The position numbers and the translations under genes were made by a program. Shown one piece after another: positions 1-64,000 of a DNA stretch of 64,000 nucleotides; positions within the stretch are counted from its first letter, which is position 1, and every line of letters begins with the position of its first letter. A model generated the notes under the pieces. That model was given only the letters and a program-made list of their open reading frames with translations, ran no database searches and was not told the DNA's origin. The DNA comes from the human T2T-CHM13v2.0 reference genome, Homo sapiens. The stretch lies in assembly GCF_009914755.1 (NCBI RefSeq), contig NC_060930.1; one strand, given 5' to 3'.

Positions 1-241
1 TGTGCAGCCTATTACAAATTCTATAAAATAATGATGCAAGTTTCACAAAGAGATAAACTTTTAAAAATATTTTCAAGTATTATATTTTTAGGAACACTGA
101 ATAAAAATCTTAATATACAAATCCTCTCTTGCCAACATAAAGTTATATGCATTTGTGATCTTACATGTGATACAGTTTATTAAAGACTGGAAAGTGACTG
201 ATACTCATTTAAGGGTTTCTCTTCATTTATAGAGTCAATAA

Positions 242-450
<209 letters not shown>

Positions 451-650
451 AAGAACTTCCTAACTTACATCATGGACTGTCACAAACCTGGATTACAAGA
501 TGTTATTTATACACTGACAAGTTGGAGTTTTACAAAACGCGATTTGTAATATAAACTAGTTAGATAACTCAGAGGGTTTTATTGGCCATATTTTTGTTTA
601 TGCTTTGTCACAGGCTTTAGTCATTGCTTCCATGTGTTTTCATCCTTCAG

Positions 651-890
651 GATATCTTCAAGAAGCCTACTTATGGACCAAACAAGTTCTGACCATCATG
701 GAGAAATCTCTGGTCTTGCTCAGGGAGGTGACGGATGGCTCCCTCTATGAAGGAGTTGCGTATGGCAGCTACACCACTAGATCACTCTTCCAATACATGT
801 TTCTCGTCCAGAGGCACTTCAACATCAACCACTTTGGCCATCCGTGGCTTAAACAACACTTTGCATTTATGTATAGAACCATCCTGCCAG
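651..890 (+). CDS. DSE: Dermatan sulfate epimerase, internal coding exon (240 bp)
   Basis: Acceptor ttcag at 646-650, donor GTATAG at 891; encodes GYLQEAYLW...[14 protein letters not shown]...ILP. Counting back from the 958-aa end puts the known catalytic Tyr261 in EGVAYGSY. Confidence 0.97.
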
Positions 891-3039
891 GTATAGTGAG
901 GAGTCAGAAGTGTGAAAACATTAAACTATTGTAATTTTTTCTGATTATGAAAATGAGCTAGACTAGGCAGAGAAATTAGGTCCTTAGAGTTTGTCATATT
1001 GAAATTAAATAGATTTTTTTAATCAAAGAAAAATTGAATTCAAGAGTTGCATATAGCCAGAACATTTTGGAGGCTAATGTGAGTATTTATGATTTAGGTA
1101 TTATAAAGTTTGGAGGGTTATGGATTAAATACAATTTCTAGGCCCCTCAATACTTTTTTTTTATATATCCAAACTTGAGTAATATACGAACTCATCTTCA
1201 TCATTGCAAGCAAAATATAAACATTTGTGATTACCTGTCAGTTTTCCTTTATATGTGATCCCTGATCAATCCTATTTTAATTTTTGGTTTTCAGTTTTTT
1301 CTTTCAAACTATACAGACATGATTCAAAATGAAAGATTACACCTACACATTTAAGTTGGAGCTTTAGTATTTTAATATTTTATTGAAGTAAATAGTATAG
1401 AAAAGTAAACAAAAAAAGTGCTGTAAAACTTGTAATTTCTTTATTGCTGTGTCATTTAGCCTTCTAAGAGAACTAGCTCTAAAAAAAATATATACATGAT
1501 TTAATAATGTATTCATTTCCAGAGAACTTTGTAACCTTTTTTTATTTCTAAAACAGGACTAAGATGTTAGAACAAGTTATAAAGGAAAATTTTATCAGGA
1601 TAGATTCCCCCCCTTCCCCAAGGAAATGCAATTTTTAGATGGTGATTCTAGACCTACAACAAATAATATAGTATTTAAATCTTTTGGCTCTGGTAGTATA
1701 CATACAGATTAATAGAATCTCCATTATTGGACTAATTCAAAAATATTGCAGAGCATAAGAACCATTTTAAGATTTAGTTTAGACTTACATTCAAAAAAAT
1801 ACTGCTTTGTTGCTTTTTCTTAGACATGCAGGAGAGGCCTGTTTTGCAATTCATCCTAGTAAACAAAGGCTACCTGAAGCAAGGGACCTTTAAGAGGTTT
1901 CAGTGCTTTGTAATTTAAGCTGAGATCTAAAGGCTAACTACATCAGGAATTGTGTTTGCTGTGAGCTGTGTCTGTGGCTACTTCCTAAAGTGGAAAAGAC
2001 AGTATGAACATGTCTAAGAGCAGCATTTATATGTTTGTGTTAATTAAACAAACTTTTATTGAACATCTGTGTGCCAGGCACTGTAGTAGGCAGAGGATTC
2101 AAAGAGGAATAAAACACATCTCCTGCTTTCAAGGAATTCACAGACTAGTAGAAGATTCAGAAAATATCATTTTAAAATAAGGTATACTTACAAGATCATT
2201 TACTAAATTATTAGGAACAAAAACATTAGCTGTAAATTACATAAATATAATTGTGGTAACATTTTAGAAGAGGTTCTATGTTAAAGCAATCTGTTTTCAA
2301 CTTCATTTCTCTCTTTTTTTTTTTTTCTACAGTTGATACTCTAGTAGCAATTTTTTTGTCTGGCTGAGTTTTCTATCTTGCTGCTTCTTTTTTCATGAAC
2401 ACGTGGAGCATATCCAGTCTTACCTGCTTTTATTTTTCTTCCCTATTCCAAAAATGATATATGGCTTTATGATCCTTGCATTTTCTGTCGTTTAACTTCC
2501 AGCAGTACATACTGGCAGGAGCTACTCCGGGAATTAAATTTTCTTCCTGTAGAAACTCAGTCTCTCCCCTGAACTTCGTATATAGTATAACTTACACTTT
2601 ATTGAAGCCAAACTGAAGCATGTTATTTTATTATCTTGGCCTAGAATGCATGTTGAGTTGTGGGAGAGCTAGTGTTCATTCCAGGTTCAGAAACCCAAAC
2701 TGCACAAGAGGATGTCCCATGTATATATGCAAATATAATCACGTATAGCATGAACATTGGAAAATGAGGAAGGCAGGGAATAGGTGTAGCACTAATGTTA
2801 CCAAGGACAGGTTACCACATAATAAATACAAGCTTGCACACAACATATGTGGAAGACCTTTTGAGGGATTCTGACTAACTGGTCTGGAATAAAATGTGAG
2901 GATTGTGATTTTTCTTTTATTTTATCCCTTCCATTACACAATTCTAATTTGCAACTAGATTTGAAAAGTCATTGTTTAGACCTATATAGTAGTGTGAAGT
3001 TTTCAAAGTATCTTAATTCTTTCCAACTTATTTCCCTAG

Positions 3040-3247
3040 GGTTTCAAAGGACTGTGGCTATTGCGGACTCAAATTACAACTGGTTTTATGGTCCAGAAAG
3101 CCAATTAGTGTTCCTTGATAAATTTGTCATGCGTAATGGCAGTGGTAACTGGCTAGCTGACCAAATCAGAAGGAACCGTGTGGTGGAAGGTCCAGGAACA
3201 CCATCCAAAGGGCAGCGCTGGTGCACTCTGCACACAGAATTTCTCTG
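3040..3247 (+). CDS. DSE: Dermatan sulfate epimerase, penultimate coding exon (208 bp)
   Basis: Acceptor ccctag ending 3039, donor GTATGA at 3248; phases join (G|GG Gly, TG|G Trp); encodes [21 protein letters not shown]...HTEFL. Confidence 0.97.
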
Positions 3248-3436
3248 GTATGACACATTGGGCTAGCTTTAAAGAGAAATGGTACCCAAGGGTACTATTC
3301 ATGCTATGCACTTGTTTTTTTGCATTTAAAAAGAAAAACTAAAACACTTTTTAAATCTTTTCTCCATGCCACCTGAGTATATGAAGTTTCAATTCAACTC
3401 ATATCACTGTTTTTGAAACTCTTAGAAACTTTTCTT

Positions 3437-3520
3437 TTTTAAAAAAAAATTTCAACTTTTAGATACAGGGGTACATGTGCAGTATACCCAGGTAGTGAGC
3501 ATAGTACCTAATAGGTAGTG
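3437..3520 (-). mobile_element. Very short L1 3'-end fragment (old L1PA/L1PB type) with TSD
   Basis: TTTCAACTTTTAGATACAGGGGTACATGTGCAG...CCCAGGTAGTGAGCATAGTACC flanked by ttagaaacttttcttt (3422-3437) and ttagaaacatttcttt (3521-3536). Confidence 0.7.
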
Positions 3521-5282
3521 TTAGAAACATTTCTTTATGTTTAACATCTAATTACTGTTTTCAGTTTTTGGTTCTCATATTAGAGCTGTCCTACACTTGC
3601 ACTATTTCATAAATAAGCATGTTTTGATTTTACATCATTTTTTGAAAGCATATAAAACAAAACACAAAATTTAGACTAGGTTATTCTGATAATCACACCA
3701 AAAAAAAGGTAGTAAAATATTTTGTTTTGGTAAATGGAGCATTATAATCTTCTAATAGCAAAGCTGTTACTAAATTTTCAAAAGTGTTTAAAAGTGTTTG
3801 ACAGTATTTGACAGCTTCACTTTGATAATAAAAGGACCGTATAAATTTTTTTGCCTTTTCTTTTAAGCCCAGAAAGAGAAGCTTGGGTCTCCTTTTTAAA
3901 GTATTGCCAAATATATTGTTGGCATCCAATAAGTTAAAATCAAAATTACAGGGAACTGATTAATCATTAATCCCTGATGTCTTTTCAAGCTGTTGAAATT
4001 TGCATTCAACTCCAAAACAAGCTTTCTTGTGGTTTGCTTCTCTTTATCCTTTTTTTTCAAAATACAAAAAAATTAAGGAGGAAAAAATATTAGTAAAATG
4101 GTGTCTATAGTTTAACCAACAATTTAAGATTATTTTCATAGATAAACTAAACATATTAAGATGCAACCATCCTTGAGTTCTCTCAGGAGTATGACATAAT
4201 TACTTAATAGTGTAACCCATAAATAAGTTACTCATAAATATTCAATGAAGAGAGTTCTATAAAGCTAACTACAGGATTAATAGGTCAGATTAATGCTAAG
4301 TCTAACTTAAAAATCTGCCTTTATAGCAATATGCAAACTGACCAAAAACTGAGAGTAAGATGGCCAATTCAGCTTACATCTACACTTTTTAAATCACATT
4401 AATTAAGCCAACATTATACTAGACCTAAGTAGAGATATAATTTCTGATGTCTTGAAACTGAGACTCTAGAACAACAGATGAAACAGTCAATATCAAACAC
4501 CAATAAGATTAACTCTAGGTGATTGATTTACTTTAGGGAAAAGTACATAGTGCTAATAATAAACATTTATCATAAATGAAAATAAGAAGTCATTTATTGT
4601 CCAAGAAGCATGGCATCATCTGCAGATTAAAACAAAACCAAACCTTTGGACCTGGCTGGTCAGTAGTAGGCACAATTATAAATCCCTCAATATAAGACAG
4701 TTTGCTGAAACTTCATCCATTTATATTCTGAGATGTGGTGTTGGTGATACATTTTATCTAATATGTGAAGTTCTCCTCTATTTCAGTTTATTTTTTCAAG
4801 GAAAAAAATCTTGAGGGAGAACTCTTTTCAATACCAAACATTCAATAATATCAGTTACTGCAGAACTATACTTTATTACAACTCAAGGCTTGTTAGAGTC
4901 CAGATTCTAACATGGCATTTCTAGAAGAGGAGCCCCTCAACCAGAAATTTGGATGAAGTGCTTAAATCCATGAGGCCCAGTAGTTTGAATGGTCACTCTG
5001 ACATCATCAAGTGAAGATAGTCCATGTAGAGATTAGAGCAGAAATCATTTCGGGCCCAAACCCAAGGATCACAAATGATAAAGAAATATTCCTCTTCCAG
5101 TCACCAAGGGTTTCCCTTTGTGCATACTGGTTGTCCTTGGATATTTTTAGAATTGTCCCTAATATACTCTGCACTGCCAGTGCTCTGGGTAGCATTTGTG
5201 TGTCGCATCTTCCACATTACCATGTTATGTGTTATTTTCACTGCCATCAGAAAACCATTTAATTTTTCAAAATTAATTTCAG

Positions 5283-7041
5283 GTATGATGGCAGCTTGAA
5301 ATCGGTTCCTCCTCCAGACTTTGGCACCCCTACACTGCATTATTTTGAAGACTGGGGTGTCGTGACTTATGGAAGTGCACTACCTGCAGAAATCAATAGA
5401 TCTTTCCTTTCCTTCAAGTCTGGAAAACTGGGGGGACGTGCAATATATGACATTGTCCACAGAAACAAATACAAAGATTGGATCAAAGGATGGAGAAATT
5501 TTAATGCAGGGCATGAACATCCTGATCAAAACTCATTTACTTTTGCTCCCAATGGTGTGCCTTTCATTACTGAGGCTCTGTACGGGCCAAAGTACACCTT
5601 CTTCAACAATGTTTTGATGTTTTCCCCAGCTGTGTCAAAGAGCTGCTTTTCTCCCTGGGTGGGTCAGGTCACAGAAGACTGCTCATCAAAATGGTCTAAA
5701 TACAAGCATGACCTGGCAGCTAGTTGTCAGGGGAGGGTGGTTGCAGCAGAGGAGAAAAATGGGGTGGTTTTCATCCGAGGAGAAGGTGTGGGAGCTTATA
5801 ACCCCCAGCTCAACCTGAAGAATGTTCAGAGGAATCTCATCCTCCTACATCCACAGCTGCTTCTCCTTGTAGACCAAATACACCTGGGAGAGGAGAGTCC
5901 CTTGGAGACAGCAGCGAGCTTCTTCCATAATGTGGATGTTCCTTTTGAGGAGACTGTGGTAGATGGTGTCCATGGGGCTTTCATCAGGCAGAGAGATGGT
6001 CTCTATAAAATGTACTGGATGGACGATACTGGCTACAGCGAGAAAGCAACCTTTGCCTCAGTGACATATCCTCGGGGCTATCCCTACAACGGGACAAACT
6101 ATGTGAATGTCACCATGCACCTCCGAAGTCCCATCACCAGGGCAGCTTACCTCTTCATAGGGCCATCTATAGATGTTCAGAGCTTCACTGTCCACGGAGA
6201 CTCTCAGCAACTGGATGTGTTCATAGCCACCAGCAAACATGCCTACGCCACATACCTGTGGACAGGTGAGGCCACAGGACAGTCTGCCTTTGCACAGGTC
6301 ATTGCTGATCGTCACAAAATTCTGTTTGACCGGAATTCAGCCATCAAGAGCAGCATTGTCCCTGAGGTGAAGGACTATGCTGCTATTGTGGAACAGAACT
6401 TGCAGCATTTTAAACCAGTGTTTCAGCTGCTGGAGAAGCAGATACTGTCCCGAGTCCGGAACACAGCTAGCTTTAGGAAGACTGCTGAACGCCTGCTGAG
6501 ATTTTCAGATAAGAGACAGACTGAGGAGGCCATTGACAGGATTTTTGCCATATCACAGCAACAGCAGCAGCAAAGCAAGTCAAAGAAAAACCGAAGGGCA
6601 GGCAAACGCTATAAATTTGTGGATGCTGTCCCTGATATTTTTGCACAGATTGAAGTCAATGAGAAAAAGATTAGACAGAAAGCTCAGATTTTGGCACAGA
6701 AAGAACTACCCATAGATGAAGATGAAGAAATGAAAGACCTTTTAGATTTTGCAGATGTAACATACGAGAAACATAAAAATGGGGGCTTGATTAAAGGCCG
6801 GTTTGGACAGGCACGGATGGTGACAACTACACACAGCAGGGCCCCATCACTGTCTGCTTCCTATACCAGGTTGTTCCTGATTCTGAACATTGCTATTTTC
6901 TTTGTCATGTTGGCAATGCAACTGACTTATTTCCAGAGGGCCCAGAGCCTACATGGCCAAAGATGTCTTTATGCAGTTCTTCTCATAGATAGCTGTATTT
7001 TATTATGGTTGTACTCTTCTTGTTCCCAATCACAGTGTTAG
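5283..7041 (+). CDS. DSE: Dermatan sulfate epimerase, terminal coding exon
   Basis: Acceptor tttcag ending 5282; frame [15 protein letters not shown]...[14 protein letters not shown] (catalytic His450)...SCSQSQC*; two C-terminal hydrophobic segments; TAG ends at 7041. Confidence 0.98.
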
Positions 7042-7985
7042 CACTGAAGCTATAAATTACCTGGTCATTTTGTGATCACAAGAGTCTATGCAAAAAAAAA
7101 AATTTCTTTACCCCAGATTATCAGATTTTTTTCCCTCAGATTCATTTTAACAAATTAAGGGAAGATATTTTGACACAAGAAAGCAGGAACGTGGAGAAAT
7201 TGGAGCAGGAAAAGAAATTATCAAAGCAATAGAAATAGCTTGGTGGTCCTATGGTGTTTTTGGAAGTATTTGGCATTGCTAATTGAGCAGTCCATATAGT
7301 ACTACTTTTAGAAGAAACAAAAAGTCTGTTTTTTAAAGTAATGTTTTTTCTTATGAGAAAAAGGTTTAGATAGAATTGGGTTTTATTAATATTAATTTAA
7401 TGCTATTAGCAATTTCCATATACTATATTGTGGAAAAGACTGAAGAATACAATTCTGAGAAATACAAAAAAATTTTAATGGTATACTCATGTTGAAAGAT
7501 AAATGTTGCTAAGTCCTGGTATGATGGTGTGAGCTTCCTTGGGGAAGTACTTCTTGAGTTATGTAACTAACAGGATGTTTTACTACAGATCTGGATGGCT
7601 ATTCAGATAACATGGCAAAAAATGATAGCAGAAGATCATTAAAAACTTAAAATATATTTTATTAGAAAACATTTATCTATGAATGAATATTTCCTTGATG
7701 CTGGTCTCTGCACACATATGCTTGGTTACTTGCATGCATTCATTGGTTGTTCAATAAGTGAGATGATTACAGATAACTTAATACTGTATTTTCCTTATAT
7801 GGAAAACCGTTATAGACCCAATAACAACTAAACCTTTCAAAAGAAAATATTTTCTATTATGAATGTTGATTTTCATACCAAAGAAGATGGAGAGTCTAAA
7901 ATTTGGATATGATTCTTATGTTTTTTTAATAGAAAACCTTCTTCAAGTTTATTTTCCTAAATAAACATCATAATTGTGAATTTTC
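7042..7985 (+). other. DSE: DSE proximal 3' UTR with polyadenylation signal AATAAA at 7960-7965
   Basis: AT-rich sequence after the stop; AATAAA followed by a T-rich downstream tract; cleavage site approximate. Confidence 0.6.
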
Positions 7986-9522
7986 TCTAGTATTCTTCTT
8001 CTTTGTTCCATTATATTCAAAATGCATTAACATTTTCCAAAATTTTTGAAGAGAGATCTTTATTTGGACGTGTATTCATTAAATATATAAAGTAGTGTTT
8101 GAATCAAAAGAAGTATTTTCTCTGCTTATTAACCTTAATTGTTGTTTAAGCATATTTTAAATATTTAAAACAATAGCCAATTCTGATATTTAAGTAGCAC
8201 CCAACTTTTAAAAGCATAAAATTTTCAATCAACTCCTCAGAAGGTAACAGCAGCATAGAATACTAGAAAAATAATCCATAGTTTCTACTTGAGCATAAGA
8301 AAATGATATACTTAAAAGGAACTTAATAAATTATCATACATTCAGCATATTTGAGTCATATATTTCTCCTTTGAAACAAAATATGTTCAGCTCAAATTTT
8401 ACAGTAAGGACACACTCACTGATTTATAGGTGTAAAGTAACAACAGTAACCTTTCCTCTTACTTGCTCTTTTAGTTCACAGCAATACCAGTATGTAACCA
8501 AAAGACAAGCTGGAGAAACTTTTAAGTACCTTTCTGCAGTTCTAATTTGAACCTTCTTGCATAAAGAAAACACAAGTTTGACTTTTAACTGTGCTTCACT
8601 TATTATGCTTGGAATCTAGAAAACGACTTCTGAGGAAGTAATTTTTTTCCCCTCTCATGGAAAGTCTCTAGGGAGGATGTCATTACACACTGTTTAAAAG
8701 AATAATGTTTTCAAAAGAATAATGCTTCCGTTTGTCCTGCATGGATGCTCTTACTAGGATTTAAACTTGCTTTATGTGACAGATTCTCCATTTACTTAAC
8801 CTCACTCAACATTCCTCTCTTTTACTCTTTCTCACTCAAAAGGATGAACTGTCTGAAATGATCAAAAGGAAATTTTGAGAGAAAAAAAAAAGGAAAATTA
8901 TTCTTTGAGGTTACCAAGCAAACCTGATCTCAGATCCAAACTGAGACATACTTTCTAACAGAGATGAAAAGTGCAAGTGAGTGCCAAACTCGCTTTTCTT
9001 TTGTTTTCATTAGGTTAAGGCTTGACAATACGTTAGTCGCCACAGCATGATCCAGTGTAACATATTAGTTCATTTTAAAGTAGTCTTTTTAAAATACGCA
9101 TCTTTAAAACAAAATGAATTAAAATTATGTGGTTTTTTTTTTTCTTCTAATGAACCTGGTATTTATTTCCTTAAAAAGAAACTTCCTCAGGCAGTGACTT
9201 AAGTGGTTAAGTGAAAAAAAAAAATGCTGAAACAAATCACCCCTCTTCATAATGAAACATGTTTTTTTTAATCAGGGATAGTGCATATTTGAGTAAAACT
9301 AGGGAACTTTTTGTAACTTGAAAACAAAGCAATGTTAAATCTCCCTTGAAACTGAGTAATCAGTTATGGAATCTGTTTCAATGCTGCTCACTATGACAGG
9401 AATGTTTCAAGTTCATTTGATAATATGTGAGCTGTTGTTCAGGGGATTGGCAGGACTCTTGGTCCTAGCCTTAAAGAAAATTTGAGAATCACTAGCATAC
9501 AGAGCTTGTCAGTGCAGTAAAA

Positions 9523-9644
9523 GTGGTGTATTCCTGGGAAGCTGAGGTGGGAGTATTGCCTGAGCTTAGGAGTTCTGTGCTGCAGTGAGCTATGACTGTG
9601 CCACTGCACTCCAGCCTTGGAGACAGAGTGAGACCGTGTTTCTC
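9523..9644 (+). mobile_element. Alu monomer (FLAM/FAM/AluJ right-arm-like)
   Basis: GGGAAGCTGAGGTGGGAG...GCAGTGAGCTATGACTGTGCCACTGCACTCCAGCC. Confidence 0.8.
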
Positions 9645-9998
9645 TTTTTTTTTTTTTTTAAGTATATTCCCTTGTTTATAACTGATTAGCTTATTTCAGT
9701 TGATGGTAGATGAGACCTATGGTGGTGGATGAGACCCAGAATCTTCAGAGAGAACATTCTTTTGACAACATTGTTTTAATCGTCAAAGTCAGGTGGAAGA
9801 CCGTGTTCTGGAACTATTTTAATTGTTAAAATGTATCACCTAAGATAATGAATTCTTCCACAAATATTTTAGTCATAGTTTTTAAGTACCACGTATTCTA
9901 AGGTTATCAGAAAATATGTCTTAACAGAATGTTTTGCATACTGAATAATTTGTTTTTGAAAAGGAAAATTTACATTTGACTTACTCAGTTTTTAAAAA

Positions 9999-10163
9999 AT
10001 TATTTTTATTTCTAGAGACACGGTCCTTTCTGCATCACCCAGGCTGAAGTGTAGTGGCGTGATCGTAGCTCACTGCAGCCGCAAACTTCCCATCTTAAGC
10101 GATTCTTCTGCCTCAGCCTTCCAAAGTACTGGGATTAGAGGCATAGGTCATCATGCCTGGCCA
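9999..10163 (-). mobile_element. Alu monomer (FRAM/FAM-like)
   Basis: T-rich tail then AGAGACACGGTC...CCCAGGCTGAAGTGTAGTGGCGTGATCGTAGCTCACTGCAGCC...CAAAGTACTGGGATTA...CATGCCTGGCC. Confidence 0.8.
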
Positions 10164-11499
10164 AGTTAAAAAAATTTTTGATAGTTCACAAACCACTCAC
10201 AAAAGAATCTGAAATTTCTCCAAGTGTTAAGAGAAAGCAAGCTATGAAATGCTATATTTGTAGGCTTAAAAGTAAATTAGTGTGTTTTCTTAAAAATCTA
10301 AACCAAGATTAAAATGAATATAGTCATAGGTATGAGGGGCATGTAATTTATCTTCCGACTGGAGATACCTTTGAGAGTTAAAGGAGGAGCAATTAATTGT
10401 TATTCCAGGACAACAGATATAAATCGAGATTATACTAGGTGAACTGGGACATATGGTCATCTTTGTCATAGCTTAATTCAGGAAAAAAGGAGTTAGGGAA
10501 GTCTGAAGGTCTAACTCAAAGTTTGATGCTTTTTAAGCAAGTTTAGGGAACTTGAGATGACCTGATTGAGACCCCTAAATCTACAGATGAGGAAAGCAAG
10601 CCTCAAGCAAGGGGGGCCTGATCCTTTCCCTGTTCCCTGTGTATTCCCTGTCTGTGGCAAAGCCCATTGCCTTGATTCTCTTCTCTTTACTTTCATGTTG
10701 AGAAGTAGTTTCTTTCTGCAGTTTATTTAATTTACTGGCAAAATGACGTATTTTTTTTTCAGCAATGTTTCAGCTAGATATTTGCTTTATGCATGTAATG
10801 TCAATGAAGTACTCATAAGTTTTCAAGAAATGACTGATATAAATCATGTGTTCCACTACATAGTCTAAATATTTAGTATTTGGTCATCTATTTTAATATG
10901 TTCAAATTCTGTTAAACAAGACATAGTCACTATGTGAAGAATAAAAATAGACAAAGTTGCATTATGACTTTTCTTCTTGCATATACAGTTTCCCTCTTGG
11001 TTTTGGGATTTTTTTAATTGAAGTTTTATTTGGCATAAATTATGAACATACATGATTGAAAAAGTATAGTACTAGAAGCCTTATTTAAAAAACAAAACAA
11101 TAAATTATCTGTCCCTTCCCCTCTCATTCTTAGTTTGTACTTCCCAGAAGTAACCAATTTCTAATTCTTTTGGCTGTTACATATATTGTGTACTTGTTTA
11201 CAATAAGGTCTAAAACTGCCTACTAATGAAGCTTTAGCTCTCTTACCCATTCTTTATACTTATTGGAAGATAATAGGTGCTATGGAAGGAAAAGTCAGGG
11301 TAAGGAGACTGGGAAGAGGAGGCCATAATTTTAAATGTGGTGATCAGGTTAGGCTTTATTGATGTCTCCACTTCCATTCTCTGTGTCATTTTGAAAATCT
11401 ATTTGCTGTTAATTTAATGGGGTTTTAGGAAGGAACTGAAGGAAATTTATATATTGAGTGCAGTATGTTTAAATGGAAGTCCCACAGCACTTTTCAGTT

Positions 11500-12450
11500 G
11501 AGTTAACAAATAACGAATGACAATAACATGTTTACAGAGCATCTACTATATGCCAAGTATTGTTTTAGGAACTGAAGATATGGTAGAGAATAGGAATAAT
11601 AAAAGCTGGCCCTCGTATAGTTTATGTTCTAGTGGGAGCAAATAATAACAGTAATAGTGCAGGATGTCAAGTAGTGGTAAGTACTGTGGAGAATAAAGCA
11701 AGGGGAGGGGATGTAAGGTGATGGTGAATTGGTACTGTCCCATAAACAGTGGTTTCTGATGTGATTACTTATGATCAGACACTTGAAAGAAATAAGGGAA
11801 TGAATCACAGGGACATCTAAGAGAGAGGAGCATTCCAGATAGAACAGCAGTTCGAAGGCCCTGAGCTCAGTATGTGTTTGGTGTATTTAGGACTAGGAGG
11901 CCAGTGTGGCTAGAGCAGAGTGGGGGAGGGGAGGGTGATAGGAATAGGATCAGATCATACATGCTCTCACAGACTGCAGCAAAGACTTGGATTATGAGTT
12001 GGGGAGTCAGTTGCAATGAACTGAGATGTGGCTGACTGCAGGAGGAATAAGTAGTAGGAAGCGGGTCCAGGAGGTTGTTTTAGCCATGTTAAGTTTAAGA
12101 TACTTTCTAAAAATCCAAGTGGAGATGTACCAGCCTGGAATCCAGGGGCAGGCTGTGGCTGAAGATGTAATTGTTGGTGCCTTCTTAAAGGTTAAACAGA
12201 AATTTACTAGCTGTGTGAGAGGAGAAGTGCATTCTGGGTAAATGGAATAGAATAAAGAAAAAAGTACGAAAAAGCAAACCTGGTTCAGGAATTCTCCAGA
12301 CTGGTGGTGTTGGCCCACAGGGTGTGTGATGGAGAATGGGTGAAGATGAAACTGAAAAGGCAAGCAGGGAGGCTATTGTGCAGGACTTTGTAGGACATGC
12401 TAAGGAATCTGGACTTTATTCTGCCATGAGGCTGCTCAACCATTTTTATG
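11500..12450 (+). mobile_element. L2 fragments (ancient LINE), boundaries approximate
   Basis: L2-type phrases: GAGCATCTACTATATGCCAAG, GAAGGCCCTGAG, GGAGGCCAGTGTGGCTAGAGCAGAGTG, AAGGAATCTGGACTTTATTCT. Confidence 0.55.
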
Positions 12451-14247
12451 CCTCAGCATAACTGAGGGCTACAACATAACACCCATCACTCAACAAGCAT
12501 GGCAGCGATTTTCATGGGATAGGAAATGTGTATGGGAGCAAAAGGGACATGGGTGAGGGGTGTTGATGATGCCACATATACCTGTGTGTATGTGAAACTT
12601 TGAAAAATCCCTGAGATGGCTCTGATATGCCCCCCTATATTCCATATGTTTACTCCCTGGGGTGAGGTGGGGCAGGGAGGGGGTACCCTCTGCTTAGAAA
12701 TCGCTGCAAGCAATGGCAAGCCATTAAAGAATTTTCTTTTTAAATAATCAGATTTGCATTTTAGAAAGGCAATTTTAGCTTCAGTGTAGAGAGTGGACCC
12801 AATGGGGAAGAGGTTAGGAGACCATTTCCATAGTCTGGGTAGAAGACAATTAGCTCCTTGAATAAGTCTGGAGAGGGAATGTTTAACTCCTAGCCCACAG
12901 GCAAAATGTGTGGCCAAAGGAATGAATATTTTGTGGAAGTATTGATCAGAAAGATAATGAGTCAAGGATCCCTAATGGTATATATGTCTGAGTCTTATTT
13001 AATATAAGAAGAGCATGGTTGCCTGCCATGGCTCTGCTGCCGTCACCCTGGCTATCCCTTAATAAGCCCAGGAAATTGTTCAAATATTTCTGCCATTTGT
13101 ATTTTCAGCTTGCCTTGTTCAGGGACTTCACATAGAATGGTATAACTGGAGTACAGGGTGTGTATGTAGTGGCGGGTGATAGAAAATTAGACTGGAAAAG
13201 TAGACCAGGCTCCAGGGCAGGAGGGTCTCTTTTCCTCACTCCATTTAATTTAAAAAAGAAATAGTTTCAATTATATAAGCATTGTGATTAATGCAGGCAG
13301 TTGGAGTACTTTCTAAATCAGAAAAGTAAAAGTGCTGCTCCTTCTGCATATCTCTAGAAATTTGTTATGGGGAAGTCTTTATCAAAGAATGTCCCTATGA
13401 TTTCAGTAGAATTTCTTAAGAAAAGAGCTTCTAAAAACATTCAGTCAGCCCAGCCCATTCCAAATTAAATAATGAGAAGTGTGTTTAGTATTTATTTAGG
13501 AATTCTTTTCTGAACAAAAAAACGTTTTCAATGGTCTAGGCACTTCCTTTTTCTTCCAAAGAAATGGTAATAACAGGACACTAGAAGTACCTTTCTGTGT
13601 AAAGCAAACATCTTGTCAGTTTTCCTTACTTTGTACTTTTCAGTCTCTGCTGTTTACCATTTTTGTCCAGGATCAGAGACCTCCAGTAAAATAAAAGGAA
13701 TTTCTGTTTATTGTCTCCTTGATAATCTTGATTTCTAAACTCCTTTACTCCTCTCTTGAAGGTATTTGTTTTACTGACAAAAGAATGGATCCAGGTCATT
13801 TAGTAGAGTTCTGAAGAGAATTCTTAGAGCACTCTATATATTCAAACCTCCGTATTTTTTGATACAAAAAGGACTGATGAAAGGGAGACGTGATTCTTTT
13901 GAAAGATTAATTCACAGAATTTTTTATCACAGTTGAAATATCAATTGCAATAACAACTGAAAACTGATTGCTATTACTGAACACTGCCCTTAGGTGGCTC
14001 ACTCTTAGAAGACACAAAGTCACTGGACTACAATCCTTTAGGGCAGGGATTGTGTCTCTTGCTCGTTGTATATACATGGTTCTTACACAGTGCCTGGCAT
14101 TCAAAAAATGCATTCAGAAAAATTTGGTATTCAAAAAATGCTTGATGAATTGACTGATTGACTGCCTGAATGAATAAATAAATTGGTGGATTAATGACTG
14201 AATGGAGTACAGAAGACTGTGGTCCCAGAAGACCTTAACATTGAGCT

Positions 14248-14613
14248 TGCTGCAGACTGAATGTTTGCCTCCTCTCAAAATTAATATGTTGAAACCTAAT
14301 CCTTAATGTGATAGTATTAGGATGTGGGGCCTTTGGAAAGTGATTAGGTTATGAAGGTGGAGCCCTCGTGAATGGGAGTAGTATCCTTATAAAAGATACC
14401 CCAGAGAGGTCCCTTGTCCCTTCCAACATGTGAGGCTACAGTGAAAAGATGGCCATCTGTAAACCAGGAAGTGAGTCCTCACCAGATACCACATCTGTTG
14501 TGCTTTGATCTTGGATTTCCCTGTCCCCAGAACTGTGGTAAATAAATTTCTGTTGTTTGTAAGCCACCTAGTCTATGGTGTTTTTGTTATAGCAGCCTGA
14601 ATGAGATAAGATA
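14248..14613 (+). mobile_element. Solo MaLR LTR (MLT1A-like)
   Basis: TGCTGCAGACTGAATGTTTG...GGGGCCTTTGGAAAGTGATTAGG...CCTTATAAAAG...AATAAATTTCTGTTGTTTGTAAGCCACC...GTTATAGCAGCCTGAA. Confidence 0.85.
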
Positions 14614-15823
14614 GAACATAGTTCTTATAATGAGCTAACATCACTAACCTCTCAGTTAGCTGTGAACTGTGGCCCTGAGAGATGCTCCAGCTAGATCCTA
14701 GAGCTGTTTCAACACTGTCACCTCTGAGCTATGTGGAGGCCTAAAATTCAATCTCCAGGACAGGGTACATGTGAAAGACAGATGTTAACAAGGTAAGCAA
14801 GCAGCTGCTTATATGATTGCTAAACACAGGGTGGTCCCAAGTGGGATCGAGAGCCCAGATTCCAAAGCACAACTTAAAATAACACACCATTTGTGTGAGA
14901 TGTTGTAAACCACCAGTAATCAGCAGACTGTTGCTAAACTTCAGCCATTGCCCATAAGAATGCCTTGTGAGTTCATGACACTGTGCAATCGAGAAAGCAT
15001 AGCCATGCCAGCAAAGCAGACTTCCTAGAGAACATAGGACAATGTGGTGTGGGTGTCAAGGGTGTGGGCAAGCAGTGTGGTTGGGAGGGTTGGTTATTCA
15101 GCTGGCTTTTCTGCCACACCTGCACACGTGGAGAGTCAACCATGGCACCTGTTGCCTAGTGCATGTTTTAAGAGTCTTATGGATGATGAGAGGACCTTCG
15201 TGAATTCACTACTGAAGATAGGTCATTTTTAATTAAAAAAATTATTTGGATGTCAGAGGAAGAAGTAGGGAATGAAAGAATATTTTATAATTCTGTAAAA
15301 GAAGTTTTGTTTCTTAAATGGTATGCAATGAGCCCACATGCAGGCTTATTTTATAAAATGTGCTAAAATTCATAAAAACATTGCCTAGTCCAAGTTTACG
15401 CCATTATTATGCTAAAGCTTACTAGATATCAATGATAATAGCAGTCTTACTGAAGCCTAGCAAAGTTTGAAGAAATTTGTACGCATCTGCATACTGTAAG
15501 GAAAATAATAGCTACAGCCCCATCTTATAAATTAGGAAGCTAGGTTCAGAGAGGCTAAGAACTGTGACCAGAGACATACAGCCAACAGTAATTATGGATT
15601 AGAGCATAAAACTCAAAATAAAACAATGTCTAAACTTGAATTTTAATTATTTAGAGTGCTCAAAATGCTACATTATAATCATTAAAAATACTGAGTTATA
15701 AGCATAGTTACATCAAAACTATTAAACTTTCACCATAATTGTTTGCCTTTAATCTCATGAAACTTAAGTGAACAAGCAAAAAAATTGTCAAAGTAGATTA
15801 TCTTTGTTAAAGATAGACTACTG

Positions 15824-16102
15824 GGCCAGGTGATGTACCTCACACCTGTAATCCCATACTTTGTGGGGCTGAGGTGGCGGATAGCTTAAGCCCAGGAATT
15901 CAAGACCAGCCTGGGCAACATGGTGAAACCCTGTCTCTTCTAAAAATACAAAAATTAGCTGGGTGTGGTGGTGCACGCCTGTAGTGCCAGCTGCTGTGGA
16001 GGCTGAGGTGGGAAGATTGCTTGAGTCCCAGGAGGCAGAGGTTGCAGTGAGCCAAGATCAGGCCTCTGCACTCCAGCCTGGGCACAGAGTCAGGTCCTAT
16101 CT

Positions 16103-16133
<31 letters not shown>
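15824..16133 (+). mobile_element. Alu (AluJ/S-like), full length
   Basis: GGCCAGG start, A-rich linker, long poly-A, flanking direct repeat agactactg. Confidence 0.92.
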
Positions 16134-16136
<3 letters not shown>

Positions 16137-18634
16137 CTACTGAACATCCTCACATTTTAGAAATTACTATAACTATTTGTCATAGTTTAGGATCCTGCAG
16201 CACAGCCTACAGACATCATAAAATAATCAGTTGCAAAACCAGACTTCTGCTTTTTGTGTCTACTCTCATCTTGCACCCAAACTGTGAGTCACTTTGATTG
16301 AGCTTCATAAACATAAAAGCAAATTATTTACTAATATATTTATCTGCAGTCTCCATCTCTTAATTTAGTATTGTTTCCTGGACTTTTAAGACTGTCATAA
16401 ATGTTTGTGGTTTTTCAGGTGGTTGAAGTGAATGGAGTCATTGTAAAACGCTTTCAATCAGCTGACCAATGCTTTATATAACATAAACCTACTTTATCAT
16501 CCTCTCCTAAAGAAGAGAAGATTTAGCTAGAATAATTATTAACAGAAGATGTGGAGATACAGAAGAAACTAGAAAATATCTCACAATCAATACATCTTTC
16601 AAGCAGTCAATCATTTGTCACTCATATTGCTTTTTTAAACCCAGCTTTACATGGAAGGAATAAATGGAACTCCAGTTTGGTTTTTCTTCTTTTTTTTTTT
16701 TTCTGTTAAGGCAGATTTAAAATTTTTTTTGGTTTACTTTTCATTGAATTTTGTCAGTTCTTGGTCGAATGTATGTATGTGTGTGGTTTTTAAAGAGGTC
16801 ATGCCTGTTTCTTTTTTTTAACGAACTAGAAGTATGTATTATAGCATGTTAGAATTGAAAGGGACCCCAAAGATGATCTAGTTCAGCCTTCCCATTTGAC
16901 AGTTGAGGAAACACTTTGTTTGGCATTTCTTTACTTTAAGGAAAGTTGGGGCACTGCCAAAATCAACACTGCCTGCTTTGAGTTTTCACTGCTTGTCGGA
17001 CAAACCTTAGGTTGGGGGATTGGGGGATATATACAAACAGGGACTAAAACAAGCAACATCATGCCGTCAGCCATCAATCTGGTTGTTGTCTTATTCTTCC
17101 CCAAAATAATTTCAAGTCAACTATAGACACAAACACTTGAAATGTATTAATTTATTTATTAAATAAAAATGGCTGATATTTTGCTTACTAAAAATCTGAT
17201 TATTTCTTTGGCTCCTGGTTAGATGAGCAAGTCAAATGTTAACAACCTGAGTACCATCGTCTATAACAAAACAGTGAATCAGCACCCTCTAGCACATTTC
17301 TGAGTCACTACTTTTTAAAAAAACCTTTTAAAAAATGTAACTGAAACTAAAATATTCTAAACACTGTGCTGGGTTTTTCATACTATCTCATTTTTAATTC
17401 TCATAAAATTGCACAACATAGCTTGAGACAGCTCTGTAAGTAGATAAAGATAATATACAATGTAGTGAGGTCTACTTCGTGTGTGGAAAGAGAGTTGTGG
17501 TCAGAGAGCAGCTGACTCTACTGAGGGAAGCAATGATGAATGAGAAGAGGCCCTGGATCCCTGGGAGCTCCCACCATAGTAGGAGAGACAGATCCCTGGA
17601 AAGGAATGTTGCAATAGGCATGTCAAGAACTATTGCACAGTTATTTCTTTTTAAATGGTGTGAGAGCAAAAAAAATAGAAATGCTAACTCTGGGGGTTTT
17701 GAAGATGACTTGAATGAAGAAGTTACATCAGACTGAGTATTAAAGGAAGAGAGTAGTTTGCCAGGTGAAAAACAGAAATGTCATTTAAGGAAGAAAGAAA
17801 AACAAGTGAGAAGGCATGGTATTGAGGAAGACTGTGATGTGTATGCACAGGAAAAGTAAGGGGGTCAGTGGTGCTGGAAACCGGGGTGCATGGGATGAAG
17901 TGGGGTGGAGATGTGTGGAGCAAGTCTGGGACAAGCTTCTGTGCCAATGTAGGGATATGGAAGTTGTCCTCTGGAAAACTGGAAGTATTGGAGGTTTTCA
18001 GTTGGAAAATAATGTAATTGGATTGCTGTCTTTCTCTTGCCATAAAAATTAAGAAATATAATCCTTAATGAGGAAAAAATACTAAAACATTAAAACAGAT
18101 ATAGTGTATAAAGCATAATTGTAAACACCTCTGTAACATATAACATTGTGAAAACCCTTCATCTCCTCCCCAGTCATATGTCATGGAAGACCCAAAAATG
18201 ATAACCACTGTCCTGATTCTTAATCACTTCTTTGTTGTTCCTTAGTTTTTTCACTTATGTATACATACTCAGAAAAGACAGTCTATTTAGACTAGTTCTG
18301 AACTTTTTATAAATGGAATAATACTGAACATATTCTTTGTGTTTAAGTTTTATTGCTCAATGTTTTGTTTTAAAGATTCATCCTTGTTGATATTTATTTA
18401 TTTACTTTGCTATATAGTATTTTCTTGTTTGACTATTTCACAGTTTATCTTGTCTGTTGTATATTTTTCTTTGGTTTTTAAAATCATTCTTATGTTTATT
18501 TGATCAGTTTTTATGTTTATTACCAGTTCTTTTATACCAGCTTTTTAAAAATAGCAATTATGAACAATATGAGCTTTTGTACTCTGTATCCCATTCACAT
18601 GGTGCATAACAGTCTCTAGGGTATACTCAAATTC

Positions 18635-19455
18635 ACTTTTTAAAAGATTTTATTTTTCTATGTGCAGTTTTAGGTTCATAGCAAAATTCAGAGAAGGGTA
18701 TAGCGATTTCCCACATACCTCCTGCTCCCACACATTCATATCCTCCCCCATTATCAACACATCCCACCAGAGTGATATGTTTGTTGCAACTGATAAACCT
18801 ACATTGACACATGATAATCACCCAAAGTCCACAGTTTATATTAGGGTTCACTCTTATGTACATTCTACATGTTTGGACAGATGTGTAATGACATTTGTCC
18901 ACCATTATAGTATCCAGATTAGTTTCACTGCCCTGAAAATCCTCTAGGTTCTGCTTGTTGATTCCTCTTGCCCCACAACTTCAGGCAAACACTGATTATT
19001 TTACTGTCTTTAGAGTTTTGCCTTTTCCAGAATAGTTGTAATTATACAGTATGTAGCCTTTTCAGATTGGCTTCTTTCACTTAGTAATATGCATTTGTTT
19101 CTTTCATGTCTCTTCATGGCTTGATAGCTCATTTCTCTTTAGCATTGAACAATACTCCATTGTCTGGATGTGCGATAGTTTATTTACCATTTATCCATTC
19201 ACCTACTGATGGACATCTTGGTTGCTTCTAACTTTTGGCAATTACAAGTAAAGCTGCTATAAACATCCATTTGCAAGTTTTCGTGTGGGCATAAGTTTTC
19301 AACTCAATTGAAATATCAATTGGTATCAATTGGATAGATACCAAAGAGCATGATTGCTGGATCATATCGTAAGAGTATTTTAGTATTGTAAGAAACTGCC
19401 AAACTGCCTTCCAAAGTGGCTGCACCATTTTTCATCCCCACCAACAACAAATGAC
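18635..19455 (-). mobile_element. L1 3' region (L1MC-like)
   Basis: GATTTCCCACATACC...CCTCCCCCATTATCAACA...CACCCAAAGTCCACAGTTTATATTAGGGTTCACTCTT...CTGCCTTCCAAAGTGGCTGCACCATT; minus ORF 19228..19428 resembles the ORF2 C-terminus. Confidence 0.8.
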
Positions 19456-21598
19456 ATATTCATTTTTCAGGAAGTTAACTCTGACAGGACTGAGTGGCAT
19501 AAACTGCAGTGAGGTGATGTAATGAGAATGTGGACCACATTCAGTGAGGTTGGAGAGGAGAGGTCCACACTGAGGGGTGGACCTGAAGCAGACTTAAGCT
19601 GCACAAGAAATGGAGTGGCATCACCAGTGACCCTGAGTTTTCTAGCTTGAAAGATTAATATCCTTATCTGACATCAAAATTCAGGAAAAATAAGTTGTAA
19701 CATAAGCTGAGTTCTATATTATGTTTGAAATGATTGCTAAACAAATAAGTGAAGATATCTTCTAGGCAGTTAAAAATGCCCATGTAGAACTTAGGAAAGG
19801 GAGATGAATATTTGGAAATGTTAACACAGAGTTGGTTGTTGAAGCCCTAGGAAAAGAGAATAATATCATTACCAACACTTTTGAGCATTTGCTATGTGCC
19901 AGGCACTATTAGAAGAATGTTGTATGTTTCAACTCTTAATTTTCACAACAACCCAATGAGGCAGATAATATTATTTTCATATTACAGATAACTGAGGCAC
20001 AGAGAGATCTACTACCTTGCTTAAGGTCACATGTCTAGTCTGTGGTGGTGCCAAGAGGAGATTATTCAGGGTGTGTATGTGGAAAGTACCCAATTTTAGT
20101 GAGTACCAATATTAATGGTTGGGAGGAGGAGGGAGAGCCTATGAAGGAGGCTTGGATGAATAGTCAGGGAGTCTGGAGGAGAGCCAGAGAGTGTTATTAG
20201 CAGCCAAACTTAAATTACCTTAATCAGGTAAGTACTGCAGGTGCCTGGCACTACCAGAGGAGGTCAGGTATCATGCCAAAGTAGAGTCACAGATCGTCAA
20301 GCTCTGAATCTACCTGTGAATGAAACTTATTCAAGATTGGTTCATTGCTTCCAAGATAGGAGGTGAACTTTTTTTTTTTTTAACTTTTAAAATAAATCTA
20401 AAAGTAAAATATAAAAAAAAAATTCTTGCCCTTGGGTTGCTTTCTCAGTTAAAGTAAAAAGAAAAATCCCTCCCATAAATAATTCAGTTATGTGTGGGTA
20501 TGGAAAGATAGTGGACAATGGGGAGTGGGGCTAGTGGGGAAGAGAACTGTGCTGAGTAAACAAGACAAAAGCAGTTGAGCTGAGTGGGAAGGAGAACAGG
20601 AAGAAGTCTGGGACAGTCCCTGTTCTGCCCAGGCCTGCACCTCCACCATCCCCCGCTGTGGCTTGGTGACTCTGATTAAAGTGGATGGGAGTAGGTGTCC
20701 AGGTGGCCCTTCAGCTGCACCTGGAACCTAACCCATGACCTTGTTTGTTGCTGGTGTTGCCTTGTTCCTCCGTGGATAAGCTACCTACTGTTTTCCACAG
20801 GGTTGGCAATTCAAGATTCCTTACGTTATTCTGAGCTGTGTGATGTGCTCAGACCGGCATGGCCTGTGCAGAAGGGCTCACATTCTAAGCTGAATAAAAT
20901 AGGAATGGTGCTGGCTCTGCAGTAGGAGAAGAGAAAATCTAAGCCTGCTTCTCATTCATTCATTCATCGATTCACTCACTGTTCCCACAAATATGTACTG
21001 AACACCTACAAAGTCCTAGGCACTATGCCAAGACCTGTGTAACTGAAAGAGGATTAAGTCAGGTGTTATCCATGCCCTCTTGGAATGTATAATCTAGTGG
21101 AGGAGACGAACAAAAATTAACAAGCAACAAATGAAAGATAAAACTCCTACATGTAATAAGGAAAAAATGCAGCTAAGAAAGGTGAAGGGGTGGATGGGGA
21201 ACTGTTTAGAAAGACTGGTCATAGAAGATGTGGTGGAGACTTCCTGTACTCGTCCATGTCAGGTTCTCTGCCTTTAAGGCATGGGAAAGAACCATACTTC
21301 CTCTTTCCATTGCAGTTCGGTGAAACCTTGTGGCTAGTTCTGAACAGATATTGGTATTTGAAGCAGGGTGCTTTATTAATTTAAAAACCCTAAAATATGT
21401 GGCATGGGCTTCGCAGTTCAGTGGTGGACAGCATAGAAATTGATAATGGAGGCTAGATAGATGACAATTCTTGTTATGTGGTGGTTGGTAAAGCCAACTT
21501 CTGTATTAACTTGGAGGAAGATTATGTAGCTAAAGAAAATAAGACTCTAAGGGAAAGGATTGGAAAATAATGTGTCTACTGTGTGTTAGCAACTACTA

Positions 21599-23377
<1,779 letters not shown>

Positions 23378-23769
23378 ACTACTAGCTATTTTTTTTTTTT
23401 TGACAAGGCTTTTTTAACTCAAGAAAAGAATTGGTTGCTTTGTTAACAAATATGAGAAGGAATGGAACTATTTCAGAAAATTGGGGCCTTGCAAAATTGC
23501 AAATTCTAACAGGTTTTAAACTCCAAATACTAAGTCAGAAATTGAGAAAGCCTTGAAAGATGAAGCCCATTAAAATAACCTGTGGATAGGTAAAATTAAA
23601 AGTATGTTGTCTCTACCTATGATAATGCCTTTCAATAGATTAAGGAATTTCAGGGCAGATAAAATTAAGGTATTCAATTGGATAAATACACACGGCAAAG
23701 ATCAAATTAAAGTTGTGGCTTTTCCACAGAAAATCATAGACTCATGTATATGCAGGATACCAGTAATGG

Positions 23770-23900
23770 CAAGAGAGAGATAAAGATAGAGAGACATGAA
23801 GAGCTAGATAGAGAGGGAGGAAGAGACAGAGGAAGGTAGGATAGATAGGAGGACCAGGGAAAGAGGGACAGAGAGACAGAGAGGGAGAGAGAGAGAGACA
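23770..23900. repeat. GA-rich low-complexity/simple repeat
   Basis: GAGAGAGA/GATA/GACA iterations. Confidence 0.8.
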
Positions 23901-25279
23901 CGGAGGATGGGGCAAGAAAGCAAAATGATAGAGTATATCTGAGAACCATGTCTTGGAAAGAATGGTGGATATTGGCAAATACTGTTTACTGGAATCAAAG
24001 AAATAAGAAGCTTACTAAATTACCACTTGGCAAAAGCCATAAAAGTTCCTACCTTGAGTATACAGAAATGTTCCTTGATTTTCAGGATTCCACTCTCTGG
24101 AGGGTCTTCTGTTATCTTCCTTTGCCATGTACTAATGGGCATATATTCGTCTTGGGGACTGTGTAATTCTCTTAGTGCGTGTCCTTCTTATGTAATGTCA
24201 GAAGACCATAGGTCTACTTGGGCTTGTGATTCCTTTGACTGTAAATCTCTCCCAAATTTTAGTAAGCTTCTTATCTCTTTGATTCCAGCAAGCTGTATTT
24301 GTCAATAGCCACAGTTCTGAGCTATATTTGTCAATAGCCACAGTTCTTTTCAATACATGATTCCATTCTTCTGCTTTCTTGAAAAGTAAATTTTCTGTTG
24401 TATACAAATGGATTGCATGAAATGTTCTTGCTTATTTTCCAATTAGTATGTCTTCCATGTCTTTTCATCCATACCAGCACATACAGATCTACCTCAATGG
24501 TATGGATCTACTTTGTATTCTATGCACCAATACTACATAACTTATTTAAATAGTACTCTACAACTTGACACTGTAGCAAGTTTCAAGTGATGCATTCTTT
24601 TTGGGAAGATCTTCCATGACAGTTTATGCTCTCCACAGAGTTCATTTAAATTTCTGAGATTTTATAATAGTGTCATCTATAATTTGAAGAACTCAAAATT
24701 TTGTTTTATTGTTATTTTTATTTTCTTCATTCTTATTCTTTAATCTTGTTATTTATTATTGTTTTCTTTGGAAATTCATATCTTTGATCATATATCATAA
24801 ATTAGTAAAGGAAATTTGAGTTCAGGAGAACTGGGATTGTGACGATAAGTGCCCATTGACAACAAAGCTCCATCACACATTATCACACATTGTGCTCTGC
24901 AGCTCTCATAAGAATGCAGACTAATGACATGACCCTGCTTGGAATGTGACTGCTAGATTCTAATACAGCATTAATCTTGGCCCCAAGACCCTCCAAAGAG
25001 AGTAAAATCAAGTTAAGATTCAAATATCTTAGGTATCACGTGCAAGATGCAATGCTGGATGCCAAAATTAACAAGTTAATTTACAAAATCTGACACTCCT
25101 AATCCCAAAGGGAGTATATTTCTGAATGTTAAAATTTGTGGATATATTCCGGATGTATATTGTGGATATATAAATTTGTAGCTACATATTGTGGCTCTCT
25201 CTCTCTTTCTATGTCTGTCTCTCTGTCTCTCTCTCCAACTCTCTCTCTCACCTCTGAAATAACAATTTGATTTGATGGG

Positions 25280-25633
25280 TGCTATGGTCTAATGTTGGTG
25301 TCCCCACAAAAATCCTATGTTGGAACTTAGTATTCAATACAATAGTATTAAGAGGTGAGGCCTGTTGAGAGGTGATTAAATCATGAGGGCTTCACTCTTG
25401 TGAATGGGATTAGTGCCCTTATAAAAGAGGTTGAAGGGAGGTGCCTTGTCTCTTCCACCATGTGAAGACACAGGAAAGTTGCCATCTATGAGGAATAGGC
25501 TCTTAGCAGACACCAAATCTGCTAGCATCTTGATCTTGGACTTCTCAGCCTTCAGTACTGTGAGAAATAATTTTTTGTTTATAAATTACCTAGTCTAAGG
25601 TATTTTGTTATAGCAGACTGAAAGACTAAGACA
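25280..25633 (+). mobile_element. Solo MaLR LTR (MLT1A/MST-like)
   Basis: TGCTATGGTCTAATGTTGGTGTCCCC...CCCTTATAAAAGAGG...GACTAAGACA; 5-bp flanks atggg / atgag. Confidence 0.85.
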
Positions 25634-25816
25634 ATGAGAAAACATTGTTTCACCAAAACTGCTAATAGACATAGGTCGTAAAAAGCACAGAAGGAAAACT
25701 AACTAGGACCTTTAATAGCCTCAGTGTATCAGATGATATTGATGATGGCGGTGACAACAACAATGGTAGCAACGATGATGTCAACAAAGACTTGGCCATA
25801 TCTAGTTTCTCTAAGT

Positions 25817-26177
25817 TGTTAAATCAAATTTATCCTAAAGCAGCCTCCTTACGTATCTTAAGTTCAGCCTAAAGGTTTCTCTGTAATGTAAGCAGACTGT
25901 AACCTACTGTTGTGCCAGTCAACAAGTTTTGGCCAATCAAAGGGGGTCAACTGTTCAAACTGTGTTCAAAGAAGGTAAATGCCAAGCTGTAACCAATCAG
26001 GCTGTTTCTATACCTCACTTCCATTTTCTGTACGTCACTTTCCTTTTTCTGTCTATAAATCTTCCACGGGATTCTCTCTGAGCCTACTCTGGCTCAAGAG
26101 GCTACCAGATTCATGAATCATTCTTTGCTCAATTAAACTCTGTTAGATTTAATTTGGCTATGTTTTTTCTTTTAACA
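25817..26177 (+). mobile_element. Solo ERV1 LTR (MER57A/B-like)
   Basis: TGTTAAATCAAATTTATCCTAAAGCAGCCTCCTTAC...GGCCAATCAAAGG...GCTGTAACCAATC...CTCACTTCCATTTTCTGTACGTCAC...CAATTAAACTCTG...TTTTAACA; TG...CA termini; flanks aagt / gagt. Confidence 0.85.
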
Positions 26178-26969
26178 GAGTTAAAATAACTATCTGCTGC
26201 AAGAACAAAAATTAGTGTGTTAATCAATAAGTACTTAAACTTTTGTGATAGGCTTAGGAAATTCACACTAAGAGAGGAATAAAAATCTTTAAAAGGCTTT
26301 TTTGAAATGTCATGGGATTGCCATTTAACAAATGACATCTCTGTGCCAAGGAAAGGGTCTGATCTTTCCCTCCTTCTGCTTTACACTTCCATTGGAAAAA
26401 ACTTTTATAAACGTTTAAAATATCTGAAGACAACAGCATGTTCCAGATTTTCAAATATGTTATCTAACATGAGCAATATATCCACAAATTTTAACATTCA
26501 GAAAGATATTCCCTTTAAGACTAGGAGTGTCAGATTTTGTAAACTAACTTTTTAATTTGGCATCTGGCATTTCTTCTTGCATATGTTACCTAAGATATTT
26601 GAATATTAATTTGATTTTACTCTTTTTGGAGGGTCTTGGGGCCAAGATTAATGTTGTATAAGAATCCAGCAGTCATATTCCAAGCAGGGTCATGCCATTA
26701 GTCTGTATTCTTATGAGAGCCGCAGAGAACAATGTTTGAGAACTAGCACACATGAAGACAATTGCAAGACACTTTCAGATTCACAGTGTGTATGTGCATT
26801 TCCTTTCAAGAAGTTCCTTTTCCAAGAAATGTTCTGTGGTTTCTGAAACCCATTCCTGACATTGAAAATGATAGTGCTGAAAAAGTACTACAGTTAAAGG
26901 AAACCAAAGGGAACCCATAACCATTGGCTTTACACTGTGCTTAATGTGAGACTCTACTACTCATTTCTT

Positions 26970-28378
26970 TTTATTTTTTATTTTTGACCTCTGAACTTTT
27001 TATTGGCCTCCTGCTCCTCGAAGGGTCCCCTACTTCTGCTGGCTTAATGTCTCAGAACTTTGGTGTCATTGGTCTCAGACACCACTTCGCCATCCACTAT
27101 TGGGCGGGTGGTGTCTTTTGGATGGTTTGCATGGAGTTGCTGTTGTCCAGGGCATCACCAAGATTGAAGTCCTCGCCATCTTCCAGCAGGCATTGGTAGG
27201 TGGCAATCTGAGTCTCCAGCTTGACTTTGATGTCCAGCAGGGCCTCGTACTGCTGGGCCTAGTGCTGTCCCTCTGCCTGGGTCTGTGCCAGCTCTGACTC
27301 CAGGTGCAGCAGGATCCCATTGAGCTGTTCCATCTGCAGGGCATAGCAGGCCTCCACCTCCCTCAGGCTGCTTTCCAAGCGGCCTTCAGATTTCTCATGG
27401 AGTCCAGGTCGATCTCCAAGGAATGGATTGTACATCTCAGCTCTGTGAGCGTCATCTCAGCAGCTCCAACCTCGGTGGACTGAGTGGTGGCCACTGTGGT
27501 GCTCACCTCAATCTGCTGAGACCAGTACTTGTCCAGCTCCTCTTAGTTCTTCCGAGCCAGCTCGTCATATTGGGCCCAGATGTCTTCCATGATCTTGGCA
27601 AGGTCCTGAGATTTGGGGGCATCTACCTCCACGGTCAGCCCAGAGCTGGCAGTCTGGGCTTGTAGGCCTTTACTTCCTCTTCATGGTTCTTCATGAAGAG
27701 CAGCTGCTTTTTGAGAGCCTCGATCTCTGTCTCCAGCTGCAGCCGAGTGACATTGGTGTCATCAATGACCTTGTGGACCCCATGGATGTCGCTCTCCACA
27801 GACTGGCACATGGGCAGCTCTGTCTCATACTTGACACTGAAGTCATCAGCAGCAAAACAGGCATTGATTTGCAGAACGATGCGGGCATTGTCCACAGTAT
27901 TTGTGAAGATCTGAGCCCTCAGGTCCTGATGGTCATGAAGTAATGGCTCCAGTCTCTGGCCTGGGGTCCCTTCTTCCCCAGGTGCTCCCGGATTTTGCTC
28001 TCCAGCTTCCAGTTCTCGGTCTCCAGGCTCCTCACTCTGTCCAGGTAGGAGGCCAGACAGTCGTTCAGGCTTTGCATGGTCTCCTTCTCATTCTGGATGC
28101 CTGCTATCCCTGCCAGACCCCTGGCCATCCCTGCAGCCAGGCCCCCGGATCCCATGCCGCCCCAGAAGCTGGTGGAGCGGGACACAGAGATCCGGGAACC
28201 AGAGTCCTGGGTGCCTGCATAGACACTGGCTGCACTGCTGACCAGCTGGGCGATGAAGCTGGGTGTCTGGACAGAGCCCAGGGAATGGTAGTTGGTGGAG
28301 AAGGTGGAGCAAGTGGTGAAGCTCATACTGTCCAGGGAGGAGAGCAAGAGGACAGGACTCAGGCTTTACCGATGACAT
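26970..28378 (-). pseudogene. KRT18P22: Processed pseudogene of keratin 18; CDS remnant 27044-28326
   Basis: Intronless [13 protein letters not shown]...[28 protein letters not shown]...KVLRH*; frameshifts; AATAAA plus T-rich tail; perfect 17-bp TSD tctactactcatttctt (26953-26969 / 28379-28395) at a TT/AAGA L1-endonuclease-type site. Pseudogene number from memory. Confidence 0.93.
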
Positions 28379-31084
28379 TCTACTACTCATTTCTTAACAG
28401 CTGAAGCAAATCACAGGCTTTCAAAAGTGTAAAGACATTTAAAATATTATTTAGTCTACCTCTCCACACCATTAGGGTGTTAGTCAATTTCCACTAAGGG
28501 CTGAACTTCTGAGCAATATCCTCTCAGAACAGACCTGGGTATGGAGGGCTGGGAATCTTCAATAGACCCAGAGCTAGAACCAGTCAATCCAGTGGTGGTG
28601 GGAGTGGATGGCAGGGTACTAGACTCAAGACCAAGTGCTGGGGAAACATTCAGGCTGGCAGGCAAAACCTGGACTCTCAATTATAGAAACCTGTACTAAG
28701 TTCTGAATGATCATTGCATCTGGGAGAGTTGGGTTTGGGAGAGCACAGAAGTAGCAAACCCAGGAGGTGGTGTTTAGAGACACAAGCTGACAAGACAATA
28801 TGTCAGGATGCAGCTCAGTCTGTGAAAGTTTCAGAGGCAGAATTGCAGACTACATATTCTGGTCTGTGAAGCACCTAAACCTGACCTTCCACTTGCAGCT
28901 TTGGCCTCATGATGTGCCAACTTGCCTGTCATTCTCAATGCTCCCATCACTCTAGCCTTCTTTCTAACCAAGCTCCTTTGTACTCCAGACTCATTCAGAT
29001 TAAATGTCAGTTTCTCACAGAGGCTCTTTCAGGACACTCTCTAACTCCAATTTATCCTGTGCGTAATCTTTAGGACCCCTCCTCTCCATTTCCTATATCA
29101 TCTCTACTGTAAGTTCAAAGACGGCAGGATACCTGTGTCTTCTTCCTTGTTGTATCCAGCAATACCAGGCACTTTTGATAGGTACTTGACATATTCTGAG
29201 TACTTATTAAACATTTAAATGAATGACTGAATGAACAAATGAACTAATTAATAACTGGTTAACAAATGAATTAATCTAGTTGGGGAAGGGGGCTGATAGA
29301 TAAAAGTTTCTGTAAGTAAACATATTTCAAACAAATCCTTGACTAAATAACAGAAGCCAGGGAAGAGAAGGTGATGGACTTCATTAGAGTCTTAAAAAAT
29401 GAAGGGAATGAAAACAGACCATAGGAATGAGGTGAAGGAGGAGATGGTGCTGATTAGATTGAGCCTCAGTGGATGATAAACTATTATAGCACAGTGGTAA
29501 AACCCTGGTATGGCTATCAGCAGGTAACCAGGAAAATGCCAGCCATCCCTCTTGGTTTGAGAGATGTGGGAGAATAAATTAATCTCACTCAAGAAGACAG
29601 AAGGATGCATTTTTATTAGGTTTCGGTTAGGGGAGATTTGGATAAAGCCATCTGCACAAAGGTTGTGGATATAGTGATGTTTCTGCATGATGGAATATGG
29701 GAAAGGGTGGACGAGAGAGGACACATCTTAGAGTATTATGGTAGAGGTGAAGAAGAGTCCAGCAGTAAGAGGAGAGTTACTCAAGGCACAGGGGAAGAAA
29801 TTTATCTTGGGAGATGACAAATTACAAAGATAACAGTCAGAGCAGAAGTGATTCGCTTCAAACACGCAACTTTGCTGCAAGTTGACAGGAAGCCTAGCAG
29901 TATCTGGTCTAATCTCAGAGAAGAGGGCCCCAACTTTCCTGCATGACCATGAAGACCCTCATCTGGGGCTGGCCCCTAAACACATAGAAAAAAGATGTCT
30001 ATTTACCACATCACTATGGAATGACAGCTTTTGGCACTACGCTAGGCACCCTGCTGGTGGTGTTGGAGAGGGAGTAGTTAAGAAGGCAAGTTGGACTAAG
30101 AAAAGAATAATACATTTCTTGTCCATTCTCTAAAAATTCACTTGGTTCCATGGGCTACCTATTCTTTCCAGATAAAATAAGGCAAGCCTGGTGGATGGGC
30201 ACCAATAAGAACCATTTCATTGTGAACTGCCCACCCAAGCTCCATATCCAGATACTCTCCTTGTGGTGAAGCAGACAGCTAAGGTGTACACCAATTCTCT
30301 TAAGGTAGCAGAGTCATTGAGTCACTTAATACTATCCACTGAATTGATCCTCGTTTAAAATTCAAAATTCAGTATTCATCAAGATTCTTAGGTTATGTAC
30401 AATGTAATTATTTGTTGTCTATTCCCCAAATTGCATTTTAAGGGGAAAACTCTCACACTGATCATTCATTTAACAGACATATCCTATATGTAAAGGCACT
30501 TTACATATGCTACTCAATCTACTCATGTCAGTAATCTTGAAAAGTGGGCACTATTATCCTTCTTTTACAAATAAGGATGCTGTGTCTCAGAGGGGCATAC
30601 TTGTTAAACACACCACAGACAAGATGCACTTGACTTCAAAGCCCATGTTCTTTCAAGCACACCTCAGCTCAGTCTGGAGTCACACAGAGTAAGGCTCAAT
30701 ATCACAAAAGTGGTTACAGTGTTTGTATCAGAACAACGCTGCTTGAGAAAACTGAAGGTGGAGGAAACAACATTAGATAGATGTAGCTGCAGTTTGAAAT
30801 TTTGGGTTCAACTAGCATTCTTTGAATAATCATGTATCCCCTTCTGTGCAGATCAGCTTGGTGGTCAGAGTCAGAATTTTACTCTCCTCCAGGCATTGAC
30901 AGTGTTATGACATATCTGAAAGAAAAGAACATTGTATTGACGAGTAAATCAATACAGTATATTTGGTCTAATGTCCTGAAGGAGATCAGGCAGAGGAGAG
31001 AAGAGTCAGTGTGAACTAGGCTGGTGGCTCTGTCCGGTAGGGAGATGGAAAGGGTGCCGCCCATCATAGAAGTACCAGAACTTG

Positions 31085-31150
31085 AGCTGGACTTTGCTGA
31101 TTTAGCTTATGGAAGAGGAACCAGAAATTTGTCCTTGAATAATGTTTCCC
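31085..31150 (+). other. CALHM6: CALHM6 short first exon (5' end approximate)
   Basis: Strong donor CCC|GTAAGT at 31151; candidate tandem acceptor AAG/CAG at 31587-31592 ahead of the main ATG; consistent with the known 3-exon structure. Confidence 0.65.
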
Positions 31151-31154
31151 GTAA
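31146..31154. promoter_or_regulatory. GAS/STAT site TTCCCGTAA overlapping the exon-1 splice donor
   Basis: Same 9-mer as the high-affinity m67 SIE core; CALHM6 is known to be IFN-gamma inducible. Confidence 0.55.
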
Positions 31155-31463
31155 GTAATCAGTTTTTTGATAATTATTTGGTTTTACTGTGATCTGGCTT
31201 AGTAACTAGGGTGGCTGCAATAGAGGAAAATCTGGTATTTCCCAGTTTTTCCAACTGGCGGCCGTGGGTCAAGAAGGTTAGTTTCCTGGTTCGTTGTCAG
31301 ATTGGTGGTAATAAAGGAACAAGGTCAACCTTCTGTCAGAGTTCCTGAATTGGGGGAGGAAGATAACTGGTGCCTCTGCCTTTGGAATGGGGTGGGTGCC
31401 AGAGAAGTCAAGGTCCTGGGGGTGTTTGCTTGCCTGGTTCTGTTAACCAGAGGTGGTGTGGCT

Positions 31464-31482
31464 GAAATGAGAAAGTGAAACT
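31464..31482. promoter_or_regulatory. ISRE / IRF-E (GAAATGAGAAAGTGAAACT)
   Basis: Reverse complement of 31471-31482 is AGTTTCACTTTC, an exact match to AGTTTCNNTTTC, with a third GAAA upstream. Confidence 0.7.
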
Positions 31483-31548
31483 TTAGGAAGGTCTGAGAAG
31501 CCCTCTTCCCTTTAAAAAAAAAAAAAAAAAGGCTGCTTCTCGCAGAGT

Positions 31549-31558
31549 GGAAAGCCCC
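31549..31558 (-). promoter_or_regulatory. NF-kB site GGGGCTTTCC
   Basis: Fits GGGRNWYYCC; 67 bp from the ISRE. Confidence 0.55.
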
Positions 31559-31619
31559 GGTCCCCATCCCACCAAAACCATTTGACAAGCAGGACAACGA
31601 AGAGGCAGAAGGATCTGGG

Positions 31620-32245
31620 CCTGTGCGCGACGCCCCGGGGGACGAGGCTCATGGAGAAGTTTCGGGCGGTGCTGGACCTGCACGTCAAGCACCACAGCGC
31701 CTTGGGCTACGGCCTGGTGACCCTGCTGACGGCGGGCGGGGAGCGCATCTTCTCCGCCGTGGCATTCCAGTGCCCGTGCAGCGCCGCCTGGAACCTGCCC
31801 TACGGCCTGGTCTTCTTGCTGGTGCCGGCGCTCGCGCTCTTCCTCCTGGGCTACGTGCTGAGCGCACGCACGTGGCGCCTGCTCACCGGATGCTGCTCCA
31901 GCGCCCGCGCGAGTTGCGGATCGGCGCTGCGCGGCTCCCTGGTGTGCACGCAAATCAGCGCGGCCGCCGCGCTCGCGCCCCTCACCTGGGTGGCCGTGGC
32001 GCTGCTCGGGGGCGCCTTTTACGAGTGCGCGGCCACCGGGAGCGCGGCCTTCGCGCAGCGCCTGTGCCTCGGCCGCAACCGCAGCTGCGCCGCGGAGCTG
32101 CCGCTGGTGCCGTGCAACCAGGCCAAGGCGTCGGACGTGCAGGACCTCCTGAAGGATCTGAAGGCTCAGTCGCAGGTCTGCCGCTGGCGCTGGGGGCGTT
32201 TGGGAGGAGCCGAGAGGCCGAGCTTTCTCAGGGCCGCTGGGGTGA
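31620..32245. promoter_or_regulatory. CpG island over CALHM6 exon 2
   Basis: Very high GC and dense CpG against an AT-rich background. Confidence 0.9.
31651..32175 (+). CDS. CALHM6: Calcium homeostasis modulator 6 (FAM26F), first coding exon, codons 1-175
   Basis: MEKFRAVLDLHVKHHSALGYGLVTLLTAGGERIFSAVAFQCPCS...LKAQSQ; phase-0 donor CAG|GT at 32176. Confidence 0.97.
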
Positions 32246-33003
32246 GGGAAAAATCGGTGACTTTTCTCCAGATATACAGTACCCTAAGAAAATCTAGAAT
32301 GGCTCCTTGCATCTAATTTGCCGTCAAGAGAATATCTGAATAAAACGAATGAAAAGGAGAAAAACGCATTCCCGTAGTATCTGGCACTGTACATGAATCG
32401 TGGAAAGTGGGAGTGAGAGTGGGCACGCCTACTCAGTGCCAGATACTGCGCTAGGCCCTTGACCTCCTGCATTATTTTTACGTCTCACAACAGCTCTGTT
32501 GGGTGCAAAATTGCGGTTTTGCCATTACAAGTAATAGTTTCGTATCTCCCCTATATAGTGACTTCACTGAGTCTAAGTAAAGTTGTTTGCCCAGCCAATA
32601 GAAAGCAGAATTGTTAGAATTAAAGGGGTCTATAGAATAAAATGGGTTTGTCTGGCTCTAAAGCCACCACTGGACTTAGAAAGCTCAGAGGTTCTTTAAA
32701 ATGAACACTTCTTTCCCAGGATTTGCAGAAATTCCACATTTTGAGTTCTAAGGGAATGGTATGGGCTCCTCCCTGGGCAGAATCATAGTGCATAACTTGG
32801 ACTACAGTTGACTTTCCAAACAAGAAGTTGTACTGGGGGGCTAGGGAGGTTACTGCGACACCTTACTCTTAAGGAATTAAGACCTAAAACTGTTGCTTGT
32901 TCATCATCATAACTGGCGAGTAGTTGAAACTTTATCTGAGGATTTTTAAATTTCTTGTAAAAAACCAAGTAACTAAATTACTATTTTGTTGTGTTTTCTT
33001 AAG

Positions 33004-33426
33004 GTGTTGGGCTGGATCTTGATAGCAGTTGTTATCATCATTCTTCTGATTTTTACATCTGTCACCCGATGCCTATCTCCAGTTAGTTTTCTGCAGCTGA
33101 AATTCTGGAAAATCTATTTGGAACAGGAGCAGCAGATCCTTAAAAGTAAAGCCACAGAGCATGCAACTGAATTGGCAAAAGAGAATATTAAATGTTTCTT
33201 TGAGGGCTCGCATCCAAAAGAATATAACACTCCAAGCATGAAAGAGTGGCAGCAAATTTCATCACTGTATACTTTCAATCCGAAGGGCCAGTACTACAGC
33301 ATGTTGCACAAATATGTCAACAGAAAAGAGAAGACTCACAGTATCAGGTCTACTAAAGGAGATACGGTGATTCCTGTTCTTGGCTTTGTAGATTCATCTG
33401 GTATAAACAGCACTCCTGAGTTATGA
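33004..33426 (+). CDS. CALHM6: CALHM6 last coding exon, codons 176-315
   Basis: Acceptor ttttcttaag ending 33003; VLGWILIAVVIIILLIF...LQLKFWKIY...INSTPEL*; total 315 aa; ATTAAA/AATAAA at 33472-33484. Confidence 0.97.
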   Translation: MLGWILIAVVIIILLIFTSVTRCLSPVSFLQLKFWKIYLEQEQQILKSKATEHATELAKENIKCFFEGSHPKEYNTPSMKEWQQISSLYTFNPKGQYYSMLHKYVNRKEKTHSIRSTKGDTVIPVLGFVDSSGINSTPEL

Positions 33427-34127
33427 CCTTTTGAATGAGTAGAAAAAAAAATTGTTTTGAATTATTGCTTTATTAAAAAATAAACATTGGTATTTTTTGA
33501 GTGCTTTTTTTCTTCCAAATTGTGGAATTTTATATCTGAAATTAAAATATAGAGCTTAACCTCTTTATAATATTATTTAAAACAAACAAAAAAAGAAAGT
33601 GATTCATCCAAAGTAAAAGCTAGAACTAAAAGAAGTCTTATATCCTTGTTCTAGAGTCCTTTTCAAATAAAAGACTTTTGGAGCAAAAACAGTGGCAGAA
33701 CAATTGAACTTCAGACATTTCTGTTAGGTTATCTGATGTTAATTTCAAGTTCATTTTCTTGCCCACAACATCTTGTTAGGAACTTTAAAATTACGGCATT
33801 CTAGCTGGTTCTATAGCACAATTGATGGCACATTGGGCTTCTAGTCGAGCCTGCTGTGGTCATTCAAAAATTAGAGCATTTTATGACTCTAATAGGGTTA
33901 CAATAATAAATTAATCATGAAAAGGAAAATAAACTTTGTAAAATACGAAATTTGAAAAAGTAGTTAAGAGAATTGCAGGCAACAAGTGTTGTTTTTAGTT
34001 TATAGGATCAGAGGGAAAGTGTTAAAGCTTATATGTTATGGTAAATATAAACTAAACACAAAAGTAGAGAGGATAGTTTTATGAGCCTCCAAGTAGTTGT
34101 TACACAGCTTCAACAGAGTTGGGAAGT

Positions 34128-34383
34128 CAGATAAAACCAATACCAAACAAATAAATGCAAATTGTGACCTGATTTAGATTAGGGGAGAAGGGATTTGGGG
34201 AAGCTTTTTAAAAACTGAATCCTGTAGGGTAGCAAGAAGGAGCATTTCAGTCATACAGATAAAACCAATACCATACAAAGAAATGCAAATTGTGACCTGA
34301 TTTAGATTAGGGGAGAAGGGATTTGAGGAAACTTTTTGAAAACTGAATCCTGTAGGGTAGCAAGAAGGAGCATTTCAGTCCTA
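34128..34383. repeat. Tandem duplication, 2 x 128 bp, inside an L2 remnant
   Basis: CAGATAAAACCAATACCA...GCATTTCAGTC starts at 34128 and again at 34256, about 6 substitutions. Confidence 0.95.
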
Positions 34384-35188
34384 CTGAAGGAACAGTATGT
34401 GCAAAGACTAGGGAGAAAAAGATGTTAGCAGAGTTGGAAACCTGAAAGGCGACTGAAAAAAATGAGCAAGGGACTGAGTGTGCAGTGCCTGGAAACCATG
34501 AGAAGGATTTTGGTTTTCATCATATGAGCATTTTAGGAAGATGGTTTGCTTTCCTTGAGAGAAAAGGAATGACATGGGAAGCAGGAGAGCCAGGGTAGAA
34601 GGAGAGAGACTAATCAGGAGGCCACTACAGTGGAAATAGGTGGGAGTGAACTTGAACTGAGTGGATGGGGACCAAAATGGAAAAAGTAGATAGATTCAAG
34701 GTAGACTTTGTACATAGATGTGGCAGGATTTGTTGATAGAAAGTCTCTAAAGACGGTGAGAGCAATTATATCTACGGATAAAATTCTGTAACTTTATAAT
34801 GCCGGGACTTTTCAGCGATCCTTGCCTTCCATTAGCTTGTCATTCCTGCCCATTCCCCAAATTTGTGGCTGTTTTCTGAATTTTAAAATATGAGATAAAA
34901 AAACTTTAAACTATAAAATAATTGAGCACTGGTCATATTTAGCCCTTCTTCCTCTTTTGGCAGAAGCTTATGCTGATTTCTGTTTACCTTTTTCTGCATA
35001 AGGCCGTTAAAAAGAACTAACCTACAGGGCAGAATATCCTGTTGTTGAGAGTCATGCGTAACAAGAAAGTTGGCAGCAGAAACAGCGTGATCAGCTTTTT
35101 TTCATTCCCTAAAAGAATGCTTTTGAAAATCATATCATACCTAGTTTCATTTTTACTTCCTTTATTTCATTTTCCAATTGCTGCTTCC

Positions 35189-35478
35189 TTTTTCGTCTGA
35201 GACAGGATCTCACTCTGTCACCCAGGCTGGAGTGTAGTGGCAAGATCTTGGCTCACCGCAAACTCTGCCTCCCTGACTCAAGTGATCCTCCCACCCCAGC
35301 CTCCTGAGTAACTGGGACCACAGGCATGTGCCACCATGCCCAGCTAATTTTTGTACTTTTTGTAGAAATGGGGTTTCACCATGTTGCCCAGGCTGGTCTC
35401 GAACTCCTGGGCTCAAGCAATCTGCTTGCCTCAGCCTCAAAGTGCTGGGATTACAGATGTGAGCCACTGCGCCCAGCC
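35189..35478 (-). mobile_element. Alu (AluJ-like)
   Basis: TGAGACAGGATCTCACTCTGTCACCCAGGCTGG...GAGCCACTGCGCCCAGCC. Confidence 0.9.
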
Positions 35479-37266
35479 TCCAATATCTTTTTGTATATTC
35501 TTTCCTTTCAAAACTTTTTTTATGTTCTATCACTTATACTTGCATCTTCAGTAGTATCATATTGTCTCCATTGTTTTGATTTATGCTCCACCTCCTCTTG
35601 CACAGTCCTTAATAATTATTGTGAAAATATATATGCTTAAGAAAATAATTGTAATGGTAGAGAATGGTGAGAAGTAAAATAAAATTACCTCATTCCTTTG
35701 CAATATATTCTTCTCAGAAGTAGCCATGTATAAACTCTGTGTCTGCATAAACTCTATCATAAGTGTTGTTCTGTAACTTTTACACATAAAGTACAATTAT
35801 TCCATGTCAGTATCTGACAATTTACCTCATTTAAAAAATTGCTACTTAGTATTTTACTGGTTAGTAGGATATTATCCCTTTTTTGTTAACCCCACCGACC
35901 AGCCCCCACACACATGCACACACATTCATAAAGTGTAGAAAGGTAAGCACTAAATTATCAAATGTGGTCCCTTCTGAGGACTAAGATTGGTGCAGGAATT
36001 TTTTTTAATTTCATGCACTTTTGATCTTTGGAGTTGTTGTAATGAATAATAAATATTAAATGTATAATTGGAAATTTTTAAAAAGTAACCTTACCCTGGT
36101 GTAGAGTTTTACAGTCAAAAAAGCAGTTTTGCATCTTTTATTTCATTTCATTTTAACAAGTTTCCAGGTTACCCGTGAAACACCTCACTCACATTTACAA
36201 ATGGGAATCGAAAGTTAAAGAGGTTACATCATTAATCCAAAGTTACATGTCAATAAAGGCAAAACCAAAGGTAGGGTACGGATCCTCCCTAGATGATGTA
36301 GTTTAATGTGGCCACTGGCTGTTTTTATTACTGGGTCAGATTTTTCCCTTCCTAGCCCATGTGACTTTGTGGGCAGAAGAGATACAGATCTCCTTAGTGA
36401 CCCTCAATATTTGACGTTTTATCTTGAAACTCAGCAACTACTAACAGGAAAGACCACTTTGAATAAACATGGTGAGACTGAGACACAGTAAGTTATTTCT
36501 TGGTGGGAACAAGGTCACTGCTATTTGGCAGAAGTCACCACTCCTCTGGGCCTGGCCCAAACAGGCTGCATCATTGGCTGAAGAAGCATTTCTACACTCA
36601 GTATGTATTTATTTGCTGGTTTACCAAATGATTCTTCATCATCACCCCCAGCTTTATGCTATCCTGAACACCTAACCTTTAAAGAGATTCAGATGCAGAA
36701 TCTGCTATTAATATTTGCTGAAAAACAACCACATTGTTATAAGAGATGATTCTACGTTGTATCGAGTACTGGCAAGATAATAACAAGGCATAAGATTAAG
36801 AATGGTCTCCTTGCTTTATCCAAAGCCATGGCTAGAAATATCAATGCTCAATGAACTGACTAAAGAAGCAAGTCCTAAGGGGAGTATCTGAAAATAGAAT
36901 TAGCCAAATACTCAAATGTCTCTGGCTGAAAAACATCTTGGAACTCTAAATTTCACAACATCCTGCATCTTATCTACCAGGTGGCCTACAATAAATTATT
37001 CTCCCCAAGATAAAAGATGGAGAAACCCTCCCTCTCTGAGTCAGCCCCAGCAGCAGCAGCCAGGGCCTATTTTGACAGCAGCGCACTCCCACTGAGTGTT
37101 TAGCACACCTCACACTAAGCCTACCCCAAAAGCAAAGCCTTTAGTTGACTTAATTTTGTCCCTTCCTCTTCATTACATACTTATGAAATATCTCTTGTAA
37201 ATTGCAATGTAAGGACTGTGGAATTGATCATATTATATTCTTATCCAGTGAAAAAGACTGAAATCA

Positions 37267-37590
<324 letters not shown>

Positions 37591-37714
37591 TTAAAAGATC
37601 CAAATCAAAAAAGGGTATATTCTTTCAAGATGATTTGCCACAAGGACTAGAACATTAAGAAGTTCCAAATGAAAGGAATATCCTACAAGATCCGGCAATT
37701 TATTGCCATTTTAA

Positions 37715-38600
37715 AAATTATGAGAAATAAATCACAGAGAAGAGTATATGAAACATTTATGTACAATTTAATAATTATTACAAAGCAAACATCTATGTAA
37801 CCACCGAAGAGTGGAAGGAAATGTACATTTCCAGCACCCCAGAAACCCCTGCCTCATACATCCTTTCACACTTCCAACTCTTTCCACCTAGAAGTGAGAA
37901 GTGATCATTTCTTTCTTTTTGCTGTTTTACCACTTAAGTGTGCATTCCTAAACTATCCATGCTTAGTTTTGCTGGTTTTTGAACTTTAAATGAATACAAT
38001 CGTGCTGTAATAATTGTTTTGTGATATTCTTTTTGTTTTTAAGAGATTAATCCACATTATGTCTAGGACAATTTATTTATTTTGATTGCTGTGTGGTATT
38101 TTATTGTTCAAATATACTATAATGTAGTCCATTGAACTGCTGATGGACATTTGGGTTGTTCCCAGTTCTGGCTCTTATCAGCACTGCTGGTATGAACATT
38201 CATGCACTTGTACTCTGATAAACACGAGCAAGTGTTTCTTCAGAGTGCATTTCTGGGAATAAGTGGTAGCATGAGAGTATGCACATATTCCAGTTTGTTA
38301 TATCATGTCAAATATAAAGGATTGTATCCATTTATACTACTATAAGAATTCTCATTGCTTCTCACTTCTGCAATATTTGGTATTTCTAGTTATTTACTTT
38401 TTGTCAGGGGAATATGTAATGGTATCTCTCATTGTGGTTTCAACTGACATTTCCCTAATCATTGCAGACTTTAGGCATCTATACATCTCTTTTCTAGCCA
38501 TTTGGATATCCTTTTTTATGAAATGCCTATTCAAACCTTTTGCCCATTTTCTATATTTAGTTTGTCTGTCTTTTCCTTATTGATTCATAGGATTTCATTA
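37715..38600 (-). mobile_element. Old L1 (L1M-type) 3' fragments
   Basis: GATGGACATTTGGGTTGTTCCCAG, GGTATCTCTCATTGTGGTTT, AAATGCCTATTCAAACCTTTTGCCCATTTT. Confidence 0.65.
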
Positions 38601-39084
38601 TTATTTCATTCACTTAAACCAACAAATATTTATTGAGTGTCTGATACATTCTGGGCATGTTCTAGCATGTGTCAATGAAGCAAAACCAAAGCTCTGTCCT
38701 CATGGAGCTTACATTCTAGGGGGAAGCGGAGGAAAAAAGAGCAGCCACAATAAATAATAATAATAATAAAAAATAAATAATTGGGTATGTAAGGAGAAGA
38801 TTAATACTATGAAAAAAAGAAAACGGAGAGCACCCCAAGAAGCATTAGAAAGGCTGGAGATTGGAGAGCTGTTGCCCTCATGAGAAACGACCTTTGAGCA
38901 AAGATTGAAGGGATGAAGGGTTAATCAAGGTGGTCTGAGAATGGCGAATTAGGGGACAGAAATAGGCCATGAAGTCAGAGAGATAAAGGGGTTGGGGACA
39001 GATTATGTAAGCCTTTGGACCACTGTAAGCACTCTGGCTTTTATTCTGAATGAGCTGAACAACTACCTCACACATTCCCTACAA

Positions 39085-39567
39085 CAGCAGTCCCCAACCT
39101 TTTTGGCACTAGAGACTGGTTTCTTGGAAGACGATTTTTCCACAGACAGGGGTGGGGGTGGGTGGTTTCAGGACGATTCAAGTGCATTACATTTTTTGTG
39201 CACTTTATTTCTATTATTATTACATTGTAATAATGAAATAATTATACAACTCACCATAATGTAGAATCAGTGGGAACCCTGAGCTTGTTTTCCTGCAACT
39301 AGATGGTCCCATCTGGGGGTAAGGGGAGACAATGACAGATCATCAGGCATTAGATTCGCATAAGGAGCATGCAACTTAGATCCCTCACTAGATGCTGCCG
39401 ATCTAACAGGAGGTGGAGCTCAGGCGGTAATCCAAGTAATGGGCAGCAGCTGTAAATACAGATGAAGCTTCACTTGCTCGCTTGTCACTCACCTCCTGCT
39501 GTGTGGCCCAGTTCCTAACAGGCCATGGACCGATACCAGCCCATGGCCCAGGGGTTAGGGACCCCTG
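39085..39567 (+). mobile_element. hAT-Charlie DNA transposon (MER1A-like)
   Basis: Terminal inverted repeats CAGCAGTCCCCAACC ... GGTTAGGGACCCCTG; perfect 8-bp TSD ccctacaa (39077-39084 / 39568-39575). Confidence 0.92.
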
Positions 39568-40051
39568 CCCTACAACACCTAAATGATCTGATGACTGAAG
39601 CTGACCATTGGACTTTCTGGGATAATCAACAGAAGATAAGAACATACTGACTTAAAAGACAAGAAGTGATGCTCCCTTTTAGAATGTAGGTAACCATAAC
39701 CCTTGAGCTAAGGAAAGATACCTAAGACCAAATAGCATGTGTTACTGTGGAATTAAAGTCAGATGGTAAGTGTATGGGCATGCATGCGTGTTGTGCATGA
39801 GTTTCCTTATGGTACTTTAAGTACTTTTTTTTATAGTTTGTTTTGCTAGGAGAATAGTACGTGAGAAACTTGGTTTGATAAAATTATTGATAACAGTGAG
39901 AAATGAACTTGTATATTCAGTAGTCACAGTTTGCTTTTAAAACTCTGCAACTCACTTTTCAGTGACCCTCCTTGTCAAGTTTTGGGCCCTATTTAACTAA
40001 TGCCCTCAGGGTCACCATCTACTCCTTAATATATTTACTTTCAACCATTCA

Positions 40052-40386
40052 AGAAATATCCCTCAGTATCTGTGGGGGATTTGTTCCTGGACCCTCTATG
40101 GATACCAAATCCATGGATACTCAAGTCCCTTCTATAAAATAGTGTAGCATTTTTATATAACCTATGCACATCCTCCTATGTATTTTAAATCATCTTTAGA
40201 TTATTCTTAATACCTACTACAGTGAAAATGCTATGTAATAGTTGTTATACTCTATTGTTTAGGGAATAATGACAAGAAAAAAGTTTGTACATGTTCAGTA
40301 CAGTTGCAGCTATCGAAATTTTTTTCCAAATACTTTTGACCTATAGTTAGTTGGTTGAATCCATGGATATGGAGAGCTGATTGTAT
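40052..40386. mobile_element. TcMar-Tigger MITE (MER2-like)
   Basis: CCCTCAGTATCTGTGGGGGATT...GGATACCAAATCCATGGATACTCAAGTCCC...GGTTGAATCCATGGATATGGAG. Confidence 0.8.
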
Positions 40387-41009
40387 TGAGAGAGGATACT
40401 GTTTGTGGGAATCTTTATAATCCCATCATTCAGAGCTCAGACACTAGAGGCAGTTAACACTGGGTTTATGGCTTGGCCTCTACTAAGGATGTGACTTCAA
40501 ATGCCTCTCCAAATCTCAGTTTCAGCTTTTGTAAAATGTGGAATAATCATATTATTTACCCAGATGATTTTGTGAGGATTAAATGAGATAATGCCTAGAA
40601 AATGCTCAATAAACAAAATTTATTATTATTATAAGGCAGTAGGCTAAAGGGATCAGAGAAAAGGAGAGAAATAAGATGTTACTTCTACTCTCAAAGAATC
40701 AGTAGGCAAATACGTAAACAATTAGCCATAATTGGAATAAAAAACTAAACTATAATAAAAGAATAAGCAAAGTGTTTTCAGAATACAGATCTGCCTAGGA
40801 ATATTCACATAAATTTCATTAAAGAGGAAATATTTTAGCTAAGGCTTGAGAATGAGTTAGATTCCAATAATCTGGGCTGAAAAGTCAAATCTACTGAAAG
40901 TCTAACCTCATAAACTTGCTGGCTACCCAGAGCCCCCAGTGAAGGTCCCTTCCATTACATTCCTACTGAACAGTGCTTTCTAAAACATACTAATCTCTCA
41001 TTACCCCAG

Positions 41010-41465
41010 TGTCAGGTCTGGGATTTTATTTTACCCTATTTACAAGCTAATAGTCTATTACTGTATCATGAAAATTGGCAGAAGAGATGAAATGTCTAGC
41101 CCAGTGACAAAAATTGTATTAATCACAACAGCACAAACAGCATGAGTATCATGTTTGCATTGATTCCCCTTGTCCCTAAGCCCTACAGGGGCAACAGAGA
41201 TGGCTAAGATGGATATTTGCACACACAGCAGGTTGCATTACTGGAGAGAACAGTGAGCTTGGGGAACTGCCATTTTATAGGAACTAATAATCAAACCTGC
41301 TCTTTTTCCAAAAAGGAGACTTTACTTCATCTCTTTAAGTTGCTTGCTGCAAACAGAACTCTAAGACATGGCCTAGGTAAAAAGCAGTCAGAGTTTTGCA
41401 GTCTTGGCATATGGCAAGACATGTGAGAGTGTGAGAGACTGAGAAGGACAATCTTCCAGCTGTCA
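41010..41465 (-). mobile_element. Old solo LTR (ERVL-like, family uncertain)
   Basis: TG start, TTTTACCCTATTTACAAGCTAA, GGCAGAAGAGATGA, CAGCATGAG..CATGTTTGCA..TTCCCCTTG, minus-strand TATAAAA near 41273. Confidence 0.5.
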
Positions 41466-42748
41466 CTATTTTCCAAGTCCTATTTCAAATCATACTTCCT
41501 CATCAGTGTGCGCCCCAACTGTATCAGTCCACAGTAACTTTCTCCTCTGAATCCTGTGACTTCACCTCTCAAACTTACTATAACACTTGACCATAAACCT
41601 TGTATTATGATAAAACTGTATGTTTCCTCTTTCCAGCATGATTTTATAACTTCTGAAGATTTTTTAAAATCTGTTTGTAACTCCCACAAAATAGCGACAA
41701 AACTGATAAAAACATGTGAGAAAATTAAATATGTTTTTATTTTAAGAAGAAAAACATTTTTAAGTATTGCAAATATTTCTTGAAATTTTGAGACACACGA
41801 TATATAACCATAGACAATAAATCTGAAACCAGACGTGGCATTTTGGTAAATACATTATCATTCCTAGACCTCAAAACCATGTTAGAGTGTTCATAAATCC
41901 ATGTGTTCATAAATCAGGTGATTGCTAATGTTATTTTTTGGTCTTTTTTGTATGGCATTCCATTTCATAAAGGCAGATTATATATAGCACTATAAAATTA
42001 TATAAATATATTTCATATTTTTCTTATATATAGTAAAGCAAGAAAATTTAAAAAACAAAAACAGGGTTTTTTTCCATATAGTATTCACCAACTTAAGGGT
42101 TATTGATGTTTCCCAGAACACACAGTTTGGAAAATTGTACCTCAGATAATCAGAGGCAGATGGCCACCAACAGTTGTTTAATTTACTTCACGATATTCTT
42201 AAATCACATAGTCTAATTCAAAAAAGGCAACTTAAATAAACTCGTATCTGAGATATGGTCAAGTTGTAGGGCAACTTATTTCAATGGCCAAGCAAGTAGA
42301 TGGATGCATAGGGGATTCCTTAAGACATGGTTTATTTCATGGAGACTAGATCTTCTTGCATCTAGGCGTCTTTAAAGATACTTAAAAGCACTTGAAGAGA
42401 GGGCAGTGCACAAAATCAAAAACAGATGTTTTTCCTCTTAAAAATCAATTTCCTACTTAAAAATCAAAGTCCTAACTTCTTTCTCTACTTCCAGCTCTGC
42501 TCAATATTTCTTGATGAAATAACTGTTCCTATTCAATTCATATATAATCTAAGAGGACTAACTTTAACAAGTCCACATTCTTTAACTTTTAAGTCTGCTT
42601 GCCACTGTTCATACCAACAGAATTCCACAGTCTTTCCAGGCTGCCAAGCACATTTATCCCAGCTAGAAGCTGCCTAACTTTCCCTGCAGATGTATGGTAA
42701 AGCTCACTCTTTAAAATTGTCAGTTTTATTTTCTTAAAATCTACACCA

Positions 42749-43066
<318 letters not shown>

Positions 43067-43336
43067 CTACACCTTTATTCCATATCCTCTATATTTCCCC
43101 TCCGATTTGAGATTTAACAATTTAGACTTATTAAAAATAGCGCTTGGTAAATATTATCATTGGCAATGACTAATATTTGGAAAAGGTACTTCTGTTCAAA
43201 ATTGTTGATTTGAAAGTATACATTTTACCACAATAAAAAAAAAAGTAAAGGGATCTTTTTCAGTGGCATAAAGCAAGCAGAGAACAAGAAGGGGAACAAA
43301 AACAAACACAATTTTGGAGAGCTAGAAAGTAGATGG

Positions 43337-43663
43337 TGGCCGGGCCCCGTGGCTCAGACAAATCCCAGCACTTTGGGAAGCCAAGGTGGGTGGATCGCTT
43401 GAACCCAGAAGTTCGAGATTAGCCCAGCCAACATGGTGAAACCCTGCCTTACTAAAACTACAAAAATTAGCCAGGCATGATGGGGCACACCTCTAGTCCC
43501 AGCTACGGGGGGGGGGTCCAGGTTGGGAGAATCACCTGAGCCTGAGAAGTTGAGACTGCGGTAGGTTGTGATCTCCCCACTGCACTCCAGCCTGGGCGAC
43601 GGGAGTGAGACCTGTCTCAAAACAAAAACAAAAACAAAAACAAAAAACAAGCAAACAAAAAAC
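43337..43663 (+). mobile_element. Alu (AluJ-like) with (CAAAAA)n tail
   Basis: GGCCGGGC start, dimer structure, flanking tagatggt repeat. Confidence 0.88.
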
Positions 43664-45544
43664 ATAGATGGTACCTGATAATTGGTCTAATAGACCCGAG
43701 GAAAAAAAATCTGAAACCTAAGCCAGAAGTGGAAAAAAATAAGCAATATGATTTACACCATGGAATCTGTAAAATTCTCAGGAATTAGCAGCACCATTCA
43801 CCTCTAGATATGGGGCTGGAGGTGGAGTTAAAAGCAGAATTGGTTGAAAACCTTTTTAAGGAAAATTGTCCCTCAGATATCTGTCCCGTTCCATGCAGCC
43901 AAGCAACTGCTTCTCCCTACCCTAGCAGAAGATGGGAGCTTTAAGCTCTAGATATAGTTTTTCAAAAATATTTCTGGACTGAGAGATAATAGGTATAACT
44001 GAAGGCAGGGACACTATATTGAACAAAAGGAAATTAAGTTAAAATGTACATATTGAAATTTTATTTCCCCAATTCTCTTTCCCACCTGGCTTGCAGAATG
44101 CTGAAATTAAGCCTATATTCTCCAGGAAAGGGATCAGAAGACTCATTTCTGATGAGTCTTCATCAGAAATTTGACTGCCCCCAAAAAAGTGACTTCAAAA
44201 AAATGACACATTTTGAAATTCACATTTAAATTGCCCAATTTATCCTATGTGGAAGCCCATAATCTACAAGCTCCATCAAAGTTTACATTTTATGCAATAT
44301 AAGTGGATAGCCAAGGAGCTCCAGAGATTTCAGAAAAGTGTGAAAGGCAGAGACCAAAACAAACAGAAAGACAATTACTTGGAGGAAACAGAAACTATGC
44401 ATTTTAAAGAAAAAATTTTTTAAACTACCATTAGTGATTTTAGAGTTATAAGAACAGACATTATATGTAAAAAGTAAGAATAGAATGTTATTTTAAAACG
44501 CTTAGAAAATGCAGTAATTCTTGGAAATTAACAACATGATAGAAATTACAAATGTAATAGAAGGTCTGGAAGATATAATTGAGGAAATCTCTCAGGAAGC
44601 AAAGGATTAAGATGAACAGATAGAAAAGAAACAAAAGTAAAGAAAATTAGAAGCCCAGTCTAGGAGATCTAACATTCTACTAGTAAGATTCCAGGAGAAA
44701 GCAGGGAAAATGGAGAGAATAGGATAAGAAATTATCAAAGAAATAATTCAAATGGAGGAGCATGGATTTCTAGATTGAAGAATTCCATTAGTTAATCAGT
44801 ACAGAGGAAGCATACAGGCACATTGAGATGCATCATGGTGCAATTTTGGAACACTGAGGATATGGAGAAAATCCTAAAGTTTTCCAGAGAGAAAGAACAG
44901 AGCAAGGATAAAGAATCAAATGGCATGGAAATTCTGAAAAACAGTTGGAAGCTGAATGATCATATGCTTACAAACTTTATTTCCTATTCACTCTTTATCA
45001 GGAAGTTAGTAAAGTATGCACTCTTTCAGAAAAGTGAGTACACCAAGAAGGGGAAGTAATGGGATCAAGGAAACAAGGGGCCCCGTGCAAGATACAGGAA
45101 AAGGAAATCCTTAAGCTGATGGTGAAAGGAAAGCACACTACCTGATGGCAAAATCAGCTCCTCTGTAATACAATTAGCCCTATATCTCAAGAGTTAGAGA
45201 GGAAAAAATTAAAATTTTAATAAAACTATGAGTCCTTAATGTTTTACTGGAAAAATCACTGAGACGTCTTTTAGATAGAATGTGGTCATTTTTAAACATG
45301 CCCACAAATTCTGTGAAACTCCTTCCTATAAAGATAGAGATTAATTCCCTCCCTTGATGTGTGCTGGACTGAGTAATTCGTAATGAATAGAAAAAACTGA
45401 AAGTGATGAGATATGTTTTCAGAGCCTGCTATAGTAGCAGGATTGATAATCAGGAAATTTCCGTATGTGTGTGGTTGAGGTGGAGGTTGTGTGTGAGAAA
45501 GCCTCATCTTTCTTATGCGGAAGTATTATAAAAACTAATGGCTC

Positions 45545-45848
<304 letters not shown>

Positions 45849-47476
45849 TCAAACTGAAAAATCAAGAGAGGGCTATAAGCATGCTATGTACAACAATGCA
45901 ATAAATACCAAAAGAATTGGTTACAAGTGTAGAAAGAGTTGCTGTTATGAAACAGGAAGTGGCAGCAGATGTGGAAGTGGTGGAGGTCAGGGAGGGGAGC
46001 AGAGGTATAGGCAAATGATTAACTCTTTTCTGGATCTTTAAACTGTTTGCATGAATACATTTTTAAAAGTAAGTTAAAAAAGAAAAGAGAAGCAAGATAA
46101 TTGCTTAAATAGTCACCAAAATGTATGGAAAGAATCGGTAAATGTTACCAGTGTTACTGGTTTTACATCTTTTGCAGTGCCTAATTCTCTTCAAGGGGTC
46201 CCCCAAATATGGTCATTGCATACACAGAAAGACACATATCTACATGACATTAATCTCCATTTAAGATCTTCCAATGTTTTCTTAACTGATTCAAAATAAT
46301 CCTATGACTGGAGTCATAATAATATGATCTTCGACAAGAATCTGTTAGTGTTTGAGGTGAAACTAAACCTCTAGTGACCACTTTAAGCAGCTGTGGTGGT
46401 GATTATTTTTCTTCTACTGATTGATAGTATGAAAAAAATTCTAGTTATTAAGATTTTCTTTGTTTTAACCGTTGCTTCTATTCACAATGCCACTTAAAAC
46501 ATTTTAAAGCAGGAGCCAATTTGATTGAATAAATATTTATCAAATATTGACTACATAATTATAGTTTAGTGGGGGCAGGAAAAGCCTGTAATGAAATAAT
46601 TATAACGCTTTGAGATTTGTGCAAAGATTAATATAATGTACATGTCAGAGAAATAGTAGAGTGGTAATTTGCCTGGAAGCTGCCTCAGATATGTATGGAA
46701 TGAAGCAAGATACACATTAACAAGTTAGTTAAGGAGTAGAAGGGTGATATGGGAAGGTTTTAGAGAACTTGAACGCTGAAGAGGTTTTTGCAAGATGGGT
46801 TGTTTACCAGGCGTAAAGAAGGGGAAGAGCATTTCAGGAAGAAGGAACAGCATATGAAAAGGGACAGAGGCATGAACAGTATTGTGTATTTAGGAACCAA
46901 ACTAGTTCAACATTGACCCAGTACCAGATGCAAGAGATGGAGTGAAAGGCAGAGGGCAGGTGACAGAAGGCTTTATCTGTCATCATAGGATAATTAGCTG
47001 GAGAGACCATGGAGAGGCAGTAAAGAAACTGGTGATACCATCAGGTACAGATGGATCATTCCGATGAAGGACTTTTTTTTACTTTATATAATGACTACTA
47101 TATAAACACAGAGAAAAATAGAGTAGTATAATGAACCACCATAAACAAAGATTTGACAATTACTAACATTTTAAAAATAGTATTTATTGAGGAAAATTTC
47201 AAGAATAAACAAAAGTGAGAAAATAAGACAATAAAGCTCTATGTACCCATGAACCAGTTTCAACAATTATCAACCCATTGCCAATTTTATCTATGTTCCC
47301 ACACTTCCCTCCATTACCGGATTTTTGAGGCACATTCCAAATACATCATTTCATCTGTACACATACAAATATATATCTCTAAAGAAAGGACCCATATAAA
47401 AACTGCAATATCACCATCATATCTAAGAAATAACAAGGATTTCTTTTTTTTCTTTTCTTTTTTTTAGGAAAGTGAC

Positions 47477-48063
<587 letters not shown>

Positions 48064-48232
48064 ACAACATCAAATATCCTGCCAGAATTTAAGTTCCGCT
48101 TACCTCATAAAGGTATTTGTTTGAATTGGGATTTAAATAAAGTTTATATATTGCACAATTGAAATGCTCCTTAAATGTCTTTTTTGTTTGTTTAATCAAT
48201 CCTTTATTTGTAGACATTTGATTCATTAAAAA

Positions 48233-49661
<1,429 letters not shown>

Positions 49662-49719
49662 TCAAATTCTGCACTACAAGTTTTTTCTTTTTAGCTTAAC
49701 TTCAGCAAACTTTTTAAAA

Positions 49720-49945
49720 TTTCATTTTTTATTAACAAATAATAATTGTACATAGTCATGGGGTACATAGTGAAGTTTTGATACATATTATGTATAGTGA
49801 TCAGATTAGGGTAATTAGCATTTCCATCATCTCAAACATTTATCATTTCTTTATATTGGGAATGTTCAATATTCCTCCTTCTAGCTATTTGAAACTATAC
49901 ATTATTGTTAGCTATAGTCATCCCACAGTGGTACAGAACACAAAC
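49720..49945 (-). mobile_element. L1MA-like 3' end
   Basis: AATAATTGTACATAGTCATGGGGTACATAGTGA...GATCAGATTAGGGTAATTAGCAT. Confidence 0.75.
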
Positions 49946-50310
49946 TCACCTTTTTAATCCTTTTCTCATGCCAAAATCCCAGGTCCTAATAGCATCAACG
50001 TAATAACTACTTTTCTCTGTACCACAATATACATCCAAATAAGTGTGCAAATCACTTTACACAATAAACAAGGTGTATTTTGAGAAGTCTGGCCTTTATC
50101 CTTATTGCATTTGCATCCACCCTGTTTTCTCCCTTAAATGGCACCTTTTAAAAAATGTTTTGAGTTAGCCTTCCATTTAAAATATATATAAAATCCCTCC
50201 TTCTTAGATAAATGTTAGTTTATGATGTACATTTTTATCTACCTCCTTTTTTAACTTAATATATTCTAGTGGTCATCATGCCATGCAGCAAATAAGATTT
50301 TGCTCATTAA

Positions 50311-50603
50311 TTTTTTTTTTTTTTGAGACAGGGTCTCATTCTGCCACCCAGACTGAAGTGCAGTGGTGTGATCACAGCTCACTGTAGGCTCAACCTCCTG
50401 GCCACAAGCAATTCCCCCATCTCAGACTCCCAATTAGCTGTGACCATAGGTGTGTGCCACCATGCCCAGCTAATTTTTCAGTTTTGTAGAGATGGGGGTC
50501 TCCCTGTTTCCGAAAGTAGTCTTGAACTCCTGAGCTCAAGTCATCCTCCTGCCTCAGCCTCCTAATGTGCTGGGATTGCAGGCATGCACTACCATGCCTG
50601 GCT
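50311..50603 (-). mobile_element. Alu (AluJ-like)
   Basis: Poly-T, GAGACAGGGTCTCATTCTG...CCATGCCTGGCT; flanking ctcatta repeat. Confidence 0.88.
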
Positions 50604-53600
50604 ACTCATTACTTTTTAAAATAGCAATATAGCACTCTATTCTGTGTGGATATATTATAGTTCATTCAATCAGTCTTCTATTGATAGATGTTTGGTTGTT
50701 TTCATTTTTAGTTTAGTTAATACAAATACATCTACCACATTTTGTCACATTTGATTAATCTTTTCTGTTAATTATTTTAAAGAAAAATACAGACATGGTA
50801 TTTTTTCCAACTTAATGTATATCTCTAAAAATAATATGCTAACTAATCATACTACCATTATCATACCTAACATAATTAACAAAGTGGCAGTTGGTTTTCA
50901 GAAAGAGCAAGAAGAGAGAGCCACTACTGTGGTGAGAAAAACCAAAACTAAAGCAGTGGCAGTGTATATTGACAATAGGAAATTTACTCAATGGACATTT
51001 AGGGGTGGGGTGTCAGGGGGAGTTATTCAGCAAGCCTTTGTGATATAATAAGCATTTTTATTGTGGTTATTTTAAGATGACTTCAGTTTACCTACTATGA
51101 GGGTAAAAAAAACTCCTTTGATTATGTACACACTTCCATTCTATTATAGTCCATATGGCTTTTAATCTTAAAGCATGATTCTTGAGGAAAATGAATCCTT
51201 GAGGGAACAAAAAGATAAGTAGAATAAAGAACATTTACCCCATTTGTCACAAAGACACTAGTCATACCAGAAAATAAAGGGGACAGCACATAACTCAGGA
51301 AATATGCAGTAAAATTATGGTCTTCAGCCTAATCCCCACTTTCTTGAGCAAAACAAGGCATGTGGTTTTGTCCATGACCAGTCAAGATATTCTAGATGTC
51401 CTCATGACCAAATGAGTCTGTAATTTCAAAGGTGTATTTCATACATTTTATATTGGTAAGTTAGAGAACCTTTTATGAAAAGTTTGACATTAACAGTGGA
51501 AAACCTAATGTATAATATGAAATGGAGAATAATCTTCCACAATAGTGCAACTACACATGTAGATTATCATCTCATTTATTCAATCATTCTGCAATTTTGT
51601 AGCATAATAAAAATACCATAGAGTATTTGACTGAGTGTCAGGGATTGTGCCAGGTGCTGGGAGTACAAAGACAAATAATATATGCTCTTTGCCAAAGAAC
51701 TCACAGACTAACTGGGGATAAAGACTTGCAGGAAAATACTCAGCATATAGGGTAGAGATATGTGAGAGTTACTAAGGGAGTTGGGGATTAGAGGGAAACT
51801 CACTCAGTCCAGAAGTGGGGTGGGGAAATGAGCCAGTAAGGACAGTTTTCATTGAGTAGGTGACATATGCAGGAGGTTGATCAGTTGGACTTCATGCGAT
51901 GGATAAGGAGCATAGCATGAACTGGAAATGGACAGGAACACTTCTGAGAGGTTTCTGGTGTGGATGTACCACTATCTCACTGGTGTTTTATGGAAATCAC
52001 TTGATTTTAGTGTGGAGAGTGAAATGGAGGTGGGAGTAACTGGCAGTTACTTCCATTACCGCCAGTGGTTTCTAGCCACTTAGAAGTAACTTCAAGAATA
52101 CAGATGAGGCCCTCAACTAAGGGGCGAAGGAAAATCAAGATGAATTTAGGATGTAGGATTAAAAGAATTTGGTGACAGATTGGATGTAAATAGTAAGAGA
52201 GAAAGGGGTCAGAAATAAATAGAATGTTTTAGTTTTGACAATGGGGTCGTTAACTAGGAAATGAAATTTTGGAGAAAACAGAGATTTAGCAGGGAGAAAA
52301 GGAAATAATGAGTTTAGTTTAGAGCACACCAAATACATGCTTATGGGACATGTAGTTGCAGTGACTATTAGGGAATAGCAGCAGATGGGTGAAGAAGGTA
52401 GAGAAGAGAAGTTTTCTGTGTAAAGTCTATCCAGGGAAAACATCTACCTTGAGAAAATGCCAGCCATAGAGCCACGTGCATACCACCATTTGTGGAAGGT
52501 TAAAGAATTATAGGAGACTGAAAGAGATTTAGAATTAGTAGCCAGCAGAAATACAGGAGAAAAATCAAGGTGGAGACATTTCTCTGAAGCCTATCAAGAA
52601 GAAAGAACCAACGAAGGAGAAGTCAGGAGTGTCAGGCACTGTAAAAAGATAAAAACAGACTAGGAACAAAATGCTGACTTTACTGTAATTAGTGACAGTA
52701 AGTCAAGTTTCAGTAGAATATGGGATTAGAAACCAGATTGCAGTCAACTGGGATGTGTCAGCAAATGAAGAATCAACAAGCCTGAGAACAATGGGTACCA
52801 GTCATTAAATACCTAATCTTTCAAAGAAGTATTATAGTATTGTGCCATTTTACTTGAGGGAAGGAGACTTGCTTAAGGCCACTGGGCTAGTCAGTGGCAA
52901 GGTAAGCATTTTAACATAGGATTGTCCAGTTTCCAAACTGGTAATGCTTCTTCCACAATATGTTTTCTTAAAGTTTGCCAGTGAAAGGATGAGGGAGACA
53001 CTGGTGAACTGTTAGGAAAGAATTGTCAAGGGAATATTCTTTCTAGAATGGTAGAAACTTGAGCATGCTTTCAGGCATATGAGAAGGAGCCAGTGGAAAG
53101 GGAAGAGAGATAGATGATGAAGGTCACTGAAGACCTAGCAGGAACTAGAGCACTCATGTCTCTCTAAGAATAAGCAATTCCATATACTAGTAATTATTCA
53201 ATTTGCTCTTCCCTAAGATTTTCCTCATGACATCAAATCAACCTTTCAGGCCTCATAATTTTATTAATTGAAAAATATTAAATACTCTATATCATCTCGA
53301 ACCATCTTTGGTCATAAAATTTTATCTTTATAGCTTTTCCTATAAAGTCTGCCATCCCAGAACTAGAAAGAACTGACCAAGATTACATGGTTTCTGTTTC
53401 GGTCTCCAACCTAAATTTGCCACAAATATTCCTGCCTATAAAAGGTAGCTACTAGGAATATTATCAACACTTAGCTTAATTATGTTTAACTTTAGATAAT
53501 AGAGAGCAAATCTTTGCCAAAAGACTCCTGGCTGAATTCATGCATAGAAGTACCGTCATAATCAATTGCCAGGTCTGGAAACATGATATTCTTGATAAAG

Positions 53601-53771
53601 AATTGTCCTTTGAGCTGTCTAAACTTGGGCAACCAGTATTGGGACTTTTTCTTCCATTCATTCATTTTGATTTGACATCTTCATGGGGGACTCCACCCAG
53701 CAGGTGTTCAGAAAGGTTTAAAATGGCATTTTTTCTCCTGTCTAGGGTGTGAAAAAATGTACTGTTTTGAC

Positions 53772-54299
53772 ATGAAGTTCTTCCAGACTGTCTAAACATT
53801 TTAGGCAGCCACAAGACAATCACAGGTTGTCTGGGGGGAACACTGACAGTCGGAGAATACTGCCAGTGGGAGTAGAAATTTTCTTCTTTATCTCATTTTT
53901 TAAGCACCCCTAAAGCAGTAAAAATCATCTCTGGTCTATTTACTTATTGGCTCCAACTCTTGTGATGCTTTATCTGGGGGTATTTTTTTTCAATAGTGGC
54001 ATTTGTCAGCTTTTCACATTTCTTTGACATCTTTGGGACAATCATTATACAAGTCTTGGTAGTCCTAATATGTGGCTTTCTATGGCTTTCTTCAGTGGTC
54101 ATTTGTATGTATTATGAGCATTTTTAGAATGCTCAAAACAGTATACATTTCCACATTCTAGATACGGGAGCACTTGGGGAAATTTTGTAGCCACAAATCT
54201 GCTCCTTGTTTGGAAAAGTTCCCTAAGATGGCCTACAATCAAATCACCCATCTCCTTGGAACACAAGAAATTGTACTTATGATCTATGTGGAATCTCAG
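53772..54299 (+). pseudogene. Unprocessed CALHM-family pseudogene, coding exon A (N-terminus to TM3 and second extracellular loop)
   Basis: Frameshift-corrected reading: MKFFQT/LNILGSHKTITGCLGGTLTVG/VEIFFFISFFKHP*SSKNHLWSIYLLAPTLVMLYLGVFFFNSGICQLFT/FFDIFGTIIIQVLV/PNMWLSMAFFSGHLYV.../HLGKFCSHKSAPCLEKFPKMAYNQITHLLGTQEIVLMIYVESQ then GTAAGT; collinear with CALHM6 exon 2 (528 vs 525 bp) with the same phase-0 SQ| donor. Confidence 0.85.
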
Positions 54300-56894
54300 G
54301 TAAGTATGTCTGGGCAGGCTATTATCCCCATGTTAGTGCCATTGTGAAGAATCATTCATTAGAGCACAGGGAAGTAAAGGTCGTGTGTATTTTCTTCCCA
54401 GGCATTTGCATGATCATGCACTCTGAAGGCTGGGTTATTTTTTACTCTGAAGGGTTAAGTGCTGAGAGTATGGACAGCACAAAGTGTCCTCGTCCAGCCT
54501 CTGTCCGCCTCCATCTCTACAAAGACCTTGAATCATGTTTCATAGGGAAGATTAAGGCCAACGGTCATGAGCTTGATCAGCGTCTTCCCCAAACATCTCT
54601 AATCCAATTCCCTTATCTGCCCACTTTCAACTTCATCATGCCTTTCTCAGGAGAAAGGGTAATCTTTATGCAGTTCAGAGTCAAATCTTTCTACTGTCAT
54701 CTTTATCCTGCCTTCTCCCACTTCCTCACAAGTTATTCCCTCTCTTTCATGTTTCAAATGTCTGAATTCTTAAGGAAAACAACAACAACAAAAAAAAAAA
54801 CTAAAATTAAAAGAGCAAACAGCCCAACCTTGCACTCAGTGTCCATTTACAGTCAAGTACCTTAACAGAATTATCTACACATAGGGTCTCACCACCCATT
54901 GACTCCTCTATCTTCAACGAGGCCTCTGCCTCTGCCACTGCCCTGAAATTGCTAAGAGGCAAAGACCTCCTCTACACCAGTTCCAACATCCCTTTTCTGG
55001 CCTAACTTGATTGCTTTTCTGGGCCATCTAACACCTCTGACCCCTTTATTTTCCTTGAAATTTGGCTTTGGTGTCACCAGTTTCTCCCCTCTACATCTCT
55101 GGCTGAAAGTTCAGCCTGACTTGTACTTTTCTTTTCTTATTGCCCCTTGAATGGTAGTATTTCTCAAGATTCTATCTTTGCCCCTTGTATTTTCTCAGGT
55201 CCATATTCTGTTCAGATCTTACCATCCACCTCCACTGCTGTTACTATTGTTTATACACTGATGACTCTGAAGTCTATCTTCAGTTCAGACCTCTCTTCTG
55301 AGCTCCTGGTATTGTTTGGATGTTTCAAAGGCACCTCAAACTCAAAGTATTCCAAGCTTATTAGCTTCTTCTTTTTAGCTGACTTCTTCTCCTGTGGTTC
55401 CTCCACTCACTCAGCCCCCTAAGCAAGATCCTCAGGAGCCGTTGCCAACTCCCTGTACTCACCAGCTGCACATCTTAATGCACTTAAAGCACTGGCAAGT
55501 TTGTTTTCTTTGTAATTTCACAGCTACCCCCACTACAAACTTAATGCCTCACAGATTGTTGAAAATTAAATGATGTACCACATATGCCTGGCATCTGATA
55601 AAAACGTTAATTGAATGCAAATCTTAAAAATCAGCATTTCCAGGTGTTTGAATTGCTTGGTATCCATTGGGAATTAACATTTCCTTTTCCACGTCATCAA
55701 AATCTATGTGATTCACACGCTACACACAGGAACAGCAAGTCACTAAATACAGTCTTCTGGCTTTAAAGATTTGTATCACTGAATGGTTCCAGAAATGAGA
55801 GGATTGTTCTGAATTTAGAATCCTTAGTGACTCCTGATGTGATTTAGGATTCCAGTGGAAATAGGTGTAGCGAGGGCCTGAAATGTATAAATTTTTTGAC
55901 TGTTTTATTTTGAGAGGTACCACCAATTCAAAACTGTGTCTTCTCCCTGTGGAATCTCCCTTTTCTAGGTCTTGTGGGCTGAGTAGCTGCACAACATAAT
56001 ACAACCTTCTATTCTCTTACTCCTGTGAACATTTCCTTTTTGTGAAGAGGAGAACCATGTAAATACAAGTTTTATTTCATTGAACATTCAACCATGTGAA
56101 AATGTAATAATAAGTAATTAATTTTTTTTGGTATTCTCAAATACATTACAGATTATCTGACCTATCACATATTTGTCATACAATGAACTTTGTTGCATTG
56201 CTATTAATAGAGATGAGAGAATCAGAAAATTAATTAGTTTGGATCCTGTTAATTGCAGGTAACAGAAACCTGACTCTATTCTCTTAATAACACAGTAAAT
56301 TTACTGATGCGAGTAACTGAAATTCCAGAGGCAGGGCAGGCTTTTCTTCTCTTCAATTCATTCATCCTCCTCATCCTCCCTATGTCAGCAGGAACCAGAG
56401 CCAACTATTTCCACAGATAGACAGAATAAGAGAGGAGCGGGGTGGCGGGGCAGTGGGGTGGAGAGAGAGACAGAGAGAGAGAGACAGAGAGAGAGAGATC
56501 CTCTTTCCATAACCATAGAGTAAAAATTGCGGTAATTGGACCATGCCAGAACTATTGATTGTTGTCTGGGCAATACTATGTGTGGACTGGCTTAGATCTG
56601 GATGGCAAGGAAGCGGTTTTAAACTGAGAATGAGCCACCTGAAGTAGATGTGCTGTTTAATTAAATGGTGGCTCCTATGGAGAAATGTCATTGAATTAGG
56701 AGAGGGGAAGACATAGGAAGCTAACAAATGTCTATTACATGAAGCATAATTAAAAGAAAATGGAAGAGGAAATAAAAGAGAAAGTAAGGAATTCCAGGAA
56801 GATTCCATGGAAGAAAAAAGAAGATTCAGTAGTGGCCACAGGGCTGCTAAAAAATGGATGACAAAAGAAACAGAAGGAAGAAAAATAAAGATTT

Positions 56895-59800
56895 TTTAAG
56901 ATTTTACTTTAAGTTCTGGGATACATGTGCAGAATGTGCAGGTTTGTTACATAGTTATACATGTGCTATGGGGGTTTGCTGCACCTATCAATCTGTCATC
57001 TAGGTTTTAAGCCCCACATGCCTTAGGTATTTGTCCTAATGCTCTCCCTCCCCTTGCCTCCAACCCCCGCAACAGGCCCTGGAGTGTGATGTTCCCCTCC
57101 CTGTATCCATGTGTTCACACTGTTCAACTCCCACTTATGAGTGATAACATGCAGTGTCTAGTTTTCCGTTCTTGTGTTAGTGTCCCTGCAAAGGACATGA
57201 ACTCATTCTTTTTATGGCTGCATAACATTCCATGGTATATATGTGCCACTTTTTTTTATCCAGTCAATCATTGGTGGGCATTTGGGTTGGTTCCAAGTCT
57301 TTGCTATAGTAAACAGTGCTGCAATAAACATACGTGTGCATGTGTCTTTATAGTAGAATGATTTACAATCCTTTGGATACATACCCAGTAATGGGATTGC
57401 TGGGTCAAATGGTATTTCTGGTTCTAGATTCTTGAGGAACTGACACACTGTCTTCCACAATGGTTGAACTAATTTAAAATCCGTCTGACAGTGTAAAAGC
57501 GTTCCTATTTCTCCACATCCTCTCCAGCATCTGTTGTTTCCTGACTTTTTAATGATCGCCGTTCTAACTGGTGTGAGATGGTATCTTACTGTGGTTTTGA
57601 TTTGGATTTCTCTAATGACCAATGATGATGAGCTTTTTTTCATATGTTTGTTGGCCACATAATTGTCTTCTTTTGAGAAGTGTCTGCACATATCATTTGC
57701 CCACTTTTTGATGAGATTGGTTTTTTTCATGTAAATTTAAGTTCTTTGTAGATTCTGGATATTAGCCATTTGTCAAATGCATAGTTTGCAAAAATTTTCT
57801 CCCATTCTGTAGGTTGCCTGTTCACTCTGATGATAGTTTCTTTTGCTGTGCAGAAACTCTTTAGTTTGATTAGATACCACTTGTCAATTTTGACTTTTGT
57901 TGCAATTGCTTTTGGTGTTTTAGTTATGAAGTCTTTGCCCATGCCTATGTCCTGAATGGTACTGCCTAGGTTTTCTTCTAGGGTTTTTATGGTTTTAGGT
58001 CTTACATTTATGTATTTCATCCATCTTGAGTTAATTTTTGTATAAGGTTTAAGGAAGGGGTCGAGTTTCAGTTTTCTGCATATGGCTAGCCAGTTTTCCC
58101 AGCACCATTTATTAAATAGGGAATCCTTTCCCTATTGCTTGTTTTTGTCAGGTTTGTCAAAGATCAGATGGTTGTAGAGGTGTGGTGTTATTTCTGAGGC
58201 CTCTGTTCTGTTCCATTGGTCTATATATCTGTTTTGGTACCAGTACCATGCTGTTTTGGTTACTGTAATCTTGTAGTATAGTTTGAAGTCAGGTAGCATG
58301 ATGCCTCCAGCTTTGTTCTTTTTGCTTAGGATTGTCTTGGCTATATGGGCTCTTTTTTGGTTCCATATGAAATTTAAAGTAGTTTTTTCTAATTCTGCAA
58401 AGAAAGTCAATAGTAGTTTGATGGGAATAGTATTGAATATATAAATTATTTTGGGCAATATGGCCATTCACAATATTGATTCTTCCTCTCCATGAGCATG
58501 GAATTTTTTTCCATTTTTTGTGTGTGTCGTCTATTATTTCCTTGAGCAGTGGTTTGTAGTTCTCCTTGAAGAGGTCATACATGTCCCTTGTAAGTTGTAT
58601 TCCTAGGTATTTTATTCTCTTTGTAGCAATTATGGATGAGAGTTCACTCATGACTCGGCTCTCTGCTTATTTATTATTAGTGTATAGGAATGCTTGTGAT
58701 TTTTGCACATTGATTTTGTATCCTGAGACTTTGCTGTAGTTGCTTATTAGCTTAAGGAGTTTTCGGGCTGAGACAATGGGATTTTCTAAATATACATTCA
58801 TGTCATCTGTAAACAGAAACAATTTGACTTCATGTCTTCCTATTTGAATAGCCTTAATTTCTTTCTCTTGCCTGATTGCTCTTGCCAGAACTTCCAATAC
58901 TATGTTGAATAGGAGTGGTGAGAGAGGGCATCCTTGTCTTGTGCCAGTTTTCAAAGGGAATGCTTCCAGCTTTTGCCCATTCAGTATGATATTGGCTATG
59001 GGTTTCTCATAAATAGCTCTTATTATTTTGAGATGTGTTCCATCAATACCCAGTTTATTGATTGTTTTTAGCATGAAGGGATGTTGAATTATATCGAAGG
59101 CCTTTTCTGCATCTATTGAGATAATCATGTGGTTTTTGTCACTAGTTCTATTTATGTAATGGATTACTTTATTGATTTGCATATGTTGAACCAGCCTTGT
59201 GAAGGAGAAATAAAATCCTTTCCAGAGAAGCAAATGCTGAGGGATTTTGTCACCACCAGGCCTGCCTTACAAGAGCTCCTGAAGGAAGCACTAAATATGG
59301 AAAGGAAAAACCGGTACCAGCCACTGGAAAAACACACCAAAATATAAAGACCAATGATACTATGAAGAAACCGCATCAACTAATGTGCAAAATAACTAGC
59401 TAGCATCATGGTGACAGGATCAAATTCACACATAACACATACATTTAATTGACCTTAAATGTAAATGGGCTAAATGCCCCAAGTAAAAGACACAGACAGG
59501 CAAATTGGATAAAGAGTCAAGACCCATCAGTGTGTTGTATTCAGGAGACCTATCTCATGTGTGAAGACATACATAGGATCAAAATAAAGGGATGGAAGGA
59601 GATTTACCAAGCAAATGGAAAGCAAAAAAAAAAGCAGGGGTTGCAATCCTAGTCTCTGATAAAACAGACTTTAAGCCAACAAAGATAGAAAAAGACAAAA
59701 AAGAGCAATACATAATGGTAAAGGGACCAATGCAACAACAAGAGCTAACTATCCTAAATATATATGCACCCAGTACAGGAACACCCAGATTCATAAAAGA

Positions 59801-61245
59801 AGTTCTTAGAGACCTACAAAGAGACTTAGACTCCCACACAATAATAATGGGAGACTTTAATACACCACTGTCAATATTAGACAGATCAAAAAGAAAATTA
59901 ACAAGGATATCCAGGACTTGACCTCAGCTCTGGACCAAGCGGACCTAATAGACATCTACAGAACTCTCCACCCCAAATCAACAGAATATACATTCTTCTC
60001 AGGACCACATCACACTTATTCTAAAATTGACCACATAATTGGAAGTAAAACCCTCCTCAGCAAATGCAAAAGAACAGAAATCATAACAAACTGTCTCTCA
60101 GACCACAGTGCAATCAAATTAAAACTCAGGAATAAGAAACTCACTCAAAACCAGACAACTACATGGAAATTGAACAACCTGCTCCTCAATGACTACTGGG
60201 TAAATAACGAAATTAAGGCAGAAATAAATAAGTTATTTGAAACCAATGAGAACAAAGAGACAACATACCAGAATCTCTGGGATACAGCTAAAGCAGTGTC
60301 ACGAGGGAAATTTATAGAACTAAATGCCCACATCAGAAAGCAGGAAAGATCTGAAATTGACACCCAAACATCACAATTAAAATAATTAGAGAAGCAAGAG
60401 CAAATAAATTCAAAAGATAGCAGAAGACAAGAAATAACTAAGATCAGAGAAGAACTGACAGAGACAGAGACATGAAAGACTCTTCAAAAAAATCAGTGAA
60501 TCCAGGAGCTGGTTTTTGAAAAGATTAACAAAATAGATAGATCACTAGTTAAACTAATAAAAAAGAAAAGAGAGAAGAATCAAATAGACACAATAAAAAA
60601 TGATAAGGGGGATATCACCACTGATCCCATAGAAATACAAACTATGATCAGAGAATACTATAAACACCTCTATTAGATCAATAAGAAAGAAAATTTACAA
60701 GGATATTCATGACTTGAACTCAGCTCTGGACCAAGTGGACCTAATAGACATCTACAGAACTCTCCAGCCCAAATCAACTGGAAAAAGATTTCAACAAATA
60801 AACTGGAAAATCTAGAAGAAATGGATAAATTCCTGGACATATACACCCTCCCAAGACTAAACAGGAAGAAGTTGAATTCCTGAATAGACCAATAACAAGT
60901 TTTGAAATTGAGGCAGTAATTAATAGCCTACCAACCAAAAAAAGTCCAGGACCAGATGGATTCACAGCCAAATTCTACCTGAGATGAAAAGAGGAGCCGG
61001 TACCATTCCTTCTGAAACTATTCCAAACAATAGAAAAAGAGAGAATCCTCCCTAACTTATTTTGTAAGGCCAGCATCATCCTGATACCAAAACCTGGCAG
61101 AGATGCAACAAAAAAGAAAATTCCAGGCCAATATCCCTGATAGACATCGATAGAAAAATCCTCAATAAAATACTGGCAAACTAAATCCAGCAACACATCA
61201 AAATGCTTATCCACCACAATCAAGTTGGCTTCATCCCTGGGACAC
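56895..61245 (-). mobile_element. L1PA element with 5' inversion (twin priming): 3' part 56895-59198 (-), inverted 5' part 59199-61245 (+)
   Basis: Minus ORFs give RT and C-terminal ORF2 ([21 protein letters not shown]); plus ORFs give the ORF1 end and endonuclease ([27 protein letters not shown]); TSD aaataaagattt (56883-56894 / 61246-61257). Confidence 0.92.
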
Positions 61246-61488
61246 AAATAAAGATTTAATTGGGAAAGACAGAGCCTGGGTTCAAGGGAGAACAAGAATT
61301 ACCCCCAGAAGGTCTATTTCTTGACTTTTTTTTTTTTTGTGAAGGGGCTCCAACTTTTGATTTGTTTTGTTTAGCTCTTCCTTTCTAATGAAAATAAAAT
61401 TTTGCTAATGATTATTGTGGCTGTGCCTTGTTTTCAATGTTAGGGTGACACTTGCTAACTGAATAAGAATTGACCATTTCCTTCTGAG

Positions 61489-61890
61489 ATCACACACTGG
61501 TACATTATACCTGCTATATCCCTTCCTGTCTGTTGGTGGTTTGTCATAGACCCTACTGGTCAACCACTGGTTATGTCCAGCTAAAGTTCTGGAAGGTTTA
61601 TTAGGATGAAGAAATGCAGACACTGGTCAGATTTTTCAAGGAATATGCAACTAAGTGGAGTAAATAAAATTTGGCTTTCTCTCTTAATAAGAAGCATACA
61701 GAGTCTTTTGTCACATGAAGTTTCCAGAGCTGGGAGGATGCATCCATCACAGACTCTTCCAGTGTTACTGAAGAGATATTAACTTCCAAAGCTGGTGAAG
61801 TAAACTGAAGTGTTACAACCACCCAGAGTCTACAGCCCAGTGGGAGACACTTAACAATGACACTTAGCATTTACTGTGTTAGTTAACATT
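61489..61890 (+). pseudogene. Unprocessed CALHM-family pseudogene, coding exon B (TM4 and C-terminal helix); 3' end approximate
   Basis: Branch-like GCTAAC 61454-61459, pyrimidine tract, AG 61487-61488; reading ITHWYIIPAISL/CLLVVCHRPYWSTTGYVQLKFWKVY*DEEMQTLVRFFKEYATKWSK*NLAFSLNKKHTESFVT*SFQSWEDAS; matches CALHM6 SFLQLKFWKIYLEQEQQILKSKATEHATELAKENI...TPSMKEWQQIS. Confidence 0.88.
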
Positions 61891-62727
61891 TAGCAGATCT
61901 TTGTTAAAGTAGTAGCAGATTTTTCTTAAAGTAGTCTCTGGTTACAAAAGTTTTAATATCGTCCTCTTACTTCAAGCATTTGATTTTCCAAATTTCTCCT
62001 TTTGTCTCTCATAAACAGGGAGAAGAGGAAACTTTCCACTTATTCACCATCATTCATTCCAACTGCTAAACAGATCCAGGCTCCTAACAGCTAATAAATG
62101 AAACTGAGAGGTTTGAGAAGACAATAAGTAAGTCTGCAGGACGCTGAGGGAGGTATTTCTGATTCCTAGCAACTGCAAACAGTGAATAGATAACCAAAGG
62201 AGACCTCCTCAGTTAATAGCTTGGGCAATATCTGGTGTAGTCACTTAAGAGCATTGCGCTACGTCTCTGCCCCAAACATTTCCTCCCCTTTTGCTTTGCT
62301 GAGGTGACAAAAAAACCTCTGCTTTAATCAAGGTTTTGGGTTCAGAGTAAAGGCTTTTATAAAATAAAAATATAAAATAATATAAAATAAAAATATTATA
62401 TAACCCTGTAGTTATGCTGTGTAGTTATGCTGTGTAACTTCCTCAAGCCCTTTATCAGAGAAACCCAGCTTTACACAATGGTGATGAAAACACACTTGGA
62501 GCCCAGGGGAGGATGTGTAATCTCTATTGTTTCTATGCGTCACCGCTCAGTTGGTGGAGAGAGACCATTTCATGGGTCTCTGACAGTCTTATTGCCCTGG
62601 TTTTCTTTGATTTTTTTCTTTTCTACCCATCTCCTCTCTTTCTCTCCATGGTACTGGATCCTCTCCATTCATTCTTTGTGTCAAAGGTCAAGGAGACAAA
62701 ACAAAACTTTGACTGGGAATTCTAGAC

Positions 62728-63335
62728 CAGTGCCGTCCATTAGAGTAGCCACTAGACACACATAGCTATCAAACATGTAAAATGTGACTAGTGTGACTGA
62801 ATTTTAAATTCAGTTTAATTTTAATTAATTTAGATTTAAAAATTGAGGCTATTAAACACCACTAAACACAACTTTGTTATTTTGGTAGAACTACATTTCA
62901 CTCCAGCCTTTGAAAATTTACCATGAGTTGAGATGTGCTAAGAATGTCAAATACACATGGGAGTTCAAATAGTTAGTATAAAAAATATATAAAATGTCTC
63001 GTTAATAATTTTTATATTGGCTGGGTATGGGTACCTCATTCCTATAATCCCAATACTTTGGGAGGCCAAGGTGGGAGGATCACTTGAGGCCAGGATTTAA
63101 GACCAGCCTGAGCAACAAAGCAAGACCTCCATCTCTACCAAAAATAGTAATAATTATATTTATTATGATAGATAATAATAACATTTATTATATTACTATG
63201 TTGAAATAAAAATTTTTGGATAATTAAAATAAATGATATATTATTAAAACTAATGTCACCTATTTCTTTTTATTATTTAATATGGCTATAAGAAAATATA
63301 AAATTCTATAGGTGGTTCTCATAATTCTAATATAT
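62728..63335. mobile_element. hAT-Charlie relic (MER3/MER33-like) interrupted by an Alu left monomer (63019-63145, +)
   Basis: GTAGCCACTAGACACACATAGCTA..AAATGTGACTAGTGTGACTGA, TTGAGATGTGCT..AAATACACA, ATTATTAAAACTAATGTCACCT; FLAM-like GGCTGGGTATGG...ACCTCCATCTCTAC. Confidence 0.7.
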
Positions 63336-64000
63336 TCAATGCCAAGAGGCTCCCCTCCTTCCACGGTGAGAAAAACAAGGGATGGGGAACAAGCCTCATC
63401 CTGAAGCCATCATCAGTTCCTATACCCAGCATCACTGAGCATACCAGATTAAGCTGTCTTCAGCAGGGTGGGGAACAAAGACTTTGGGCCAAGGGACTTT
63501 TGATGGTTGGGTTAGGAGAGAAAGAAGAGGAAGGTGTAGACAGGTAGGAGAATACCCCAAGGCCTGGAATATTTTCAGGATAGCTAGTTGGGTGCTAATT
63601 TAAGAGGGAGGGCCTTAGGCATGAATATCTTGGGTTCCTGGGAGGAATGCATATATTATAAATGAGAAAGAGGCAACTGAGCAGAAGATGGAAAAAATCC
63701 TAAAAAGAAGCTTTAGGATAGAGTGTAGGCAAGAATTCTTATGGAGGCATCAGTTTAAAATACATGACATTGTGATACTCCTTCTAATGTCAGATATCTT
63801 CTTCCAGATTCTATTCCTGGTCTTCTGTGGAGCAGGTTTGAAGGTTCTTCCATCGATGCCTCAGCTGTGTGCCAATGACCCTATTTCCTTTATGCCTATT
63901 GCAATGTCCTTTTTAAGAGACAGTTGACTAAGTGGAGAACAAACAATTTCCCTGCAGTGTTCTAAAGTCCAAAAATGTAGAATTTCAGTGGTCATTTATA

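What the first reader, a model, noticed from the sequence alone, without database searches (positions are those of the whole stretch)
53772..61890. Hidden extra CALHM paralog: a decayed two-exon channel gene downstream of CALHM6
Seen: two segments 7.2 kb apart, on the same strand as CALHM6, translate across stops and frameshifts into a collinear CALHM protein. Pairs against the in-window CALHM6: TLTVGVEIFFFISFFKHP*SSKN vs LLTAGGERIFSAVAFQCPCSAAWN; LAPTLVMLYLGVFFFNSGICQLFT vs LVPALALFLLGYVLSARTWRLLT; PNMWLSMAFFSGHLYV vs PLTWVAVALLGGAFYE; CSHKSAPCLEKFPKMAYNQ...VESQ| vs CLGRNRSCAAELPLVPCNQ...AQSQ|; GYVQLKFWKVY*DEEMQTL..EYATKWSK*NL vs SFLQLKFWKIYLEQEQQIL..EHATELAKENI. The phase-0 intron sits at the same SQ| position with a perfect CAG|GTAAGT, so this is a gene duplicate and not a retrocopy. 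Known: CALHM4/5/6 cluster at 6q22 and humans are described as having six CALHM genes. Several motifs (LTVG, FK.P.S..N, P.MWLS.A, W.AS) look closer to CALHM5 as I remember it. Inference: protein-level divergence is far too high for a recent CALHM6 copy, so this is probably an ancient seventh paralog that was lost here and may be intact in other amniotes. I do not recall an annotation for it but cannot confirm that.
Basis: partly seen in the sequence, partly recalled or inferred. Interest (0 to 1): 0.92.

Follow-up and report, generated by a model that had tools for sequence, protein, structure and literature searches.

The report
Dead seventh CALHM gene, alive in turtles
Between CALHM6 and CALHM5 the human genome holds the broken two-exon remains of a further CALHM5-type channel gene whose only intact relatives found here are in turtles, which suggests that early land vertebrates had one more gene of this family than mammals keep today.

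Summary
Window 53772-54299 and 61489-~61886 (+ strand) read, across at least 7 stops and 6 frame changes, as a collinear full-length CALHM protein. The phase-0 intron sits at the family's SQ| position (CAG|GTAAGT ... AG). Frameshift-aware scores are 17-30 SD above shuffles. A Pfam Ca_hom_mod scan of the whole genome finds the six known genes plus this locus only. RefSeq annotates nothing there.

It is not a CALHM6 copy. It belongs to the CALHM5 branch, and its closest relatives are six turtle proteins labelled 'CALHM5-like' or CALHM5, which are a second paralog beside the turtles' ordinary CALHM5. In ML trees the relic joins them at 100/100, as sister to mammal plus sauropsid CALHM5. AU tests reject three rival placements (p 0.007, 0.002, 0.010). 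The relic shares 6 of 8 turtle-paralog-derived residues. In 19 of 19 finished simulations, a decayed human CALHM5 copy was placed with placental CALHM5 and never with the turtle paralog.

Best reading: a unitary pseudogene of a paralog born before the mammal/sauropsid split and dead in our lineage for roughly 100-200 million years. Turtle synteny, other mammals and GENCODE could not be checked.

The parts
53772..54299 (+). Relic coding exon 1. It runs from the start ATG to the conserved ...SQ and matches residues 1-181 of turtle CALHM5-like proteins. The frame runs 0>2>1>2>1>0 (5 frame changes). In-frame stops lie at 53793/53802, 53911, and 54115 or 54159 depending on the path. About 17 codons are missing near 54016, in the loop after the second membrane helix.
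54300..61488 (+). Relic intron, phase 0, at the same place as in CALHM4/5/6. It has GTAAGT at the 5' end and a pyrimidine run plus AG at the 3' end. It is 7189 bases long, and within it 56859-61144 is nearly all masked repeats.
61489..61886 (+). Relic coding exon 2, covering the last membrane helix and the cytoplasmic helix region, residues about 182-299 and onwards. There is one frame change at about 61525. In-frame stops are at 61602 (TAG), 61665 (TAA), 61716 (TGA) and 61806 (TGA). The alignment fades after 61844, and the end given here is the next stop in frame, so it is approximate.

Best explanation
This is a unitary pseudogene, the decayed remains of a CALHM5-type large-pore channel gene, here called C5L. 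CALHM5 was duplicated in tandem within the CALHM6-CALHM5-CALHM4 cluster before mammals and sauropsids separated and after the split from amphibians. Turtles still keep the second copy as an intact 307-310 residue protein. In our lineage the copy lost its function long ago, on the order of 100-200 million years, and has since drifted neutrally. It picked up stops, frameshifts, a 17-codon deletion and about 4 kb of repeats in its intron. It encodes no protein today.

Shown: the homology, the gene structure, the lesions, the placement with the turtle paralog, and the lack of any other copy in the human genome.

Inferred: the timing of birth and death, that the copy once worked in mammalian ancestors, and that the turtle gene lies at the matching site.
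For: Homology and structure:
- See (details under the observation check).
- The intron position and phase equal those of CALHM4/5/6.

Nearest relatives:
- Of the 120 proteins held at that point, run against window 53000-62500, the top six by summed score are the six turtle second paralogs (122-135 bits; the next scores 96).
- Of the 156 proteins held later, only these 6 score higher to turtle C5L than to CALHM5.
- A profile of the six finds itself at 575-704 bits and then drops to 485 bits for ordinary CALHM5.

Tree (51 rows, LG+C20):
- Relic plus the six turtle proteins: 100/100.
- That clade lies inside the amniote CALHM5 clade (100/98). It is sister to mammal plus sauropsid CALHM5 (83/45, weak), with amphibian CALHM5 outside.

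AU tests:
- Relic with mammal CALHM5: p 0.0073.
- Turtle C5L with turtle CALHM5, relic outside: p 0.0023.
- C5L with all sauropsid CALHM5, relic outside: p 0.010.

Derived residues: at the 8 columns where C5L differs from amniote CALHM5 and the outgroup agrees with CALHM5, the relic has the C5L state in 6, the CALHM5 state in 1 and neither in 1.

Long-branch control: all 19 finished simulated neutral decays of human CALHM5, masked like the relic, landed in placental CALHM5. The real relic landed in C5L under the same procedure.

Age:
- The relic keeps 51 of 100 columns that are invariant in C5L, mammal and sauropsid CALHM5.
- It has about 8 stops in about 294 codons.
- Both figures fit about 0.3 substitutions per site in the simulation.

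Turtle gene under constraint: the six proteins come from both turtle suborders. They have 189 invariant columns of 311 and a mean column identity of 90%.
Against: - The relic is a long branch (1.84), and the AU test shares the model's pull between long branches (tool warnings).
- Inside the C5L clade the relic is not resolved as sister to all turtles, as it should be. It sits in an open fork (86/83).
- Without the relic, the data do not reject a C5L origin within sauropsids (p-AU 0.33). The pre-amniote-split date therefore rests on the relic's placement alone.
- Over all 22 columns that discriminate C5L from CALHM5, the relic matches C5L in 9, CALHM5 in 4 and neither in 9. The sign test gives p 0.27.
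- At the 4 CALHM5-derived columns it has the CALHM5 state in 2.
- The long-branch control started from modern human CALHM5, not from an old stem duplicate. Only 19 of 24 planned runs finished.
- Intact C5L was found in turtles only. This needs independent losses, or unannotated copies, in mammals, birds, crocodilians and lepidosaurs.
- Turtle synteny was not testable. Only equal contig lengths hint that C5L and CALHM5 share a scaffold in two species.
- The conversion of 0.3 substitutions per site into years uses recalled rates.
Confidence: 0.8

Rival explanations
1. The relic is a duplicate of CALHM5 made within the mammalian lineage, dead on arrival or short-lived. Turtle C5L is a separate duplication within turtles or sauropsids. 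The two group together only because both are long branches.
For: - Without the relic, a sauropsid-internal origin of C5L is not rejected (p-AU 0.33).
- The relic's branch is long (1.84), and the C5L stem (0.41) is the longest inner branch nearby.
- At 2 of 4 CALHM5-derived columns the relic has the CALHM5 state.
- Only turtles have an intact C5L.
Against: - AU rejects relic plus mammal CALHM5 (p 0.0073). It also rejects C5L plus sauropsid CALHM5 with the relic outside (p 0.010).
- 6 of 8 C5L-derived states are shared.
- All 19 finished simulated decayed CALHM5 copies stayed with placental CALHM5.
- At columns where mammal and sauropsid CALHM5 differ, the relic matches the mammal state in only 2 of 19, the sauropsid state in 4, and neither in 13.
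Confidence: 0.12
2. The duplication is older than amniotes, for example in the tetrapod or lobe-finned stem. C5L would then have been lost in amphibians as well.
For: The sister relation of C5L plus relic to all amniote CALHM5 is only weakly supported (83/45). Lungfish and teleosts carry several CALHM5-type copies.
Against: The amniote clade holding C5L, the relic and CALHM5 has 100/98 support, with amphibian CALHM5 outside (98/99). The three lungfish rows in the tree form their own clade (100/99). Of the two teleost 'tandem duplicate' rows that sit together in the tree, the pair comes from two different species, so that fork says nothing about the age of the teleost duplication.
Confidence: 0.05
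3. The locus has been reused. The old exons now serve as a non-coding transcript or a regulatory element and are not inert.
For: None from these tools. The splice donor and acceptor motifs and the ATG are still readable.
Against: RefSeq lists no transcript, enhancer or other element at 50632-56858 or at 61145-63032. The loss of 49 of 100 invariant residues and the density of stops fit free drift.
Confidence: 0.03

Closest known systems
Turtle 'calcium homeostasis modulator protein 5-like' proteins (P0054 Emys, P0052 Lepidochelys, P0059 Emydura, P0062 Carettochelys, P0053 Natator; P0060 Pelusios, named CALHM5 in UniRef)
   Same: They give the best match over both exons and form a 100/100 clade with the relic. 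The relic shares 6 of 8 of their derived residues. Highest identity to the relic is 44% over 170 columns.
   Different: The turtle proteins have intact reading frames of 307-310 residues (P0053 is partial at 268). The human copy has at least 7 stops, 6 frame changes and a 17-codon deletion. No paper on the turtle proteins was found in the searches.
Human CALHM5 (FAM26E), 17.4 kb downstream on the same strand; solved structures 7d60, 7d61, 7d65
   Same: It belongs to the same subfamily and has the same two-coding-exon layout and intron phase. It is the closest solved structure to turtle C5L (408 bits). Frameshift-aware scores are 121 and 124.
   Different: CALHM5 is intact and conserved across vertebrates. 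The relic is not a copy of the mammalian gene (AU p 0.0073).
   Same: It is in the same family, on the same strand and in the same cluster. Its exon 2 aligns with a score of 103.
   Different: Its exon 1 score of 43 is within the null range of the shuffle runs. In the tree CALHM6 lies outside the whole CALHM5 clade.
Unitary pseudogenes of the human genome, meaning genes lost in our lineage with no working copy left (a class known from the literature; recalled, no paper read here)
   Same: It is a relic in its original place, with intron structure kept. A functional counterpart exists only in other species, and there is no parent copy in the genome.
   Different: The functional counterpart is in turtles and not in other mammals. 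Screens that start from mouse or other mammalian genes would therefore not have found it (inference).

Membership tests
CALHM / Ca_hom_mod (Pfam PF14798) | Match to the family profile over its curated cut-off | tested here: met
   Exon 2 scores 33.5 bits against a cut-off of 25, with E 4e-5 for the whole genome. Exon-1 pieces alone gave no Pfam hit (0 of 7 pieces). They align to CALHM5 and C5L at z 18-29.
CALHM / Ca_hom_mod (Pfam PF14798) | Two coding exons split by a phase-0 intron after the conserved SQ, as in CALHM4/5/6 | tested here: met
   The donor is at 54299|54300 and the acceptor at 61488|61489. The position is the same as in the RefSeq models of CALHM4, 5 and 6.
CALHM / Ca_hom_mod (Pfam PF14798) | Open reading frame able to make the four-helix channel subunit | tested here: not met
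   There are at least 7 in-frame stops, 6 frame changes and a 17-codon deletion. It is a relic of a member and not a working member.
CALHM5 subfamily | Falls inside the CALHM5 clade and not the CALHM6 or CALHM4 clades | tested here: met
   The CALHM5-type clade is separated from CALHM6/4 at 95/100. The amniote clade that includes the relic has 100/98 support.
Turtle CALHM5-like orthogroup (C5L) | Forms one clade with the turtle proteins and shares their derived residues | tested here: met
   The clade has 100/100 support. Three AU tests give p 0.0023-0.010. 6 of 8 derived states are shared. The long-branch control gave 19 of 19 placements elsewhere.
Turtle CALHM5-like orthogroup (C5L) | Same genomic position, between CALHM6 and TRAPPC3L/CALHM5 | not testable with these tools
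   No vertebrate genome other than the human reference can be read here. The only hint is that C5L and CALHM5 of Emydura and of Carettochelys are listed with equal contig lengths.
Processed pseudogene (retrocopy) | No intron; a copy of the spliced mRNA | tested here: not met
   A 7189-base intron with GT...AG lies at the family's splice site.
Unitary pseudogene | No intact copy of the same orthogroup elsewhere in the genome | tested here: met
   Whole-genome scans with the Pfam model and with the C5L profile find only the six known genes and this locus. Matches in closed regions are not shown by the tool.

The most novel reading that the evidence does not exclude
C5L is a true seventh CALHM lineage of amniotes that worked in mammalian ancestors for a long time. 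It still makes a functional large-pore channel in turtles. Intact or freshly broken copies may survive unannotated in some monotreme, marsupial, crocodilian or lepidosaur genomes. If so, the loss could be tied to a change in physiology, and the turtle protein would be a new channel to study.
Probability: 0.15. Interest if true: 0.65.

Novelty: new member of a known kind. Interest (0 to 1): 0.5.

Why it matters
The CALHM family is described as having six members in humans; a 2026 survey of ion channels says so, and it does not contain the word 'pseudogene' in a term search of its text (passages of PMC13183375). This relic shows that the chr6 cluster once held a fourth gene. It also identifies turtle 'CALHM5-like' as the surviving form of that gene and not a turtle novelty.

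The human relic is what fixes the age of the duplication. Without it, the turtle proteins alone cannot tell an amniote-stem origin from a sauropsid one (p-AU 0.33 against 0.010).

In practice it adds a pseudogene annotation to 6q22 and gives students of these poorly understood channels one more natural variant. It does not change what is known about how CALHM channels work.

Tried and rejected
- **Human paralogs as probes for exon 1.** tblastn found nothing.
- **Pfam on stop-free exon-1 pieces.** There was no Ca_hom_mod hit. Only weak Frizzled (E 0.023) and EVI2A (E 0.27) chance hits to hydrophobic pieces appeared.
- **CALHM6 as parent.** Rejected on scores and on the tree.
- **Platypus 'CALHM5' (P0057, only 59% identical to human exon 1) as a possible intact C5L.** Rejected, because it sits inside mammal CALHM5 on a long branch.
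- **Alligator and bird 344-353 residue 'CALHM5 isoforms' (P0143-P0146) as a possible further paralog.** Rejected. They are CALHM5 exon 1 joined to CALHM4-like exons. They and P0149 were dropped from the later trees (4 of 55 rows).
- **The first tree.** Those chimeric rows upset its rooting, so it is used only for the 100/100 clade.
- **Overall sign test on discriminating columns.** Not significant (9 against 4, p 0.27). Only the polarised subset is informative.
- **A small tandem duplication in exon 1, seen by eye.** The repeat finder reports none, so it is left open.
- **Weak hits at 55680-55820 (E about 1).** Taken as chance.

Literature searches:
- 'CALHM' with 'pseudogene': 41 papers, 20 listed; none about this locus by title or abstract.
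- 'CALHM7': 0 papers.
- 'FAM26' with 'pseudogene': 17 papers, 10 listed; none relevant by title.
- 'CALHM5-like', 'CALHM5L', 'FAM26E-like' or 'calhm5.2': 2 papers, both about fish.
- Supplements were not opened. Orthology tables in the supplements of PMC13183375 might list the turtle proteins.
- GENCODE, Ensembl and pseudogene databases could not be consulted.
Full report
**1. What is in the sequence**

The window is chr6:117614001-117678000 of T2T-CHM13. RefSeq places CALHM6 at window 31096-33492 (+). TRAPPC3L starts at 64730 (-), and CALHM5 begins 17.4 kb beyond the window's end (+). Between 33493 and 64729 the table lists only masked repeats. It lists no gene, pseudogene, transcript or functional element. 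The two candidate segments are not masked.

Reading the DNA shows:
- an ATG at 53772;
- a run of CALHM-like peptide pieces that hop between the three + frames, up to ...ESQ at 54299;
- GTAAGT directly after that;
- 7.2 kb further on, a pyrimidine run and AG at 61487-61488;

**2. Is it more than chance?**

- *Human paralogs.* tblastn of human CALHM5 and CALHM6, built from the RefSeq exons, hits 61530-61745 with E 3e-8 and 4e-6. It finds nothing in the exon-1 segment.
- *Pfam, whole genome.* A six-frame scan with Pfam Ca_hom_mod lists 16 places. Thirteen are exons of CALHM1-6. One is window 61518-61676 (33.5 bits, cut-off 25, E 4e-5, two stops). Two are noise at E about 6.
- *Pfam on pieces.* Ten stop-free pieces were given to Pfam. 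One exon-2 piece hit Ca_hom_mod (E 0.0034). No exon-1 piece did.
- *Relatives from other species.* The exon-1 signal appeared only once such relatives were used (section 3).
- *Frameshift-aware alignment.* I wrote a protein-to-DNA alignment that allows frameshifts. Scores for exon 1 and exon 2 are:

| Guide protein | Exon 1 | Exon 2 |
|---|---|---|
| Turtle P0060 | 186 | 164 |
| Turtle P0054 | 179 | 165 |
| Turtle CALHM5 (P0033) | 154 | 143 |
| Human CALHM5 | 121 | 124 |
| Human CALHM6 | 43 | 103 |

- *Shuffle control.* Sixty dinucleotide shuffles per case were run for P0060 and CALHM5. They give means of 32-35 and a maximum of 50, so z is 18-30. The CALHM6 exon-1 score lies inside that range.
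- *N-terminus.* From the ATG it aligns to turtle P0059 with score 45, against a maximum of 29 in 40 shuffles.
- *Turtle profile, whole genome.* It finds relic exon 2 at E 5.6e-14. The first in-frame piece of relic exon 1 (window 53857-54018) scores E 0.042 genome-wide. No other relic appears.

**3. What it is related to**

A word search with CALHM5 exon 1 returned 120 CALHM5-type proteins. I ran all 120 against window 53000-62500. The six best are all turtle proteins, five named 'CALHM5-like' and one named CALHM5: Pelusios, Emys, Lepidochelys, Carettochelys, Natator and Emydura.

Each gives collinear hits at 53857-54108, at 54168-54302 and at 61530-61787. The summed scores are 122-135 bits, and the next protein scores 96.

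Turtles also have an ordinary CALHM5, about 74% identical to human exon 1. The second protein is 59-62% identical.

Two further searches were made, one with turtle P0054 and one with a profile of the six. They found no other member of this second group.
- The profile scores the six at 575-704 bits and the next protein at 485 bits.
- Of the 156 proteins held at that point, 6 score higher to the turtle second paralog than to CALHM5.
- These searches see only proteins from named public sources and need shared 5-residue words. An unannotated or very diverged copy elsewhere is therefore not excluded.

**4. Trees and tests**

For the trees I used only those relic codons on which four guide proteins agreed: two turtle second paralogs, turtle CALHM5 and human CALHM5. 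This gave 113 of 180 codon positions in exon 1 and 87 of 120 in exon 2. In addition, ten codons at the 3' end (61746-61775) were included that three of the four guides used. Stops and unsure stretches were set to X. The choice of codons therefore cannot favour the turtle paralog.

The first tree had 55 rows and showed the relic with the six turtle proteins at 100/100. Four chimeric rows upset its rooting. An alignment showed these to be CALHM5-CALHM4 read-through models or aberrant entries.

Without those four (51 rows), rooted on CALHM6 and CALHM4:
- fish, coelacanth and lungfish CALHM5 branch first;
- amphibian CALHM5 comes next;
- the amniote clade follows (100/98).

The amniote clade splits into [relic + six turtle proteins] (100/100) and [mammal CALHM5 + sauropsid CALHM5] (83/45). 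This is the shape expected if CALHM5 was duplicated in the amniote stem.

AU tests reject three alternatives:
- relic with mammal CALHM5 (p 0.0073);
- turtle second paralog with turtle CALHM5 (p 0.0023);
- turtle second paralog with all sauropsid CALHM5, relic kept out (p 0.010).

In a tree without the relic, the last constraint is not rejected (p 0.33). The relic itself is therefore what dates the duplication.

**5. Checks against long-branch attraction**

The relic's end branch is long (1.84), and the tool warns about this. I made two checks.

*Derived residues.*
- At 8 columns the turtle paralog consensus differs from amniote CALHM5 and the outgroup agrees with CALHM5. There the relic carries the turtle-paralog state in 6, the CALHM5 state in 1 and neither in 1.
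- At the 4 columns where CALHM5 is the derived one, it carries the CALHM5 state in 2, the other state in 1 and neither in 1.
- Over all 22 discriminating columns the count is 9, 4 and 9. This is not significant as a plain sign test (p 0.27).

*Simulation.* I let the human CALHM5 coding sequence decay at random (0.3 or 0.4 substitutions per site), masked it like the relic and placed it on the fixed 50-row tree.
- All 19 runs that finished (of 24 planned) went to placental CALHM5, with end branches of 0.76-2.02.
- The real relic, treated the same way, went into the turtle paralog clade with a branch of 1.45.
- The control starts from the modern gene, so it is easier than the real case.

**6. Lesions and age**

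The frame order along the agreed codon runs is 0, 2, 1, 2, 1, 0 in exon 1 and 1, 0 in exon 2. That makes at least six frame changes.

In-frame stops lie at:
- 53793/53802;
- 53911;
- 54115 or 54159, depending on the path;
- 61602, 61665, 61716 and 61806.

About 17 codons of the loop after the second membrane helix are missing near 54016.

The relic keeps 51 of the 100 columns that are invariant in the turtle paralog, mammal CALHM5 and sauropsid CALHM5. In a simple substitution simulation, 51% retention corresponds to about 0.32 substitutions per site. Eight stops per 294 codons corresponds to about 0.35-0.4, with a wide range (0.15 to over 0.5).

At mammalian neutral rates recalled from the literature (about 1-2.2e-9 per site per year), this is roughly 100-200 million years. 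The estimate is an inference with large error. It does fit the absence of any mammalian protein of this group in the searches, marsupials and platypus included.

**7. How it works**

It does not work now. No reading frame longer than 56 codons survives in the exon-1 segment, and nothing is annotated as transcribed there.

The ancestral gene would have encoded a four-helix CALHM subunit of the CALHM5 type. The closest solved structure to the turtle protein is human CALHM5 (7d60, 408 bits).

The turtle proteins look constrained. They have 189 invariant columns of 311 across both turtle suborders. In the tree their branches are a few times longer than those of turtle CALHM5.

**8. Known or new**

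- A 2026 survey of ion channels describes six human CALHM members. A term search of that paper found no occurrence of 'pseudogene' (passages read).
- Four further searches found nothing on a CALHM relic at this site or on the turtle paralog.
- I could not look at GENCODE, Ensembl, pseudogene databases or paper supplements. 'Unannotated' therefore holds for RefSeq only.

This is a new member of a well-known kind, a unitary pseudogene of a known family. Its modest added value is that it reveals and dates a lost paralog.

**9. Verdict**

- Confidence in the best explanation is 0.8.
- Interest is 0.5.

Noticed in passing
Proteins P0143 (alligator), P0144-P0146 (birds), P0149 (Bubo); no window coordinates: Public gene models named 'CALHM5 isoform X1' or 'CALHM5-like isoform' (344-353 residues) are CALHM5 exon 1 joined to CALHM4-like downstream exons. 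These are read-through models and not a further paralog. A UniRef entry named CALHM4 (Bubo) is a CALHM5 with aberrant stretches.
   Followed up: yes
Protein P0057 (platypus 'CALHM5'): It is only 59% identical to human CALHM5 exon 1, where marsupials are 76-78% and turtles about 74%. In the trees it sits inside mammal CALHM5, next to the placentals and not outside the therians, on a long branch of 0.66. It may be fast-evolving or a faulty model; I cannot tell which.
   Followed up: partly
Protein searches: No lizard or snake protein appears in the listed rows of the CALHM5-type proteins returned; tuatara is the only lepidosaur. This could mean loss of CALHM5 in squamates or a limit of the word search.
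   Followed up: no
window 53836-53880: Two neighbouring stretches, in frames 2 and 1, both read like the conserved LLTVGSE motif of the first membrane helix. By eye this looks like a small tandem duplication of about 20 bases that causes one of the frame changes. The repeat finder reports no direct repeat there.
   Followed up: partly
window 56859-61144: About 4 kb of nearly continuous masked repeats fills the 3' half of the relic's intron. This explains why the intron is 7.2 kb, against 0.8 kb in CALHM6 and 3.4 kb in CALHM5. The repeat families were not identified.
   Followed up: no
window 31283-32241: A RefSeq model of CALHM6 (XM_054355513.1) reads through the normal exon-1 donor by 66 bases before splicing. 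This explains why the Pfam hit on CALHM6 exon 1 runs slightly past the SQ site.
   Followed up: no
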